Assembly (NCBI GenBank): GCA_041649715.1
Contig: JBAZMP010000002.1
Coordinates: 132,964 to 196,963, forward strand
Direction: 5' to 3'
Source of the DNA: Patescibacteria group bacterium
Lineage (GTDB): Bacteria > Patescibacteriota > Patescibacteriia > JAXHNJ01
DNA: 64,000 bases
Below the pieces are notes generated by a model that searched no databases, was not told where the DNA came from, and saw only the letters and a list, made by a program, of their open reading frames with translations. Both the position numbers and the translations under genes were made by a program. Shown one piece after another: positions 1 through 64,000 of the stretch; the stretch's first letter is position 1; each line of letters opens with the position of its first letter.

Positions 1-1
1 G

Positions 2-2053
2 AATCTTTTCGGTTGGGGAAAATTCATCTTTCCTTTCTTGCTTTTGATCATCGGCTATTTTCTTCTGAAACCGGAGCAGTATCGTCTTAAGTCTGCCAAT
101 TATCTTGGCCTTATTTTCTTTATCCTGAGCTTTTCTGGTCTTCTCCACCTCTTTATAAAATTGGAAGAAGCCGTAGAAAAAATACCCGAAGGAGTCGGGG
201 GCGGCTACGCCGGGTTGGTTTTAAGCTATCCCCTTCAAAAAATCATGGGTTTTTGGGCCAGCCTTATCGTTCTGCTAGCCATTTTTGTCATTTCCCTGTT
301 GGTCATGTTCAATACTTCTTTGCAGAATATCGCGGATAAAAGAGGTTGGATCAATTATTTTTTTGGAAGAATCGGAGCCATTTTTTCCCGTCCTCCTAAA
401 CTCTCCGAATCTTATGAACCGACCAGTTTTACCCGGCGGGATATTGCTAAAGAAGTTATGGAGAGGGAAGAAGAAAAATCCGCCAAAGGCGAATCCGCCT
501 CGGGCGGAGAAAAGAAAGGTCAAACCGCCATACCTACGTTAGAAAAACCGAAAAAAATCCGGCGCGAAGTTCATATTTCTTTGGATCTTCTGGATAGTTC
601 TTCAAGTAAACCTAGAAGTGGCGACATAGAGTTGAATAAGATGAAAATCAAAAAGACTCTGGAAAATTTCGGCATCGCCGTGGAAATGGGCGATGTGAAT
701 GTCGGGCCGACGGTCACTCAATTCACGTTGAAACCCTCGGAAGGGGTAAAGCTTTCCCAAATAACAAGCCTTCAAAATGATATTGCCTTGGCCTTGGCCG
801 CCCACCCCATCCGGATGGAGGCGCCGATTCCGGGAAAATCTCTGGTCGGGATCGAAGTGCCAAACCAAACCGTGGCTTTAGTCAATCTCAAAGAGGTTTT
901 GTCCTCTGATTCTTTCCGTAACCGCCGGTCTAATCTAAGTTTTGCCCTGGGTAAGGATGTTTCCGGCCGGCCTTTATGCGCGGACCTGGATCCTATGCCT
1001 CATCTTTTGATTGCCGGCGCCACTGGATCGGGCAAGAGTGTCTGTATCAACAATATAATCACGAGCTTCATGTTTGCCAACTCGCCGGACGATCTGAAGT
1101 TTATTTTAGTAGATCCGAAAAGAGTGGAATTGACGGTTTATAACAATAATCCTTATCTTTTGTCGCCGGTCATTACCGAGGTTAAACAGACGATTAACGC
1201 CTTAAGGTGGTTGGTTTCCGAAATGGACCGGCGTTTTCAAATTCTCTCGAAGACCGGCAAGAGGGATATTCACGTGTACCACCGGGAAGTGGAAGACGGC
1301 ATGCCCTATATCATTTTGATCATTGATGAATTGGCGGATCTGATGTCAGTCGCTTCGGTGGAAGTAGAATCGGCGATTATCCGTTTGGCCCAGATGGCCC
1401 GGGCGGTCGGTATCCATCTGGTTCTGGCCACTCAGCGGCCGTCAGTCAATGTCATTACCGGGCTCATTAAGGCTAACATCACCGCACGCATTGCTTTTAA
1501 TGTTGCTTCGGCCGTGGATTCGCGCACCATCCTTGATAGCAGCGGCGCGGAGAAGCTTTTAGGGAAAGGCGACATGCTTTTTATTAATTCCGAGTTGTCC
1601 AAGCCTAAGCGGCTGCAAGGTTCGTACGTTTCCGATAAGGAAATTGAAAGAGTGGTGAGTTTTGTCCATGATCAGGCGAAAACCGAATACAATGAAGAAA
1701 TCACGGAAAAATTACAGGAATCACCCCTGGGCTCCAGTATGGAGGATTTGGGTGACGATGCACTGATGAGTCAGGCAAAAGAAGTAATTGCTCGAGCCGG
1801 CAAAGCCTCGGCTTCGCTTTTGCAGCGACGTTTGCGGGTCGGCTATGCCCGGGCGGCCAGAATATTAGATCTAATGGAAAAGCAGCATCTAATCGGCCCG
1901 GCCGACGGCGCCAAACCGCGGGAAGTTTATTTCCGTCTTCCGGATCGGGGAATGGGGCCGGTTGAAAGTAGCGAGCCGGAAGAGAATATTTCTGAAGAAG
2001 AAGCTTTAGATAAACAAGGCGAAAGCGAAAATGAAAACGAAATAGAGGAATAA
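2..2053 (+). CDS. ftsK: DNA translocase FtsK/SpoIIIE, N-terminus cut by window edge
   Basis: Frame is open from base 2, so the listed ORF 38..2053 starts at an internal TTG. Hydrophobic N-terminal helices. Walker A 'AGATGSGKS', Walker B 'IILIIDELADL'. C-terminal winged-helix gamma domain 'LLQRRLRVGYARAARILDLME'. Confidence 0.93.
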   Translation, partial: NLFGWGKFIFPFLLLIIGYFLLKPEQYRLKSANYLGLIFFILSFSGLLHLFIKLEEAVEKIPEGVGGGYAGLVLSYPLQKIMGFWASLIVLLAIFVISLLVMFNTSLQNIADKRGWINYFFGRIGAIFSRPPKLSESYEPTSFTRRDIAKEVMEREEEKSAKGESASGGEKKGQTAIPTLEKPKKIRREVHISLDLLDSSSSKPRSGDIELNKMKIKKTLENFGIAVEMGDVNVGPTVTQFTLKPSEGVKLSQITSLQNDIALALAAHPIRMEAPIPGKSLVGIEVPNQTVALVNLKEVLSSDSFRNRRSNLSFALGKDVSGRPLCADLDPMPHLLIAGATGSGKSVCINNIITSFMFANSPDDLKFILVDPKRVELTVYNNNPYLLSPVITEVKQTINALRWLVSEMDRRFQILSKTGKRDIHVYHREVEDGMPYIILIIDELADLMSVASVEVESAIIRLAQMARAVGIHLVLATQRPSVNVITGLIKANITARIAFNVASAVDSRTILDSSGAEKLLGKGDMLFINSELSKPKRLQGSYVSDKEIERVVSFVHDQAKTEYNEEITEKLQESPLGSSMEDLGDDALMSQAKEVIARAGKASASLLQRRLRVGYARAARILDLMEKQHLIGPADGAKPREVYFRLPDRGMGPVESSEPEENISEEEALDKQGESENENEIEE

Positions 2054-2060
2054 CCTTAAG

Positions 2061-2741
2061 ATGGATTTCAAGCATAAAAAAATTCTGGAAAATAATACTT
2101 TGGGGGAAAAGCTGAAAGGTTTAAGGGAAGAGGCCGGTTTTTCCTTAGAAAAAATAAGTGAAAAATTGGGAATTACAGAAAACTATATCCGGTTTTTAGA
2201 GGAGGGGCATTATGAAAATTTGCCGGGAGAGGTTTACACAATTAGTTTCTTAAAAAAATATGCCCAAGCCCTGTCGATTAACGAAGACAAGGTGATGAAG
2301 TTATACGCCGACGAACGAAAGGTGTATCAAAAACTTAAAAGCAGTGATCATAACATTTATCTGCCGCCTAAAGCAAAAGTGCATTTTTCTTCCTTTAATC
2401 CCAAATTCTTCCGGAACGCCGTCATCGTTCTATTTGTCCTAGCGATTTTGGCCTACTTGGGCTGGGAATTAATGCATGTAATGGCACCCCCTCGCCTGGA
2501 AATCACTTTTCCGCCGGAAAGATATACGACCAGTGAGGAAAATCTTAAAATAACTGGCCAGACCACGCCCGAATCAAAGGTCCTGGTGAATGGCAAGGAA
2601 GTCAGCGTGGACACGGAAGGCAAATTTGCCGAGGAGATTGTTTTAAAAGAAGGGGTGAACGAGATTAAAATCTCCGCTTATAAAAAACAGGATAAAGTCA
2701 GCACCATTACCCGGATGATTTTATACCAATTAGACAAATAA
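2061..2741 (+). CDS. RodZ-like membrane protein with N-terminal XRE-type helix-turn-helix
   Basis: N-terminal HTH '[36 protein letters not shown]'. One central TM helix '[16 protein letters not shown]'. Beta-rich C-terminus. Confidence 0.6.
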
Positions 2742-2775
2742 ATTATTAATTTTGGTGGCGGAAAGGATAAAATAT

Positions 2776-3810
2776 ATGGTGAAAGAAAAAATAAAAAAGG
2801 ACAAATCATCAGACCGGTCAAAGGCGGCCTTACTGGCCATTGAGCAGATTAAGGAGAGATTTGGCGCTGGCTCCATCATGAAGTTCGGCGAGGCAAGGAG
2901 CGCGGACGTGCCGGCCGTTTCCACCGGTTGTCTTTCTCTGGATATCGCCCTGGGCGTCGGGGGATTACCGAGGGGTCGCGTGGTGGAAATTTTCGGGCCA
3001 GAAGCTTCTGGAAAGACGACTTTAGCCCAGCACGTGGTGGCGGAAGTGCAGAAGATCGGCGGTTTGGCCGCCTTTATTGACGCGGAACACGCTCTGGATC
3101 CCGTTTATGCCCGTAAAATCGGAGTTAACGTGGACGAACTTTTGATTTCACAGCCTGATACCGGGGAACAAGCCCTGGAAATTTTAGAGACGCTGGTGCG
3201 CTCAAACGGCGTCGACATAGTCGTCATTGATTCGGTAGCGGCTTTAACCCCCAAAGCGGAGATAGAAGGGGAAATGGGTGATCAGCATATGGGCCTGCAA
3301 GCAAGGCTAATGAGCCAGGCTCTGCGTAAACTTACTTCCATTGTCTCAAAATCAAAAACCATCGTCGTTTTCATCAATCAGGTGAGAATGAAGATCGGCG
3401 TTTTTTTCGGTAACCCGGAAACGACCACCGGCGGTATGGCCTTGAAATTTTATTCTTCCGTAAGGATTGAAACCCGAAGGATCGGCCAGATCAAAAAAGG
3501 CGAACAGATCGTGGGCAACCGGACCCGGGCCAAGGTGGTGAAAAATAAGGTGGCGGCTCCCTTTAAATCCACCGAATTTGATATCATGTATAATGAAGGA
3601 ATTTCGGCGGCCGGCGATACGCTAGATACCGCCCTGAATTATGGCGTAATCGTTAAGACTGGAAACAGTTTTACTTACGGCCAGATAAAGTTAGGAGTCG
3701 GCCGTGATAACTCCCGCGATTATCTAAAAGAACATCCGGAGTTGATACAGGAGATTAAAACAAAGGTCTGGGAAGTGGTGAAAAGCCGGGAAAAAAGCGA
3801 CAATACATAA
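2776..3810 (+). CDS. recA: recombinase RecA
   Basis: Walker A 'GPEASGKTT', '[10 protein letters not shown]', L2-loop region '[20 protein letters not shown]'. ATG at 2776 follows 'GGAAAGGA'. The ORF-track start at 2752 is an upstream alternative codon. Confidence 0.97.
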
Positions 3811-3835
3811 TCACAACTTACATAATATAGAAAAA

Positions 3836-3871
3836 ACCCACCGGCGGCCAGGCGCTTGTCAGTGGGTTTTT
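3836..3871 (+). terminator. recA intrinsic terminator
   Basis: Stem ACCCAC/GTGGGT around a long loop, followed by a T-run. Confidence 0.55.
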
Positions 3872-4481
3872 AGGTTTGAAAAAAGAAAAATTTCAAGAAA
3901 AGAGCGGTCAGGACGGGTACCAGCAGATTGTCGTTGACTTGATAACTAAGGAACTTAATTTCCAAGGCTTCAATAAAGGTGGCGAAAAGGCTGACGGATA
4001 GCCAGATTTTCATCCAGCTCGGCTCGGGAAAAAGAAATTTGAGCGTGAAGAGGCTTAAGGCAAGCCCGGTCAGAAAAAAACCAAAACTGCCGCCCCAAGT
4101 TTTATGACTGCTCGGGAAATGAGGAGAGAAGATATGATGACCGAAGATTTCGGCCATCGGGTCGGCAAAGCCGGCGTAAATTACGGCTAGACAGACGATC
4201 TCTTTTTCCGGAATAAAACTGATGATAAGGTAGCCCAGGGTCAGCCAGAGAGAGCCGGTGAAACGGGTTTTTTCGATTTCTCTAAGGCAGAGGCGCCAAG
4301 GACCCCGGTGGTATTCTTTCAGATGCGGTTCTTTCAGCCGCCTTAAGTCAAGGATCAACATGATAAGAAAAACAGCGCCCGCCAAGCCGATCCTGAAAGG
4401 ATACGGGGCAAAATAGCCGATGAAAAAAGCGCCGGCGGAAGCGGCCCAGTGAAAATATTTCCGTGGCATCAGCAGAGCCAT
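3870..4481 (-). CDS. polytopic membrane protein, CTP-transferase / polyprenol (dolichol-phytol) kinase-like
   Basis: Six or more hydrophobic segments. 'GFADPMAEIFGHH...KTWGGSFGFFLTG' resembles the cytidylyltransferase-family signature. Remote similarity recalled from memory only. Confidence 0.4.
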   Translation of the reverse strand: MALLMPRKYFHWAASAGAFFIGYFAPYPFRIGLAGAVFLIMLILDLRRLKEPHLKEYHRGPWRLCLREIEKTRFTGSLWLTLGYLIISFIPEKEIVCLAVIYAGFADPMAEIFGHHIFSPHFPSSHKTWGGSFGFFLTGLALSLFTLKFLFPEPSWMKIWLSVSLFATFIEALEIKFLSYQVNDNLLVPVLTALFLKFFFFQT

Positions 4482-4551
4482 GAATGATTACCTCCTTTTA
4501 AGGGTTTTAAAGAGCGGTTTAATATCTTAACACATAAATAATTTTTCTGCA

Positions 4552-4574
4552 AAAAAATGGCCGGTGGCCATTTT
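4552..4574 (-). terminator. efp terminator
   Basis: AAAAAAATGGCC-GGT-GGCCATTTT hairpin with flanking A/T runs immediately downstream of efp. Confidence 0.6.
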
Positions 4575-4656
4575 AGATATCTAGATATTAAGATATCAAG
4601 TGGTGGGGCAAGATCGATATCGCAATATCTTAATCGCTCAATCGCTTAATATCTAA
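4575..4656. repeat. AT-rich GATAT/ATATC-type palindromic low-complexity repeat (family also at 39797-39828)
   Basis: 'agatatctagatattaagatatc ... gatatcgcaatatcttaatcgctcaatcgcttaatatct'. The same 'gatattaagatatt' motif recurs after the 38828..39799 gene. Confidence 0.6.
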
Positions 4657-4657
4657 A

Positions 4658-5227
4658 TTACTTATTCACCCTTTCCAAGTATTTTCCCGTTTCCGTATTA
4701 ACCAGGATATCCTCCCCGTTTTTAATGAAGAGAGGCACCTTGATATTATGGCCGGTCTCCAAAATCGCTTCTTTCATCACGGATCCTTGGGCGGTGTCGC
4801 CTCTGACTCCTTCGCTGGTTTGGGTCACTTTCAAGACCATTTTAATCGGGATGACCAGATTGATAGGCCGCTCTTCAAAGCGGAGTATTTCCACATCCGA
4901 ACCCTCTTTGATAAAATTTGCTTTTTCGCCGATCTGTTTTTTATTAAGGGAAAATTGATCGTAGGTGGCGTTATCCATGAAAAAATAGTTTTCTCCTTCT
5001 TTATACAGGAAATTAGCCTTGGTTTGGTTGAGATCGGCTTCTTCGAATTTTTCTCCGCCGCCTTTAAATGTTTTTTCGACGATTGAACCGGTGATCAGAT
5101 TTTTTATTTTAGTGCGCAAGATACCCTTGCTTTGGGCCATTTTGATATGGTCAGAATAGACGACTTGGCAGGGTTCGCCGTCTAATTTAATAAAAACACC
5201 GACTTTTAGATCGTTGAGGGTAAGCAT
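4658..5227 (-). CDS. efp: elongation factor P
   Basis: 'MLTLNDLKVGVFIKLDGEPCQVVYSDHIKMAQSKGILRTKIKNLITG'. Typical EF-P length and KOW/OB architecture. Confidence 0.95.
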   Translation of the reverse strand: MLTLNDLKVGVFIKLDGEPCQVVYSDHIKMAQSKGILRTKIKNLITGSIVEKTFKGGGEKFEEADLNQTKANFLYKEGENYFFMDNATYDQFSLNKKQIGEKANFIKEGSDVEILRFEERPINLVIPIKMVLKVTQTSEGVRGDTAQGSVMKEAILETGHNIKVPLFIKNGEDILVNTETGKYLERVNK

Positions 5228-5239
5228 AGCGCATTAATA

Positions 5240-5467
5240 TTATTTGGGCGTAAAAGGCAATAAGGCCATAAAGCGCGCCCTTTTGATCGCTTCGGCCAGC
5301 TTTCTTTGGTGTTTCATGCAGACGCCTGAACGCCGTCTCGGCGCGATTTTGACGTAAGAGGAAATGAAGCGTTTAATGGTGGCGATATCCTTATAGTCAA
5401 TATCGCTTTGGTTATTGACGCAAAAATAGCAGGGTTTAATTTTTTGTTCTGTCGGGGGTTTAAACAT
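5240..5467 (-). CDS. rpsR: 30S ribosomal protein S18
   Basis: 'CYFC...[14 protein letters not shown]...[33 protein letters not shown]'. ATG at 5467 lies 1 nt after the ssb stop. Confidence 0.93.
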
Positions 5468-5468
5468 A

Positions 5469-5894
5469 TTAAAAGGGGATATCTTCCACATTAATTTCTT
5501 CTTCGTTTCCTTCCGCCGCCGGCGTTTCGCCGGGAGTTTCGGCCGCCGGTTGAGGAGCCGTCTCGCCTTTTTTATCCAGCATGATCATGTTGGAAATCAC
5601 GATTTCGGTCCGGTATTTTTTCACCCCTGTCGGGTCGTCCCAGGAGCGGGTTTGCAAACGACCTTCGACATAAACCTTGCTGCCTTTTTTCAAATAAGCG
5701 GAGCAGGTTTCGGCCATTTTGCCCCAGGCGACTATATTGTGAAATTCCGGCTTGTTTTGTCTTTCGCCGGCCTGGTTTTTCCAGACGCGGTTGGTTGCCA
5801 CGCCGAAAGAGCAGACGCTTTGGCCGGAAGGAGTGCTCCGCATTTCCGGATCACGGGTGACATTGCCGATAAGCATGGCTTTATTTAGATTCAT
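5469..5894 (-). CDS. ssb: single-stranded DNA-binding protein
   Basis: OB fold '[36 protein letters not shown]...[12 protein letters not shown]'. Acidic C-terminal tip '...EDIPF'. Confidence 0.95.
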
Positions 5895-5925
5895 AAGGGT
5901 TGGTCTTAATTAGTTATATTGTTAA

Positions 5926-6390
5926 TTATTCTTTTACGACGTCATCGCCCAAAATTTCATCCAATTTTTTATCCAATTCTTCAATACTCACTTTCTGAAG
6001 TTTTTCCTTGGTCTTTTCTTTAGCCGGTTCCTTCTTAAATATGCGCGGAGCCGGAGCTTCAATGGTCACCGGTCTAGGACGGATTACCTTGGGTTTTTCC
6101 TTAACCGGTTTTTTAATAACCAGCAAAAAACGAAGAATTTCCGTCAACAGTCTTAATTTTTGTTCAAGCGCCGGAAGTTTAGACGGTTCCAGGTCAAAAG
6201 ACAGGAGGTTATAATAGCCCGCGACGGCTTTTTTGATCGGATAAGCCAGCTTTTTTTTGCCCATCATTTCGGTGGCCGTGGCGGTGCCGCCGTCGTTTTT
6301 CACCAAGTTTTCTATTTCGGCCGCCAGTTTGGCGTGTTCTTCGTCAGTAAAATCCGGCCGGATAATATAGAGCATTTCGTAATGTTTCAT
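5926..6390 (-). CDS. rpsF: 30S ribosomal protein S6 with basic/acidic C-terminal extension
   Basis: 'MKHYEMLYIIRPDFTDEE...GYYNLLSFDLEP'. Sits in the conserved rpsF-ssb-rpsR order. Confidence 0.9.
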   Translation of the reverse strand: MKHYEMLYIIRPDFTDEEHAKLAAEIENLVKNDGGTATATEMMGKKKLAYPIKKAVAGYYNLLSFDLEPSKLPALEQKLRLLTEILRFLLVIKKPVKEKPKVIRPRPVTIEAPAPRIFKKEPAKEKTKEKLQKVSIEELDKKLDEILGDDVVKE

Positions 6391-6573
6391 AGGGTATCGG
6401 AATAGGTTAAAGATAAAAAAATAAGCGATTTTTTGCTTAAGAATATTCTAGCACAGACCCGTAAATTAGGCAAGCCTATCAGAGAAGGGAGGTAAAAAAG
6501 CGGGATGAAGGTTAGTTATTATCGGAAAAAAAGACTTTATTTATTCGCTAAAAAGCCGTATAATTGATTTACC

Positions 6574-7836
6574 ATGAACCGTTATTTTTTCATCCTCGGC
6601 CGCAATCAAGCCTTGTCTCTGGCGGAAAGCGCCGCTTTTTTTAGCCGCGAACAGATGGTTTTTAATCCGCTTTATTTAGGCCGGGATTTTTTGGTCTGGG
6701 AGACGGAAAATAAAATTGATTTGAAGGCACTGAATAACCGGTTGGGAGGAGTGATTAAAGCCGGAGAAATATGGGCGGAAAGGCCGAAAAAGCCGGATCT
6801 GCTCGCCGACCTTTCCGAAGCCCTGGGCTTTTCCACTATCAGTAAATTTCTGCCTGTCGGCGCAGAAAAATTATTCTTAGGCTTTAGTCTGTATTTTGAC
6901 GAGGGCAAGAGCTTCATTTATCTGCAAAAAGGCTTGGAAAGGCATTTTTTAAGCCTAAAAAAAGAGATAAAGGAAACCGGCCAAAAATTGCGCTTGGTCA
7001 CTTCGCGCGGCCAGACTCTTTCTTCCGTGGTGGTGAAGAAAAATAAATTATTGACGGCCGGGGCGGAAATCGTCATTTTTGTCACACCCGAAAAAATGTT
7101 TATCGGGAAAACTTCAAGCGTCCAAGATTTTGAGGGTTATAGTTTCCGGGATTTCCAGCGGCCCGGACGGGATATGCGGATCGGTTTGATGCCGCCAAAA
7201 GTTGCCCAAATCATGGTAAATTTAGCGCAGGCCCGGGAAAGTGAGGTCATCTTGGATCCTTTTGCCGGCTGCGGCACGATTTTGCAGGAAGCGATACTCT
7301 TGGGCTATAAAAATTTGGTCGGTTCGGATAATAACCCGCGGGCCTTAAGCCAGACCCGGCAGAATTTAGAATGGTTATGCAGAAATTATAAGATTGACGA
7401 GAAAAAAATCAATGTAAAATTAATGCCGATCGATGTCCGGCAGATATACAAAGACTTAAGCCCCAATTCAGTGGACACAATTGTGACCGAACCATATCTG
7501 GGGCCGGCGCTTGATGATCGACCGGGGGAAGGCAAAATAAGAATGGTGGCGGCTAATCTGAGCCAGCTTTACTTGGATTTTTTCACCGCCATTAAAAGAG
7601 TTTTGAAACCCGGCGGCAAAATAGTCATGATCTGGCCGGTTTTCCGCACTCCGGCCGGCAAGCAGTTTTTGCCGATCTTGGAAAAAGTTCTGGCCAAGGG
7701 TTTTGAAAAAATCAACCTGATTCCCGAAGTTTTTAAGGCCAACGATCTGGAGGAACTAACAAGCCGGGGCTCGATTCTATATTCCCGGGAAGACCAGAAT
7801 GTTTTAAGGGAAATTTTCGTTTTTAAAAATGTTTAG
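6574..7836 (+). CDS. putative RNA (N2-G / N6-A type) SAM-dependent methyltransferase, Trm11/RlmL-like
   Basis: SAM motif I 'ILDPFAGCGTILQEA' and catalytic-type motif 'IVTEPYLG' (NPPY variant). N-terminal THUMP-like region. Confidence 0.7.
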   Translation: MNRYFFILGRNQALSLAESAAFFSREQMVFNPLYLGRDFLVWETENKIDLKALNNRLGGVIKAGEIWAERPKKPDLLADLSEALGFSTISKFLPVGAEKLFLGFSLYFDEGKSFIYLQKGLERHFLSLKKEIKETGQKLRLVTSRGQTLSSVVVKKNKLLTAGAEIVIFVTPEKMFIGKTSSVQDFEGYSFRDFQRPGRDMRIGLMPPKVAQIMVNLAQARESEVILDPFAGCGTILQEAILLGYKNLVGSDNNPRALSQTRQNLEWLCRNYKIDEKKINVKLMPIDVRQIYKDLSPNSVDTIVTEPYLGPALDDRPGEGKIRMVAANLSQLYLDFFTAIKRVLKPGGKIVMIWPVFRTPAGKQFLPILEKVLAKGFEKINLIPEVFKANDLEELTSRGSILYSREDQNVLREIFVFKNV

Positions 7837-8890
7837 AAAAATAAGGCATTTTTGGGTATTTAGCGCCATTTTAGTCGTGGTTGGCGTATTTTTTATTTTT
7901 TATTTTCAGGCGATCGGGGCCCTGAATACGGAGTCAAATTTTAGGGCTGGGGTCGTAAAAATCCCGGAAGAATCCGTTAAGGAAACGTCCGTAATTTTCG
8001 GGGGCGATATCATGCTCGCGCGGACCGTGGAACAAAAGATATTGGCGACCGGGGATTACGCCCTGCCTTTCCGGAAAATATATCAGGAATTTAAAAAAGC
8101 CGATCTGGCCCTTGCTAATTTGGAGTCGCCTTTTTCAGACGGCGGTTCGGCGACCCCGAACGGCAGCACGGTATTCCGGGCCCTGCCCAGAACAATAGAG
8201 AGTTTAAAATTAGCCGGCCTCGATGCGGTTACCTTAGCGAACAACCATTTTGGCGATCAGGGCAATAAAGGCAAACTTTACACCTTTAAGCATTTAACCG
8301 ATAACGGTATTGAATATTGCGGAGCGGGCAATGATTATGACGAAGCGCATACGCCGGTGATTAAAGAGGTTAATGAGATCAAGATCGGTTTTTTGGGCTA
8401 CGGATATCCGGAAACGATGTATGTGGCAACCGGCGATTCGCCGGGGCTCGCCAATATGGATATTGAACAGATGAAAAAAGATATTGAGCGATTAAGCGAT
8501 TCAGCGGACTTTATTGTGGTGACCATGCACGCTGGCGCGGAATACACGCATACACCCGGCAAATCGCAAATCGCATTTTCGCATGCGGCTATAGACGCCG
8601 GCGCCAATTTAGTGATTGGTCATCATCCCCACGTGGTTCAATCAACGGAAAAATATAAAGACGGCTATATTATTTACAGCTTGGGCAATCTGGTTTTTGA
8701 CCAGATGTGGTCAGAGGAAACCCAGCAGGGAGTCGTCGTTAAAGTGATTCTTTCTGATAATAAACTAAAATCAATAGAATTTAAACCCATCCATATTTAC
8801 GATTATAATCAGCCGGATTGGGTCGTCGGCAGCGAAGCGGAAAAGATTTTAGGGGATATGGGATTAAACTCGTTTACCCTGTCATTCTGA
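7829..8890 (+). CDS. CapA-family (PGA_cap) metallophosphatase-like protein
   Basis: Signal/TM anchor, then 'GGDIMLAR', 'ANLESPF', 'TLANNHFGDQG', 'MHAGAEY', 'GHHPHVVQ'. The last codons and stop lie inside a palindromic repeat. Confidence 0.8.
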   Translation: MFRKIRHFWVFSAILVVVGVFFIFYFQAIGALNTESNFRAGVVKIPEESVKETSVIFGGDIMLARTVEQKILATGDYALPFRKIYQEFKKADLALANLESPFSDGGSATPNGSTVFRALPRTIESLKLAGLDAVTLANNHFGDQGNKGKLYTFKHLTDNGIEYCGAGNDYDEAHTPVIKEVNEIKIGFLGYGYPETMYVATGDSPGLANMDIEQMKKDIERLSDSADFIVVTMHAGAEYTHTPGKSQIAFSHAAIDAGANLVIGHHPHVVQSTEKYKDGYIIYSLGNLVFDQMWSEETQQGVVVKVILSDNKLKSIEFKPIHIYDYNQPDWVVGSEAEKILGDMGLNSFTLSF

Positions 8891-8963
8891 GGCCAAAGGC
8901 CGAAGAATCTCGACATTAATAATTTCACATACGTGAGATTCTTTGCTTCGCTCAGAATGACAA
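8879..8963. repeat. palindromic intergenic element, CTGTCAYYCTGAGG...CTCAGAATGACA family
   Basis: 'ctgtcattctgagg..gaagaatctc ... gagattcttt..gctcagaatgacaat'. The arms are inverted repeats. Related to the GTCACCCTGAGG elements at 50.2-52.7 kb. Confidence 0.75.
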
Positions 8964-8967
8964 TAAA

Positions 8968-9016
8968 AAATCCTTCGGCGCCAATAAAAAAGCCCGGGAA
9001 ACTGGATTCTCGGGCG
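8968..9016. repeat. left copy of duplicated ychF-type terminator (direct repeat with 9873-9918)
   Basis: Identical 24-mer 'ttcggcgccaataaaaaagcccgg' at 8974-8997 and 9879-9902. Both copies continue into a GCCCG...CGGG hairpin. Confidence 0.85.
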
Positions 9017-9263
9017 TACTTCATTGAGGAAAGATCCCTTAATTTTTTCTTTTTGTTTTCCGACTGATCAATGTTTCGATCAGTCCCTTGAATAATAGAA
9101 GAAATTGATTAAATGCCATTTCCGCATTACACAGCAGGGAGTTGTTCTTGTCTCCTATGATTACCATTATTCCTTCTTTCTTCTGATTTTTGTTGAAGAA
9201 CAGACTTATTTAATTAATTCACATTTATCAAAATTTTTGTATTGTGTCAATAGCATATAAATA

Positions 9264-9292
9264 ACCCCGGGAAATCCGTTTCCCGGGGTTAG
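9264..9292 (-). terminator. terminator of 9328..9786 gene
   Basis: AACCCCGGG-aaatccgttt-CCCGGGGTT hairpin just downstream of the stop on the minus strand. Confidence 0.6.
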
Positions 9293-9327
9293 CGAAGGTT
9301 AGGGGTGAATGTTATTGAATTCCAGAT

Positions 9328-9786
9328 TCACCGAGTTTTCTTCTTGGGGGGAGGGTAAATTTCTTCTCCTATCTTTTTGAAGATTTGGGATTTCTTCAGC
9401 GATTCGAGTAACGCCTTATGGCTTCTTAGAGAGAGAACGGTTTTTCTTTCCCGGTAGATCGCGAGGGCGAGCAGGCCCGCGTACAATTGCGCAGGGATTT
9501 CACGGTGCTTGTAATCTGAACACTTCGGGTTGAACAGGGCGTAGGGTTTGATGCCAGCGATCGGAATGAATTCGGCGATTATTTTCACCGCCGGCAGGCC
9601 GTGTTCCGAGGCCATGATTCTTTTCGTTTTGACTTCGATCCGGTCAAAGGTTTTTCTGTCTGTCGTCCTTATTTCCATCTCTGTCCCGAATACGTAGTCT
9701 ATCTGTCTCGCCAACACCCTCGCACACAATAAGCGCAGAATATTTTCAAGTTCATTCCGCGATAATTTCTTCTTTCTTTTTGTCAT
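9328..9786 (-). CDS. hypothetical protein (possible PD-(D/E)XK-like motif D..x20..EVK)
   Basis: Preceded by a consensus promoter (TTGACA 9867-9872, N17, TAAGAT 9844-9849, minus strand) and an 'AAGGAGG' RBS. 'IDYVFG...FDRIEVKTK'. No confident family. Confidence 0.6.
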   Translation of the reverse strand: MTKRKKKLSRNELENILRLLCARVLARQIDYVFGTEMEIRTTDRKTFDRIEVKTKRIMASEHGLPAVKIIAEFIPIAGIKPYALFNPKCSDYKHREIPAQLYAGLLALAIYRERKTVLSLRSHKALLESLKKSQIFKKIGEEIYPPPKKKTR

Positions 9787-9843
9787 TTTCCCGGCCTCCT
9801 TGGGGAAAGTTCGTGTCCAGATTCTTTGAATGTGCGCGTAAGT

Positions 9844-9872
9844 ATCTTATTCCACTAATATAAAATTGTCAA
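9844..9872 (-). promoter_or_regulatory. sigma-70-type promoter for 9328..9786
   Basis: Minus strand reads TTGACA-N17-TAAGAT. Confidence 0.55.
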
Positions 9873-9918
9873 GAATCTTTCGGCGCCAATAAAAAAGCCC
9901 GGTAGTGATTTCTCGGGT
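9873..9918 (-). terminator. ychF terminator (right copy of the direct repeat)
   Basis: Minus strand reads ACCCGAGAAATCACTACCGGGCTTTTTTATTGG, 12 nt after the ychF stop. Confidence 0.75.
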
Positions 9919-9930
9919 AATTTTTTTATA

Positions 9931-11037
9931 TTAAGCCTTAAAAAGATAATGCATCACATCGCCGTCCTGGACAACGTAGTCCCGGCCGACAATTTTCATG
10001 AGGCCCTTTTCCCGGGCGGCCAATTCTGAGCCGGCTTCGTATAATTCCTTCCAGTTGAAGACTTCCGCTTTGATAAAGCCTTTCTCAAAATCAGAATGGA
10101 TGATGCCAGCCGTCTCCGGCGCCAAGGCCCCTTTAACAAAGGTCCAGGCTCGTACCTCGTCTTCGCCGCCCGTCAGAAAAGTCTGGAAATCCAGCATTTC
10201 ATAACCGAGTTTGATCAATTTATTCAAACCTGACTCGGCGAGGCCGAGGTTTTTCAGGAATTCTTTCTTTTCCGATTCGGAAGACAGATCAGCGATTTCC
10301 GATTCCAGCTGGCAGGAGATGACTACGACGGCCGAGCCGTTCTTTTCGGCAATCTCGCGCACTTGTTTGACGAAAAGATTGTCTTCCAGAAAATTTTCAT
10401 CCACATTACAACAGTAAATCTGTTTTTTCAAAGTGATTAAAGCCAGATCAGAGACCATTTTTATTTCTTCTTCGGAAAAGCCAAGGCTTCGGGCGGCAAG
10501 GCCTTTTTTCAGGGCTTCTTCCAGTTTTGTAAGCAAGGCAAGCAAGGGCGTGATCTTTTTCAAGGTTTCTTTATCCGCCGCTTTCAGCTGTTTAGAAAGA
10601 TTATCTTTTCTTTTGCTGACGATTTCCAGGTCGGATAAAGCCAGCTCAACTTCAATGGTTTCGATATCATCGACAGGATTAACGTTGCCAGTGACGTGAA
10701 TTATGTCACTGTTATCAAAACACCGGACCACGTGGCAGATGACTTTGGTCTGGCGGATATTTTCCAAAAATTTATTGCCCAAGCCTTCTCCTTTGGAAGC
10801 GCCCTTGACCAAGCCGGCAATATCCAGGAATTCCACAATAGCGGGCACGATTTTTTTAGGATGATAAAAACTGGCCAATTTCTCCAGCCGTTCATCGGGG
10901 ACGGTAACAATGCCCACATTCGGTTCAATAGTGCAAAAGGGATAATTTTGAATATCCACTGACTGTTGGGTCAGGGCTTTAAATAAAGTGGACTTGCCGA
11001 CATTGGGAAGCCCGACAATTCCTATTGAGAAAGACAA
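9931..11037 (-). CDS. ychF: ribosome-binding ATPase YchF
   Basis: G1 '[18 protein letters not shown]', '[20 protein letters not shown]', C-terminal TGS-like '[11 protein letters not shown]'. Confidence 0.95.
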
Positions 11038-11093
11038 GTGGTTGATTAGTTAATTAATAAGGTGGTTTTGGTTTTTGATTATTGGGTATGGTC

Positions 11094-11600
11094 TCAGATC
11101 TTTATCTCGCAATATGACTGGCTTAGTCTTTTAGCTTTTGAGAGAGAAAGTAATTTTATTATTATTGCGTGTTCAAGTTTCGCCTCTTTTAAAGAAATTT
11201 TCCGGTCAATTGTTTCAAGCTCAATAAATTTTCCCAGGTCTTTTACGATATCCAAGTGTATGCGGGTATTTTTATATAACCATAGATAGCGGACTTTTTT
11301 GATTATGTTTTTGACGCCGAAAGCATCTTTAAAAAGTTTTTTAAGAGATTCAACCTGATTACTTTTTAGATTAATAACCTGTAAATTTGAAATCTTGGGT
11401 TTATCTATGTCCGGCCGCTGATAATATATTAGTTCGAAACAACGATTATTTATTTCTCTGATTTTTAAACGGCCCTTTTGGCAATAATAGTAGGTATCCA
11501 GCTGATTTAACTTTCCCGCATATTTTGCCTTTATTCTTTTAAGTGATATTTTTATTTCGTCAAACTCTCTAAGCTTGAATTTTGACTCGACGTTTTTCAT
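11094..11600 (-). CDS. CYTH-domain protein (class IV adenylate cyclase / triphosphatase-like)
   Basis: N-terminal 'VESKFKL' (ExExK-like) plus alternating beta-strand pattern, ~170 aa. AT-rich gene. Confidence 0.6.
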   Translation of the reverse strand: MKNVESKFKLREFDEIKISLKRIKAKYAGKLNQLDTYYYCQKGRLKIREINNRCFELIYYQRPDIDKPKISNLQVINLKSNQVESLKKLFKDAFGVKNIIKKVRYLWLYKNTRIHLDIVKDLGKFIELETIDRKISLKEAKLEHAIIIKLLSLSKAKRLSQSYCEIKI

Positions 11601-11608
11601 AACAGCAT

Positions 11609-12205
11609 TTACTTTTTCAGCTTTTTATACGTCATTTTTTTCAGGCCTTGCCACCAATCGGTGGAGGAGGATTTTTCAATGACTTTAAGTATTTCTTTGG
11701 CTGAGGGAGTTTCTAGCGCTTTCCGGACATTATCAATCCAGTTCTGCATGGCGGGATAACCCTGTTCGATGAATTCCTTGGCCGAAACCGCGGTTTCCAA
11801 CCAGTCCGCGTCCTGGGCGATAACACCTTCTTTGGTGTTTCTTTTATTTTTTTCATGATAAAGCTTCAGCCAGGTATCACGTGTTTTATTAGGCAGGGCG
11901 CTGATTTGCTCCAAGAAGGCTTTTTTCTCAGCCGGGCCCGTATCTATATAGCGCGCGGAAACTTTATGGTGGTCGCCGGTCCGAATTTCCGGGAAATCAT
12001 GGATCAGACACATTATACAGGTTTTTTCCGGATTAACATTTTCCAAATCAGCCAAGAGGTAGGCAATGGTCGCGGTCCGGACGGTATGATCCGCCAGACT
12101 GGTTAAATCATTGACGCCGGCAAGCAGTGGCCCGGTGTGTTTTTGCCTTTTGAGCAGGCCGAGTTCAAAAAAGAAATCGGCGATCTTTTTATAATTTGTG
12201 GTCAT
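11609..12205 (-). CDS. HD-domain phosphohydrolase (YfbR-like)
   Basis: 'ADHTVRTATIAY', 'LIHDFPEIRTGDHH', 'DADWLET'. Confidence 0.75.
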   Translation of the reverse strand: MTTNYKKIADFFFELGLLKRQKHTGPLLAGVNDLTSLADHTVRTATIAYLLADLENVNPEKTCIMCLIHDFPEIRTGDHHKVSARYIDTGPAEKKAFLEQISALPNKTRDTWLKLYHEKNKRNTKEGVIAQDADWLETAVSAKEFIEQGYPAMQNWIDNVRKALETPSAKEILKVIEKSSSTDWWQGLKKMTYKKLKK

Positions 12206-13043
12206 ATGGTTGTTTATTTAAATATTCAGAATTAAGATAAGTGTTTTCCAGCAAGTATGCCACGGTCAAGGGTCCCACGCCGCCCGGAACAGGGGAAAGC
12301 CAGGCCGCCTTGTTTTTGACGTCCTCAAAATCCACATCGCCGACCGTTTTTCCTTCTTCCGTGCGGTTGGTGCCGACATCGATCAGGATCGCTTTTTCCT
12401 TGATCACATTGGCTTTAATGAGCAGCGGTCGGCCGTAGGCGGCAATCACGATATCGGCCTCGCGGATGGCATCCTGGAAGTAGTCACCGGATTTTTTGAA
12501 CGTAACTTCCGCTTTCTTTTTTCCTAAGATGAACTTTAAGGGTTGGATGAAAACATCGCTGTTCGCCAGAATAACCGCTTTTTTCCCCCTGAGATTAACC
12601 TTGGTTTCTTTTAATAATGTCAAGATGCTCTTGATTAATCCCGGAACGATCACTTTTTGGCCCAGAATAAGATTTTTGATATTAAAGGGATGAAAGCCGT
12701 CGGCATCTTTCTGCCAATTTATCTGTTTAATGATATTATCTTCGTCCAGATGGCGGGGTAGAGGAAGTTGAACAATAATGCCGTGGATCTTGGGATCATG
12801 GTTAAGATTTTCTATTTTTTCGATAATTTCCTTTTCCTGGGTATAGGTGCTAAAGAAGTGTTTTTCAAAATATATTCCTACTTCTTTGGCCGCTTTTTCC
12901 TTGAGTTTGACGTAAAGTTGGGAAGCGGGGTCATCGCCGACTAAAATCACGGCCAGGCCGGGAGCGTAAGTCAGTTGTGAAACTTGAGTTTTTAGCTTGC
13001 CGAGGATTTTTGAGGCTAAAGATTTACCGTCAATAAGCTTCAT
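12189..13043 (-). CDS. folD: bifunctional methylenetetrahydrofolate dehydrogenase/cyclohydrolase
   Basis: 'MKLIDGKSLA', 'LAVILVGDDPASQLYVKLKEKA', 'IIVQLPLP', 'SPVPGGVGPLTVAYLLEN'. Confidence 0.93.
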   Translation of the reverse strand: MKLIDGKSLASKILGKLKTQVSQLTYAPGLAVILVGDDPASQLYVKLKEKAAKEVGIYFEKHFFSTYTQEKEIIEKIENLNHDPKIHGIIVQLPLPRHLDEDNIIKQINWQKDADGFHPFNIKNLILGQKVIVPGLIKSILTLLKETKVNLRGKKAVILANSDVFIQPLKFILGKKKAEVTFKKSGDYFQDAIREADIVIAAYGRPLLIKANVIKEKAILIDVGTNRTEEGKTVGDVDFEDVKNKAAWLSPVPGGVGPLTVAYLLENTYLNSEYLNKQPYDHKL

Positions 13044-13050
13044 AAAAATA

Positions 13051-13590
13051 TTATTTTTTATTAGTAGAATTATTAACGTTATTTCCCCCCTTCTTTAATA
13101 TAGTAGTAATGGTTGCAACAATAATTAGAAAGACGGACCCCAAAATATACATTAAAAGGAGATAGTTAGGCTTATTCTGATTTGTTACGTCTAAGAGAAA
13201 ATAAGGCGGTTGATACCAATCACTCTCAGAGTCTTTGAATATTCTGCCTTCAATTTTTTGGCCAATACTAATAGGATTTTTGTCGTATTCTTCGGCCGTT
13301 AGTTCTACTTGTTGTATATTTTGGGTAAATTTTTCGTCGCAAGGTGGTCCCTGTCCTTTCCTTTTATCAATATTTGTGATATTTAGATTCACAAGATAAT
13401 AATCTCTGTAGGTAAATAAACCTGCCATGTAATAAGCGTCATCTGGCCCATCAAATTTTTTGAATTCTATGTTTGTTATGGTTGCCGTGATTTTACAAGA
13501 GCTTGTATCTCCAGCCGCGGCCCTAGCTTCTTTTGCTAAAAAAGAGACAAAAAGTATTATTAAAAGGAAGAGTAGTTTATTCGCTTTCAT
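13051..13590 (-). CDS. hypothetical secreted/membrane-anchored protein
   Basis: Signal peptide 'MKANKLLFLLIILFVSFLAKEARA', C-terminal TM 'LLLMYILGSVFLIIVATITTIL'. AT-rich. Confidence 0.6.
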   Translation of the reverse strand: MKANKLLFLLIILFVSFLAKEARAAAGDTSSCKITATITNIEFKKFDGPDDAYYMAGLFTYRDYYLVNLNITNIDKRKGQGPPCDEKFTQNIQQVELTAEEYDKNPISIGQKIEGRIFKDSESDWYQPPYFLLDVTNQNKPNYLLLMYILGSVFLIIVATITTILKKGGNNVNNSTNKK

Positions 13591-13594
13591 TATA

Positions 13595-14836
13595 TTATAT
13601 TAATTCTGGATAAAGCGGATATTTTTCGGTTAAATCGTGAACTATTTTTAGCACTTCTTTTTTAACCGTATCATCGGTTGGATTCTTTAAAACCCTGGCG
13701 ATCAATTTTCCGATAATTACCATATCGTCTTCTTTAAACCCGCGGGTCGTTAAAGCCGGTGTACCTAATCTAATACCAGAAGGATCCAGAGGTTTTCTCG
13801 GATCATCGGGGATCATATTTTTGTTGACCGTAATTTTAACCGAGTCCAGTAGCTCTTGGGTTTGTTTGCCGGCCAGGCCAAAAGGCGTGACGTCGGTTAA
13901 GATTAAGTGATTCTCGGTCGTGCCGAAACAAATTTTAAAACCCTCATTTTTTAAGGTGTCACAAAGAACTTTAGCGTTCTTTTTGACTTGTCTGGCATAT
14001 TCTTTGAATTCCGGCTGCAAAGCTTCTTTAAAAGCCACGGCTTTGGCGGCGATATTGTGCTCGTGCGGCCCGCCCTGAAAACCGGGAAACACGGCTTTAT
14101 CAATGGCGCTGGCATATTTTTCTTTGCACATGATCAGGCCGCCTCTGGGGCCGCGCAAGGTTTTATGAGTGGTGGTCGTTATTACATCGAAAATCGGCAC
14201 GGGATTGTTCATTTCTCCGGCCGCGATCAAGCCGGCGATATGGGCGACATCTGCCATGGTAATGGCGCCTATTTCATCCGCGATTTCCTTGAATTTTTTA
14301 TAATCCAAATCCCGAGAATAGGCGGAGTAGCCGCACAAAATTATTTTTGGCTTATATTCATGCGCTAATTTTCTGACCATTCCGAAATCGATCAAGCCTT
14401 CCGGCGTGGTCTTGTACCTCACGAATTTAAAAAGTTTGGCCATATAAGTCACGGGGTGGCCGTGCGTCAAATGTCCGCCGTGGGAGAGGTCCATGCCCAA
14501 AACCGTGTCGCCGGGCGAAAGTAAGGCGAAATAAACCGCCACGTTGGCCGGCGCTCCGGAGAGCGGCTGGACATTGACGTGCTCCGCGCCAAAAAGTTTT
14601 TTCGCCCGATCAATGGCGATCTGTTCCACCGTATCCACATTTTCCGTGCCGCCGTAATATCTTTTGCCGGGGTAGCCTTCGGAGTATTTATTGGTCAAAA
14701 CGCTGCCCAGAGCCTCCAAGACGGCCAGGGAAACGAAATTTTCCGAAGGGATCATTTCCAGGCCTTCTTGTTGGCGTTTGATTTCGGCCGCGATGGCGCG
14801 GGCAATTTCCTTATCTTGTTTTTCCAGCTGTTTCAT
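13595..14836 (-). CDS. glyA: serine hydroxymethyltransferase
   Basis: 'IPSENF', '[13 protein letters not shown]', PLP-lysine motif '[14 protein letters not shown]'. Confidence 0.97.
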
Positions 14837-14876
14837 AAACGTGATTATTTTAGCACAAAAAGCCAGATTTTACGAG

Positions 14877-14905
14877 TTGACAAGGAATAATATCCATGAT
14901 AAAAA
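14877..14905 (+). promoter_or_regulatory. promoter TTGACA-N14-TGATAAAAA (extended -10)
   Basis: TTGACA 14877-14882, TGn + TAAAAA 14897-14905. The same architecture recurs at 15794 and 16433. Confidence 0.5.
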
Positions 14906-14960
14906 GATGACAAATATCAAAGTCGCTCATTAGCAACGAAACGAAAAAGGAGGGGAAATA

Positions 14961-15347
14961 ATGGCGCAAGAAAAACGCGTCTTGGTTGTTTGTCATGTGG
15001 AAGCCGTGCTTTGGCCGATAGTCAGAAGATACAAAGAAGCGGGCTGGCAGGTGCAAGCGGCGAGTAATTTGCCTTCCGGCATGAGGATTTTTGAGGCCAA
15101 TCCAATCGGGTTCGACCTGGTGATCATGGATGAAGATCATGGCTGCGAGAATGGTTCTTTCCGCGACGTGCTGGCTGGCCTGCGCGAGATCAGGTGTTTG
15201 AATGGCCAGTGCGTGGTTATTGCCATGACGACCATAGCCAGAAGCAAAGTGGAAGTCAGGGATCTGAAAGAATGGGTCAATAAGGTTATAGACAGAAAGT
15301 CTTGGCCCACTCTCGTTGCTCTGTCGGCGCAGTATTTCAAGAAATAA
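14961..15347 (+). CDS. stand-alone receiver-like (CheY-fold) protein lacking the N-terminal acidic pair
   Basis: RBS 'AAAAGGAGGGG' 6 nt upstream. 'RVLVVCH', 'FDLVIMDEDHG', 'VVIAMTT' match the receiver beta1/beta3/beta4 pattern. Confidence 0.6.
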   Translation: MAQEKRVLVVCHVEAVLWPIVRRYKEAGWQVQAASNLPSGMRIFEANPIGFDLVIMDEDHGCENGSFRDVLAGLREIRCLNGQCVVIAMTTIARSKVEVRDLKEWVNKVIDRKSWPTLVALSAQYFKK

Positions 15348-15380
15348 TAATTGTTTACAAGATCCAAGGAGGTGAATCTG

Positions 15381-15752
15381 ATGGGAGAGGAATTCCGGTA
15401 TGAACTGCGGGTGCTTAGTGACACCGACTATAACGGTTTCGCCGAAGTGATGTTCTGGTACTTCGCGAATGGGGTTCAGTCGGCGACACACGCGAGCAGC
15501 CATTCGGTCAGACGCAAGTTTCCGTCGGGGACCCTTGTTCTCTGCCGCTTGAAAGCGGGCAAGGATAAAGATGGTCAACCCGGTTATTTCATGGCCGGTT
15601 TCGCCGAAGTCAAGCAGTCGGAGGCTAATGGCCGGCCGGTGGAATTCGGAGAAACGCTCAGTAATTCGGGTGTCGATGATTGGCAGCCGCCGGACAAGGA
15701 TACGCCGATCTTCGACTGTCGCACCAAAGGGGAGGCCAAGCAAATTCAATAG
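15381..15752 (+). CDS. hypothetical protein
   Basis: ATG at 15381 preceded by 'AAGGAGGTG'. Followed by a clean terminator at 15766. Confidence 0.55.
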   Translation: MGEEFRYELRVLSDTDYNGFAEVMFWYFANGVQSATHASSHSVRRKFPSGTLVLCRLKAGKDKDGQPGYFMAGFAEVKQSEANGRPVEFGETLSNSGVDDWQPPDKDTPIFDCRTKGEAKQIQ

Positions 15753-15765
15753 AAATATTTCCTAC

Positions 15766-15822
15766 GGGCACCGATAAACGGTGCCTTTTTCTATTGACAA
15801 AAGAGTTAACTTGTGATAAGAA
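15766..15822 (+). repeat. terminator+promoter module, copy 1
   Basis: GGGCACCgataAACGGTGCCTTTTT, then CTATTGACA-N14-TGaTAAGAA. Near-duplicate of 16403-16461. Confidence 0.75.
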
Positions 15823-15873
15823 AAAGGCAGACTTTTGTTCATTGAGTCTTTACAGAATTAAAGGAGGGCACGC

Positions 15874-16383
15874 GTGGGTCGAATAATGTTCGTGATCCTG
15901 GTTATTTTAGCAGGTATTGGTCTGATGAGTTGCGGCAAGAGTGGCGATCAGGTCGTTCGGGAACAGCTGGCTGGCCGGCCGGCTGATACCTTGACCACGT
16001 TTACCGTGGATTCACGCGAATTGTCTGAATGTCTTGCGAGCATGAGGGATTTTTACGGCCAGAAGATGGAACGGCCAAAATATGTCCTTTATCGCGACAA
16101 GAAATGGCAGTTTCATTTCGTCAGCCCGGCGGTCATGGGTCAGGCAGTGATCGAATTCTGCGAGGAGCAATTTGATCGGGACCTGATTCCCCGGGATCAG
16201 AAATGGGGCAAGGAATTTGCCCAGCACTATATAGTTTTGTCCTACGCGACCAGAGAGTGGCCGGACGCGAAAAAAAACAAGGAAAAGGCCAAACTTTTTG
16301 ACAAGATATTTTCCAGCATTTGCGGCATAGATGATTTGACGAAAAATCATCTTGTTCAGGGAGGCGGAACTCTACTCGAGTAA
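15874..16383 (+). CDS. hypothetical lipoprotein
   Basis: GTG start 5 nt after 'AAAGGAGGG'. Lipobox 'AGIGLMSCG'. Confidence 0.65.
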   Translation: MGRIMFVILVILAGIGLMSCGKSGDQVVREQLAGRPADTLTTFTVDSRELSECLASMRDFYGQKMERPKYVLYRDKKWQFHFVSPAVMGQAVIEFCEEQFDRDLIPRDQKWGKEFAQHYIVLSYATREWPDAKKNKEKAKLFDKIFSSICGIDDLTKNHLVQGGGTLLE

Positions 16384-16402
16384 AGCCCAGAAGTGAAAAC
16401 AG

Positions 16403-16461
16403 GGGCACCCGTAAAACGGTGCCTTTTTTCTATTGACTGAATATGTGTTTTATGATAAAAA
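16403..16461 (+). repeat. terminator+promoter module, copy 2
   Basis: GGGCACCcgtaAAACGGTGCCTTTTTT, then CTATTGACT-N14-TGaTAAAAA. Confidence 0.75.
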
Positions 16462-16499
16462 GTCTTTATTCAGCGTTCTTTAACAAAGAGGTGATAATC

Positions 16500-16919
16500 A
16501 TGAAAAAGCTGGTCAGACCAACGGAGCCGACGCCTTTCGCGAAGTGGATGGGCGTCAAAAAGCTGGGAGAATATGACGGGATCAAACATACTTACGTTGT
16601 CGTAGCGCAGGTTCCCCCGGAGGCGCTTAATTTTTTCGGCACCGTGCATGGCGGTTATCTGGCCGGCTTGTTTGATGATGCATTCGGGATGCTGGCTTAC
16701 TTCATTTACGGAGTTAATTCCGCGACGACATTCGATGGAAACGTGAAGCCTTTGAAAATGTTAAGGCTGTCCGGCGGTAACAGTTTAGTGTTCGAAACTC
16801 GTTTCAAGGAAGAATCGGATTGTGTCATTCAGCTGGAGGGTTCGGTGAAAAGAGGAAACATTATCATGGCAGAAGCGGTAAGTTTCTGGCTCTTGAGAAA
16901 GAATCGAGGCGGGAAATGA
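16500..16919 (+). CDS. PaaI/hotdog-fold thioesterase
   Basis: ATG 16500 after 'AAAGAGGTG'. 'GTVHGGYLAGLFDDAFG' is the PaaI-type catalytic segment. Confidence 0.7.
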   Translation: MKKLVRPTEPTPFAKWMGVKKLGEYDGIKHTYVVVAQVPPEALNFFGTVHGGYLAGLFDDAFGMLAYFIYGVNSATTFDGNVKPLKMLRLSGGNSLVFETRFKEESDCVIQLEGSVKRGNIIMAEAVSFWLLRKNRGGK

Positions 16920-17008
16920 AAAAGAGAAGAATACCGGATTGGGTTTGGTTTATTGCGGGATTTTTAGCCGCATGGTTAATATTGGGTTTGATCCTTGGGG
17001 GCTGCTAG
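16916..17008 (+). CDS. 30-aa single-TM peptide, ATGA-coupled to the thioesterase gene
   Basis: 'MKKRRIPDWVWFIAGFLAAWLILGLILGGC'. Its start overlaps the upstream stop (ATGA). Confidence 0.35.
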   Translation: MKKRRIPDWVWFIAGFLAAWLILGLILGGC

Positions 17009-17023
17009 AAAAGGAGAAGAAAA

Positions 17024-17491
17024 ATGAAAAGAATGGGCGGAATGATCGGACTGGTTATATTGTTGTTTGCTATTCTCTTGTTCTTTTATTTTGATACGCC
17101 CAGGCTTCAGACCTGTAAGATTAGCTCTCAATCGCAGGCGACTCAAATCTATGCCGCTTTGCTCCGGGCCGAAACAAAAGGGGAAAAAGCCCAGGGATAT
17201 CTTCTTGTTTTTAAAGACCACGGCCGGGGTTGTCAAATTCGGGGCGAGGCGGCGGTGGACGCGCTGGTCGTCTATCACGAAAAAATCGCCCAGGCCTTGC
17301 CTGATAGCCTGGTCGGATTCCTCTCGGGCCGGATTGAGCTGATAAAATCCGAAAAAGAACAGTGGCGCAAGGCTAAGGGCAAATTGCAAAGACGAATGGC
17401 TTTGGGCCATATTTGCGGCGCTCTGGAGATTCTTAATAACCGGGAAGAGGTTTACGAGATAAGGGCGGTCAAGGACCGATTGTTCGATTGA
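17024..17491 (+). CDS. hypothetical membrane-anchored protein
   Basis: RBS 'AAAGGAGAAG'. N-terminal TM 'MIGLVILLFAILLFFYF'. Terminator at 17516-17543. Confidence 0.55.
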   Translation: MKRMGGMIGLVILLFAILLFFYFDTPRLQTCKISSQSQATQIYAALLRAETKGEKAQGYLLVFKDHGRGCQIRGEAAVDALVVYHEKIAQALPDSLVGFLSGRIELIKSEKEQWRKAKGKLQRRMALGHICGALEILNNREEVYEIRAVKDRLFD

Positions 17492-17515
17492 ACCAAAAAG
17501 AATTATTTCTAAGCA

Positions 17516-17543
17516 AGGTCGCTTTAAAAGAGCGGCCTTTTTA
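17516..17543 (+). terminator. intrinsic terminator ending the GC-rich block
   Basis: AGGTCGCT-ttaaaag-AGCGGCCT followed by TTTTT. Confidence 0.65.
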
Positions 17544-17616
17544 TATCGAAAGAAATTGAATTTTCTTACGGGATTAATATCTTGCCTTTTATGGCGCAAA
17601 ACGCTAATATAAAAAC

Positions 17617-18306
17617 ATGACGAAAAAAGGCCAAAAAATCATCATTATCGTAATCGTGGTCCTGGTGGCCATCATCGGTTTCTTGGTAATCGCCCGCCTA
17701 ATAACAGGCGAGGATACTTGGATATGCTCAAACGGCGAATGGGTAAAACATGGTCAGCCTTCGGCCGCCAAACCGACCAGCGGCTGTGGAAATGTTAACA
17801 CTAACCTTAGTAATAGCAATAGTGATGCCAATACTAATTCGAGCGAGAATACCAATTCTACGGCCGGCAGTTTTGATGCCTGCGTGTTAGCGGGCAATCC
17901 AGTGCAGGAAAGCTATCCGCGGAGATGCGCCATGAACGGTCAAACATACACGGAAGATATCGGCAACGAACTGGAAAAAGCGGACTTGATTACGATTACT
18001 TCGCCGCGCCCTAACGCCATAGTGACTAGCCCCATGAGCGTTTCCGGGCAGGCAAAAGGTACCTGGTTTTTTGAGGGCGTTTTTCCGGTCAAATTAACGG
18101 ACGAGAATAATAATGTTCTGGCGGAAACGCAAGCGCAGGCTTCCGGCGACTGGATGACGGAAAATTTCGTCGAGTATACCGCCACTTTGACTTATACGAC
18201 GCCTCTTTCCGGTAAATTATATATGATCTTAAGCAAGGCCAATCCTTCCGGTTTGGCCGCCAACGCCGACGAATTGAAAATTCCCCTGAAATTGTCTAGT
18301 GATTAA
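17617..18306 (+). CDS. secreted protein with Gmad2-type Ig-like domain
   Basis: TM/signal anchor, Asn/Ser-rich linker. 'ITSPRPNAIVTSPMSVSGQAKGTWFFEGVFPVKLTDENNNVL' is typical of Gmad2 domains. Confidence 0.65.
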   Translation: MTKKGQKIIIIVIVVLVAIIGFLVIARLITGEDTWICSNGEWVKHGQPSAAKPTSGCGNVNTNLSNSNSDANTNSSENTNSTAGSFDACVLAGNPVQESYPRRCAMNGQTYTEDIGNELEKADLITITSPRPNAIVTSPMSVSGQAKGTWFFEGVFPVKLTDENNNVLAETQAQASGDWMTENFVEYTATLTYTTPLSGKLYMILSKANPSGLAANADELKIPLKLSSD

Positions 18307-19948
18307 TTAATGCTTTCGCCATATAGGTATTTTCCAGACGGTACCCTGATTTTCGGTAATATTCTCTGACGCCGATGCCAGAAATGACGGCGATTTTTTT
18401 ATAGCTTTTTTTACGAACAATCTTTTCCGCTTCTTGCATTAATTTATAACCGAGGCCTGAGTGTTGGACGGCAGAGCGGATTTGGGAATCCGCTCTTCTC
18501 CGGAGCGGGAGGGATTGGCCGTAGGTGTGGAGTTCGCGGATCAGGGCGGTGTCGGATAACATCGCAGACTGGAAAGTCTGCGATGTGGGGTAAGGAGGAT
18601 GTGATGACGACATCCTATTTATTCCCAGCGCAGGCTTTCTAGCCTGCGCGTCATAAATTTGTGGCAGACGCAACCTTAAAAAAGCATAAAGCGTTTTTTT
18701 ATCTTTTGATTCAAGGCTTAGAAAGATTTCCTGGCCGCCAGAAGCATAATATTGTCTTTTAACTAAGATGATATCTTTCCCTTCAATTGTTTTGCTTTTT
18801 GCTTCCCGGCAGCGGATACATTGGCATTTAACCTTTTTATCCTGTAAAAGCTGGCGCAAATTGGTGATTTTATTACCAGCGATGATGCTGTCTCCGGGAA
18901 TATCGCGGATAAGGCGGTTAATCCGGACATAAGGCGGAACAACCTTTTTGATTTTAACCAACAGCTCATTCAGGGTTTTCGGCGAATATGGTTTGAATTG
19001 GCCCTGTTTGTATGATTTGTAAAGTGGCGCGGTTCTTAAAACTACACACGGGTATATTTTAAGCATATCCGGCTGAAAGCGTTCATCGGAAAATATGGTT
19101 TTAAACATCTTTAAGTCTTTGGCGGGTGTGGAGCCGGGTAAATTCGGCATCAGGTGATAAACGATCTTAAAACCAAAATCTTTCAGGATTTTGGTGGCTT
19201 TCACTATGTGTTCAACGGTATGGCCGCGCTTTATTTTCCTTAAAACTTCCGGATAAATACTTTGGATGCCCAGTTCCAAGCGGGTGATCCCTAATTCCCG
19301 CATTTTCCAGGCTTCTTTTTCGGTGACCAAGTCCGGCCGGGTTTCCACGGACAAACCAATAATTCTGTGTCTGGCTTTTTCATTATCTTTTTGCGCTTTT
19401 GGCAAATCAGAGGCCGGCCGGCCATTTGCGGCTTCAAATAATCTTTTCACAAACCACGCTTTGTATTTTTCCGGATAAGCGGTCCAGCTGCCGCCCAGGA
19501 TAATCAGTTCAATTTTATCGGTTGGATGGCCGGTTTTATTCAGAGCCACAATCCGCATTTTCACTTGTTTATACGGATCAAATTTATTCAAAAAAGCGCG
19601 CTGGGCGGCGGGTTCGTTTTTCAGATAGCTTTTCGGCATCCCTTTTTCGCTCGGGCAATACACGCATTTTCCCGGGCAAGGAAAAGGTTTGGTTAAGACC
19701 GTTATTACGCTGACCCCGGATAAAGTCCGGATTTCTCTTCGCTTCAACAATTTCTCAATTCTCTCAATCCTCTTAATACTTCTTTTAGACACCATTTGCC
19801 GATAAACAGCCAAAAGGGTAATATTAGAGAGGAGAGGTGCCTTATATTCTTTAGAGAATTTACGTTTTAACTGAAGTAATTGAGACAGAGAGGTTGTTCT
19901 TGCTCGAACAAGTTTGTTAATGAATTTTTCTTTAATTTTTTCCTTCAT
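18296..19948 (-). CDS. elp3: Elp3-type radical-SAM / GNAT tRNA wobble-uridine carboxymethyl synthase homolog
   Basis: Radical-SAM cluster motif 'CPGKCVYCP', 'GGSWTAYP', 'RLELGIQS'. C-terminal KAT domain 'IRELHTYG...VQHSGLGYKLMQEAEKI...VISGIGVREYYRKSGY'. Confidence 0.9.
   Translation of the reverse strand: MKEKIKEKFINKLVRARTTSLSQLLQLKRKFSKEYKAPLLSNITLLAVYRQMVSKRSIKRIERIEKLLKRREIRTLSGVSVITVLTKPFPCPGKCVYCPSEKGMPKSYLKNEPAAQRAFLNKFDPYKQVKMRIVALNKTGHPTDKIELIILGGSWTAYPEKYKAWFVKRLFEAANGRPASDLPKAQKDNEKARHRIIGLSVETRPDLVTEKEAWKMRELGITRLELGIQSIYPEVLRKIKRGHTVEHIVKATKILKDFGFKIVYHLMPNLPGSTPAKDLKMFKTIFSDERFQPDMLKIYPCVVLRTAPLYKSYKQGQFKPYSPKTLNELLVKIKKVVPPYVRINRLIRDIPGDSIIAGNKITNLRQLLQDKKVKCQCIRCREAKSKTIEGKDIILVKRQYYASGGQEIFLSLESKDKKTLYAFLRLRLPQIYDAQARKPALGINRMSSSHPPYPTSQTFQSAMLSDTALIRELHTYGQSLPLRRRADSQIRSAVQHSGLGYKLMQEAEKIVRKKSYKKIAVISGIGVREYYRKSGYRLENTYMAKALINH
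18560..18649. repeat. three consecutive perfect hairpins inside the Elp3 coding sequence
   Basis: CATCGCAGACT-ggaa-AGTCTGCGATG (18560-18585). AGGATGT-gatgacg-ACATCCT (18597-18617). GCGCAGGCT-ttct-AGCCTGCGC (18628-18649). Confidence 0.8.
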
Positions 19949-20671
19949 ATGAAACCGGATTACGCGAAATATTTAATCGATAAAGGGCGTAATGATTATA
20001 ATAAAATCGCCCAGCATTTTGCCGAAACTCGCTATCATCTTTGGCCGGATTTTGAAATCTTCCGGCCGTATTTTAAGGATGGCGATACAATTTTAGACGC
20101 GGGCTGCGGCAATGGGAGATTATCAGAAATTTTTGAAAAAATCAAGGTTAACTATATCGGAATTGATTCCAGTGAGAGATTAATCGCCACGGCACGGGTT
20201 AAATATCCCAGCCTGAAATTTGAAGTAGCGGATATACTAGAATTGATTTTTCCCGATGGGCAGTTTGACGTAGTTTTTTTAATCGCGGTTTTACAGCATG
20301 TTCCTTCTAATGAACTGCGGCTTGAGGCTTTTAAAAATATCTATCGCATTTTAAAACCGGATGGCCATCTTTTAATGACTAATTGGAATCTCTGGCAGGA
20401 TATTTTTCGGATGAACCGGTTAAAAAATAACTTAAAAAAACTCCTTGGTTTTAGTCAGCTAGACAAGAATGATATCTTCAAGACTTGGAAATCACCGCAA
20501 GGAGAAATTATCGCGGAGCGTTATTTGCACGCTTTTAATCTTCCAGAAATTGAGGAACTGATGAGTCAAGCCGGTTTTAAAGTTATGAAGAATTTTTATT
20601 CTTTTAAGGGTCGGACCGTTGGACAAAAAGAAGGCCGCAATATTATTACTATCGGTCAAAAAATAGATTGA
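19949..20671 (+). CDS. Trm9/ALKBH8-like class I SAM methyltransferase
   Basis: 'DYNKIAQHFAETRYHLWPDF...ILDAGCGNGRL' parallels the yeast Trm9 'VYNEIAPHFSQTRYKPWP...IDVGCGNGKY'. 'FDVVFLIAVLQHV' parallels 'FDFAISIAVVHH'. ATG 19949 abuts the Elp3 start. Confidence 0.75.
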   Translation: MKPDYAKYLIDKGRNDYNKIAQHFAETRYHLWPDFEIFRPYFKDGDTILDAGCGNGRLSEIFEKIKVNYIGIDSSERLIATARVKYPSLKFEVADILELIFPDGQFDVVFLIAVLQHVPSNELRLEAFKNIYRILKPDGHLLMTNWNLWQDIFRMNRLKNNLKKLLGFSQLDKNDIFKTWKSPQGEIIAERYLHAFNLPEIEELMSQAGFKVMKNFYSFKGRTVGQKEGRNIITIGQKID

Positions 20672-20724
20672 AATATAAGGATAAAAATGTTAAGATTTAA
20701 AAGCTTAATTACCAATAAAATACC

Positions 20725-21945
20725 ATGAAAAAACTCTTTATTTTTCTGTTCGTTTGCGCTTTATTGCCTTTTACAGTCAGCGCTTTGACCGACGAGGAAG
20801 AGACAAATATCCTTATTCCTGAAAGTCAGACCGTAGACGATAATTATGTTAAGGCCGGGTATATTTTTGACCTTCGCGGCCAGTTCAAGGGTGACGTGAT
20901 CGTCGTCGGCTCCTCGGTCGATATCAGCGGCAAGGTGGAGGGGGATGTTATCGCCGCCGCCGCCAATATAACCATCAGCGGCGAAGTTTTGGGTAATGTC
21001 CGAGTTGCGGGGAGCAACGTTACGATTAACGGTAAGGTGGGAAAGAATGTGAATATTTTTGCCGCGACCGCCGAACTTGGCAAGGGCTCTCAAGTTGGCG
21101 GCAGTGCCGTAGTTTTTGCCGGCACAGCGAATTTTAAAGGAACAATAACGGGAAAAATTGACGGCGGAGCCGGAAATATTGTCATCAGCGGGACGGTAAA
21201 AAAAGATATTACTTTAAGATTTGACACCGGGAAGCAAGAAACCAATTATTCAAATCTGTCCGTAATGTCGACAGCGGTGATTGAAGGGAATTTGAACTAT
21301 TATGGCTGGAATATGGCTCGGATAGACAGCGGCGCGAAAATTTCCGGTCAGGTGACCAGGCATGAACCAGCCAGCGTTGTCAAAGAAACGAAAGATTTCT
21401 ATAATTCTTTATGGTGGTTTGTCCGGATTGCCGGTTTATTCGGTCTTCTGATTGTGGGTTTGGTTATAATCAATCTTTTTAAAAAGCAAGCAAGAGAAAC
21501 GCCGGTCCTGATGTTAAAAAGTCCGGGGCGATGCATGTTGAGGGGTCTGGCGATTTTATTTCTAACGCCTGTTGTTTGTTTCTTCCTTTTATTTACCGTC
21601 ATCGGCATACCCCTCGCTCTTATTGTGATGGTATTATACGTCATCATTATCTATACTGCCCAGATATTTATCGGTCTTTTCATCGGTCAAAAAATCTTGG
21701 CGTATTTTCAGAAAAGATCAATCGACAACATGGCGGAGAAAAAGGAAATATCTCTTTTTTGGTCAATGGTTTTAGGGGTGTTTGCCTATCTTTTAGTGAC
21801 CGAATGGCTTTTGAGCGCCAATTGGCCGGGGGTCTGGGGCTGGTTCGGGTTTTTGGGTGGCCTGGTCAAGTTTGTCGCTCTAATCTGGGTTTTGGGGGCG
21901 ATCTATCTGCAGAAAAGAGAAAAGACAATGACGGTGGCTAAATAA
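20725..21945 (+). CDS. membrane protein with bactofilin-like (polymer-forming) beta-helical repeats
   Basis: Signal peptide. Repeats 'GDVIVVGSSVDISGKVEGDVIAAAANITISGEVLGNVRVAGSNVTINGKVGKNV'. Four or more C-terminal TM helices. Confidence 0.6.
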   Translation: MKKLFIFLFVCALLPFTVSALTDEEETNILIPESQTVDDNYVKAGYIFDLRGQFKGDVIVVGSSVDISGKVEGDVIAAAANITISGEVLGNVRVAGSNVTINGKVGKNVNIFAATAELGKGSQVGGSAVVFAGTANFKGTITGKIDGGAGNIVISGTVKKDITLRFDTGKQETNYSNLSVMSTAVIEGNLNYYGWNMARIDSGAKISGQVTRHEPASVVKETKDFYNSLWWFVRIAGLFGLLIVGLVIINLFKKQARETPVLMLKSPGRCMLRGLAILFLTPVVCFFLLFTVIGIPLALIVMVLYVIIIYTAQIFIGLFIGQKILAYFQKRSIDNMAEKKEISLFWSMVLGVFAYLLVTEWLLSANWPGVWGWFGFLGGLVKFVALIWVLGAIYLQKREKTMTVAK

Positions 21946-21963
21946 GAATATTATTCGTTAATC

Positions 21964-24177
21964 ATGCCAGAACATAAAAAAAATTTTGCAAACCCCAAAG
22001 AAAGGCAGAAATATTTGCAGATTCTGCAAGAAGAATATTTCGCCGGGATAGAAAAATCTACCCCCCTGGAATATAGAGAGGAACCGATTATTGAATTGAG
22101 CAATACGGGCGAGATTAAGCTTACTATTACTAAAGAAAAAATTGAAAAGTGGGATCTGGAAGGCTGGCTGAAGAATTACAAAAAGGAGGCGGAGCAGTCA
22201 ACCGGCGGCATCAGGGGGCCGCAAAATATCTTGTATTATTGGGATCCGCGTTTCCCCCTGAATCAAATTGGGGTGGCGCTGGCGACTCTAGGGAAAAGTC
22301 TGGTCTTAAAGGATAAAATCAAAGATCATCCGATTAATAAGATTGTTTCCGGCGAGGTACGCTATAATACAAAAAAATATATTGAGCTTATTTCTCGCAT
22401 ACACGCGGCCCAGGGGATAGTCACCCATCAAGTTCCCAATAACGGGACAACGGCCATTTGGCTGGTCTCTTTTCTTGTTTTTATGCTTGATTACGACGGC
22501 GGAGAGTTTGTCACTTCCAGTCACGCGATCAGCAGCAAGATTGCGACTAAGGATTTGGATGATCAGGGAAGCCAATTTTTGCCGGAGATGTCTTTGGCTT
22601 TCATCGCCAAAATCGAGGAGATCATTAAAAAAGCCAAAGAATCGCCGGCGGGCTATACTCTCACTCTGGCCCCGGAAAAAAACGATTTTACGATTCAGGA
22701 TTTTTCTGGCCTTGACCTTTACGCGGATTATCTCCGTAAGGGGGTGGCGAGTGAAGAAAATTTAGCCCTGATAAAGAAGGCGGCTAAGCAGGGTTTGCGC
22801 CTGATGTATGAAACGGTCGGCGGCTGCATGTATCAAACAATGGTGCCGTTGCTTAAGAAATTTGATATCTTAGAGCTATTTGACTGGAATAATCAGGAAG
22901 AGGATCCGTATTTTCACGGCGTCGGCAAAACCCGCCGGGTTAATCCGAAAACCGGCCATGAGGAATTTTTTGATCTTTCCTGCGACGCCTGTTTGCCTGA
23001 AGTGGTGGATACTATGTATTATGAATATTTATTGAGAGATAAGCCGATCGGCTACGTGGTATTGATCACCGATCCCGATGGCGACCGTCTAGTGATCGGC
23101 CAGGTGGAACCGGCCGCCAATGCTAAGCTGATCGATGATCTAGGCATCTATTATATTCGAATAAATGAAGAAAAGATCGTCACTATTTATCATCCCACTT
23201 TTACCTTTTTGATGATTATGGACTTTCACATGAAGCAGCTGAAGAAAACCGGCCATTGGCCGAAACATGACCGTTTTATGATCACGACCACACCTTCTTC
23301 GCGCGCCTGGGATGAATGGGCGAAAAAACACGGAGTTGCTATCTTGACCACTCCGGTCGGTTTCAAGGAAATCGCCACCATCATGAAAAAAGTGGAGAAA
23401 AAACTTTTTGCGGAACCAAACAAAGACGTAATCTTGCCCGATATCCGCGGTAAAAAGGTTAATATCGGGGCCGATCCGCGTATTGCCTTTGCCGGCGAAG
23501 AGAGCGGTGGGATGATTATCGGGCCCGAAGAACCCATTGAGAGCAAAAGAGGACGAAAAGCCTTGGCGATGCGGGAAAAAAGCGCAGGCGAAGCCTCTAT
23601 TATCGCCACGGCTTTAGCGGCGCAGCTTTATTTGGAAAATAAATCCATGACTGAATACTTGCAGGAGATATTTGCGGAGTGCGGCACGGTCTATCGTTAT
23701 TATAAAAGGGCAGATATTGTTTATTACAACGAAAGTGAACCGGATCCGGTTAAGTTGTTAAAGGATAAGTTAGAGGGTGAGAAGAAGAGGGATAAAATCG
23801 ACCAGTATTGTTTAGGAATCGCCCTGGCTATAAAAGAGGGTTTGATTACTTTATTCGAGGCGAAGGATATATTAACTGAAGCCATGCCCGAGCTAGACTT
23901 TTCCTCTTTGGAAGAAGTGTTTTTCACGGGTGATGCCACTTATTTCGGCTTTAGGAATATGTTTGTCCAGATCCGCCGTTCGGGGACCGACGCCAAGCTG
24001 CGCGCCTACAGCAACGGCGATGATAAGGATAAAGTTGCGCGTTACATGACGACGATGGTTAATTATTCAGGCGAAATAAATCCTCTTTACGATAAAAAAA
24101 TACCCGTCATTTTCCGTCAGGATATCTATAGAAAAACAAAAAAATTATATCAAGATTATCTTTATCAGGGTTTGTAG
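21964..24177 (+). CDS. divergent alpha-D-phosphohexomutase-superfamily protein (737 aa)
   Basis: Phosphoserine-loop-like 'FVTSSHAIS', metal loop 'ITDPDGDRLVIG', sugar loop 'FAGEESGGMI'. Unusually long for the family. Confidence 0.65.
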   Translation: MPEHKKNFANPKERQKYLQILQEEYFAGIEKSTPLEYREEPIIELSNTGEIKLTITKEKIEKWDLEGWLKNYKKEAEQSTGGIRGPQNILYYWDPRFPLNQIGVALATLGKSLVLKDKIKDHPINKIVSGEVRYNTKKYIELISRIHAAQGIVTHQVPNNGTTAIWLVSFLVFMLDYDGGEFVTSSHAISSKIATKDLDDQGSQFLPEMSLAFIAKIEEIIKKAKESPAGYTLTLAPEKNDFTIQDFSGLDLYADYLRKGVASEENLALIKKAAKQGLRLMYETVGGCMYQTMVPLLKKFDILELFDWNNQEEDPYFHGVGKTRRVNPKTGHEEFFDLSCDACLPEVVDTMYYEYLLRDKPIGYVVLITDPDGDRLVIGQVEPAANAKLIDDLGIYYIRINEEKIVTIYHPTFTFLMIMDFHMKQLKKTGHWPKHDRFMITTTPSSRAWDEWAKKHGVAILTTPVGFKEIATIMKKVEKKLFAEPNKDVILPDIRGKKVNIGADPRIAFAGEESGGMIIGPEEPIESKRGRKALAMREKSAGEASIIATALAAQLYLENKSMTEYLQEIFAECGTVYRYYKRADIVYYNESEPDPVKLLKDKLEGEKKRDKIDQYCLGIALAIKEGLITLFEAKDILTEAMPELDFSSLEEVFFTGDATYFGFRNMFVQIRRSGTDAKLRAYSNGDDKDKVARYMTTMVNYSGEINPLYDKKIPVIFRQDIYRKTKKLYQDYLYQGL

Positions 24178-24263
24178 ATGAAAACTCGGTAAAAAAACAG
24201 AGTTTTGTCGCCAGTAATAAAATATTGCATAAAAAATATTAAATATCATTAACCAATAAAACT

Positions 24264-25052
24264 ATGATCGGTATTTTCGACTCGGGTTTGGGGGGATTAA
24301 CCGTGGTCAAGGAATTTTTTCAAAAATTCCCCGCCTATGACACCATCTATTTCGGTGACACCGCCCGCACGCCCTACGGCAACAAGGGGCCGGAAGTGAT
24401 CGAAGCTTATGCCAATGAAGACGCCCGGTTTCTGCTCAATAGGGGGGCGGATATGATTATTGTTGCCTGTAATACGGTTTCCGCGGTGGCTTATCCTGGC
24501 CTGAAAAAAAAGTTTAACATGCCGATTTTTGAAGTGATCAATCCGGCGGTCGAAGCGGCGGTCAAGGCCACAAAAAACAAGAAAATCGGCGTGATCGGCA
24601 CCCGGGCGACCGTAAATAGCGGCATGTATGAGAAGTTAATAAAGCGTCTCGATCGGAATATTCAGGTTTTTTCAAATCCGGCCCCCTTACTCGTGCCTTT
24701 AGTCGAAGAAAATTGGCTTTCCAAGGCGGAGACCAAGATGATCCTGAAAAAATACTTATACCCCCTGCAATTGAAGCAAGTGGATACTTTGATCTTAGGC
24801 TGCACGCATTATCCTTTTTTGAAAAGCGCGATCGCCGAAAAAATGGGCAAACGGGTCACTTTAATCGATTCGGCGGAGGAAGTGGTGAAAAACGTCGCCA
24901 AGCATTTAAAAGAAAATCCGGCCCTAGAACGAAAATTAAGCAAATCCGGCAAGCATCAGTTTTATGTTTCCGACTTGACCCCGCAGGCGGAAAGCCTGGC
25001 GAAAAAATGGTTTGACAACAAAGTAAAGTTGGAATACTATTCACTATCATAA
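24264..25052 (+). CDS. murI: glutamate racemase
   Basis: 'IGIFDSGLGGLTV', 'IIVACNTVSA', 'LILGCTHYPFL'. Confidence 0.93.
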   Translation: MIGIFDSGLGGLTVVKEFFQKFPAYDTIYFGDTARTPYGNKGPEVIEAYANEDARFLLNRGADMIIVACNTVSAVAYPGLKKKFNMPIFEVINPAVEAAVKATKNKKIGVIGTRATVNSGMYEKLIKRLDRNIQVFSNPAPLLVPLVEENWLSKAETKMILKKYLYPLQLKQVDTLILGCTHYPFLKSAIAEKMGKRVTLIDSAEEVVKNVAKHLKENPALERKLSKSGKHQFYVSDLTPQAESLAKKWFDNKVKLEYYSLS

Positions 25053-25106
25053 TCAGCGTCATTATAAAAGAAAAAACCAAGACTTTTTTCAAAAAGGAGG
25101 AATCGC

Positions 25107-25265
25107 GTGTCTTCTAGCAACTCCTATGAATTGGCGGAAAAGTGGGAAGAAAAACCTCTTTTTCTTCAGATTCTGGTTCATCTTGTTCTTTGCCCTTTAT
25201 TGACTCTTATTCTGGCTTTTGGTTGCGCCGCATACTGTTTGTATGCCAAGACGATTGCTCGCTAG
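25107..25265 (+). CDS. possible 52-aa membrane peptide (GTG start; not in the ORF track)
   Basis: 'AAAAAGGAGGAA' 6 nt before the GTG. Translates by hand to VSSSNSYELAEKWEEKPLFLQILVHLVLCPLLTLILAFGCAAYCLYAKTIAR. Confidence 0.3.
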   Translation: MSSSNSYELAEKWEEKPLFLQILVHLVLCPLLTLILAFGCAAYCLYAKTIAR

Positions 25266-25319
25266 GTAGCGGGGGAAATAGAAACGATCGCCCGGGTTTC
25301 CGAAAGAAGGAGGAAGAAT

Positions 25320-25589
25320 ATGTTTTCCCTGGGAAAAAGATTGCTTTCAGCCCTTGAATTCTGTTTCGGAGCTTTTCTATTGTTCTTGATTTTTACCGTC
25401 GGTTCATTCATTTTCTGTTTTTCAAACCTGAAAATGATCGTTGGGGGAATTCTGATCATCGCCTACTTTCTCACTCTTTTGCCCCTAACGGCGCTTATCA
25501 TCGGCTTGAGTTTGTGGGCGTTGGTCATTTTTACGTTAATTCTCGGCCAGCCGGTCATCATGGATGACGGGGCGTGGATATTGAACTAG
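25320..25589 (+). CDS. hypothetical 3-TM membrane protein
   Basis: RBS 'GAAGGAGGAAG'. Hydrophobic throughout. Terminator at 25608-25633. Confidence 0.5.
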   Translation: MFSLGKRLLSALEFCFGAFLLFLIFTVGSFIFCFSNLKMIVGGILIIAYFLTLLPLTALIIGLSLWALVIFTLILGQPVIMDDGAWILN

Positions 25590-25607
25590 AATAGTGAATC
25601 AGAAAAC

Positions 25608-25633
25608 GGCTCGTTTCGCGACGAGCCTTTTTT
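25608..25633 (+). terminator. intrinsic terminator
   Basis: GGCTCGT-ttcgcg-ACGAGCC followed by TTTTTT. Confidence 0.7.
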
Positions 25634-25723
25634 ATAAATTATTGAATTTAAAAAAGGTTCGACCATCATTCATTTTTATAATGAATTCAGCCGAACCTCA
25701 ATGATCCAATCTTCTGAAGAGTC

Positions 25724-26107
25724 TTATCGTTCTCGTCTTGCGGGATTTATCGCTTGCTGAAAAGCTGGACCGGCGCTACCAAGGCCAACGAATGGCGTCG
25801 CATTCGATCTGCGACTTTTTTTCTCCGCCTGTTTCTTAAGAATCAAATTCGTCTGTAGCTTGCCGCCCAGCAAGTAGGGAATGCCGGCGAGAACGGCGAC
25901 AAAGCCTTTCCAGGGCATGGGCGTTAGCCACATGATCACCAGGCCTAGTATTCCGGATAGACCGACGAGGCCGTACCATAGGAATTTGCGGGCGACGGGA
26001 TCGTTTTTGGCGCGACAGAGTCGGTACCAATTGAAGGAGACAATCGGATAGAATATGAGCGTTAGCATCATCCCTAGTGTTTGAAAGAACAGAGTTATTT
26101 TTTTCAC
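25724..26107 (-). CDS. hypothetical membrane protein
   Basis: RBS 'GGAGGTGAAG'. Three or four TM helices and a basic C-terminus. A long hairpin plus T-run at about 25655-25705 lies downstream. Confidence 0.55.
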   Translation of the reverse strand: MKKITLFFQTLGMMLTLIFYPIVSFNWYRLCRAKNDPVARKFLWYGLVGLSGILGLVIMWLTPMPWKGFVAVLAGIPYLLGGKLQTNLILKKQAEKKSRRSNATPFVGLGSAGPAFQQAINPARRER

Positions 26108-26241
26108 ACTTCACCTCCATCTAAGGCGTGGGTGCAGGTTTTCATTTAGACGATAAGATTCTGATATCAAATAAAGGTAGCAGCTATGGTTATAATTGTC
26201 AAGAGCGGATTCTGAATCCGTTCTTCTCGTTGGATAATAGA

Positions 26242-27384
26242 TTATATCAAACCCATTTTTTGCTTGACCTCGCGCAGGGTTTTTACCGCGATCGGCCGGG
26301 CTTTGGCCGCGCCGGCTTCAAGTATTTTTTTGACCTCTTCGGTTTTTAAAGCCGCGCGTTTTTTACGGAAATCAGCGAAAAAGTCTATAATATCTTGGGC
26401 TAATTGCTGTTTTAATTCGGAATATTTGATTTTTTTCTCTTGTTCTTCTTTCTCAAATTTCATATAAACTTTCGGGTCGGAAAATTCTTTTAATAAAAGA
26501 AAAAGATTTTTAACGCCCGCTGATTGAGTGCCGCCGGTCGTGGCGGTCACGGCGGACATTATTTTTTCTTTTATCATATCTGGGCTATCAGAAAGAAAAA
26601 TACATGATTTTTCATTATCCGTCTTGGACATTTTTTTTGTCGGCTCTGTCAGTGACATAATACGTTTTGCATGAGTTATTTTTGCTTTTGGTTCAGGAAA
26701 AGTCTGGCCGAAAGTGCCATTAAATTTGCGAGCCAAAACGCGGGTTAATTCCACATGCTGAACTTGGTCTTCGCCGACGGGCACCACTTGGGCTTTATAA
26801 AGCAGGATGTCAGCCGCCATTAATACGGGATAGTTCAAAAGACCTGCTTTTGCGGTACTTCTTAATTTTTCAATTGTCGAGCTAATAAATTCTGTAAATT
26901 TGTTCGATGAAACAAACTTATTAAGTGTTTTGCTAATTTCATTAATAGCCTCGGCTGATTTAATATCATGTTTCATTATTTCATTGATCGCTATTTCTGA
27001 CGCTTTGTCTAGAAAGATTTTTTTTATTTTATTAGACTGGATGCCAGCCTTATCTTTAAATTGTGTCATTCGTTCCAGCTCAGCTACGGATGTTAAGGTA
27101 TTTAATAGCCACATCAATTCGGTGTGTTCTGGAATATGGGATTGGATAAAAATCGTGCTAGTTTTCGGGTCGAGGCCGGCAGCCAGATAATCGAAAGCAA
27201 TATTCATTATTGTGTCCTGCATTTTTTCCGGGTCATAGGCTTCCGTAATCGCATGAAGATCAACAATGCTAAAAAAACTTTCGTATTTATCTTGAAGTTC
27301 AACCCATTGTTTGAGGGCCCCTAAATAGTTACCGATATGTAATTCATTGCTCGGTTTAATGCCGGAAAATATGCGTTCTTTCAT
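26242..27384 (-). CDS. trpS: tryptophan--tRNA ligase with a ~57-aa internal insertion
   Basis: HIGH motif 'ELHIGNYLGA', 'YPVLMAADILLY', 'VPVGEDQVQH', KMSKS motif 'KKMSKT'. Confidence 0.93.
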   Translation of the reverse strand: MKERIFSGIKPSNELHIGNYLGALKQWVELQDKYESFFSIVDLHAITEAYDPEKMQDTIMNIAFDYLAAGLDPKTSTIFIQSHIPEHTELMWLLNTLTSVAELERMTQFKDKAGIQSNKIKKIFLDKASEIAINEIMKHDIKSAEAINEISKTLNKFVSSNKFTEFISSTIEKLRSTAKAGLLNYPVLMAADILLYKAQVVPVGEDQVQHVELTRVLARKFNGTFGQTFPEPKAKITHAKRIMSLTEPTKKMSKTDNEKSCIFLSDSPDMIKEKIMSAVTATTGGTQSAGVKNLFLLLKEFSDPKVYMKFEKEEQEKKIKYSELKQQLAQDIIDFFADFRKKRAALKTEEVKKILEAGAAKARPIAVKTLREVKQKMGLI

Positions 27385-27409
27385 ATTTCATATTTTATCA
27401 ATATATGGC

Positions 27410-29125
27410 TTAAACTTCAATCAAGACGGGCAGAACCATCGGTCTTCTTTCGGTCTTGTTGAAAAGATACTGGCCGATGTCGTCGCGGATTTTCCCCTGT
27501 AAGGGGGCCCAATAACTGGTTTTGCGGTGAGGCGAACTGTTGAAGATATCCTTGACCTTTTGTTTTGTTTCGGCCATCAGCCTGTCTGAACCTTTCATGT
27601 AGACGAAGCCGCGGGAAATAATATCGGGTTCATCCACCAGCTGTTTTTTCTTGTCGTCAATTTTGACAATAATGACGACCATGCCGTCCTGGGCCAGAAC
27701 ATTGCGATCGCGCAAAACCACTTCGCCCACATCCCCGATGCCTAAACCGTCAACCATCACATAGTTAGAAGGGATCTTGTTGGCTAAGAGCCGTGGACGG
27801 CCGTCAAGGAATTCCAAGACGGAGCCATTATCCAAAACAAAGATATTATCTTTGGGAAAACCGGCTCCTGTCGCCAGTTTGGCCGCTTCTTTCAGAAAAT
27901 AGTGGTTGGCATAAACAGGCAAGAGGTAGGTCGGCTGGATTTGTTTGATGATTTCCACCATATCGGCGGCCGTGCTGTGCCCGGAGGTGTGGACATCCAT
28001 GATGTCCGAGTGGATGACGTTATCGCTCAAGCGGTAAATGCTGTCCTTAAGCCGCTGGATGGTTCTTTCGTTGCCCGGGATAATGGAGGAGGAAAAAATG
28101 ATGGTGTCCTGTTTTTTTATCTCCACGTATTTGTGGGAGCCGTCTACCATGCGGGAAAGAACGGCTTCCGGCTCGCCTTGCGCGCCGGTGCAAAGGATGA
28201 GGATCTTGTTGTCATGATAATCAGAGATTTTTTTGATCGGAATGACAGTGTCTTTCTGGAATTTGATATAGCCTAATTTTCGGGCGACTTCCACGTTCAT
28301 CCGCATGCTGTAGCCGTCAAAAGCGATCTTCCGGCCGTATTTTTCCGCCATCGGAATCAGATTTTTTATTCTTTCGATCTGGGAGGAAAAAGTGCCGATA
28401 ATTATCCGGCCGGGAGCTGAAGCGATCAATTTTTCCAAATTAGCATATACCGTTTTTTCCGGAACATGAGGGCGGGTGTTGGTGGCGGCCAGGCTTTCGA
28501 TCATCAAAACGGAAGGTTTTTTTAAACCGGCAAGTTGATGATAGGAAACCGCCGGCCGGCCGTAAGGGTCTTCCTCATAGGTCCAGTCGCCGGAATGGAT
28601 AATGGTCGCTTTTGGAGTTTCCAAGACCACGCCCACGGCATCCATTATCGAGTGATCAACCGGGAAAAAGTGGACGGTAAATTCGCCCAGCCGCAGCCGG
28701 TCACGGGTGGATTTTATGACGATGGTCTTTAATTTTTTGGCGGAATTCTTTTTTAGATCTTCCTGCCGGTTTTTGACCAGCGCCAGCGTCAGGGGTCGTC
28801 CGATGATGACAGGATTGCCGAGTTTTTCCAAAAGGATCGGCGCCGCCCCGATATGATCCATGTGGCCATGAGTGAAGATAACGCCGCGGATCTGTTTTTC
28901 CCTGCCTCTCAGATATTTAGTATTAGGTATAATATAATCAATACCCGGCATGTTTTCTTCGGGAAATTGGATACCCATGTCGATAATGACGATATCCTGT
29001 CCGTATTCAAAAACGGTCATGTTGCGGCCGACTTCCTCCTGGCCGCCCAAAGGGATGATACGAAGGATTTTTCCCTCGTGTTTTTTCGGCAGGAATTTTA
29101 TTTTTTTCTTGTGTTTTTGTGTCAT
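27410..29125 (-). CDS. rnj: ribonuclease J
   Basis: Metallo-beta-lactamase motif 'FTHGHMDHIGA', beta-CASP region, 'HTSGHS'. 571 aa. Confidence 0.93.
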   Translation of the reverse strand: MTQKHKKKIKFLPKKHEGKILRIIPLGGQEEVGRNMTVFEYGQDIVIIDMGIQFPEENMPGIDYIIPNTKYLRGREKQIRGVIFTHGHMDHIGAAPILLEKLGNPVIIGRPLTLALVKNRQEDLKKNSAKKLKTIVIKSTRDRLRLGEFTVHFFPVDHSIMDAVGVVLETPKATIIHSGDWTYEEDPYGRPAVSYHQLAGLKKPSVLMIESLAATNTRPHVPEKTVYANLEKLIASAPGRIIIGTFSSQIERIKNLIPMAEKYGRKIAFDGYSMRMNVEVARKLGYIKFQKDTVIPIKKISDYHDNKILILCTGAQGEPEAVLSRMVDGSHKYVEIKKQDTIIFSSSIIPGNERTIQRLKDSIYRLSDNVIHSDIMDVHTSGHSTAADMVEIIKQIQPTYLLPVYANHYFLKEAAKLATGAGFPKDNIFVLDNGSVLEFLDGRPRLLANKIPSNYVMVDGLGIGDVGEVVLRDRNVLAQDGMVVIIVKIDDKKKQLVDEPDIISRGFVYMKGSDRLMAETKQKVKDIFNSSPHRKTSYWAPLQGKIRDDIGQYLFNKTERRPMVLPVLIEV

Positions 29126-29146
29126 ATTATTAATTGGTAATTATAA

Positions 29147-29231
29147 TGGTGCCCTGGGGGAGATTTGAACTCCCATCCCGTGAGGGACACGCTCCTGAAG
29201 CGTGCGCGTATGCCAGTTCCGCCACCAGGGC
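29147..29231 (-). tRNA. tRNA-Leu(CAG), CCA encoded
   Basis: Hand fold. Acceptor GCCCTGG/CCAGGGC. D arm GCGG-aactggcata-CGCG. Anticodon arm CACGC-ttCAGga-GCGTG. Long variable arm. T arm GGGAG-ttcaaat-CTCCC. Ends A-CCA. Confidence 0.93.
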
Positions 29232-29288
29232 ATATTGATAATTTTTTAATGAAGGTATAAGATGTTTTTATGGAAAAGGAGGCGGGTT

Positions 29289-29402
29289 ATGAGCCAGGAA
29301 AACGGCTTACTTTGCCCGAATTGTGGCCAACCAGTATCCGAAGAAGAGACAATTTGTCCCGCTTGCGGTGAAGCGATCGCCGCCGCGGAAAAAACCGTTT
29401 AA
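29289..29402 (+). CDS. 37-aa zinc-ribbon peptide (not in the ORF track)
   Basis: 'AAAGGAGGCGGG' RBS. 'MSQENGLLCPNCGQPVSEEETICPACGEAIAAAEKTV' has two CxxC pairs. Followed by hairpin CCCCTCC...GGAGGGG. Confidence 0.45.
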   Translation: MSQENGLLCPNCGQPVSEEETICPACGEAIAAAEKTV

Positions 29403-29450
29403 CCTTGATCGATCTTTGCCCCTCCCCGTATCCGGGCGGAGGGGATTTTA

Positions 29451-31274
29451 TTATTTCCAGACCCTTTGGGTCTTTATGTACCAAGAAGCCGCATCCGTGA
29501 AACGGTCCTGGGGGCTGACGATCTTCTCCAAATCAAAACCCTTGACCTTTTTGGCCAGCCCGTAGGTATAATAGGGGGAATAAAGGAAAATGGCCGGCAG
29601 TTCATCGGAGAGCAAATTTTGGAATTCCACGTATTTTAAAGCTCTTTCCTTTTCATCGGTGGTGACGCGGGCTTGTTCCAAAACCTTGTCAATCTGCTTA
29701 TTATAGTAAATGGCCAGATTCAGGCCGGGGTCTTTTTCCTGCGAAGAATGCCAGAAAGGGTAAGGGTCGGGATCATAACCCAGGATCTCGCCGTAGAGCA
29801 GGGCGTCGTAAGTCCGGGGCTTGATCACCTCTTTTTGGATGCGGGCACTTTCCACAATATTCAGTTCGACGGTATAACCCGCTTTTTCCCAGGAAGCTTT
29901 TAAGATTTCCGCCGCTTTGGCGTAATCGGTTTGGTCAACAGTGGTCAGCGTGAATTTTAATTCTTCGTTATTTTTCACGCGTTTGCCCGCCTCATTTTTC
30001 TTCCAGCCTGCATCATCTAATATTTTTTCCGCGGCCGCCAGGTCGTAATTATATTTTTTTATGTCCGGATGATAACCCAAGAAACCGGTTAAGATGGGGC
30101 CATTGATTATTTTTCCCTTTCCATTAAGCACTTCATTCAGGATCTGTTCGCGGTCAGAAGCAAGGGCGAGGGCTTGGCGCACCTCTTTGTTTTTCAGGAC
30201 ATTATTTTTTGTGTTAAAGAAAATGGCGGTGTATTGGGGCAAGGTCAGATTATAATAGTTGATATTGAGCCTTGCCGGAAGTTTTTCTTCGTATTCTTTG
30301 GAAAGATAACTGATTCCTTCCACATTTTTGTTTTTTAAGGCTTCTACCCCCGAAGCCATGTCGGGATAGAAACGGAAAATGAGGTTATCAAGATAGGGGA
30401 TATCCCCGTAATAATCGCTGTTTTTTTCCAGGGTGTATGACTTGATATTACCCAGACTTTCCCGGGTCAAGGATTTAAATTTAAAAGGGCCGGAACCGAC
30501 CGGTTTTAAATTATATTCCACCAGACTGAAGTTTTCCGGCAGAATGTCCATGAATAAATGCAGGGGCAATATGCCGAAGTTTAAACTGGAAATAAAGGGA
30601 GCGAAAGGCTCTTTAAGGGTCAGTTTAAAAGTATAATCATCCACTTTTTCCGTGGTCACTCCGTTTAAGTTGTAGTAGAGCGGACTTTTGAACTCCGGAT
30701 CCTGGATGGTTTCAATAGTGAAGAGCGCGTCATTGGCATTCAGGTTTTCTCCGTCATGCCATTTGACGTTTTTTTTCAAATAAAAAGTATATGTTTTTTG
30801 ATCCTCGGAAACCTCATATTTTTCCAGCAGGTCCATGGTTAGCTGGCCCTGTGAATCATACTTTATCAGGGAGGAAAAAATTAGCTTGACCAGATCCTGG
30901 TCGACATCGCTGGTTTGAGAAAGAACGGGATTGACGTACTTAGGGGCGCCGATCATCGCTTCGACATACTTCCCGCCTTTTTCGGGCTGGAAACTGATGT
31001 GACGCTGGTAATATCTTAAACCCAGAAAGATCAGACAGAGAATAAAAATCGTCAGGCCGGTATTTACGATGAATTTTTCCTTCAGGCTGAAAGTGTTTTT
31101 CAGGTAACGCCACTGGTCTTTCGCGGGCAGTCTTTTTTTAGCCAGGCCGAAGACGAGTTTTTTGTCCAGGTCCTTTTTTCCTTCGTAGGGATTGGACGAT
31201 AAATTTGTTTTTTTATCCTTAATACCAAAAAGTGATTTTAGACGTTCTAAAATTTTAGCTAATGTGAACTTCAA
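29451..31274 (-). CDS. ABC-transporter substrate-binding protein, family 5 (peptide/nickel type)
   Basis: N-terminal TM anchor, then family-5 SBP-like segments 'VKWHDGENLNANDALFT', 'DDYTFKLTLKEPFAPF', 'GSGPFKF'. 607 aa. Confidence 0.85.
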   Translation of the reverse strand: MKFTLAKILERLKSLFGIKDKKTNLSSNPYEGKKDLDKKLVFGLAKKRLPAKDQWRYLKNTFSLKEKFIVNTGLTIFILCLIFLGLRYYQRHISFQPEKGGKYVEAMIGAPKYVNPVLSQTSDVDQDLVKLIFSSLIKYDSQGQLTMDLLEKYEVSEDQKTYTFYLKKNVKWHDGENLNANDALFTIETIQDPEFKSPLYYNLNGVTTEKVDDYTFKLTLKEPFAPFISSLNFGILPLHLFMDILPENFSLVEYNLKPVGSGPFKFKSLTRESLGNIKSYTLEKNSDYYGDIPYLDNLIFRFYPDMASGVEALKNKNVEGISYLSKEYEEKLPARLNINYYNLTLPQYTAIFFNTKNNVLKNKEVRQALALASDREQILNEVLNGKGKIINGPILTGFLGYHPDIKKYNYDLAAAEKILDDAGWKKNEAGKRVKNNEELKFTLTTVDQTDYAKAAEILKASWEKAGYTVELNIVESARIQKEVIKPRTYDALLYGEILGYDPDPYPFWHSSQEKDPGLNLAIYYNKQIDKVLEQARVTTDEKERALKYVEFQNLLSDELPAIFLYSPYYTYGLAKKVKGFDLEKIVSPQDRFTDAASWYIKTQRVWK

Positions 31275-31295
31275 TTCTTGAAATAAAATTAATTA

Positions 31296-31511
31296 CTAAA
31301 TAATAAAATTGGCTAGCGCTACTCCCAAAAAGAGTACGGCCAGCACAATCGTAGAGATAAAGACCACTTTTTCCACTCCCCGTTTGGTTTGATAAACGTT
31401 GCCTTCGCCACCGAAAACGCCACCCAAACCCGCTCCCCGGGATTGTAGAAGAATGGCGGCAGACAAGCCGATTGCTAAGGCGATTTCAATGATATTTAAA
31501 TAAAAACCCAT
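31296..31511 (-). CDS. secG: preprotein translocase subunit SecG
   Basis: 'IIEIALAIGLSAAILLQSRGAGLGGVFGG' plus a second TM. Start trimmed to the ATG at 31511 to give the usual ~71 aa. Confidence 0.8.
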   Translation of the reverse strand: MGFYLNIIEIALAIGLSAAILLQSRGAGLGGVFGGEGNVYQTKRGVEKVVFISTIVLAVLFLGVALANFII

Positions 31512-31597
31512 AATAGATTGGTTTAATAAACTGAGATATAGCATAGCAACGGCGGGGTGAATTGTCAATGAACGGGCGATAGCCAAGCGTAACCCGT

Positions 31598-31744
31598 CTA
31601 TTTAGTGTCTTTTTTTACAATCAGTTTTTGTAAGCGGAAAACGCTTTTGCCAGTGACTTTCATCGTTGGTCTTTTTTTCTTTTCCCGGCGTTTGATCTTT
31701 TTTTCAAGCTTTTTTTCCAAAGCTTCAAGGTCGTTTTTTTTCAT
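31598..31744 (-). CDS. 48-aa highly basic peptide, ATGA-coupled to the uvrC stop (not in the ORF track)
   Basis: Hand translation MKKNDLEALEKKLEKKIKRREKKKRPTMKVTGKSVFRLQKLIVKKDTK. Its ATG overlaps the uvrC TGA. Confidence 0.35.
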   Translation of the reverse strand: MKKNDLEALEKKLEKKIKRREKKKRPTMKVTGKSVFRLQKLIVKKDTK

Positions 31745-33519
31745 AAATAAGTTTTTAGGGTTTGAAAAAGTTTATTTCCGATTAATTTTAATATTTCCGA
31801 ATCCGGGGCTTTTTTTATATTTTCCACCGAACCGAATTTAGCCATAAGCTTTCTTTTTGTTTTGGGGCCCAGTCCGGGGACTTCATCCAAAAGAGAATGA
31901 TAGCTTGTCTCATCGTGTTTTTGCCGGAAGAAGCCAACGGCAAAGCGATGGGCCTCATCCCGGATATTCTGCAGCAAATATAGCGCGGGCGAATCGGCGG
32001 GCAAAATCAAGGAATTTTTCCGGCCGGGCCGGAATATTTCTTCCAGTCTTTTTGCCAGGGTAATAAGGGGGATTTTCAAACGCATTTTTTTCAAAACTTT
32101 AAGCCCGGCGCCCAGCTGGGCCTTGCCACCGTCAAGCAAAATCAGATCGGGTGTCGGCCATTCTTTGTTTTTCAGCCTTCGGGCCAGGATCTCCGCCAGC
32201 ATGGCCGGGTCGTTGGCCCCGACCACGGTTTTGATCTTGAATTTTCGGTAATCGGACTTTTGGGGTCGGCCTTCGCCGAATACGATCATAGAACCGACCG
32301 GATTTACCCCCTGGATGTTGGAAATATCATAGGCCTCTATTCTTTCGGGCGATTTTTCCAGCCCAAGGTTTTTTTTCAAAGCGAGAAGGGCGTTTCTTTT
32401 TTTTAATGTCGATTTTTCCTCAAATAATTGTTTTTTCTCCAAAAAGTCGTCCGCATTTTCTCGCCCGAGTTTTATCAACTGGTAGTTTTTGCCTCTTTGG
32501 GCGCTAATGATTTTTGTTTTATTTAATTTTTCCAGGATATTTTTATTTTTTAAGATCAAGGGCAGAACGATTTCTTCGGGCTTGTCCGTCACCTGGGGAT
32601 AGTATTGGTTAATAAAGGAGGAAAAAATCTCATTTTCCGGCGTTAGGCGGGCATGATGGAGGATGAGGGTTTTTTTGTCCAGCAATTTTCCCTGGCGGAT
32701 GGAAAAAAGATTCATGGCCGCTTCCCCCTCTTTTTGCGCCAGGCTTAAGATGTCCTGGTTCAAGTTTTTGGGGGAGATGATCTTTTGTTTTTCCAAAACT
32801 TTTTCCAGGGTAAAAATCTGATCTCGGAGCTTAGCCGCTTTTTCGAAAACTTTAAGGGCGGCCGCTCTTTCCATTTCTTTTCTCAGTCCTTTCAGCACCT
32901 CATCCAGATTGCCTTTTAGGAACTGGATAATTTTGGCGATATTTTTCCAGTACTCCTCTTTCTTTATCTGTTTATCGCAAGGCGCCGGACAATAACCCAG
33001 ATGATACATTAAGCAAGGTTTTCCGGGAAGACGGCGGCAGGTTCGAAAAGGAAAAATTTTTCTTAATATGTAAAGGGTTTCCCGGGCGGATCTGGCGGAT
33101 AAATAAGGGCCAAAATAACGGGCCTTATCCTTGGCGATTTTTCGGCCCAGAGTAATGAGGGGGAAATCTTCGGCCGTGATCTTTATATAGGCGAAGTTTT
33201 TATCGTCTTTCAAGATGATATTGTATTTTGGCTGGTATTTCTTGATCAGATTGGATTCCAAAAAGAAGGCCTCGGTTTCCGAAGAAGTGATGATGTGCTC
33301 AAGATTATTGGCGTTCTCAAGCATCTCCGGCTTTTGGGGCGAGCTTATTTTCTGGAAATAGGAGGCCACTCTTTTTTTTAGGTTTTTCGCTTTGCCGACA
33401 TAGAGGACGGTCTGATCTTTTTTAAATAAATAAACCCCGGGTTTAGCCGGCAATGATTTTAATTTTTCCCTTAATTTATCCATCAATTTAAGTATAGCAA
33501 GTTTTAACGAGGTTGACAT
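31741..33519 (-). CDS. uvrC: excinuclease ABC subunit C
   Basis: GIY-YIG 'GVYLFKKDQTVLYVGKAKNLKKRVASYF'. UvrBC domain, RNase H-like endonuclease domain, C-terminal (HhH)2. Confidence 0.95.
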   Translation of the reverse strand: MSTSLKLAILKLMDKLREKLKSLPAKPGVYLFKKDQTVLYVGKAKNLKKRVASYFQKISSPQKPEMLENANNLEHIITSSETEAFFLESNLIKKYQPKYNIILKDDKNFAYIKITAEDFPLITLGRKIAKDKARYFGPYLSARSARETLYILRKIFPFRTCRRLPGKPCLMYHLGYCPAPCDKQIKKEEYWKNIAKIIQFLKGNLDEVLKGLRKEMERAAALKVFEKAAKLRDQIFTLEKVLEKQKIISPKNLNQDILSLAQKEGEAAMNLFSIRQGKLLDKKTLILHHARLTPENEIFSSFINQYYPQVTDKPEEIVLPLILKNKNILEKLNKTKIISAQRGKNYQLIKLGRENADDFLEKKQLFEEKSTLKKRNALLALKKNLGLEKSPERIEAYDISNIQGVNPVGSMIVFGEGRPQKSDYRKFKIKTVVGANDPAMLAEILARRLKNKEWPTPDLILLDGGKAQLGAGLKVLKKMRLKIPLITLAKRLEEIFRPGRKNSLILPADSPALYLLQNIRDEAHRFAVGFFRQKHDETSYHSLLDEVPGLGPKTKRKLMAKFGSVENIKKAPDSEILKLIGNKLFQTLKTYL

Positions 33520-33592
33520 ATTTTTTCAAAGAGTTAGGGTATATGTATAAGAGGTTTTTAAGGTTGTCCTTTCTTTTCTAGGGGGTGCCAAT

Positions 33593-33820
33593 ATGTCCAT
33601 ACCCATTGGTTGGCTGGTCTTTTTATTCGTGTTTATTGCCTTGCTCTGTTTGGTGACATGGAGAGTGTATCGCAAACCGCGTTGTTGCGGACATGAAATG
33701 AGGGAAAAATCCATCAAGGATGGTATCAGAACGTATATTTGTCCGGTTTGCGGACGTGAATTTTCCCGGCTGGAGGCTGAACCGGATGATTACTTCTTTG
33801 TGAATCGCTTTCCTCTTTAA
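33593..33820 (+). CDS. small TM + zinc-ribbon protein
   Basis: TM 'IGWLVFLFVFIALLCLVTW'. 'CCGHEM...YICPVCGREF'. Terminator at 33842-33873. Confidence 0.55.
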   Translation: MSIPIGWLVFLFVFIALLCLVTWRVYRKPRCCGHEMREKSIKDGIRTYICPVCGREFSRLEAEPDDYFFVNRFPL

Positions 33821-33841
33821 GAGTGGGGCATAATAAATAGC

Positions 33842-33873
33842 CGAGGCCCTTCCTAAAAAGGCCTCGTTTTTTT
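33842..33873 (+). terminator. intrinsic terminator
   Basis: CGAGGCC-cttcctaaaaa-GGCCTCG followed by TTTTTTT. Confidence 0.7.
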
Positions 33874-33901
33874 ATTTGTTAATATTTATAGCAGGAAGGG
33901 G

Positions 33902-33930
33902 TTGACACATTTTAAAATTTGTGTTAACAT
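33902..33930 (+). promoter_or_regulatory. promoter TTGACA-N17-TAACAT with an imperfect inverted repeat in the spacer
   Basis: TTGACA 33902-33907, TAACAT 33925-33930. The spacer 'cacattttaaaatttgtg' is quasi-palindromic and could be an operator. Confidence 0.5.
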
Positions 33931-34007
33931 TGGCTGTTCGTTCGTTCCATATTTTATACCTTAATTCACCGTAAGTAACCCAGGGTTTCTGAGCAAGGAG
34001 GTAGTGC

Positions 34008-35198
34008 GTGTTGAAAACGATAGCGGTTCATCCGAGTCCGGACGTGGACGCCTGTATCTGTGCTTGGTTGGCGACACGGTTCGGCCGGAAGCATTTCCCG
34101 GGAATCGAGACGGCGAAAGTCGAGGCTTGGCCTACGGGCCGGCCGCCTGAAGGTATGAAGCCCGAGGATTTGGCCGAAGTGCTGGCGGTTGACGTGGGCT
34201 TTGGCATTTACGATCACCATAATCCGGAATTGGCGGAGGCCAACAAGAGCTCCGCCGACCTGGTGGCTCAGGCGATCGGTCGCATCCATGACGGCAGCTT
34301 GGCAAACTTGCTGGAATTCTGTCGGTTGCAGGACGGCGAGGCCAGGGGATATCTGACGGGCGGCGATCGGAACGCCCGCATGATCAGCTTGGTCAACACG
34401 ATCAAAGGATGGAACCTGCTTTATCCGGACGATCCCCAGAAGGTAGTGGAACTTGCCGGCCTCTGCCTGGACGGGATTTACGCCATGGAAAAAGACGAGT
34501 TCCAGGCCAACTGCGATTACGCCCGCGCCGAGTTCAAGGTGGTCAGAGGGGCGATGAGGATCGGCTTCGTCATTTCTTCGACCAACCTGATTTCCGGCGT
34601 GATGCGTCAGGGCGGACCGAAGAAGGATCAGGCGGAAAGATGCCAGGTCGTCATCGTTTCCCATCCCGAGACCGGCCATGTTCGGATCGAAGCCCATCGG
34701 GATCTTGATCTAGCGGCGGTCAGATTGCGCCTTGTCATCCTTGAGGCCTACTACCGTAAAATCGAACTGGCAGGACGCTGGGCGGATCTTGAACAATTGG
34801 CCACCTGCCGGACGGTTGAGCCGGTGCCGAACATTTATTTTCATGCCCAGAATCTGATCCTTAACGGCAGCCTGACCCATCCCGAGGTCGAACCGATGAT
34901 GATCGACAGGAATCGGTTGCTGCAGATCACGGCTGACGCTCTGGCCGACCGCTTGCCCTCCGATTATCCTTGCGCAAAGGATCAGTCTTGCGCCAGAAAA
35001 AGGGGTTGCCCTTTCGGACCGTTTAACTTGCGGCTTTGCCGCGAATATCGTCAGGTACGGTGGGAGGCGTATCAGCGGAGTCTGGCGGAAGGAAAAACCG
35101 GCGCAGAGGAAACGGAAGAAGTTTCCGAAGCGGAGAATCCGCAAGTGGTCATTCACCTCGACGGGAGAAGGGGTGAGAAAAAAGCCGGCGAAGCCTAA
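34008..35198 (+). CDS. DHH/MYG1-like metal-dependent phosphoesterase-like protein with Cys-rich C-terminus
   Basis: GTG start 6 nt after 'AAGGAGG'. 'IAVHPSPDVDACICAWL' (DxD) and 'LAVDVGFGIYDHHN' (DHH). C-terminal 'CAKDQSCARKRGCPFGPFNLRLC'. Clean terminator at 35227-35261. Confidence 0.6.
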   Translation: MLKTIAVHPSPDVDACICAWLATRFGRKHFPGIETAKVEAWPTGRPPEGMKPEDLAEVLAVDVGFGIYDHHNPELAEANKSSADLVAQAIGRIHDGSLANLLEFCRLQDGEARGYLTGGDRNARMISLVNTIKGWNLLYPDDPQKVVELAGLCLDGIYAMEKDEFQANCDYARAEFKVVRGAMRIGFVISSTNLISGVMRQGGPKKDQAERCQVVIVSHPETGHVRIEAHRDLDLAAVRLRLVILEAYYRKIELAGRWADLEQLATCRTVEPVPNIYFHAQNLILNGSLTHPEVEPMMIDRNRLLQITADALADRLPSDYPCAKDQSCARKRGCPFGPFNLRLCREYRQVRWEAYQRSLAEGKTGAEETEEVSEAENPQVVIHLDGRRGEKKAGEA

Positions 35199-35226
35199 AT
35201 TCGCCTGAGTTTGCCCTTTTATACAT

Positions 35227-35261
35227 CCCTGTCCTGGGGTCTTCCGGGACAGGGTTTTTTT
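35227..35261 (+). terminator. intrinsic terminator
   Basis: CCCTGTCC-tggggtcttccg-GGACAGGG followed by TTTTTTT. Confidence 0.75.
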
Positions 35262-35444
35262 AATTATTGACACGTTTTGATCCCGCACTATCCTTTCCTT
35301 GTGAAGGTTGCGGGACCGGGACTCAAAGAAACAGTGTCTATCTTTGCTGGCTAGCTTCATTGCTAAAAAAGTTGGGTTGACAGAGCTTGACAAGGGGTGT
35401 ATACTTTCTCAAGTCTTATACACAGATGAATTTTGGGGAATCTT

Positions 35445-38336
35445 ATGGCCGATAAAATCATTATCCGGGGCGCCCGGGTCCATAACTTAAAGAATGTCAG
35501 TCTGGAATTGCCTCGGGATAAATTCATCGTGATCACCGGCATTTCCGGTTCGGGCAAGTCTTCCCTGGCTTTTGACACGATCTATGCCGAGGGGCAGAGA
35601 CGATATGTTGAGTCACTCTCTTCCTACGCCCGGCAGTTTTTAGGGTTGATGGATAAGCCGGATGTGGATCAGATTGAAGGCTTGTCGCCGGCCATTTCCA
35701 TCGACCAGAAATCAGTTTCCCATAATCCGCGTTCCACGGTCGGCACCTCGACGGAGATATACGATTATCTCCGGCTTTTGTTCGCCCGCGTGGGCGTTCC
35801 GCACTGCCCGCAATGCGGCCGCGTCGTTTCTAAGCAGACGATTGATCAGATCGTGAAGCAGGTTTTCAAATTGCCCAAAGAAACAAAAATCATAATTCTC
35901 GCTCCTTTAATTCAGGATAAAAAGGGCGAGCACAAGAATATTTTGAAAGATATAAGGAAGGCCGGTTATGTCCGGGTGCGTTTTGACGGCGAAATGTATA
36001 GCATCGAAGAGGCGGAGGATTTGACGGTCGATAAAAACAAGAAGCACAGTCTGGAAGTGATCGTAGACCGTCTGACCGTCAAAGAAGGAGAGGAAAAAAT
36101 AGAAGACGAAAAAGAAACGAAATTGAGACTGGCCGATTCCTTAGAAACCGCCCTGGATCTAGGCGACGGCAAGGTTGTTGTCCAAATGGCCGATAAAAAA
36201 GAAGATCTGCTTTTCAGCGAACATTTGGCCTGCCCGCACTGCAATATCAGCTTGGAAAATATCGAGCCAAGGAATTTTTCTTTTAATTCTCCTCATGGCG
36301 CTTGTCCCGAGTGCACGGGCTTGGGCACTAAACTGGAAATCGATCCTAAATTGATTATCCCTAATCCACGTTTGACTCTGGCGGAAGGAGCAATCCGGCC
36401 TTGGTCGCGGACCTCTTCCAATCAAACTTGGTATTTTCAGATATTAAAGACCGTGGCTGAAGAAAACGGTTTTTCCATTGATACGCCGGTGGAAAAACTG
36501 TCGGCCAAAGCGGTGGAGATTGTTTTGTACGGCACGGGCGAAAAACGATATAAATCTTCCTATTCCTCCCCGCGTTTTGACGGTGACTTATACACGACTT
36601 TTGAGGGAGTCATCCCCAATTTGATGCGCCGCTACAAAGAAACAGACTCTGACTATATCCGAGCGGAAATTGAAAGATACATGCGCATCTATTCCTGCCC
36701 GACCTGCGGCGGCAAACGGCTAAAACCGGAAGTATTGGCGGTAACCGTGGGCGGAAAAAATATATTTGAGGTCGTTGACCAGCCGATCGACAAGGTAAAA
36801 GAATTTTTTGAGGGCTTGGAAAGCAAGAAAAATCAGGATTCTCCCCGTCTTTCCGAAAGGGAGCAAAAGATCGCCCGGCAAGTCTTAAAAGAGATCAAGA
36901 ACCGTCTTTTGTTTTTGCATAATGTCGGTCTGGACTATTTGACTTTAGACCGGGCCACTTCCAGTTTGGCCGGCGGAGAGGCCCAGCGCATCCGTTTGGC
37001 CACCCAAATCGGTTCGTCTCTGGTTGGTGTTATTTACATATTGGACGAGCCTTCGATCGGTCTTCATCAGCGGGATAACGCTAAGCTGATCACGACCCTG
37101 AAAAAATTAAGGGATTTAGGTAATACCGTCATTGTCGTGGAACACGACGAAGCGACGATGCTGGCCGCTGATTATCTGGTGGATATCGGCCCCGGGGCCG
37201 GGGATCACGGAGGAGAAGTGGTGGCCTGCGGCACCCCGGCCGAGATCAAAAAACACCCGCACTCCTTAACCGGCAAATATCTTTCCGGAAAACTAAAAAT
37301 CGACGTACCCAAGGAATACCATCGTGGCAATAGCAAGAATATCTTAATTAAGGGAGCCCAAGAATTCAATCTAAAGAATATTGACGTGAAAATCCCTTTG
37401 GCAAAGTTTGTCTGCATCACGGGAGTTTCCGGGTCGGGCAAATCGACCCTGATGATCGATATCCTGGCGAAAGCAATGGGCCAGTATTTTTACAAATCCA
37501 AGGACCTCCCGGGCATGCACAAGGAGATCAAGGGACTGGAAAATTTGGACAAGGTGATTCATATCGACCAATCGCCCATCGGCCGCACGCCGCGCTCCAA
37601 TCCCGCCACCTACACCGGCGTTTTTACCTATATCCGCGAGCTTTTTTCTCAGTTGCCGGAAGCGAAAATCAGGGGCTACGATCCTGGCCGTTTCAGTTTT
37701 AATGTTAAAGGCGGCCGGTGCGAAGCCTGCCAGGGCGATGGCATGGTGAAGATAGAAATGCATTTTCTGCCGGATGTCTACGTGGAATGCGAAGAATGTA
37801 AGGGTAAAAGATACAACCAGCAGGCTCTGGAAATTCATTATCATGGAAAAAATATTTCCGATGTCTTGAATATGACGGTCGAAGAGGCCATGGAATTCTT
37901 CAAAAATATTCCGGCCATCAAGCAAAAATTGGAAACCTTGCACGAAGTCGGCTTAAGCTACATGCATTTGGGGCAGTCGGCCACCACTTTATCCGGTGGT
38001 GAGGCTCAAAGAGTGAAATTGGCGACCGAGCTTTCCCGTCGGGCGACCGGCAAAACTTTGTATATTCTTGATGAACCGACGACTGGCCTGCACGTGGATG
38101 ATATAAAGCGTCTTTTGAGCGTCATTAAAAAATTGGTGGACAAAAGCAATACGGTATTGGTCATCGAGCATAATCTAGAGGTGATCAAATCTGCCGACTG
38201 GATAATTGACTTGGGTCCGGAGGGGGGAGATCGAGGGGGGTATCTCGTGGCCGAAGGCACGCCGAAAGAAGTGGCCAAAGTGAAAAAGAGCTATACCGGT
38301 CAATATTTAGCCAAGATTTTAAATAATAAAAAATAG
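35445..38336 (+). CDS. uvrA: excinuclease ABC subunit A
   Basis: 'GARVHNLKN', two ABC modules ('[14 protein letters not shown]', '[11 protein letters not shown]', 'LSGGEAQR' twice), zinc modules 'CPHCNISL...CPECTG' and 'CEACQGDG...CEECKGKRY'. Confidence 0.97.
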
Positions 38337-38360
38337 TCCTTTTGGAAAAAGGAGGAGGGG

Positions 38361-38477
38361 ATGATAATCGCGCGTTGTCTCGGGTTTGTCGGCCGCTACA
38401 TCGTGGAGCCGATCGCGGAAGCCTATGGCTTCATCTTCATGCTCTGCGCTTACGCGTACTGTCTCTGGGGGAAATAA
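38361..38477 (+). CDS. possible 38-aa hydrophobic peptide (not in the ORF track)
   Basis: 'AAAAGGAGGAGGGG' immediately before the ATG. MIIARCLGFVGRYIVEPIAEAYGFIFMLCAYAYCLWGK. Terminator-like hairpin at 38502-38527. Confidence 0.3.
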   Translation: MIIARCLGFVGRYIVEPIAEAYGFIFMLCAYAYCLWGK

Positions 38478-38582
38478 CTTTCCCCATCTTTGGAAGTAAA
38501 GGCATCGGTTTAGCCGGTGCTTTTTTCAAAAAAGAAAAACTCCCGTTGTATGAAAACGGGAGTTATGCCAAAGATCATTGAT

Positions 38583-38759
38583 CTATCGTCCGTGCCAAGC
38601 CAGATCACTCAGCAGGTTTTTTAGCCGTGCTTGGCATTCGGGGCAGTGATCGACATGTTCTTGTTGCTCAGCGGGGAGTGGTTTGCTATGGTTGACATGG
38701 GCAAAGAGGCTGTTTTTATCCGGGTGAAAGTCCGATGGAGAAACCGAGGGTTCGGCCAC
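38583..38759 (-). CDS. 58-aa protein with zf-HC2-like H-x3-C-x2-C motif (GTG start; not in the ORF track)
   Basis: 'AAAGGAGGTG' RBS 4 nt upstream of the GTG. VAEPSVSPSDFHPDKNSLFAHVNHSKPLPAEQQEHVDHCPECQARLKNLLSDLAWHGR. Hairpin CTCCCGTT...AACGGGAG (38540-38563) lies downstream. Confidence 0.4.
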   Translation of the reverse strand: MAEPSVSPSDFHPDKNSLFAHVNHSKPLPAEQQEHVDHCPECQARLKNLLSDLAWHGR

Positions 38760-38827
38760 TAGACACCTCCTTTGCGCAGAATAACCAATTAAACTATAAT
38801 AAATGTATAAGAACTTGTCCCTATTTT

Positions 38828-39799
38828 ATGCCAACCGCAAAATTTAGTCAATTGGAAAAAGCCATTTTGGCCGGCCTATGCTATTATGATGTCTTTGATT
38901 ATCCTTTGACCGCGGAGGAAATCTGGCGTTGGCTTTACGTCAAGGACGGAAAAACGGATTTTCCCAAGGATTTAAACGCGGTATTGGAAGTTTTAGAAAT
39001 GAGCAAAAACTTGAAAGAAGTGATGGAGACCGATGAAAATTATTACTATTTGAAGGGCAGGCGGGAGATCGTGGAGACGAGAAAGGAAAGGTTTGAAGCC
39101 GATAAGAATAAATGGCGGATCGCCAAATCGGCTATGGGTTTTTTGCGGATGGTTCCTTTTTTGAAATACGTCGCGGTCTGCAATAACGTGGCCATCAATA
39201 ACGCCAAGGCGGAAAGCGATATTGATTTTTTTATCGTGGCTTCGACCGGCCAGCTCTGGACCTGCCGTTTTTTCACCACCTGGTTTACCTGGATGCTGGG
39301 TTATTGGCGGCATAAGAATAAGATAAGGAACAAAATTTGTCTGAGTTTTTATGCCGCTGAAGAATCTCTGGATTTTCAGCCGCTCTTGTTAAAAGAAGGT
39401 GACCCTTATTTTAATTTCTGGGTCGATCAGCTGGTGCCGCTTTTTGACCGCGGGGGAACAGGCGAAAAGATCAAAGCCCAGAATACCTGGGTATTAAAGC
39501 AGCTGCCCAACGCTTTGGCCGGCCAGAAAGAGAGCCTGGTAAAACCGGATTCGCTGACCGCCATGATCCAGCAGTTTTTTGAGATAGTTTTTATCAATCC
39601 TATTTTAGGGCCCTGGCTGACGAACTTTATCCGGCACAACCAGATGAAAAAAATGGGAAAGAATCAAGAAAGCGTAGCGAAAGAAAATAATACCAAGGTG
39701 GTTATTGCCGATTCCGTTCTGAAGTTCCACGAAACGGATAAGAGAGAATTTTATCGGCAGAAATTCTACGAAAGGTTAAAAACTCAAGGGTTAGAATAG
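38828..39799 (+). CDS. hypothetical protein, possible nucleotidyltransferase-fold core
   Basis: ATG 38828 chosen because the upstream part of ORF 38735.. overlaps the divergent small gene. 'AKAESDIDFFIVAS' resembles an NTase acidic motif. Weak call. Confidence 0.55.
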   Translation: MPTAKFSQLEKAILAGLCYYDVFDYPLTAEEIWRWLYVKDGKTDFPKDLNAVLEVLEMSKNLKEVMETDENYYYLKGRREIVETRKERFEADKNKWRIAKSAMGFLRMVPFLKYVAVCNNVAINNAKAESDIDFFIVASTGQLWTCRFFTTWFTWMLGYWRHKNKIRNKICLSFYAAEESLDFQPLLLKEGDPYFNFWVDQLVPLFDRGGTGEKIKAQNTWVLKQLPNALAGQKESLVKPDSLTAMIQQFFEIVFINPILGPWLTNFIRHNQMKKMGKNQESVAKENNTKVVIADSVLKFHETDKREFYRQKFYERLKTQGLE

Positions 39800-39932
39800 A
39801 TATTGATTGAGATATTAAGATATTAACATACCGAGTTATTAGGGAATACTAAGTAAAAATACCTATTCTCCGGTTGTGGAAAACTTGACGAGTCTGGAAA
39901 ATTAGCCTAACATTCAATAATAATATACCCTT

Positions 39933-39959
39933 TTAGCACTCTTGACTAAGGAGTGCTAA
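39933..39959 (+). promoter_or_regulatory. CIRCE operator (HrcA binding site) upstream of groES
   Basis: Exact consensus TTAGCACTC-N9-GAGTGCTAA. Confidence 0.92.
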
Positions 39960-40003
39960 TTGGTTAAAATGTGTATTACGAGCTTAATAATTAAGAAAAA
40001 GAT

Positions 40004-40294
40004 ATGAATCTAAAACCCCTAAACGACAAAGTCATTGTTAAAGGTTTGACCGGCGATGAAATGACCAAGGCCGGCATTATTTTGCCTGACACGGCGGAAA
40101 AAGAGAAACCGGAAAAAGGCGAGGTTTTGGCCGTCGGCCCGGGCAAACTTTTGGAAAATGGCCAAAGATCGCAGATGTCCGTTAAGGTCGGCGACAAAGT
40201 TTTGTTTAAGAAATACGGGCCGGATGAGGTGAAGATTGATGATAAAGAGTTGTTAGTGGTGAGCGAAGAAGATATTATTGCGATTATCGGGTGA
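40004..40294 (+). CDS. groES: co-chaperonin GroES
   Basis: 'LKPLNDKVIVK...KAGIILPDTAKEK.. GEVLAVGPG' pattern. 96 aa. Confidence 0.95.
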   Translation: MNLKPLNDKVIVKGLTGDEMTKAGIILPDTAEKEKPEKGEVLAVGPGKLLENGQRSQMSVKVGDKVLFKKYGPDEVKIDDKELLVVSEEDIIAIIG

Positions 40295-40399
40295 TTCGTT
40301 ATTCGAGACTCGAGATTCGGAATAGAGCCGAGTCACCAATCACAAATTTCGAATTCCGAAATTATAAATTATACTTTATAAATTATTAATTACAAAACT

Positions 40400-42037
40400 A
40401 TGGCTAAACAAATCTTATTTCGGGAAAAAGCGCGCGCCGCTTTGAAGAAAGGTGCGGATCAGCTGGCGGCCGCCGTGCGCGTGACCTTGGGTCCCAAGGG
40501 CCGCAACGCGGTGCTGGACAAAGGTTTCGGGGCGCCGACTATCACCAATGACGGCGTCACGATCGCTAAAGAAATCGAATTAGAGGATAAATTCGAAAAT
40601 ATGGGTGCGGAACTAATTAAGGAGGTCGCTTCCAAGACCAATGATGTCGCCGGTGACGGAACCACGACGGCCACTATACTCGCGGCCAGCATTATTCAGG
40701 AAGGTCTCAAGAATGTGGCGGCGGGAGCCAACCCTCTCGTAATCAAGCGCGGCATCGAAAAAGGCGTTATAACGATTGTCGAAGGTCTTAAAAATATTTC
40801 CAAACCGGTCAAGACCAACGAAGAAGTGGCTCAGGTCGCGTCCATCTCCGCTAACGATAAAACAATCGGCGAAATAATTGCCAAGGCTTATGAAAAAGTG
40901 AAAAAAGACGGAGTGATCACCGTGGAAGAATCTCAGTCTTTCGGTCTGGAGCTAGAAGTCGTGGAAGGCATGCAGTTTGACAAGGGTTATGTTTCACCCT
41001 ATATGATCACGGAAGCCGAACACATGAAGGCGGAATACGAGGATTGCCACATTTTGATTACCGATAAGAAAGTTTCCGCTTTATCGGAAATTCTGCCTCT
41101 TTTAGAAAAACTGGCTCAGGCCGGAAAGAAAGAATTAGTGATTATCGCTGACGAAATAGAGGGCGAGGCCTTGGCGACTTTTGTCGTGAACAAGCTGCGG
41201 GGCACGTTCAATGTCTTGGGTATTAAGGCCCCGGGTTTCGGCGATCGCCGGAAAGAAATGCTGGCCGATATTGCCATTTTGACTGGGGGTAAAATGATCA
41301 CCGAGGAAATGGGCTTGAAACTGGAAAATACGGAGATCGCCGATCTCGGCCAGGCCCATAAAGTCATCGCCACCAAAGAGAATACCACGATCGTTGAAGG
41401 CAAGGGCGATGAAAAAGTGATTAAAGACAGAATCGCCCAGATTAGAACCGAACTTAAAGATTCCACTTCAGAGTTTGATAAAGAAAAATTAGAGGAAAGA
41501 CTGGCCAAGCTGGCCGGGGGCGTTGCCGTCATTAAAGTCGGCGCGGCCACGGAAACGGAAATGAGAGAGAAAAAACACCGGGTGGAAGACGCCAAAGAAG
41601 CGACGAAAGCCGCCATGGAAGAAGGCATTGTCCCGGGTGGCGGTGTGGCCCTGATCAGGACCTTGCCTCTGCTGGAAGCTTTGGCTATTACCGATCCGGA
41701 AGAGAAGATCGGCCTTGATATTCTGAAAAAGGCGGTGGAAGAACCCCTCAAGCAGATCGCTACCAACGCCGGCAAAGAAGGTTCGGTGATTGTCGAAGAG
41801 GTGAAAAAATTAAAGGGCAATCAGGGTTATAATGCTGCTTTGGATAAATTCGAAGATTTGGTGGCGGCCGGTATTGTCGACCCCACCAAAGTGACCCGTT
41901 CGGCTTTGCAGAACGCGGCTTCTGTTTCGGCCATGCTTCTGACCACGGAAACGGCCATCACCGATAAACCGGAAGAGAAAGATAAAGGGATGGGTATGCC
42001 GGGCGGGATGCCCGGCGGCATGCCGATGGGGATGTAA
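40400..42037 (+). CDS. groEL: chaperonin GroEL
   Basis: 'AKQILF', '[13 protein letters not shown]', '[12 protein letters not shown]', C-terminal '[16 protein letters not shown]'. Confidence 0.98.
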
Positions 42038-42151
42038 ATAACTATTACTTCAAATACGGGGAGGTGGACCAATCAGTCTGCCTTCCTTTATATTTAAAGG
42101 TAATAAATTTCTTGTTTGTCAGAAACGGGGAAATTTACTATAATAAATCGT

Positions 42152-42646
42152 ATGATAGAAGAGGGCGAAAAAGAAGGGCATGTCAGACCGCCAGAAGGGA
42201 TTTCCGGAGATTTGTTCGGTAAAACTATCGGGTTTTACTTCTCGCTTTTTAGATGGCCGGTTTTAGCCGCCCTGGTGATAGAGATTTTCTTGATTGTTTT
42301 TGATCAGAGGTTGATTTATATTTGGTTCGTGAATCTGATAATTTTTGTCTTTTTGGCCTTGTGGGGGAGAAAAATTAACCAGCTACGTTTGGGACAGATA
42401 TTATTCTTGGGCTTTAGCGCCGGATTGGTTTTGGGCCTGCTTGTGGCTATTTTTAAACTGATCTGGCTGCACAAATTTTACCTCTTTTTTAATCTTATGT
42501 TTGAGGCGGTTGTGACCGCCCTGGCCGGACTGCTTCTTTGCGGCGGGACTTATCTGTTGATGACGAAAGAGTATAAAAATCAAAATTCATTTTCAAAATA
42601 TCTTAAAAAAAACAAGAAAGGGGGTGGAGAAAATGGAAGAAAATAA
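42152..42646 (+). CDS. hypothetical 4-TM membrane protein
   Basis: Hydrophobic helices throughout. The start is uncertain (TTG 42116 or ATG 42152). Confidence 0.5.
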   Translation: MIEEGEKEGHVRPPEGISGDLFGKTIGFYFSLFRWPVLAALVIEIFLIVFDQRLIYIWFVNLIIFVFLALWGRKINQLRLGQILFLGFSAGLVLGLLVAIFKLIWLHKFYLFFNLMFEAVVTALAGLLLCGGTYLLMTKEYKNQNSFSKYLKKNKKGGGENGRK

Positions 42647-42941
42647 ACCGATAATGGGCGACACCCAGGAGAACAAATTACTGGCGGCCATTTCTTATCT
42701 TTGGATTGTAAGCATCATAATGCTTTTGATCAAGAAAGACAGCAAATTGGTCCAGTTTCACGCGAAACAAGGCTTAGTTTTATTCATTGTTTCGATCGTA
42801 TTGTGGTTTATTCCGGTAATCGGCTGGATCTTGAATCTCTTGGTGGTGGTGGCGATTGTCATCGGGTTCATCAAAGCCTTGTCCGGCGAGTACTATAAGA
42901 TACCCGCTGTTTCTATTATCGCCGAAAAAATAAACTTCTAG
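42633..42941 (+). CDS. DUF4870/Tic20-like small membrane protein
   Basis: 'LLAAISYLWIVSIIMLLIKKDSKLVQFHAKQGLVLFIV' is typical of this family. RBS 'AAGGGGGTGGAG'. Confidence 0.6.
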   Translation: MEENKPIMGDTQENKLLAAISYLWIVSIIMLLIKKDSKLVQFHAKQGLVLFIVSIVLWFIPVIGWILNLLVVVAIVIGFIKALSGEYYKIPAVSIIAEKINF

Positions 42942-43084
42942 TTTATTGTATATAATTCGGTACTCTTCTTTTTTTCAAGAGGAGTACTCATATTGTATGT
43001 CAATTACTAGTTGTGGTTTTAGGTGGTAGGGCGTGGCGGCTAGTATGGTTGTAGGGCAGGGTCATAGGTCATTTAATAGTCCGA

Positions 43085-43232
43085 AGCACAAAGCTCAAAA
43101 CTCAAAGCACAAAACAAATCTAAATATATAAATCCAAAATTCAAAAAGTCGGCCGGGTTTAGATATTTGAATTTTGAACAATTAATATTATTTTGGATTT
43201 TGGGCTTTGCGCTTTGAATTTCAAATGCCGAA
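43085..43232. repeat. long imperfect A/T-rich palindrome upstream of ppsA
   Basis: Left arm 'gcacaaagctcaaaactcaaagcacaaaac..aaatccaaaattcaaaa' pairs with right arm 'tttgaattttga..attttggattttgggctttgcgctttgaatttcaaa'. Confidence 0.65.
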
Positions 43233-43262
43233 TATAAATATAAATAAGAGAAATAAACTTAT

Positions 43263-45686
43263 ATGTCTAAAAAGAAAAGTACGGCAAAAAAAGCTAAGAA
43301 GACAATCATGTGGTTTTCCCAGATCAGGAATACCGACGTGCCATTGGTCGGCGGCAAAAACGCCTCTTTGGGCGAGATGTATTCGACTCTGACCAAAAAA
43401 GGCATCCTGGTGCCTAATGGTTTTGCCATCACGGCAAATGCCTACCGGGATTTTTTAGAAAAAGGCGGTATAAAAAAAGAGATTAAAAAGATTCTCTCCG
43501 ATTTAAATACGCACAATATCAAGAATCTGCAGGCTAGAGGAAAAGCCGCGCGGGAATTAATGATAAAAACTGATTTTCCCAAAGATTTGGACGAAAAGAT
43601 TGCGGCGGCTTACCATAAAATGGAAGAAGAGTATGGCCAAAACGTGGATGTGGCCGTAAGGTCAAGCGCCACTGCCGAAGATTTGCCAGACGCTTCTTTC
43701 GCCGGCCAGCAGGAAACTTACCTCAATATCAGGGGTAAAGAGGAACTGCTTAAGGCCTGTAAAAAATGTTTTGCTTCGCTTTTCACTAATCGGGCGATTT
43801 CCTACCGTCAGGATAAAAAATTTGATCATTTTAAAATCGCCTTATCCATCGGCGTTCAGAAAATGGTCCGCTCGGACAAGGCTTCCTCGGGCGTGATTTT
43901 CACCATAGATACGGAAACCGGTTTTGATAATGTCGTCTTAGTCAGCGGCATCTGGGGCCTGGGAGAGAATATTGTCCAGGGCAATGTTAACCCGGATCAA
44001 TGGTATGTTTTTAAGCCTACTTTGCAGAAGGGTTATAAATCGATTATTTTCCGCAGTTGCGGCACGAAGGCGATAAAAATGGTATACACGGGTGACAAAG
44101 GCCGACCGACCCGGAATATTTCAGTGGAGGACAAGAATCGGCACGTCTTTGTTTTAAATGACAAAGAGGTTTTGGATTTGGCTCGCTGGGCGGTGGTGAT
44201 TGAAAAACATTACGGCAAGCCGATGGATATTGAATGGGCCAAGGACGGTTTTAATAACAAATTATATATTGTTCAGGCCCGGCCGGAAACAGTGGTCTCA
44301 AGGAAGGACCTATCCGTTTTGGAAGAATATGTCATTGAAAAGAAGGGCCGGAAGTTGTTAATCGGTTCGCCGGTCGGGGCGAAAATCGGCGCCGGCAAAG
44401 TGCATATAATAAAAGATCCGCGTCAGATCGGCCAATTCAAGAAAAACGAAGTTTTGGTTACGGATATGACTGATCCTGACTGGGAGCCCATCATGAAAAT
44501 AGCCTCGGCTATTGTTACCGACCGCGGCGGCCGGACCTGCCATGCGGCTATTGTCAGCCGGGAACTCGGAATTCCTTGCATTGTCGGGACGGGGAACGCG
44601 ACCCGGAAACTGAAAAACGGCCAGACCGTGACTGTTTCCTGCGCCGAAGGAGAAAAGGGCTTTGTTTATGAAGGCAGGGCCAAATATCGATTGAAAAAGA
44701 CCAGCTTGAAGACGATTGAACGGCCGAAAACCAAGATCATGATGAATATCGGCAGTCCGGATATTGCGTTCGCCAATTCATTCATTCCCAATGACGGCGT
44801 CGGTTTAGCCCGGGAAGAATTCATTATCAATGATTTCATCCAGATTCATCCGCTGGCGCTGATCAATTTTGAAAAACTAAAAGATGAAAAAGTAAAGAAA
44901 CAAATTGAAGAGATTACCATCGGTTATCATAATAAGATCCAGTTTTTTGTCGACATGCTCGCTTCGGGCGTGGCCATGATCGGCGCCGCCTTTTATCCAA
45001 AGGACGTGATCGTCCGCCTCTCGGATTTTAAAAGTAATGAATACGCCAATCTCATCGGCGGCAAACAATTTGAACCGGTTGAGCCGAATCCAATGATCGG
45101 CTGGCGGGGGGCAAGCCGCTATTACGATCCGAAATTTAAAGCCGCTTTTGCCCTGGAATGCCAAGCCATCAAAAAAGTGCGCGACGTAATGGGCCTGAAT
45201 AACGTGAAGGTGATGATTCCTTTTTGCCGGACGCCGGAAGAGGGAAAAAGAGTTCTGAATGAGATGGAAGTGAACGGCTTGAGAAAAGGCGAGAACGGAC
45301 TTGAGGTTTACGTGATGTGCGAAATTCCCTCCAACGTGATATTGGCCGAGCAATTCGCCGAGATATTTGACGGATTTTCCATTGGTTCCAATGATCTGAC
45401 CCAATTGACCTTGGGCTTGGACCGTGATTCCGAGCTAGTCTCGCATGTCTATGACGAAAGAAATCCGGCCGTGTTAAAGCTGGTTTCTCAGGTGATCAAA
45501 GTCTGCCGGGAAAAAGGGCGGAAAATCGGTATCTGCGGTCAGGCTCCATCGGATTACCCGGAATTCGCCCGATTTCTGGTGGAACAGAAAATTGATTCTA
45601 TTTCCTTAAATCCCGATACCGTTATCAAAACCACCTTGGATCTTCTGAAAACAGAGAAAAGGTTGCGGCGCCATAAGAAAGGATAG
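43263..45686 (+). CDS. ppsA: phosphoenolpyruvate synthase (pyruvate, water dikinase)
   Basis: ATP-grasp N-domain, phosphohistidine segment 'TDRGGRTCHAAIVSRELGIPCIVG', PEP-utilizing C-domain 'GFSIGSNDLTQL'. Confidence 0.95.
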   Translation: MSKKKSTAKKAKKTIMWFSQIRNTDVPLVGGKNASLGEMYSTLTKKGILVPNGFAITANAYRDFLEKGGIKKEIKKILSDLNTHNIKNLQARGKAARELMIKTDFPKDLDEKIAAAYHKMEEEYGQNVDVAVRSSATAEDLPDASFAGQQETYLNIRGKEELLKACKKCFASLFTNRAISYRQDKKFDHFKIALSIGVQKMVRSDKASSGVIFTIDTETGFDNVVLVSGIWGLGENIVQGNVNPDQWYVFKPTLQKGYKSIIFRSCGTKAIKMVYTGDKGRPTRNISVEDKNRHVFVLNDKEVLDLARWAVVIEKHYGKPMDIEWAKDGFNNKLYIVQARPETVVSRKDLSVLEEYVIEKKGRKLLIGSPVGAKIGAGKVHIIKDPRQIGQFKKNEVLVTDMTDPDWEPIMKIASAIVTDRGGRTCHAAIVSRELGIPCIVGTGNATRKLKNGQTVTVSCAEGEKGFVYEGRAKYRLKKTSLKTIERPKTKIMMNIGSPDIAFANSFIPNDGVGLAREEFIINDFIQIHPLALINFEKLKDEKVKKQIEEITIGYHNKIQFFVDMLASGVAMIGAAFYPKDVIVRLSDFKSNEYANLIGGKQFEPVEPNPMIGWRGASRYYDPKFKAAFALECQAIKKVRDVMGLNNVKVMIPFCRTPEEGKRVLNEMEVNGLRKGENGLEVYVMCEIPSNVILAEQFAEIFDGFSIGSNDLTQLTLGLDRDSELVSHVYDERNPAVLKLVSQVIKVCREKGRKIGICGQAPSDYPEFARFLVEQKIDSISLNPDTVIKTTLDLLKTEKRLRRHKKG

Positions 45687-45762
45687 GGAGACTCCATCTT
45701 GACCCCGTTAGAAATGATGGGGCGAGAATATATATTTTTGTATATCATTATTACAAAAAGGG

Positions 45763-45791
45763 TTGACAATTATTTTTGTTTAGATTATAAA
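45763..45791 (+). promoter_or_regulatory. promoter TTGACA-N17-TATAAA
   Basis: TTGACA 45763-45768, TATAAA 45786-45791. Confidence 0.55.
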
Positions 45792-45899
45792 TAAGAATTG
45801 TTCTTTTCACGGTCGAAAAGGAAAGGAGGCGCTGATTTCAAAGATTAATCTGGTCCAAATCGAAGAGCCAAGGTGCTTTTTAAATCAAGGAGGAAAACC

Positions 45900-46247
45900 T
45901 TGAGGGGACGCGGTTCGTTCAATCCCAAGAACGCCAAGCTGGACGGTAAGGGTCTGCCCATGCCGACCAAAGTGTCTTCCACCGAAGAATTTCTCGCCCT
46001 GATGGGTATCCGCACGAAAGGACCGGCCCACCGGCTGGTCGAACACGTCAAAGATCCGTGTGAAATCGATGAGGCCTATTGCCAGGAAGGAAAAAAGCTT
46101 TTTAGCACGACCGTGAATTTGTTTCATGAAGCCTGCGGTTGTCCGAAAAAAGCCGCCGAAGCGGCCCGCCGGCTGGTCCGCGTGGCCACCAACGATATGC
46201 CCGTAAGACGCGGCGTCTGGAGCAATATCGTCGGCCGGCCCGGCTGA
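45900..46247 (+). CDS. hypothetical GC-rich protein
   Basis: TTG start 6 nt after 'AAGGAGG'. Followed by terminator CCCCGTT(T)CC...GGAACGGGG-TTTT (46277-46310). The antisense ORF 45885..46259 has neither signal. Confidence 0.5.
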   Translation: MRGRGSFNPKNAKLDGKGLPMPTKVSSTEEFLALMGIRTKGPAHRLVEHVKDPCEIDEAYCQEGKKLFSTTVNLFHEACGCPKKAAEAARRLVRVATNDMPVRRGVWSNIVGRPG

Positions 46248-46276
46248 CAAGAATTTCAAAATTAGATCTTCGGTAA

Positions 46277-46310
46277 ACCCCGTTTCCAGTGGGAACGGGG
46301 TTTTCTTTTA
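46277..46310 (+). terminator. intrinsic terminator
   Basis: AAACCCCGTTTCC-agtg-GGAACGGGGTTTTC. Confidence 0.7.
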
Positions 46311-46359
46311 GCCAAAAATATGTTATGGTATAATGCACTTGCAGAATGGAAAAATGAAG

Positions 46360-46480
46360 GTGGGCAGAGCGGAGGGTTCGCATATCACCGCAAAGCGGGA
46401 CCCCCCCGCAATGCGGGGTGGGTGGTCTAGTGCGCTTGCTTGTCCCGCAAAGCGGGATGCCGCTCTGCGGCAGAGAGCCG
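46360..46480 (+). other. GC-rich structured segment built from tRNA-Ser 5'-half fragments plus small hairpins
   Basis: 'ggagggttcgcat' (11/13 match to tRNA positions 1-13) and an exact 21-mer 'gtggtctagtgcgcttgcttg' (46422-46442 = 46572-46592). These are separated by hairpins CCGCaaaGCGG, CCCCGCaatGCGGGG and TCCCGCaaaGCGGGA, all closed by GCAGAGCGG/CCGCTCTGC. Confidence 0.6.
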
Positions 46481-46557
46481 GAAAATAAGCATATGTATTC
46501 TGTCTGCATATAAAAGTTATAAAGGCGGTTTGCAATTTAATAAGTAGCGGAAAGAAC

Positions 46558-46644
46558 GGAGAGGTCGCATAGTGGTCTAGTGCGCTTGCTTGGAGAGCAA
46601 GTAGACCTTCACCGGTCTCGCGAGTTCAAATCTCGCCCTCTCCG
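46558..46644 (+). tRNA. tRNA-Ser(GGA), no encoded CCA
   Basis: Acceptor GGAGAGG/CCTCTCC. Anticodon arm CTTGC-ttGGAga-GCAAG. Long variable arm. T arm GCGAG-ttcaaat-CTCGC. Discriminator G. Confidence 0.92.
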
Positions 46645-46761
46645 TTCTTCCCGCTACAATCTTGCCCTCTCCGCCAATTATTTTAAATAAAAAAATCGCA
46701 AAAGTCTTGCATTTTTCTGGCGGGTGTTTGTTAAGATAAATTAAGTCGCAATTTGATTGGT

Positions 46762-47910
46762 ATGAATTTCTATGACCTTAGGAATAAAATAGGCCGCTAT
46801 AAAAAATTTTCCCTTGTTACGACACTAGAAAAAAGCTCTGTAGTAAACGAAGCCTATCCGGGCCAATTTAATCTTAGCTTCACTGAATCAAAATGGCTGG
46901 ATAAATTTGACAATTATATAGATGTAAATGAAGATTTTTTCTTTAGTACCATACAGCCCGTTATTAGATACAACGACTTCAAAAATCAAATCTTAACAAA
47001 TAAGACTGCGCACAAACATCTAGCGTTATTTGATATGGCAGATTTGGTCGGAGCAGGAGTTTTTGTTGATAAGAATTCGGGCAATAACTTTACAATACTT
47101 GAGATTCAAGAATTTATTAAATTATTTTTGGAGCTAAAAATTTCTCTCGACAGAGTATATGTTAGTAGCTTTGCCGGCGCGAAAGTAAATGAGGCTACAA
47201 GAGGGAAATATAAATTTGAAAAATTTATACCACCATTTGAATTCGGAAGAAATCAGTGGGTGAAAAACGGGATACCTTCAAAAAATATTATTCCCGATAA
47301 GTCTCGTGACACATTTCTAGCTCTTAATCTTTATGGAAGACCAACGCCCTGGGGTTATCGCAACGAAATTTATATTAAATCTTCCGCCGGCGAATTAATT
47401 GATATCGCTACGTTAGAACATTTAATTTGGTGCCCCGTTTTTAAAGACGGCGAGATTATTGATTTAGTTGACTATGAACATTTCGTAGGTTTGAATGTTA
47501 TTGGAGTCGAAAGGTTATGCATGATCATTAATGATTTCACTAATATTTCTCAATGTGAACATATTTATCCTCTAATCTTAGCGATTAAAAAAGTTTCATT
47601 AAATTACAATTACCATTCGGCTTTTACCGTTGTCGAGAGTGTGCGGGCGGTACATAGGATTATTGCGGATATCGACAAACCAAGCAATCTGTCAAAAACG
47701 CGTCATACAAAATTTAATGATTATTTAGAGGCTTTATACATTCATTTGAATATGCTTAAAATATCAGATAAGATGGGTGTGTTAGAGAAAATATTTGAAT
47801 TAAATGCGAAAATCAATCCGCATTATCCGGAATTACAAAGTGCGGCTAACAATGCTAAAAAAACAGTAGAAGCATATTTTGAGGTAAGATTTAAAAATAG
47901 GGATTGTTAA
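46762..47910 (+). CDS. free-standing AlaRS catalytic-core-like (class IIc) paralog, divergent
   Basis: Colinear remote matches to E. coli AlaRS, recalled from memory. 'STIQPVIRYNDF...KTAHKHLALFDMADLVG' vs 'TSQRCVR...TARHHTFFEMLGNFS'. 'IGVERLCMIINDFTNISQCEHIYPLI' vs '[27 protein letters not shown]'. 'VVESVRAVHRIIADIDKPSN' vs '[22 protein letters not shown]'. AT-rich. Confidence 0.55.
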   Translation: MNFYDLRNKIGRYKKFSLVTTLEKSSVVNEAYPGQFNLSFTESKWLDKFDNYIDVNEDFFFSTIQPVIRYNDFKNQILTNKTAHKHLALFDMADLVGAGVFVDKNSGNNFTILEIQEFIKLFLELKISLDRVYVSSFAGAKVNEATRGKYKFEKFIPPFEFGRNQWVKNGIPSKNIIPDKSRDTFLALNLYGRPTPWGYRNEIYIKSSAGELIDIATLEHLIWCPVFKDGEIIDLVDYEHFVGLNVIGVERLCMIINDFTNISQCEHIYPLILAIKKVSLNYNYHSAFTVVESVRAVHRIIADIDKPSNLSKTRHTKFNDYLEALYIHLNMLKISDKMGVLEKIFELNAKINPHYPELQSAANNAKKTVEAYFEVRFKNRDC

Positions 47911-47942
47911 AGAAAAACTTAAAATAATACTAATAATATTCC

Positions 47943-49106
47943 ATGAGACAAGAATTTGAAACAGATTTAAGAGATTTCGGCCAGGTGGCCAAAGAAGAGT
48001 TAAATACGGAAGAAAAACTTTCAGGGGGCAACTTCGAGAGTTTGTCTGCCGTTTCACGCCAGGATGAAGCGGCCAAAAGGCAGCATACCTCCCGCGAAAC
48101 GCAGCGTGAGATTTATGATATCCAAAAAGAAAAGCAAAAGATAATGCAGGCCTTAAAGGAACAACTGGCATGTCTGGACAACCCTGAGGGCAGACTGGAG
48201 CGGGAAAGAGGCGAACGGACGGTTTCTTTTGACGAAGCAGAGGGTGTTTTCGTTTATCAAGATGACCGGGGCCGCCGGCAAAAAGCGACTTTCGGGGAAA
48301 TCATGACCGACATGGATTGGAATGTTCTTTACCACCTGGATAAAGATTCAGCGCCGCGGCCCATGGTAAAGAAATACCTGGTGGAAAGAGCCAAGGCAAA
48401 ATTGTCGGCTCTGCTGGATCTGCAGATCATCAAAAGCGAGTCCGGAAGCAGTGTGGTCCACGAAAAAAAACAACAGGCTTACCGCCGCATTGAAATGGAC
48501 AGACAAAGCGGGGCGGTCAAGGAAAGCTGGGGCTTGGTTTCCGAGTTGATCGTCAAGGACTTTTTAAAAAAATTGAGCCTGGACAAGGATTTCCCTTTCA
48601 AGATCAAGGAAGCGGATGTTTTTCAGGACGTGGAGGAAAAAATCGATTTCATCATCCACCTAGAGAAGAAAAAACGGGGCGTTAACGTGGAGACCGACGA
48701 AAAAGCCAAGGATATCGGCATCCAGTTCACCGTTTCCCCGGAGGTGGCGCCGCACAAGGAGCAACAGCTGCAAAAAGCCAGGCAGGATGTCAAAAAGCAA
48801 GGAGAACGCATTGACGATATCGTCTTGGTCGTCTTTCCCCTGAAAATGGCCAGCGCCTTGCAGCGGCAATGGCGGCACGAGGGCCGCCCGGCCGGCGGGC
48901 CGGATAAATTTTTGTACCGGCAGGAGGCAGAAAAGCTCTTCAAGGAATTGCTGCAGGGCGTGCTTAAACCCGAGGAAATTGCCCAATATTGGGCGACTGT
49001 CCAGAACAATTGGGAAGAAGACCCGCAAATTATCGAGGAAAGAAAAACGCAGCGGGCCAGACACCAAATGAGTCAGCAAGCCTTAAAAAATAAAAATCAG
49101 CAGTGA
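47943..49106 (+). CDS. hypothetical charged protein (possible D..EEK nuclease-like motif)
   Basis: Long uninterrupted ORF. 'EADVFQDVEEKIDFIIHL...GIQFTVS'. No confident family. Confidence 0.55.
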   Translation: MRQEFETDLRDFGQVAKEELNTEEKLSGGNFESLSAVSRQDEAAKRQHTSRETQREIYDIQKEKQKIMQALKEQLACLDNPEGRLERERGERTVSFDEAEGVFVYQDDRGRRQKATFGEIMTDMDWNVLYHLDKDSAPRPMVKKYLVERAKAKLSALLDLQIIKSESGSSVVHEKKQQAYRRIEMDRQSGAVKESWGLVSELIVKDFLKKLSLDKDFPFKIKEADVFQDVEEKIDFIIHLEKKKRGVNVETDEKAKDIGIQFTVSPEVAPHKEQQLQKARQDVKKQGERIDDIVLVVFPLKMASALQRQWRHEGRPAGGPDKFLYRQEAEKLFKELLQGVLKPEEIAQYWATVQNNWEEDPQIIEERKTQRARHQMSQQALKNKNQQ

Positions 49107-49139
49107 TTAGAGTGTTTAGAGAATTGAGGTATTGAAAAT

Positions 49140-49496
49140 ATGAAAACCACCCTTAAAATTTTATACGGCCTGCTTTTTCTTTTAACCGCTTTCTGGCTGG
49201 CGGCGGGTTTTTACATGTTATTTAAAGAGGTAAAGGCGGAAATTTTCTGGCCGGCAAAAATCATCGCGATTCTCATGATCGGCAATGCTTTTATTTTCTT
49301 GGTTTTGGCCTGGGGAGTTTGGAAAAAGAAAAAATGGCTTTTCTATCCCGGTCTGATCTATCTGGCGATAAACGTCATTTTAAGCATAGCTGACCAGCTG
49401 GGATTCTGGGATTTTGTCGGCCTTGGTATCAGCCTGATAACTTTAATTTTTTTCTACAAAGCAAAAGCGGTTTTCAAAGAAACAAAGCCGGCCTGA
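49140..49496 (+). CDS. hypothetical 4-TM membrane protein
   Basis: Four hydrophobic helices. ATG preceded by 'GAGGTATTGAAAAT'. Confidence 0.6.
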   Translation: MKTTLKILYGLLFLLTAFWLAAGFYMLFKEVKAEIFWPAKIIAILMIGNAFIFLVLAWGVWKKKKWLFYPGLIYLAINVILSIADQLGFWDFVGLGISLITLIFFYKAKAVFKETKPA

Positions 49497-49599
49497 CTTG
49501 GACAAAACAGGAGAAATATGTCGCAATATGAGCCGAGCGTGGCTTTTTTTGCAAATATTGCTATAATATTAGGGCCTATTTGTCTGATAATATATTAAG

Positions 49600-49899
49600 A
49601 TGCCTAGCCCAGAAGAAAATAAATTTCAAGAAACAGAAGAGGATAATTTGGAATTAAAGCAATACAGGGAGTTTGATTTGGAATCTTTGCGACAAATGCA
49701 GGGTCGTTTAATGGTCAAGATAGAAGAAACAAGAGCACTTATAGCGGACAAGCAGCAGGAGATTAAGATAAAAGAAGAGCAAAAAGATGATGATGGTGTT
49801 TATGTCTGCGGATTGGAGTTAAGGCAAAAAGAGACGGTTCTCGGGGGCCTTGAGGAGAATTTAAAAATGTTGAATATGGCAATAGAAGAAAAAATATAA
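49600..49899 (+). CDS. hypothetical coiled-coil protein
   Basis: Heptad-like charged sequence. No family assigned. Confidence 0.45.
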   Translation: MPSPEENKFQETEEDNLELKQYREFDLESLRQMQGRLMVKIEETRALIADKQQEIKIKEEQKDDDGVYVCGLELRQKETVLGGLEENLKMLNMAIEEKI

Positions 49900-49917
49900 A
49901 TCATAACTAATAAAACT

Positions 49918-50250
49918 ATGCCCAGAGAACACGAAGGGGAAAATCCCGAAGAATCGTTTAGCGAAACAGACAGAGAAAATGAAAAAGAAATATCAGTCAC
50001 ATTATCTCGGGAATCGACATTTGCCGACCTGTACAGATTGATGGAAAATCATGAAAATAGTGAAGAATTGAAGGATTTGTTTGATCAGGAATTAATCGAT
50101 AATTTCGGCCAAGAAATAGTTGATGAAGTTATGGCTTTTGAAGAATCTGCTAACCCTGAAGCGGCCAAAACAAAAGTAATTGATTTCTTCGTGGAGCGCG
50201 GTTATGAAAAAGGGGATATTATTGCTTATTTGCCCGTTGAATTTAAGTAA
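49918..50250 (+). CDS. hypothetical acidic protein
   Basis: Highly acidic 110-aa ORF. No family assigned. Confidence 0.45.
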   Translation: MPREHEGENPEESFSETDRENEKEISVTLSRESTFADLYRLMENHENSEELKDLFDQELIDNFGQEIVDEVMAFEESANPEAAKTKVIDFFVERGYEKGDIIAYLPVEFK

Positions 50251-50257
50251 TACAAAA

Positions 50258-50345
50258 CGTCACCTCGAGGTATCCTTCGACGCGGCTCAGGGCTCAGCCT
50301 GACAATATGGACTAAGCCTTTTTTTGCCCGGGGTTTGGGGGGGAA
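50258..50345. repeat. degenerate member of the GTCACC..GAGG / CTCAG..TGACA palindromic repeat family
   Basis: 'cgtcacctcgaggtatccttcgacg..ctcagggctcagcctgacaat..actaagcc..gcccggggtttggggggg'. Confidence 0.6.
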
Positions 50346-50354
50346 CAAAAAGCT

Positions 50355-50819
50355 ATGCGCGACCCGAAGCTTGAAACATCAGGAAAAATAATCGGCTTTT
50401 ATGAAAGGGAGTTTTATTGTTTTTCCAATTTTTCAAGTTTTAAAGTGGAGTGGCAGGGTAAAATCTGGATGACCTCGGAACATGCCTATCAGGCGGCCAG
50501 ATTCTTGAAAACCGCGCCGGCCATCGCGGAAGAGATTTATAAGGCCAGGTCCGCCCACGAAGCGAAAAAGATCATGGAAAGAAACCGGGCCAAAGAGGAG
50601 CCGAACTGGGAGACCAAGAAGGTTGGCGTGATGGAAGAAATATGCTCTAATAAACTCAAGCAGAACCCTTATATCCAAAAGAAGCTGCGGGAAACCGGAA
50701 CAAAAGATATTGTGGAGGATTCGCCGGTGGATGGTTTCTGGGGCTGGGGTCCTGATCGCAAAGGCAGAAATGAACTTGGGAAGATTTGGATGAGATTAAG
50801 AGAGAAACTGTCACCCTGA
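50355..50819 (+). CDS. NADAR (YbiA/DUF1768) family protein
   Basis: 'FYEREFYCFSNFS...WMTSEHAYQAARF', 'DGFWGWG'. The last four codons and the stop lie in the repeat core. Confidence 0.8.
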   Translation: MRDPKLETSGKIIGFYEREFYCFSNFSSFKVEWQGKIWMTSEHAYQAARFLKTAPAIAEEIYKARSAHEAKKIMERNRAKEEPNWETKKVGVMEEICSNKLKQNPYIQKKLRETGTKDIVEDSPVDGFWGWGPDRKGRNELGKIWMRLREKLSP

Positions 50820-50942
50820 GGTGCGGAGCCTCGAAGGGTGACGCCTGAAAAAAGGCACATTGTCTATGCTTCGAGACGCCCGCCGGGCTCCTCAGCATGA
50901 CAATGTGGGCTAGCCTTTTGAGCCCGTGGTTTGGGGGGCGAC
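50808..50942. repeat. palindromic repeat element with 34-nt core TGTCACCCTGAGGTGCGGAGCCTCGAAGGGTGAC (core 50809-50842)
   Basis: Core identical at 50809, 51905 and 52560. The second half ends '...ctcctcagcatgacaat'. Confidence 0.85.
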
Positions 50943-51027
50943 GGAGATATCAAGATATTGTCCGCCCAAGGCGGATCCGCCTCTGGCGGAAGATGTCGAG
51001 AACTAGTTAAGTAAAAGGCTTACATTT

Positions 51028-51243
51028 ATGATAAAAAAGAATACCAAAGCCATTTTTCTTGACGGTGATTACAAAGGCGAATATGACTGGCAAGGAGGCA
51101 TCCCTCTTTTTGAAGGAGAAATTATGTCCGTCAAAGTTAAAGGGAAAGTGCTTCCTTACAAGTTAATTAAGAAGGAAGTTTCTTGTGAAGCAGAAAGCGA
51201 TGATCAGGTAATTGAGGCTGTTTATACTTTCAAACTGACATAA
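51028..51243 (+). CDS. hypothetical small protein
   Basis: 71-aa ORF between repeat elements. No family assigned. Confidence 0.4.
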   Translation: MIKKNTKAIFLDGDYKGEYDWQGGIPLFEGEIMSVKVKGKVLPYKLIKKEVSCEAESDDQVIEAVYTFKLT

Positions 51244-51311
51244 AAAACTTCTCGGGGTTTGGGGGAGGAAAAATAATTAACTAATATATTAATATTAAGG
51301 AGGCAAAATAT

Positions 51312-51896
51312 ATGACAAAAACAATCGAAAATTTAACTAAAGCGTTTATTGGCGAATCTCAAGCAAGGAACAGGTATACCATCTATGCGGCGCAAGCGAA
51401 AAAAGAGGGCTATGAACAATTAGCGGGAATTTTTGAAGAGACCGCCAATCAGGAGTTTGAGCATGGTGAGTGGAATTTCAAAATGCTCAAAGAATTGCTG
51501 GCCAAAGAAGGTTTAGGCATGCCGGAGCTAAAAGTGGAAGCCGGGGCGCCGACCACCTGGGGCAGCCTGATTGAAAACCTGCAAGGTGCGATCAAAGGGG
51601 AAAACTGGGAGCACACGACCATGTATCCGGAATTCGCGGAACAGGCCAAGAAAGACGGTTATCCGGAAGTGGCCAAGCGCTTACTTTCCATTGCCAAAGC
51701 GGAAGAGCATCATGAAGAAAGATATTTAAAGTACGTGAAAGTGCTGGAAGACGGCACGGTTTTCAAGAAAGAGAAAAAAGTCTGGTGGTACTGCCGCAAG
51801 TGCGGATACATGCATTTTGGCGAAGAAGCGCCGACGACTTGTCCGTCCTGTGGTCATGCGCAAGGGTTTTATCAGATGAAGTGTGAAGAGTACTAA
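51312..51896 (+). CDS. rbr: rubrerythrin
   Basis: Ferritin-like diiron ligands ('EFEH', 'EEHH') plus a C-terminal rubredoxin-like 'CRKCGY...CPSCGH'. RBS 'AAGGAGG'. Confidence 0.93.
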   Translation: MTKTIENLTKAFIGESQARNRYTIYAAQAKKEGYEQLAGIFEETANQEFEHGEWNFKMLKELLAKEGLGMPELKVEAGAPTTWGSLIENLQGAIKGENWEHTTMYPEFAEQAKKDGYPEVAKRLLSIAKAEEHHEERYLKYVKVLEDGTVFKKEKKVWWYCRKCGYMHFGEEAPTTCPSCGHAQGFYQMKCEEY

Positions 51897-51903
51897 ATAG
51901 TAA

Positions 51904-52027
51904 CTGTCACCCTGAGGTGCGGAGCCTCGAAGGGTGACCCTTTAATAAGCTTCCGCTGTCTATACTTCGACACCTTCGCCCTTCGATGCCACTCAGGGCT
52001 CGGGCTCAGTATGACAGCGGACTAAGG
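51904..52027. repeat. palindromic repeat element (core 51905-51938)
   Basis: Identical 34-nt core. Second half 'gctgtctatacttcgac...ctcagtatgacagcgg'. Confidence 0.85.
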
Positions 52028-52038
52028 AGACAAACGAC

Positions 52039-52554
52039 ATGGCCAAGCTCTGGCGCTGCGAAATCTGCGGAGATTGCTATATCGGCGAAAAACCGCCGAC
52101 CAACTGCCCTTTTTGCGGAGCGCATCAAAAATATTTTAAGATCGCCAAAATAGCCAAGGCTAACTTTGACGTGAAGCTGAATGAAAAAGACCTGGCCAAC
52201 GCCGAACACGCCTTAGCCGTGGAAGTCTCCAATTTCACTTTCTATTTCTGCGCGGCCAAGAAAACGGATGATGAAGAAGGTAAGCTGTTATTCAAAGCTT
52301 TGGGCAAGGTGGAGCTGGAGCATGCGACAATCTGGAAGAAAATCTTAAAAAATGCCGCTATTCCGGCGGGCAATGACCAGTGCCATACGGCCAATAAGGA
52401 AAATCTTTCCGACTCGCACGCCCGAGAAACCAAGGCCATTGAATTTTATGCCAAAGCGGCCGGGGAATCGACAGACTCAAGGATCAAGCAGATTTTTGTC
52501 GCCTTAGTGGAAGTGGAGACGGATCATTTACACTTATCCGAGGAACGTTTATAA
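52039..52554 (+). CDS. reverse rubrerythrin-type protein (N-terminal rubredoxin-like Cys4 + ferritin-like domain)
   Basis: 'CEICGDCY...CPFCG' at the N-terminus. 'VELEHA' and 'VEVETDH' diiron-type helices. Confidence 0.8.
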   Translation: MAKLWRCEICGDCYIGEKPPTNCPFCGAHQKYFKIAKIAKANFDVKLNEKDLANAEHALAVEVSNFTFYFCAAKKTDDEEGKLLFKALGKVELEHATIWKKILKNAAIPAGNDQCHTANKENLSDSHARETKAIEFYAKAAGESTDSRIKQIFVALVEVETDHLHLSEERL

Positions 52555-52558
52555 TATA

Positions 52559-52665
52559 TTGTCACCCTGAGGTGCGGAGCCTCGAAGGGTGACGCTTTGA
52601 TAAATACTACTGCCATACTTCGAGGCACTTCGCTTTCGCTCGTGCACCTCAGTATGACAGTATGG
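52559..52665. repeat. palindromic repeat element (core 52560-52593)
   Basis: Identical 34-nt core. Second half 'ctgccatacttcgag...cctcagtatgacagtatgg'. Confidence 0.85.
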
Positions 52666-52711
52666 TAAAAACTTAACTTCTCAACAACTTAACAACTCAA
52701 CAACTAACAAC

Positions 52712-53092
52712 ATGACCCAACTCAAACAAATCTACAAATGCGCGGTTTGCGGAAATATCGTGGAAGTGGTCCATGACGGGGTCGGCCAGCTTGTTTGTTG
52801 CGGCCAGCCCATGGATTTATTGGAAGAAAAGACGGAAGATGCTGGTAAAGAAAAACATGTGCCGGTGATCGAGAATAAAGAAGGCAAAGTCTTGGTGAAA
52901 GTCGGCAGCATCCCGCATCCTATGGAAGAAAAGCATTTTATTGAATGGATCGAGCTGAATACGGATGGGGTGGTCCGACGGAAATTCTTAAAACCAGGGG
53001 ACAAGCCGGAAGCGGAATTCTGCGTCTGCGACGCTAAGGAATTGTCAGCCCGGATTTACTGCAACGTGCACGGACTCTGGAAGAATATATAA
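52712..53092 (+). CDS. dfx: desulfoferrodoxin (2Fe superoxide reductase)
   Basis: Center I '[10 protein letters not shown]...CCGQPM'. Center II region 'KHVPVIE...[12 protein letters not shown]...CNVHGLW'. Confidence 0.92.
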
Positions 53093-53110
53093 ATAAACAA
53101 TTTTAAGAAT

Positions 53111-53875
53111 ATGGAAACTCAGCCTATTTATAAATATATTTGGTTTGGAACTTGTCTTCGTTTTCTTCAAGACGTAACTTCAAATACAAAAATTCATGGA
53201 GATGGACTAGTTCTAGCTAATATTAATGGATTTTTAGAATATTTAGATATATTAGGATTGATAGTTACAAAAAGAGCTTCAGCTAAATTAGTTCAGTTTA
53301 AAAAAGAAATAGAAAACTTGCCAACCCATTCCAATTTAACTGTTGATCAAGCAGTTAAGTTAAGAGGTTTAATGGATAGTATACGTAATACGCTAAGTGC
53401 AGAGGCGGAAGGAGTTTTGATTTTTGTAGTAACATCTAAAAGATTAGATGTGAATAAGTTGCTCAATGAAGTTTCTAATCTTTTTGCTCCGGATGTTTTT
53501 AAAAATTTACCAGATGTTGCTCGCTTTGATTTTAATGAAGCAGGTAAATGTATAGCTTTTTATAGGCCCACTGCCGCCGCTTTTCATTTATTAAGAGGCA
53601 CAGAGGCAATGTTGAGGGAGTTTTATTGTAGATTGATTAAACAAAAGCGTCTCAAAGAACTTTTGTGGGGTCCAGTAGTGGATAACCTAAGGTTGCGTCA
53701 GAAAACAAAAAAATATGATACATTGTATAATAATTTAGATAATATACGTCTTTCATTCAGAAATCCGACACAGCATCCAGAAAAAGTTTATGATATTGAT
53801 GAAGCACAAGATCTTTGGTCATTATGCATTGATGTTGTAAATAGAATGTCTAAAATATTAATGGAAAATTCATAA
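53111..53875 (+). CDS. DUF4145/HEPN-like protein (Rx4H motif), AT-rich
   Basis: 'FNEAGKCIAFYRPTAAAFHLLRGTEAMLREFY' followed by 'IRLSFRNPTQHPE' (R-N-x3-H). The stop TAA directly abuts the dnaG ATG. Confidence 0.5.
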   Translation: METQPIYKYIWFGTCLRFLQDVTSNTKIHGDGLVLANINGFLEYLDILGLIVTKRASAKLVQFKKEIENLPTHSNLTVDQAVKLRGLMDSIRNTLSAEAEGVLIFVVTSKRLDVNKLLNEVSNLFAPDVFKNLPDVARFDFNEAGKCIAFYRPTAAAFHLLRGTEAMLREFYCRLIKQKRLKELLWGPVVDNLRLRQKTKKYDTLYNNLDNIRLSFRNPTQHPEKVYDIDEAQDLWSLCIDVVNRMSKILMENS

Positions 53876-55681
53876 ATGCCAGATTCGCAAGTAGACGAAA
53901 TAAAACAGCGTCTTAATATCGCCGAAGTTATTGGCGAATACATCAAGTTGACGCCGGCGGGGACGAATTTTAAGGCGAGGTGCCCGTTTCACAACGAAAA
54001 GACGCCTTCTTTTATGGTCTCTACCGATAAGCAGATCTGGCATTGCTTCGGCTGCGACAAAGGCGGGGACATTTTCACTTTTGTCCAGGAGATCGAAGGA
54101 GTCGATTTTCCGGAAGCCCTGGGGATTTTGGCCAAAAAAGCCGGCGTAAAACTGGTCGCCCGGAATCCTCTCGTGGCCAGTCAGAAGACGAAGCTTTTGG
54201 AAATCATAAAATGGGCGGCTGCTTATTATTACAAAACATTGCTGGATTCGCCGCGGGCGGATAAGGCCCGCGCCTATCTGAAAAGCCGGGGAGTGAGCGA
54301 AGAGATGATCGATGATTTTAAATTAGGCTACGCCCTTATGGATTGGGAAAACCTGAATAATTTTTTGAAGAAGAAGGGCTATGCCGAAGAGGATATCTTT
54401 TTGGCCGGCCTGACCATCAAAAAAGAAAGAGGGGTGGGTTTTTATGACCGTTTCCGCGGCCGCCTTCTTTTTCCCATTGCCAATGTTCACGGCGAGATCA
54501 TCGGTTTTTCCGGCCGCCTTATCGAACAAGAGGAAGGCAAGGAAATGGCCAAATATATCAATACACCCAATACTTTGGTCTATAACAAAAGCCAGGTCCT
54601 TTTCGGGCTGGATAAGGCCAAGACCGCGATCAAAGAAAACAAATTGGCGATTTTGGTGGAGGGGAACATGGATGTCTTGTCTTCTTATCAGGCGGGAGTG
54701 AAAAACGTGGTCGGTTCTTCGGGTACGGCTTTGACCGCGGAACAGGTGGGCCTTTTAAAACGTTACAGCCCGAACTTCGCTTTTTGTTTTGACACGGATG
54801 CGGCCGGCCAGCAGGCGACGTTAAGGGGCCTGGAGGAGGTTTTTAAACAGGGAGTGAATATCAAGATTATTGAACTGCCTTTTGGCAAGGATCCGGACGA
54901 ATGCATCAAAAAAGACAAAGATTTATGGGTGAAAGCGGCGCAAGAAGCGAAATCAGTGATGGAATATTATTTTTCCCTGGCGGAGAAAAAATTTGATTTT
55001 ACCCAGCTGGAAGATAAAAAAGAGGCGGCCAAATTGCTTCTTTCTTTGATTTCCAAACTGACCGATTCCATCGAACAGACACATTATCTGCAGAAACTAA
55101 GCGGTTTGATCCGGGTGGAAGAGAATATTCTGCGTGACAGCCTGAACAAAATTATCAGGCAGAAGAAATATTCTTCCGAGGGCGGAACGGAAGGAGCCAA
55201 GCCCTTTGCGCCTAAGAACAAGGAGAAAAATTTAATGCTCAGCGAGATGATCCTAGGGCTGGGCCTAAAGTTCAGTCAAGAACTGCCCCACATCATAAAC
55301 AGCTTAAAAGCCGAGGCGGTCCATGATTCTCTCCACTCTCTTTACAAAAGACTGATAATTTATTATAATCAGAAGCACGAGCTAAATTTAGAGGAATTCA
55401 GGTCTGAAGCGCGGGAGGCGGATCCTGATTTTGGCCAAAAAATTGATTATTTACTTCTTTTGGCGGAAAAAGAGCTTGCCGAAGAGCCGGATGAAAAATG
55501 GCTGGAAAACGAAAGAAAAGAAATGGTTAAATCATTGAATAAAGAACATATCACCGGCCAGATCAAAGAGCTTAGTTTAAAAATAAAAGAGTCGGAAAAA
55601 ATGCAGGATAAGGCGTCATTAGTCCAATTATATCAGGAATTCAGCCAATTAACCGAAGAATTAAAAAATCTTCGCTCTTAA
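53876..55681 (+). CDS. dnaG: DNA primase
   Basis: CHC2 zinc finger 'CPFHNEKTPSFMVSTDKQIWHCFGCDKGGDIFTF'. Toprim 'LVEGNMDVLS' and 'CFDTDAAGQQA'. Confidence 0.95.
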   Translation: MPDSQVDEIKQRLNIAEVIGEYIKLTPAGTNFKARCPFHNEKTPSFMVSTDKQIWHCFGCDKGGDIFTFVQEIEGVDFPEALGILAKKAGVKLVARNPLVASQKTKLLEIIKWAAAYYYKTLLDSPRADKARAYLKSRGVSEEMIDDFKLGYALMDWENLNNFLKKKGYAEEDIFLAGLTIKKERGVGFYDRFRGRLLFPIANVHGEIIGFSGRLIEQEEGKEMAKYINTPNTLVYNKSQVLFGLDKAKTAIKENKLAILVEGNMDVLSSYQAGVKNVVGSSGTALTAEQVGLLKRYSPNFAFCFDTDAAGQQATLRGLEEVFKQGVNIKIIELPFGKDPDECIKKDKDLWVKAAQEAKSVMEYYFSLAEKKFDFTQLEDKKEAAKLLLSLISKLTDSIEQTHYLQKLSGLIRVEENILRDSLNKIIRQKKYSSEGGTEGAKPFAPKNKEKNLMLSEMILGLGLKFSQELPHIINSLKAEAVHDSLHSLYKRLIIYYNQKHELNLEEFRSEAREADPDFGQKIDYLLLLAEKELAEEPDEKWLENERKEMVKSLNKEHITGQIKELSLKIKESEKMQDKASLVQLYQEFSQLTEELKNLRS

Positions 55682-55722
55682 GCTAACTAAAATCCCAAAG
55701 GTAAGTTAGGTATTTTTACTTT

Positions 55723-56910
55723 ATGTCCAGGCAGGCAAAAAAGAAGAATAAATCAAAAAAATCTTTTAATAAAAAAAAGGCCGCTAAACCAAGAAAGACG
55801 CCGAAAGAGAAGTATCTAAAGGCGGATTTTCCCCGGGAAAAAATCGAAGATTTGATCAATAAGGGCCGTTCGCGCGGTTTTATCACCGAGACGGAGGTTC
55901 TTTATGTTTTGCCGGATTTAGAGGATTATTTGTTGGAATACGAGCAATTGATGGATAAATTTGAAAATCTCGGCATTGTCATCGTGGAATCGCCGACCTC
56001 TATTTTAGCGACAAAAAAAGAAAAGGAAGAATACCAGGAAAAATTCGGGCACGGGAAGGACGCCCGCCGTTTTGACCTGGGCGACATTTCCGATGATTCC
56101 ATCCAGATGTATTTAAGGGAAATCGGCAAAGTCCATCTTTTAAAGACGGAAGAAGAGGTCAGTCTGGCCAAAAGGAAGGAAAAGGGGGACATGGAAGCGC
56201 AAAAAAAACTCGTGGAAGCGAATTTGCGTTTAGTGGTGTCCATCGCCAAAAAATTTACCGGCCGTTCATTGTCCCTGTTGGATTTGATTCAGGAGGGCAA
56301 TATCGGTTTATTCCGGGCCGTGGAAAAATTTGATTATCGCAAGGGCTATAAATTTTCCACTTATGCCACCTGGTGGATCAGGCAGGCGATCACCCGGGCG
56401 CTGGCCGATCAATCCCGCACCATCCGTATTCCCGTTCATATGGTGGAGACGATAAATCGTTTCCAGCAGGTGGAAAGACAATTGATTCAGGATCTGGGCC
56501 GCGAGCCCCTGCCGGAAGAGATTGCCGCCGAAATGGGCGAACCGGTGGAAAAAATCCGCCACATCATCAATATTTCCCAGGATACTGTCTCTTTGGAAAC
56601 CTCGGTGGGCGACGAAGAAGAAGATTCCACTTTGGGTGACTTTATCGAAGACGTAAAAACCATCACGCCGGACCGGGTGGCCGCTTTACAACTCCTGAAG
56701 GATCACGTAAAAGATATTATCAAGGAATTGACCCCCCGCGAGCAGAAGATATTGGAAATGCGTTTTGGATTGCTTGACGGCGTGGCCCATACCTTGGAGG
56801 AAGTAGGCAAGGAATTCGGGGTGACTCGCGAAAGGATCCGCCAGATCGAGGCCAAGGCTTTGGAGAGAATCCAGGAACATCACGGGATGAGAAAGCTGAA
56901 GGATTACTAA
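55723..56910 (+). CDS. rpoD: RNA polymerase sigma factor RpoD
   Basis: Region 2 '[39 protein letters not shown]'. Region 4 '[24 protein letters not shown]'. Confidence 0.96.
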
Positions 56911-56927
56911 TAATTAGTACCCAAAGC

Positions 56928-56999
56928 TCCGCGATAGCTCAATGGTAGAGCAACCGGCTGTTAACCGGTAGGTTGTCGGTCCGAATCCGACTCGCGGAG
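56928..56999 (+). tRNA. tRNA-Asn(GTT)-like gene with non-canonical T-loop (TCCGAAT)
   Basis: TCCGCGA ta GCTC aatggta GAGC a ACCGG ctGTTaa CCGGT aggtt GTCGG tccgaat CCGAC TCGCGGA g. Position 55 is C instead of the near-universal U. Flanked by TACCCAAAGC / GCTTTGGGTA. Confidence 0.7.
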
Positions 57000-57020
57000 C
57001 TTTGGGTATTTTATTTATTT

Positions 57021-57222
57021 ATGGTATCCCTGGTTGCCGCTGCAACCGGGACCCCGGCGCGAAGCGCCAGGGGGAGCAGCCGGCTGTTAACCGGTAGAGT
57101 CTGTCCTGAGTGGCAACGAAGGATTGTCGGTCCTGCGCCCGAGGCGCACCCGCCTTGGGCGGGGAATCCGACTCGCCCCGTACCAAAGCGCTTGCGCTTT
57201 GGTACGGGGCTCGCGGAGCTGG
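57021..57222 (+). pseudogene. second tRNA-Asn-like copy broken into four blocks by GC-rich hairpin insertions
   Basis: Blocks 57074-57097 (23/24 match to copy 1), 57124-57133, 57164-57176 and 57210-57220. They are separated by inserts of 26, 30 and 33 nt. The 5' part is replaced by hairpins. Confidence 0.55.
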
Positions 57223-57254
57223 CGAGATTATTTTTTTGTCGTCTAGCCAGAATT

Positions 57255-57290
57255 AAAAAGCCCCTTTTAGCAAAAGGGGCCTAGTTTTTG
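57255..57290. terminator. bidirectional terminator
   Basis: AAAAAGCCCCTTTT-agc-AAAAGGGGCCTAGTTTTT. Confidence 0.7.
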
Positions 57291-57295
57291 GGGGA

Positions 57296-57622
57296 TTATG
57301 CTCCCAATATCTGATGACGAGGCAAGAGCTTTTTCAGGAGAGCAGGCGTCGCATTTTCCAGCTGGAAAGCCTGGCGGAAAGGTTTCGCAATCTTGGGGTG
57401 AAAAAGGCTCAAGACTTCTTCCAGACTGCCTTCTCTTCGGGTTCCCCCGTGCTCGGGATCTTGAGCGATGGCCACGAAAGATTTTTCTTGCCGGGTGATG
57501 GAGATGGTAAGGCAAGGTTCCAGATTCCAGAGGGTATATTCCTCGATTTCGACCACTTGGCCGTTTATTACCTGGATGGTATCCGGTGGCAGTTTTGCCC
57601 TATCGGCTAATCCTGGTTCCAT
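57296..57622 (-). CDS. hypothetical protein
   Basis: Strong RBS 'GAGAGGAGGAAAT' before the ATG on the minus strand. The overlapping plus-strand ORFs lack one. Confidence 0.6.
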   Translation of the reverse strand: MEPGLADRAKLPPDTIQVINGQVVEIEEYTLWNLEPCLTISITRQEKSFVAIAQDPEHGGTRREGSLEEVLSLFHPKIAKPFRQAFQLENATPALLKKLLPRHQILGA

Positions 57623-57706
57623 ATTTCCTCCTCTCGAGTTTGGGCGGAAAGAACGAATTTATAAGGTATCTAGATGTTATTAAAATAAGATACATTTGTC
57701 AATATC

Positions 57707-57736
57707 TTGACAAATGCGGCTCATTTGCTCTAAGAT
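57707..57736 (+). promoter_or_regulatory. promoter TTGACA-N18-TAAGAT
   Basis: TTGACA 57707-57712, TAAGAT 57731-57736. Confidence 0.55.
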
Positions 57737-57746
57737 GTAATTACTT

Positions 57747-57803
57747 ATGAAACTTGCGAAGCAAAATCTGAATAACAATAATAACCGTCTTTTGGCCGGG
57801 TGA
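57747..57803 (+). CDS. candidate 18-codon leader ORF MKLAKQNLNNNNNRLLAG (six Asn codons)
   Basis: ATG about 4-10 nt after the predicted TSS, with no SD. Codons AAT CTG AAT AAC AAT AAT AAC. The 3' end GGCCGGG is complementary to the terminator 5' arm. Confidence 0.35.
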   Translation: MKLAKQNLNNNNNRLLAG

Positions 57804-57832
57804 GTTTCATTTAATTTGTAATTATGAGGAAA

Positions 57833-57857
57833 CCCGGCCAAATGAGCCGGTTTTTTT
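57833..57857 (+). terminator. intrinsic terminator (attenuator candidate)
   Basis: CCGGC-caaatga-GCCGG followed by TTTTTTT. CCCGGCC (57833-57839) can alternatively pair with GGCCGGG (57794-57800). Confidence 0.75.
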
Positions 57858-57867
57858 GTTTATAGCC

Positions 57868-58148
57868 GGGCGCCGCGCTCAGGGGTAGTTGAGCTGGTAC
57901 CCCGCATAACTCACTGTGTTCGTATGCGGGGCAGGCAACGCCGGTAATATATTTTAATGATTATTCCAGCTCTCCTGTAGTTTAATTGGTAAAACGCTGC
58001 ACTGTTAATGCAGAGATTGGAGGTTCGAGTCCTCCTGGGAGAGCTGGGATAATCATTGTAGCACTGCTTGTCCCGTAGGAACAGAAAGCGACTTACGGGA
58101 TTAATGCGGAGACCGCTGGTTCGAATCCAGCCCCCTGAGCGCGGCGCC
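57868..58148 (+). pseudogene. degenerate tRNA(Asn-like) gene interrupted by hairpins and by a complete nested tRNA-Asn cassette
   Basis: 18-bp closing helix GGGCGCCGCGCTCAGGGG / CCCCTGAGCGCGGCGCC. 5' block 'tcaggggtagttgagctggta'. 3' blocks 'gcactg' + 'ttaatgcggagacc GCTGG ttcgaat CCAGC cccctga g'. Hairpins at 57900-57931 and 58071-58100. Confidence 0.55.
57971..58043 (+). tRNA. tRNA-Asn(GTT), canonical
   Basis: TCTCCTG ta GTTT aattggta AAAC g CTGCA ctGTTaa TGCAG agatt GGAGG ttcgagt CCTCC TGGGAGA g. Closely resembles E. coli tRNA-Asn. Flanked by GATTATTCCAGC / GCTGGGATAATC. Confidence 0.93.
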
Positions 58149-58294
58149 AGTGTTTCGTCTGTCCGTCGAAACCCTGAAAGGGTGAAGGCGGAAGCCCACC
58201 TGGAGGAGCCAAATATTATTTAAATATTTGGTAGAAAAGAAAAACGCCCCACGAAGCGACAATTGTTTTGTGCTTTGTCGGGCGTGTACTGAGA

Positions 58295-58510
58295 TCAGGC
58301 TTGTGCCTTCCCCTTTCTTTTTTCTTTGTATTCGTCGAGGTTTTCGGCGAGAAATACCCACTTTTCTTCGCCTGTATTTATGATGCCCCCAGATTCTTTG
58401 CGATAAACCGCTTTACAGGCCTTGCATGCTTTTACTCTTCCGAATCCTCCGCAACCGCCGCTTTCGAGATGTTCCCAATCACTTTTTCCACACTTTGGGC
58501 AAAATTCCAT
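58295..58510 (-). CDS. small zinc-ribbon protein
   Basis: RBS 'GAAGGGAGGG'. 'CPKCG...CKACKAVY'. Confidence 0.6.
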   Translation of the reverse strand: MEFCPKCGKSDWEHLESGGCGGFGRVKACKACKAVYRKESGGIINTGEEKWVFLAENLDEYKEKRKGKAQA

Positions 58511-58629
58511 GATTTACCCTCCCTTCAATTAGTTACAGTTAGGTGAATTCCATATCTAATGTACAGTTAATATGTAAATTTATTATATCTACATTAATTT
58601 GTCAAGTTCCCGCAGCTCGGCGCCTTTAG

Positions 58630-58658
58630 TTGACAAGTCTTATTAACCAAATTAAAAT
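58630..58658 (+). promoter_or_regulatory. promoter TTGACA-N17-TAAAAT
   Basis: TTGACA 58630-58635, TAAAAT 58653-58658. Confidence 0.6.
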
Positions 58659-58698
58659 AGTTAATCAAGATAAGCCTTTTTTATTCAAAGGAGTGGTC

Positions 58699-58935
58699 AT
58701 GTCAAAAAAGAAAAATAGGGGAAGTCTCCAAAAGCTTGGCGGTACGATCGGCAGCCGGAAACACGGGAAAAGCGGCCATGTTCATAATGAACAGCATTTT
58801 ACAGGCACGAAGGCCGGGAAAAGGCAGCGCCGAAACCGGAGAAAGAGCAAAAAGGGAAGCGAGGCTTTTTCTCTCACGCGCAAGGAAAGGCACGCCAAGA
58901 GAAGAACGCACGTGAACAAATACCGGACAAATTAA
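58699..58935 (+). CDS. small, extremely basic protein
   Basis: RBS 'AAAGGAGTGG'. 78 aa rich in K/R/H. Terminator at 58942-58972. Confidence 0.55.
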   Translation: MSKKKNRGSLQKLGGTIGSRKHGKSGHVHNEQHFTGTKAGKRQRRNRRKSKKGSEAFSLTRKERHAKRRTHVNKYRTN

Positions 58936-58941
58936 TTCCGG

Positions 58942-58972
58942 ACCGCTGGCTCTTGCCGTCAGCGGTTTTTTC
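58942..58972 (+). terminator. intrinsic terminator
   Basis: ACCGCTG-gctcttgccgt-CAGCGGT followed by TTTTTT. Confidence 0.7.
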
Positions 58973-59000
58973 TTATTCAGAAATATGTTAGAATAATTAT

Positions 59001-59462
59001 ATGGACCCAAACGCCATTAATTTTTTAAGAGATTCGCTGGCTCACCACCATAATTTGAGGAATTCTTTGGACGGCAAAGCCTCTTTTTTATTGGCCATTG
59101 CCGGGGTGGTTTTCGGCTTAAGCGTTATCAGACTGGAAAAAGTCCAGTTTGTGGTGATTGCCATTACCGCTTTTCTGACCATTCTTTTGACGGTCTTCGC
59201 CGTCTTTCTGCCTTACCGCGGGAAAATGAAAGAGAAAATCGGCCTGATGTGCTGGTGGGGTTTCGCCGGAAAAAGTTATGAAAGCTACCAGGAAGAAGTT
59301 AATCGAGTTATTAAAACTGACGAAGCGATTGCCGACGAATATAAGAAGGAGATCTGGAATCTGGCCAATTATTCTCTAAGACCGAAGTCAGTCTTGCTGA
59401 AATGGGCGAGTTTCGTTCTGACGGTCGGGCTTTTGGCCGGGTTTGTTCTGTTTTTCGTTTAA
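59001..59462 (+). CDS. 3-TM protein, DUF5706 / Pycsar-effector (PycTM)-like
   Basis: 'HHHNLRNSLDGKASFLLAIAGVVFGL' followed by a second TM and a C-terminal TM. The pattern was recalled from memory and was not searched. Confidence 0.45.
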   Translation: MDPNAINFLRDSLAHHHNLRNSLDGKASFLLAIAGVVFGLSVIRLEKVQFVVIAITAFLTILLTVFAVFLPYRGKMKEKIGLMCWWGFAGKSYESYQEEVNRVIKTDEAIADEYKKEIWNLANYSLRPKSVLLKWASFVLTVGLLAGFVLFFV

Positions 59463-59612
59463 ATAATAGAATCAAAATAGCCGAATTTTAGGGCTATTTT
59501 TTTGTTTGACTAAAAATCATTCTTATGGTAAGAAACATTAACGCCCTTTGACAGTTTTATAATTTTTCAAGTCACAAAACACAGAAATCTTCAAGAAAAC
59601 AAGGAGGTGGAG

Positions 59613-62501
59613 ATGGAAGAGAATCATGGTTTTAACCTGGAAACGCCCCTGGCTGTGACCCCTGATGATATTAAGAGCATTTCTGATCCATCTCCGCGTT
59701 TTCGGAGCTGGGCCTGGCAAATGTATCTTCGCCGCGAGCTTAACCTGATCGTGGAGGCGGTCATCTGGTTGGGCAAAGCGGCCAATATCATCGAAGCCCT
59801 TGCTTATCTTAACCGTCTGACGGTTGAGTATCCGGAAACCGAGCTGAAGGTCGTGGTCAAGGATCTGGAGAATATCCGAGATCCCGGCCCGAAAATGGTG
59901 AAGCTAAGAACCCTCGTGAGAGGGATCAGAGCCAAAGCGAAGGATCCGCAGCTCACGCGCGGCGCCTTGACGCATCAGGCGGTCAATGACCTTTTTAGCG
60001 GTCGGCTGATGTCTTCCGGCGGGAGAAGAACCGACAAGACTTCTTCTCAGCTTGAATTGTTCAAGCTTGAGAAAAGCCGTCAGATTCTTCTTTTTGATGA
60101 ATTCGCCGAGGAGTCAGTTCAAAGCGAAAAATCGGAAAAAATGCGTCTGAGCCGCACCCGAGTGCTTAATCGGATTCAGCATCACTGGAAAGTGATAAGG
60201 TCGGCCATCGAAAAGCAGGGTTGGCCGGCCTGGCGACGGAAAAGGCGAAACGTCAATTGTCTGGAAAAATGGCTGGCGATTCTTTTCGGCGAACACGCCG
60301 TTAAGCTTGGCGCCGAAGTAGGCTTCGGCGAACACTTTAAGGTGTTGACCGAGCTGACTTGGGCCGCCGCCGCGAGCTATTGGCTGAGAGAAAGACAAAG
60401 GCCGATGATTTTGTTCCGGGAGATAAACGTGATTGCCTCGCGTCATCACCTTGGCGGCGGACGCATTGACGCTCTTGAGGTGCGTCGCATCGGCGGAAAG
60501 TTGCCGAATCGGAGGCAAGACCGGATACTTACCGAAATGAGCCGTAACCGCTATAAATCCGTCGGCCATCTGATCATGGAGCTTGGCAAACGCTTTGACC
60601 AGCCGGTTGAAGTGACGGTCATCGACTGGAAATCTTTGGTCGGCGACGTGGTCACCGGGGATAAAGAATGGTCTTCGACGGATTTAAAAAAAGAACCCCA
60701 ATTCGCCGATCAGGAACAGATGAAGAGGTATCTGACGCTGATCCCTCTGGATTGCTACTTGGTCGGTCAAAAAGGTGAGCTTTGGCGACCCGAAGACGTG
60801 ACTCTGCGCGGGGAACTCTGGTATTTGATGCCTGACCAGGCGCCCATTGTTCATGAAGTGAGCATGGCCGTCGAGCAAATGCAGGATTATTTTTTGAATT
60901 ACGTCGTGCTTGAGTGGCCCGAAGCTTCCCGGCGGGCTTTGGCCAGGGAAGTCAATAACATTTTCCTTCGCCATCTGGTCGAGATCCATGAAAAAGGGGA
61001 AAGTCGCCCGAAGAAAGGAGCTTTCGGCAATAATCATAACGGGAATCAGGCTCTGCCACTTTTCCCGGAAGAAAAAGTAAAAGTCGTGTCCGTCCGGGAG
61101 ATAATCCGAGCGCATCGGGATAAATATCCGCTCTTTGCCGACCGCCGGCAGATTCTCCAGATTGTGGGCAAGCGCCGCAAGACAGGGACCCATAAATTGG
61201 AGATGAATTACAGCAAGCTGCTAGAGGCCATGGCAAAAGGGGAGGTAAAAACCTACAGTTGGTCGGATCCCGCCCAGCCTTTTACCGTGCAGTGCCTGAT
61301 GGACGATCACCGGGATTCTGACCCTTCCATGCGTATTTATCCCGACTGGTTACGTTTCTGGTGTTTCGGTTGCCGCACGGGCGGAAGCATTGCCATTGAA
61401 TCCGTGCCGGGCGACCTCGCCAATCGACTGGCGCCAAAATGGCAGGAAATCAGCCGCCAGCCCACTAAGCTTGACTGGTCGGTCTTGCCGGTTATTCCCG
61501 AAGAACATGACCGGATTATGCGCCGCGCCCAGCAGTTGCTGGCCTTATCTTTTTGGCCTAGTCCGGCGGTGGAATATCTGCGTCAAGAAAGGAGAGTAGA
61601 TCCTTCCCTGGCTTATGAATACGGCGCGGGTTACGGCAATAACAGCTTGATCATCGGGTTGATGAGTGAAGGTTATTGCTTAGATGATCTGATCCGCTAC
61701 GGATTCGTAAAAATCACGCCTAATTTCTGGCGGGCCAGCAGTCTGATCGGATTGTTGCAGGAAGAGTTCGGTCTTTCCGCTCAGGAAATCACGCGCGAGT
61801 ACTTATCTAAGAAGACTCAGCGGACGGAAATTGGTTATCCCTATTCAGTTCTGGCTGGCCGCGTGACTTTCCCTTTGAAGCTTGAAGGCAAACACACCAA
61901 TTTCTATGGCCGGATAATTCCGCCTACAGAGGAGATGCTGACGCACATCAAGCTTTCGATGCTGGGCGAAAAAGTCGTCCAGGGCGGCTTCAATACCGAC
62001 ATTCTTTTGTCAGACGCTAAGGAGGTGAAATTTGCCGAAGCGGTCATTGATACTCTGACCTTAGCCCAGATGGGTTATCGGAACGTGATCGCTTTGGTCG
62101 GCACCGAGAATGTCGAGATTCTCAAAGCGGCGATCCGGGCCCGCAAGAATATTGGCTTGTCCCTTGATTACGACAAGTTCGGCCGGAAGCTGACCCTGAG
62201 GACGATCAGGCGTTATTTGGCCACGGTGAATTTGGGCGGCGAAAAAGTCTGGCGGGAAATTGATCAGTATGTCCGCGAGATTGAAGAAGCGATCAAGAGG
62301 GAGGAAACGGGAGAAAAAGAAGCTCTTCATTTCGGGGAATATTTCCGCCGGCTGGGTTACCTGGGGATTGAGGATTTCACCGCTAGATTCGTGGCTGACC
62401 ATCGGGAATGTCTTGGTCGTGAATTTGATTTCAACACCTGGTGGCAGAGATTCGGTTGTCAAAACGCACCTTTATCTTGGGAGGAAGACAATAACGCGTA
62501 G
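59613..62501 (+). CDS. fusion protein: RecB-family PD-(D/E)XK nuclease-like N-terminal half + CHC2 zinc finger + Toprim primase-like C-terminal half
   Basis: RBS 'AAGGAGGTGGAG'. 'GGGRIDALEV', 'VTVIDWKSL', 'EQMKRYLTL' (D / DxK / QxxxY). 'CLMDDHRDSDPSMRIYPDWLRFWCFGCRTGGSIAIE' (CHC2). 'FAEAVIDTLTLAQMGYRNVIALVGT' and 'LSLDYDKFG' (Toprim E, DxD). Confidence 0.75.
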   Translation: MEENHGFNLETPLAVTPDDIKSISDPSPRFRSWAWQMYLRRELNLIVEAVIWLGKAANIIEALAYLNRLTVEYPETELKVVVKDLENIRDPGPKMVKLRTLVRGIRAKAKDPQLTRGALTHQAVNDLFSGRLMSSGGRRTDKTSSQLELFKLEKSRQILLFDEFAEESVQSEKSEKMRLSRTRVLNRIQHHWKVIRSAIEKQGWPAWRRKRRNVNCLEKWLAILFGEHAVKLGAEVGFGEHFKVLTELTWAAAASYWLRERQRPMILFREINVIASRHHLGGGRIDALEVRRIGGKLPNRRQDRILTEMSRNRYKSVGHLIMELGKRFDQPVEVTVIDWKSLVGDVVTGDKEWSSTDLKKEPQFADQEQMKRYLTLIPLDCYLVGQKGELWRPEDVTLRGELWYLMPDQAPIVHEVSMAVEQMQDYFLNYVVLEWPEASRRALAREVNNIFLRHLVEIHEKGESRPKKGAFGNNHNGNQALPLFPEEKVKVVSVREIIRAHRDKYPLFADRRQILQIVGKRRKTGTHKLEMNYSKLLEAMAKGEVKTYSWSDPAQPFTVQCLMDDHRDSDPSMRIYPDWLRFWCFGCRTGGSIAIESVPGDLANRLAPKWQEISRQPTKLDWSVLPVIPEEHDRIMRRAQQLLALSFWPSPAVEYLRQERRVDPSLAYEYGAGYGNNSLIIGLMSEGYCLDDLIRYGFVKITPNFWRASSLIGLLQEEFGLSAQEITREYLSKKTQRTEIGYPYSVLAGRVTFPLKLEGKHTNFYGRIIPPTEEMLTHIKLSMLGEKVVQGGFNTDILLSDAKEVKFAEAVIDTLTLAQMGYRNVIALVGTENVEILKAAIRARKNIGLSLDYDKFGRKLTLRTIRRYLATVNLGGEKVWREIDQYVREIEEAIKREETGEKEALHFGEYFRRLGYLGIEDFTARFVADHRECLGREFDFNTWWQRFGCQNAPLSWEEDNNA

Positions 62502-62613
62502 ACTCGTTTGGTTTATTGCCAAATGGTTCTGCGCGTTTTTTTATGGGCTTATTATTGTAATATTGGGCCGATTCTTTTATAATTATCTGGTGATATAATT
62601 AAATATAAAACCT

Positions 62614-63111
62614 ATGAAAAAATCTGTTATTTTCGCACTTTGCCTGTTGGCGGGCACCGCTTTGATCCTGACCGGCTGCGGCAAAAGCGCGGCGGAAAAA
62701 GCCGCCGAAAAAGCAGCGGAATCGGCGACCAACGGCCAGGCGGATGTTGATTTGAGCAATCAGAAGATAACGGTAAACACCAACGGATCCACGATCGAGG
62801 TCGGCGGAGATATCGCTTTGCCCTCCGGTTTTCCGGAAGATGTTTATGTCGTTGACGGCACCATCAAGTCGGCTTCCACGGTCAACGAGGGCAAGGGTTA
62901 CAGCGTCATGATCGAAACAAATCAGAGTGTGGCCGATCTCAAGGATCTCTATGACGCAAAGCTGAAAGAGGAGGGCTGGAATATCACCTTCAGCATGAAC
63001 TTGGGCGACAGCTTCACCATGGCTGCGGAAAAGGGTAACCGTACCGCCAATGTCACTCTCGGCCAGGGAGAAGAAGCCAATACCGTCCTTATCGGGACAA
63101 GCGAAAAATAA
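62614..63111 (+). CDS. lipoprotein
   Basis: Lipobox 'LILTGCGKS'. Terminator GCCTCTTT-tc-AAAGAGGC at 63138-63160. Confidence 0.7.
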   Translation: MKKSVIFALCLLAGTALILTGCGKSAAEKAAEKAAESATNGQADVDLSNQKITVNTNGSTIEVGGDIALPSGFPEDVYVVDGTIKSASTVNEGKGYSVMIETNQSVADLKDLYDAKLKEEGWNITFSMNLGDSFTMAAEKGNRTANVTLGQGEEANTVLIGTSEK

Positions 63112-63205
63112 TATTTTACCGTCTATGTTAATAAATTGCCTCTTTTCAAAGAGGCGATTTATGGTTAAGATTACGACATTGATAAGGTAACAATATTTTT
63201 GATTT

Positions 63206-63685
63206 ATGAACAGTGCCATAAAAAAGGGTTTCGGCTTCGGCCTGACTTCTGGCGTCATCACCACCCTGGGGATGATCGTCGGTTTACAAGCCGGCACCGG
63301 TTCGAAAACGGTGGTCTTGGGCGGCATTTTTATCATTGCTTTAGCCGATGCCCTTTCTGATGCCTTGGGCACGCATATTTCTGAAGAATCGGAAGACCAG
63401 CATTCAAATAAAGAAATTTGGCAGGCGACTTTCGCCACGTTCGTCGCCAAGCTGATAGTTGCTCTTACTTTTGTCGCGCCCGTGCTTTTATTCAGTTTGA
63501 CGACGGCTATCTGGATCAGTATTGTCTGGGGTCTTTCCCTGATCATAATTTTCAGTTATTTGATTTCCCGCGCTCAAGGCCTTAAGTCGGCGGCTTACGT
63601 CGTTTTTGAACATCTGATTATCGCGGTTTTCGTCATTATCGCCACCCATTATATCGGCGACTGGGTGAATAAGATTTTCGTGTAA
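63206..63685 (+). CDS. VIT1/CCC1-family (short form) membrane protein
   Basis: 'GLTSGVITTLGMIVGL', 'IALADALSDALGTHISEESE', C-terminal TM helices. Confidence 0.7.
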   Translation: MNSAIKKGFGFGLTSGVITTLGMIVGLQAGTGSKTVVLGGIFIIALADALSDALGTHISEESEDQHSNKEIWQATFATFVAKLIVALTFVAPVLLFSLTTAIWISIVWGLSLIIIFSYLISRAQGLKSAAYVVFEHLIIAVFVIIATHYIGDWVNKIFV

Positions 63686-63793
63686 AGAATATTTATCTTG
63701 AAGTTATATTAATGATATGCTTTGTTTTTTTCGTATAAAAAACAGGGGTTCGTCACGCTTGGCGTGACTCGCCCCCGATTGTCGTTTGTCTGT

Positions 63794-64000
63794 TTACTCC
63801 TCGATGGAAAAACCTTGCTTTTTGGCTATTGCTTCCACGAGCATCTTGTTTTTTGAAGCGCCTCCGTGGAAGGTTGAAATTGCGTCACTGATCTTACCTC
63901 TTTTATGCCAAGGCTTTCTCACCGCTTCAGCCAGATTGTCTGCCAATATCCACAGCCTTTTGTACCCTCCGAGGATATCTTCAATGTACCTTTGTGCATT
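63794..64000 (-). CDS. 3' end of an unidentified gene running off the window
   Basis: Hand translation '...NAQRYIEDILGGYKRLWILADNLAEAVRKPWHKRGKISDAISTFHGGASKNKMLVEAIAKKQGFSIEE*'. Stop at 63794-63796, hairpin GTCACGC-ttg-GCGTGAC downstream. Confidence 0.4.
   Translation of the reverse strand, partial: NAQRYIEDILGGYKRLWILADNLAEAVRKPWHKRGKISDAISTFHGGASKNKMLVEAIAKKQGFSIEE

Follow-up and report, generated by a model that had tools for sequence, protein, structure and literature searches.

A resident tRNA-Asn gene interrupted around a second, intact tRNA-Asn in a Patescibacteria genome: a probable footprint of tRNA-targeting cassettes

The DNA analysed here, referred to as the window, is a stretch of 64,000 nt from a Patescibacteria group bacterium, in which positions 57868-58148 form a closed unit of 281 nt (locus 2). 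The genes, gene pieces and insertions of this unit are all on the + strand. An inverted-repeat search showed that the unit is closed by a perfect 17-nt repeat, GGCGCCGCGCTCAGGGG (57869-57885) facing CCCCTGAGCGCGGCGCC (58132-58148). A preliminary description of this DNA had given the closing helix 18 bp; the perfect pairing was recovered, while the length is 17 bp since G57868 faces A58149. The helix is made of the 7-bp acceptor stem of an outer tRNA gene and 10 leader/trailer pairs, one of which is C(-1):G73, with GGCGCCGCGC (57869-57878) as the 5' strand and CGCGGCGCC (58140-58148) as the 3' strand of the leader/trailer part. The fold energy of the 296-nt region was -140.6 kcal/mol (z = -8.4), and none of 200 shuffles was as low. 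Upstream of the unit lie a sigma-70-like promoter and a leader of about 120 nt that ends with a terminator-like hairpin and a T run (57707-57862, +). The promoter (57707-57736) has TTGACA and TAAGAT separated by 18 nt, and the terminator-like site is at 57834-57850.

Inside the unit, at 57971-58043, is an intact tRNA-Asn(GUU), which we presume to be the functional copy at locus 2. It scored 69.5 bits against Rfam RF00005 (gathering score 29), was called tRNA-Asn(gtt) at 57971-58044 by ARAGORN and has only canonical stem pairs, in line with the earlier description of this gene as canonical. The tRNA is carried by an AT-rich cassette of 118 nt (insertion 2; 57944-58061, boundary ±1 nt), whose leader arm (57956-57970) and trailer arm (58044-58057) form a 15-bp clamp; taken as arms of 20 nt each (57956-57975 and 58038-58057), the two sides are 95% complementary. 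No reading frame lies in insertion 2, and the halves of the outer gene on either side of it, 5' and 3', are complementary parts of one gene.

This outer gene lies in four pieces. Piece 1 (57879-57899) covers tRNA positions 1-21, TCAGGGG TA GTTG AGCTGGTA, and is followed in the outer D loop, between positions 21 and 22, by insertion 1 (57900-57935), 36 nt made of a 9-bp hairpin (57900-57931, as had been claimed) and then CAGG. Piece 2 (57936-57943) holds positions 22-29, CAAC G CCG (CAACGCCG), with the 3' strand of the D stem. Insertion 2 then interrupts the outer anticodon stem between positions 29 and 30, and piece 3 (58062-58066) resumes with positions 30-34, CA CTG. Insertion 3 (58067-58100), 34 nt with the hairpin cttgtcccgtagg...cttacggga, separates G34 from T35 in the outer anticodon loop, and piece 4 (58101-58139) completes the gene with positions 35-73, TTAA TGCGG AGACC GCTGG TTCGAAT CCAGC CCCCTGA G. 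The insertion boundaries were placed by hand and checked with ARAGORN; MAFFT paired the 3' half of the orthologs described below with the inner gene.

The preliminary description had regarded the outer gene as degenerate, with a single insertion splitting its anticodon. That insertion, between G34 and T35, is where it had been placed, but it is one of three (36, 118 and 34 nt), and the gene is complete. When 57900-57935, 57944-58061 and 58067-58100 were removed in silico, ARAGORN called a canonical 73/74-nt tRNA-Asn(gtt), running TCAGGGG...CCCCTGAG, in which 21 of the 21 cloverleaf pairs are standard. The completeness follows from CAACGCCG (57936-57943) and CACTG (58062-58066), which had been overlooked and supply two stem strands, namely the 3' strand of the D stem and the 5' strand of the anticodon stem. 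The pieces contain no disabling substitutions. As it stands in the DNA, the outer gene was not detected as a tRNA by ARAGORN or Rfam.

We then considered which known RNA classes could account for the unit. Rfam 15 returned tRNA matches only, both for the whole window at gathering thresholds and for 56800-58400 at E values up to 10; the covariance-model check proposed with the preliminary description thus matched the 281-nt unit as a whole to no known ncRNA family. The earlier rejection of tmRNA was upheld, as ARAGORN made no tmRNA call, Rfam had no tmRNA match and the acceptor stem is TCAGGGG/CCCCTGA. A group I intron was likewise rejected: a search of 56800-58400 at E values up to 10 gave no RF00028 signal, nor did eight nested loci, and the insertions lie at 21/22, 29/30 and 34/35 with lengths of 36, 118 and 34 nt, against the criterion of position 35/36 and at least roughly 200 nt. 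Group II intron signal was absent from the window and from the eight nested loci. Inspection of the three junctions revealed no paired 3-nt bulges separated by a 4-bp helix, which led us to discard bulge-helix-bulge splicing.

The check that the preliminary description had held to be decisive, a search for an uninterrupted outer gene in related genomes, was performed. The organism is a member of the Patescibacteria; its DnaG relatives are Patescibacteria metagenome-assembled genomes, among which the gene order dnaG-rpoD-tRNA-Asn is conserved. Closer relatives were fetched through their RpoD homologs. In L082, whose RpoD is 94% identical, GGGCGCCGAGC, an uninterrupted tRNA-Asn and GCTCGGCGCC come after the orthologous promoter and leader, and GGCGCCGAGC and GCTCGGCGCC flank the tRNA as the same kind of leader/trailer helix. 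In L089 (RpoD 83%), the same leader is followed by an uninterrupted gene identical to the spliced outer sequence at 62 of 73 positions. Insertion 2 is missing from both orthologous genes. The promoter and leader of locus 2 could be aligned with those of L082 and L089 and are present too in L011 and L091; the leader matched no Rfam family, and an alignment fold of the conserved leader gave only a 6-pair terminator-like helix, with weak covariation. The orthologous site is therefore polymorphic, split in the window and uninterrupted in L082 and L089, which indicates that the outer unit is a resident gene interrupted in the lineage of the window and supports the earlier proposal that a tRNA-in-hairpin cassette entered an older tRNA-Asn gene. 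Judged from these alignments, the outer unit is a resident second ("type-2") tRNA-Asn(GUU) gene with its own 10-bp leader/trailer helix. Leader/trailer helices vary in sequence between loci and so are not terminal repeats of the transposon type. The genes downstream of locus 2 differ from those of L082 and include a Pycsar-type effector domain. A second contig has the same RpoD, and its neighbouring genes are mostly alike.

The outer and inner genes are identical at only 51 of 73 positions and both are perfect cloverleaves, a combination that fits the import of a foreign copy better than a local duplication. The preliminary description went further and proposed that the inner copy had functionally replaced the outer gene. 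Such a replacement may have occurred, but the proposal is weakened by a third tRNA-Asn(GUU), of type 1, which already covers the codon. This type-1 gene (56928-57000, +) lies directly 3' of rpoD and has a 10-bp leader/trailer helix and a T-rich tail; in L002 the sequence of the helix differs while its pairing is kept.

Directly after the type-1 gene, at 57022-57219 (+), we found a displaced copy of the 3' two-thirds of the type-1 tRNA-Asn (the locus-1 remnant). Its segments match the type-1 tRNA save for one substitution, include no 5' part and are broken up by hairpins in the D loop, the variable loop, the T loop and the acceptor strand. The remnant is about 92% identical to its counterpart in L002, compared with 57-62% at fourfold-degenerate sites, and one hairpin has undergone a compensatory change between the two. 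L082, which is as close as L002, has a different outer architecture. The conservation of the remnant may reflect either constraint or recent spread, and such remnants could have a function. A small protein encoded here was rejected: an indel in L002 disrupts the candidate frame of 103 residues (56973-57284).

A comparable arrangement was observed at a tRNA-Ser locus of the window, where a displaced 5' part of tRNA-Ser(GGA) with hairpins is followed by a collapsed GIY-YIG frame (46370-46544, +). The 5' copy with its hairpins, including twin hairpins at 34/35, occupies 46370-46478, the nuclease remnant 46493-46544, and an intact tRNA-Ser lies just 3' of the collapsed cassette at 46557-46645. The collapsed frame starts with MYSVCI* and ends with KSYKGGLQFNK*, both of which match the termini of the intact proteins of L031 and L006. 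Intact versions of the tRNA-Ser cassette were found in these two loci and in L084, a close relative. At the Ser junction the window and L006 share 95% identity, compared with only 50% for DnaG, which fits horizontal spread.

Nested tRNA genes of this sort proved to be common across related Patescibacteria loci. In a survey of 86 non-redundant sequences (the window and related loci) with 123 tRNAs, we scored every exact self-fragment of at least 11 nt within 600 nt of the gene. Forty-seven of the 123 tRNAs were flanked by their own fragments, compared with about 2 expected by chance. The fragments were strongly ordered: those upstream were 5' parts by 30:1 and those downstream 3' parts by 40:9 (Fisher p = 7e-13). 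In several loci the pieces around the intact gene are exactly complementary, with the break at 29/30 in L050 and at 20/21 in L017. L012 has the same three insertion positions as locus 2, in a type-1 gene, including an AT-rich insertion with an inner tRNA at the position of insertion 2 (29/30). In L091 the nest is three layers deep; their order is mirrored, their acceptor strands match, and hairpins are more numerous in the outer layers than in the inner ones. In the nests examined, the innermost copy is intact except in L030, whose "full" copy has an anticodon arm with a hairpin in it. Elsewhere, many of the outer copies are partial, as in L004 and L010. In the majority of loci, the outer pieces and the inner tRNA of the genome concerned have identical sequence, and L019 and L018 have plain tandem tRNA copies. 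When metagenomes were scanned with 40 nt of the inner tRNA, three contigs were recovered, and in all three nests that tRNA is innermost. The nested architecture is also present in complete chromosomes (L006, CP181398.1; L071, OZ246404.1). Group I intron-bearing tRNA-Asn genes are present in L006, L008, L037 and L087. Full-text literature searches yielded no account of tRNA genes nested in one another, or of Patescibacteria tRNA genes with GIY-YIG cassettes; this negative result is not proof of novelty, and the wider nested-tRNA pattern is apparently undescribed.

The hairpins at locus 2 belong to recurrent families. The hairpin of insertion 1 represents a family ending ...GCGGGGCA(A/G)G; displaced copies in L005, L012, L017, L035, L082 and L091 have members of it in their D loop. 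In L005, L017, L075 and L091, displaced copies have hairpins of the insertion-3 family, placed at 34/35 or in the variable or T loop. Overall, displaced copies have hairpins of these families in the anticodon loop (34/35-35/36) and in further loops, the hairpin stems being conserved and the hairpin loops variable. The families are 5-8x enriched near tRNA genes and occur elsewhere too, for example inside a protein gene (478-510), and one hairpin has a 5-nt CTCGC duplication on both sides. We know of no transposase associated with these families. A separate hairpin cluster at 50810-50990 had no Rfam match and no tRNA context.

A candidate for the mobile component came from L050, where an 81-residue reading frame lies inside the insertion of an outer tRNA-Asn, just upstream of the inner tRNA-Asn, so that a nuclease gene and an inner tRNA-Asn are both contained within the outer gene. 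The frame matches the GIY-YIG catalytic domain (PF01541, E = 2.5e-13). By tblastn, 17 GIY-YIG reading frames were found in 1.35 Mb; two of them were put to the Pfam test and matched PF01541 at E = 2.5e-13 and 4e-16. Thirteen or fourteen of the 17 genes are within 300 nt of a tRNA gene, all co-oriented with the tRNA. Bases no more than 300 nt from a tRNA make up a few percent of the surveyed sequence, so about one such gene would be expected by chance. In about a dozen loci, comprising most of the tRNA-near genes, the nuclease gene is placed between a displaced 5' piece and an intact tRNA-Asn, -Ser or -Pro; it lies within or beside its interrupted target in L006, L008, L030, L031, L037, L044, L050, L054, L056, L071 and L084. 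The proteins are about 80 residues long, consist of the catalytic domain without a DNA-binding domain and weakly resemble group I intron endonucleases and members of the UPF0213 family. The association of the nuclease with nesting is a correlation. In a tblastn search the 64-kb window, locus 2 and its surroundings included, contained no intact GIY-YIG gene, and in most nuclease-bearing loci only the 5' part of the tRNA is duplicated, not the whole tRNA; whole-tRNA nests such as locus 2 may have a somewhat different origin. A phage origin was also considered and rejected, as the inner tRNA pattern had no match among viral contigs and the protein search found no viral relatives of the GIY-YIG protein. 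A 16-nt junction motif had 36 viral matches, none of them in tRNA context, which we take as chance.

Taken together, these observations make it probable that locus 2 is the footprint of cassettes that target tRNA genes and bring a replacement tRNA with them. In this model a cassette would enter a tRNA gene and supply a replacement tRNA or tRNA part, leaving a displaced 5' piece upstream and a displaced 3' piece downstream. Repeated invasion of whichever copy is currently intact would then build up nested layers, with the newest intact copy innermost. The autonomous cassette would carry the nuclease of about 80 residues, catalytic domain only, co-oriented with the tRNA and just upstream of it. 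We infer that this protein acts as a free-standing homing endonuclease, which would cut intact targets so that repair copies the cassette in. One point against the model is that the restored inner tRNA should itself be an expected target of the nuclease, for which any form of immunity would have to account. The absence of a nuclease gene from locus 2, the undamaged outer pieces and the strong conservation of the locus-1 remnant weigh against it as well. Locus 2 would be a nuclease-less derivative, or a cassette that has lost its nuclease, and the inner copy would be the one expressed. A broader form of the model, which we put forward tentatively and with less than even confidence, is that these are undescribed selfish elements of tRNA genes that "heal what they break", with the nuclease running on the promoter of the captured tRNA, the hairpins being miniature derivatives or scars of cut sites, and the 281-nt unit being a two-layer fossil.

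One alternative is that there is no dedicated mobile cassette and that the copies arose by local duplication or rearrangement, through slippage or nuclease-stimulated amplification, the dead copies being colonised afterwards by palindromes. The plain tandem copies in L019 and L018 and the identity of outer pieces with the inner tRNA of the same genome in most loci are what such a process would leave; hairpins also occur away from tRNAs, one of them inside the protein gene at 478-510, and amplification of a tRNA region has a precedent in phage T4/T6, where SegB is reported to drive segmental amplification (PMC13096335). Nevertheless, duplication is hard to reconcile with two perfect cloverleaves that agree at only 51 of 73 positions in the window, and random duplication and deletion predict neither the strict arrangement, with 5' pieces upstream and 3' pieces downstream, nor the exactly complementary breaks (29/30 in the window and in L050, 20/21 in L017). 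Junction sequences are, moreover, near-identical between very distant genomes. We therefore consider this explanation unlikely. Somewhat more doubtful still is the possibility that the outer gene remains in use, either because the insertions are removed in an intron-like manner or because the composite RNA clamps, protects or terminates the inner precursor. The flawless pieces with 21/21 canonical pairs and the perfect 17-bp closing helix would be expected if this were so, as would the recurrence of the insertion positions (D loop, 29/30, 34/35) across distant genomes, the hairpin stems that are kept or compensated while loops vary, and the identity of about 92% in the locus-1 remnant against 57-62% at neutral sites; self-splicing introns at 35/36 are, in addition, on record for Patescibacteria tRNA-Asn (PMC13011429). 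Against it, neither the window nor the eight nested loci gave a group I or group II signal, the insertions of 34-118 nt are too small for self-splicing, and no junction inspected has a bulge-helix-bulge. The outer copies are incomplete in L004, L010, the locus-1 remnant and the tRNA-Ser fragment, and an intact innermost copy is present in every nest examined except L030.

Two further explanations are much less probable. tRNA genes are well-known targets of integration, which displaces a 3' fragment, so the partial copies could in principle be attachment-site duplications left by integrase islands or prophages that have since been deleted. Fragments of tRNA genes are discussed in this setting (PMC9897764), and the genes downstream of locus 2, unlike those of L082 and with their Pycsar-type effector domain, would agree with a former island. 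Yet the distance from fragment to intact gene is 20-600 nt and includes no integrase, upstream 5' fragments are as common as downstream 3' fragments, and complementary outer halves around a 118-nt insert with a whole tRNA are not the product of an integrase crossover; an integrase-bearing element between outer and inner copies was found in none of the 86 sequences surveyed. We regard this origin as very improbable. It is scarcely credible, finally, that the unit is a known RNA family with tRNA-like ends (tmRNA, Y RNA-like or similar) or an artefact of metagenome assembly. The tRNA-like ends around a long insert recall the former, but Rfam 15 gave tRNA matches only and ARAGORN no tmRNA. The latter comes to mind because the source is a metagenome contig, whereas the same architecture recurs in many independent assemblies, including the complete chromosomes CP181398.1 and OZ246404.1, and the second contig with the same RpoD has mostly the same neighbours.

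If the replacement-cassette model is correct, these Russian-doll nests keep a record of their own successive invasions. As they preserve the order of invasion, the turnover and horizontal spread of the elements could be dated directly from sequence. The cassettes would also represent a third strategy for life inside an essential RNA gene, besides introns that splice themselves out and integrase elements by which the 3' end is rebuilt. For annotation, tRNA finders detect the innermost gene alone, and in genomes of about 1 Mb the displaced copies, collapsed nucleases and hairpins make up oddly structured, seemingly intergenic stretches that might be misread as new ncRNAs. If the model holds, a nuclease that recognises tRNA genes with about 80 residues would deserve characterisation as a lead for tool development.

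The nearest published phenomenon is the occurrence of group I introns at position 35/36 of both tRNA-Asn and tRNA-Asp in Patescibacteria (Nakagawa et al. 2026, PMC13011429). The phylum and the tRNA are the same and the site in the anticodon loop almost the same, but the insertions of the window are without group I signal, measure 34-118 nt and lie at 21/22, 29/30 and 34/35, and rescue would come from a second gene copy rather than from splicing. As regards the nuclease, the closest parallel is SegB of phages T4/T6, a GIY-YIG gene among tRNA genes that is reported to favour the preferential inheritance and the segmental amplification of the tRNA region (PMC2330249, PMC13096335). To that extent, both systems have a GIY-YIG nuclease gene embedded among tRNA genes; in Patescibacteria, by contrast, the gene lies inside a split tRNA gene of the bacterial chromosome, the putative nuclease is a catalytic domain alone of about 80 residues, and the element would restore the broken gene with its own copy, locus 2 itself having no nuclease gene. 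The tRNA fragments of integrative elements are similar in that partial copies lie beside an intact gene and mobile DNA repairs the gene that it interrupts, but here the scale is tens to hundreds of bases, no integrase is involved, and 5' as well as 3' fragments are found, arranged in nested order. Multi-intron, split and permuted tRNA genes of archaea share several non-canonical interruptions and long leader/trailer helices with locus 2, whereas this genome is bacterial (sigma-70, DnaG), the junctions have no bulge-helix-bulge and one of the insertions is a whole tRNA. Lastly, "fractured genes" are host genes whose two parts have a free-standing homing endonuclease gene between them (Dassa et al. 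2009, PMC2677866), much as a homing endonuclease gene would separate the two halves of a host gene here; in that system split inteins restore function at the level of the protein, whereas in these Patescibacteria it would be restored by a duplicate copy of the tRNA.

The displaced copy of the type-1 tRNA-Asn gene, the one lying directly after rpoD (56928-57000), comprises the 3' two-thirds of the gene and occupies positions 57022-57219 of the window. This copy was about 92% identical to that of the related locus L002, whereas identity at neutral sites was just 57-62%. Six hairpins interrupt it, among them a perfect 16-bp palindrome (57177-57210) with CTCGC duplicated on either side. The acceptor stems of tRNA-Asn and tRNA-Ser were observed to be lengthened by leader/trailer helices, after which comes a T-rich tract, as exemplified at 56918-57016 and in L002 (13056-13165); each tRNA is thus enclosed by a terminator-like hairpin. 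The helix strands of the window (ACCCAAAGC/GCTTTGGGT) and of L002 (CCCCGCCCGC/GCGGGCGGGG) are entirely different in sequence, yet their pairing is retained.

At 46370-46544, a 5' part of tRNA-Ser(GGA) lies displaced, its anticodon loop carrying twin hairpins, together with a collapsed reading frame of the GIY-YIG nuclease, and a 10-nt copy of the 3' end of this tRNA is located at 46664-46676, 19 nt 3' of the intact gene. Twin hairpins of the type TCCGCC-NNN-GGCGGA were also observed away from tRNA genes, being in frame within a protein-coding gene at 478-510 and part of an intergenic hairpin cluster at 50810-50990, for which neither tRNA context nor Rfam match was found. Elsewhere, ARAGORN reported a tRNA-Leu(CAG) on the minus strand (29147-29231), absent from the Rfam matches at gathering thresholds.

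Nested and variant tRNA-Asn genes were observed in related Patescibacteria. On the reverse strand of L091 (about 10600-11160), type-2 tRNA-Asn genes are nested in three layers, in which the 5' and 3' pieces follow a mirrored order, additional 3' fragments are present and hairpins are more numerous in the outer layers. In L030 (5911-6287), a 5' fragment and a "full" tRNA-Asn stand on either side of a GIY-YIG gene, and in both of them the 5' anticodon stem and CTG are replaced by TCCGCCGCGGCGGA; ARAGORN called this "full" gene tRNA-Stop(tta), and the 8-kb contig holds no normal tRNA-Asn. Group I introns at position 35/36 of Patescibacteria tRNA-Asn have already been published (PMC13011429). Such genes were seen in L087 (6218-6650), where the intron-bearing copy stands immediately 3' of an intron-less tRNA-Asn, and in L006, L008, L037, L040, L059 and L062; judged by eye, the introns in L040, L059 and L062 seem to contain a reading frame of the HNH type.

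The gene content 3' of the nested type-2 tRNA-Asn (58295-62501) is not that of the corresponding position in L082, which has an A2M-like gene next. In the window it consists of a 71-residue reading frame, a gene whose product has the transmembrane domain of a Pycsar effector, and a gene for a Toprim/zinc-ribbon protein of 964 residues. This segment may be a variable island adjoining the tRNA. On the 5' side, a sigma-70-like promoter is followed by an approximately 120-nt leader (57707-57862), and both are conserved ahead of the type-2 tRNA-Asn in L082, L089, L011 and L091. The leader, with the pattern AATAATAACCG...GGCCGGGTGAGTTT...CCCGGCC...GCCGGTTTTTTT and a terminator-like hairpin at its end, had no match in Rfam; it resembles an attenuator or riboswitch preceding a tRNA gene.
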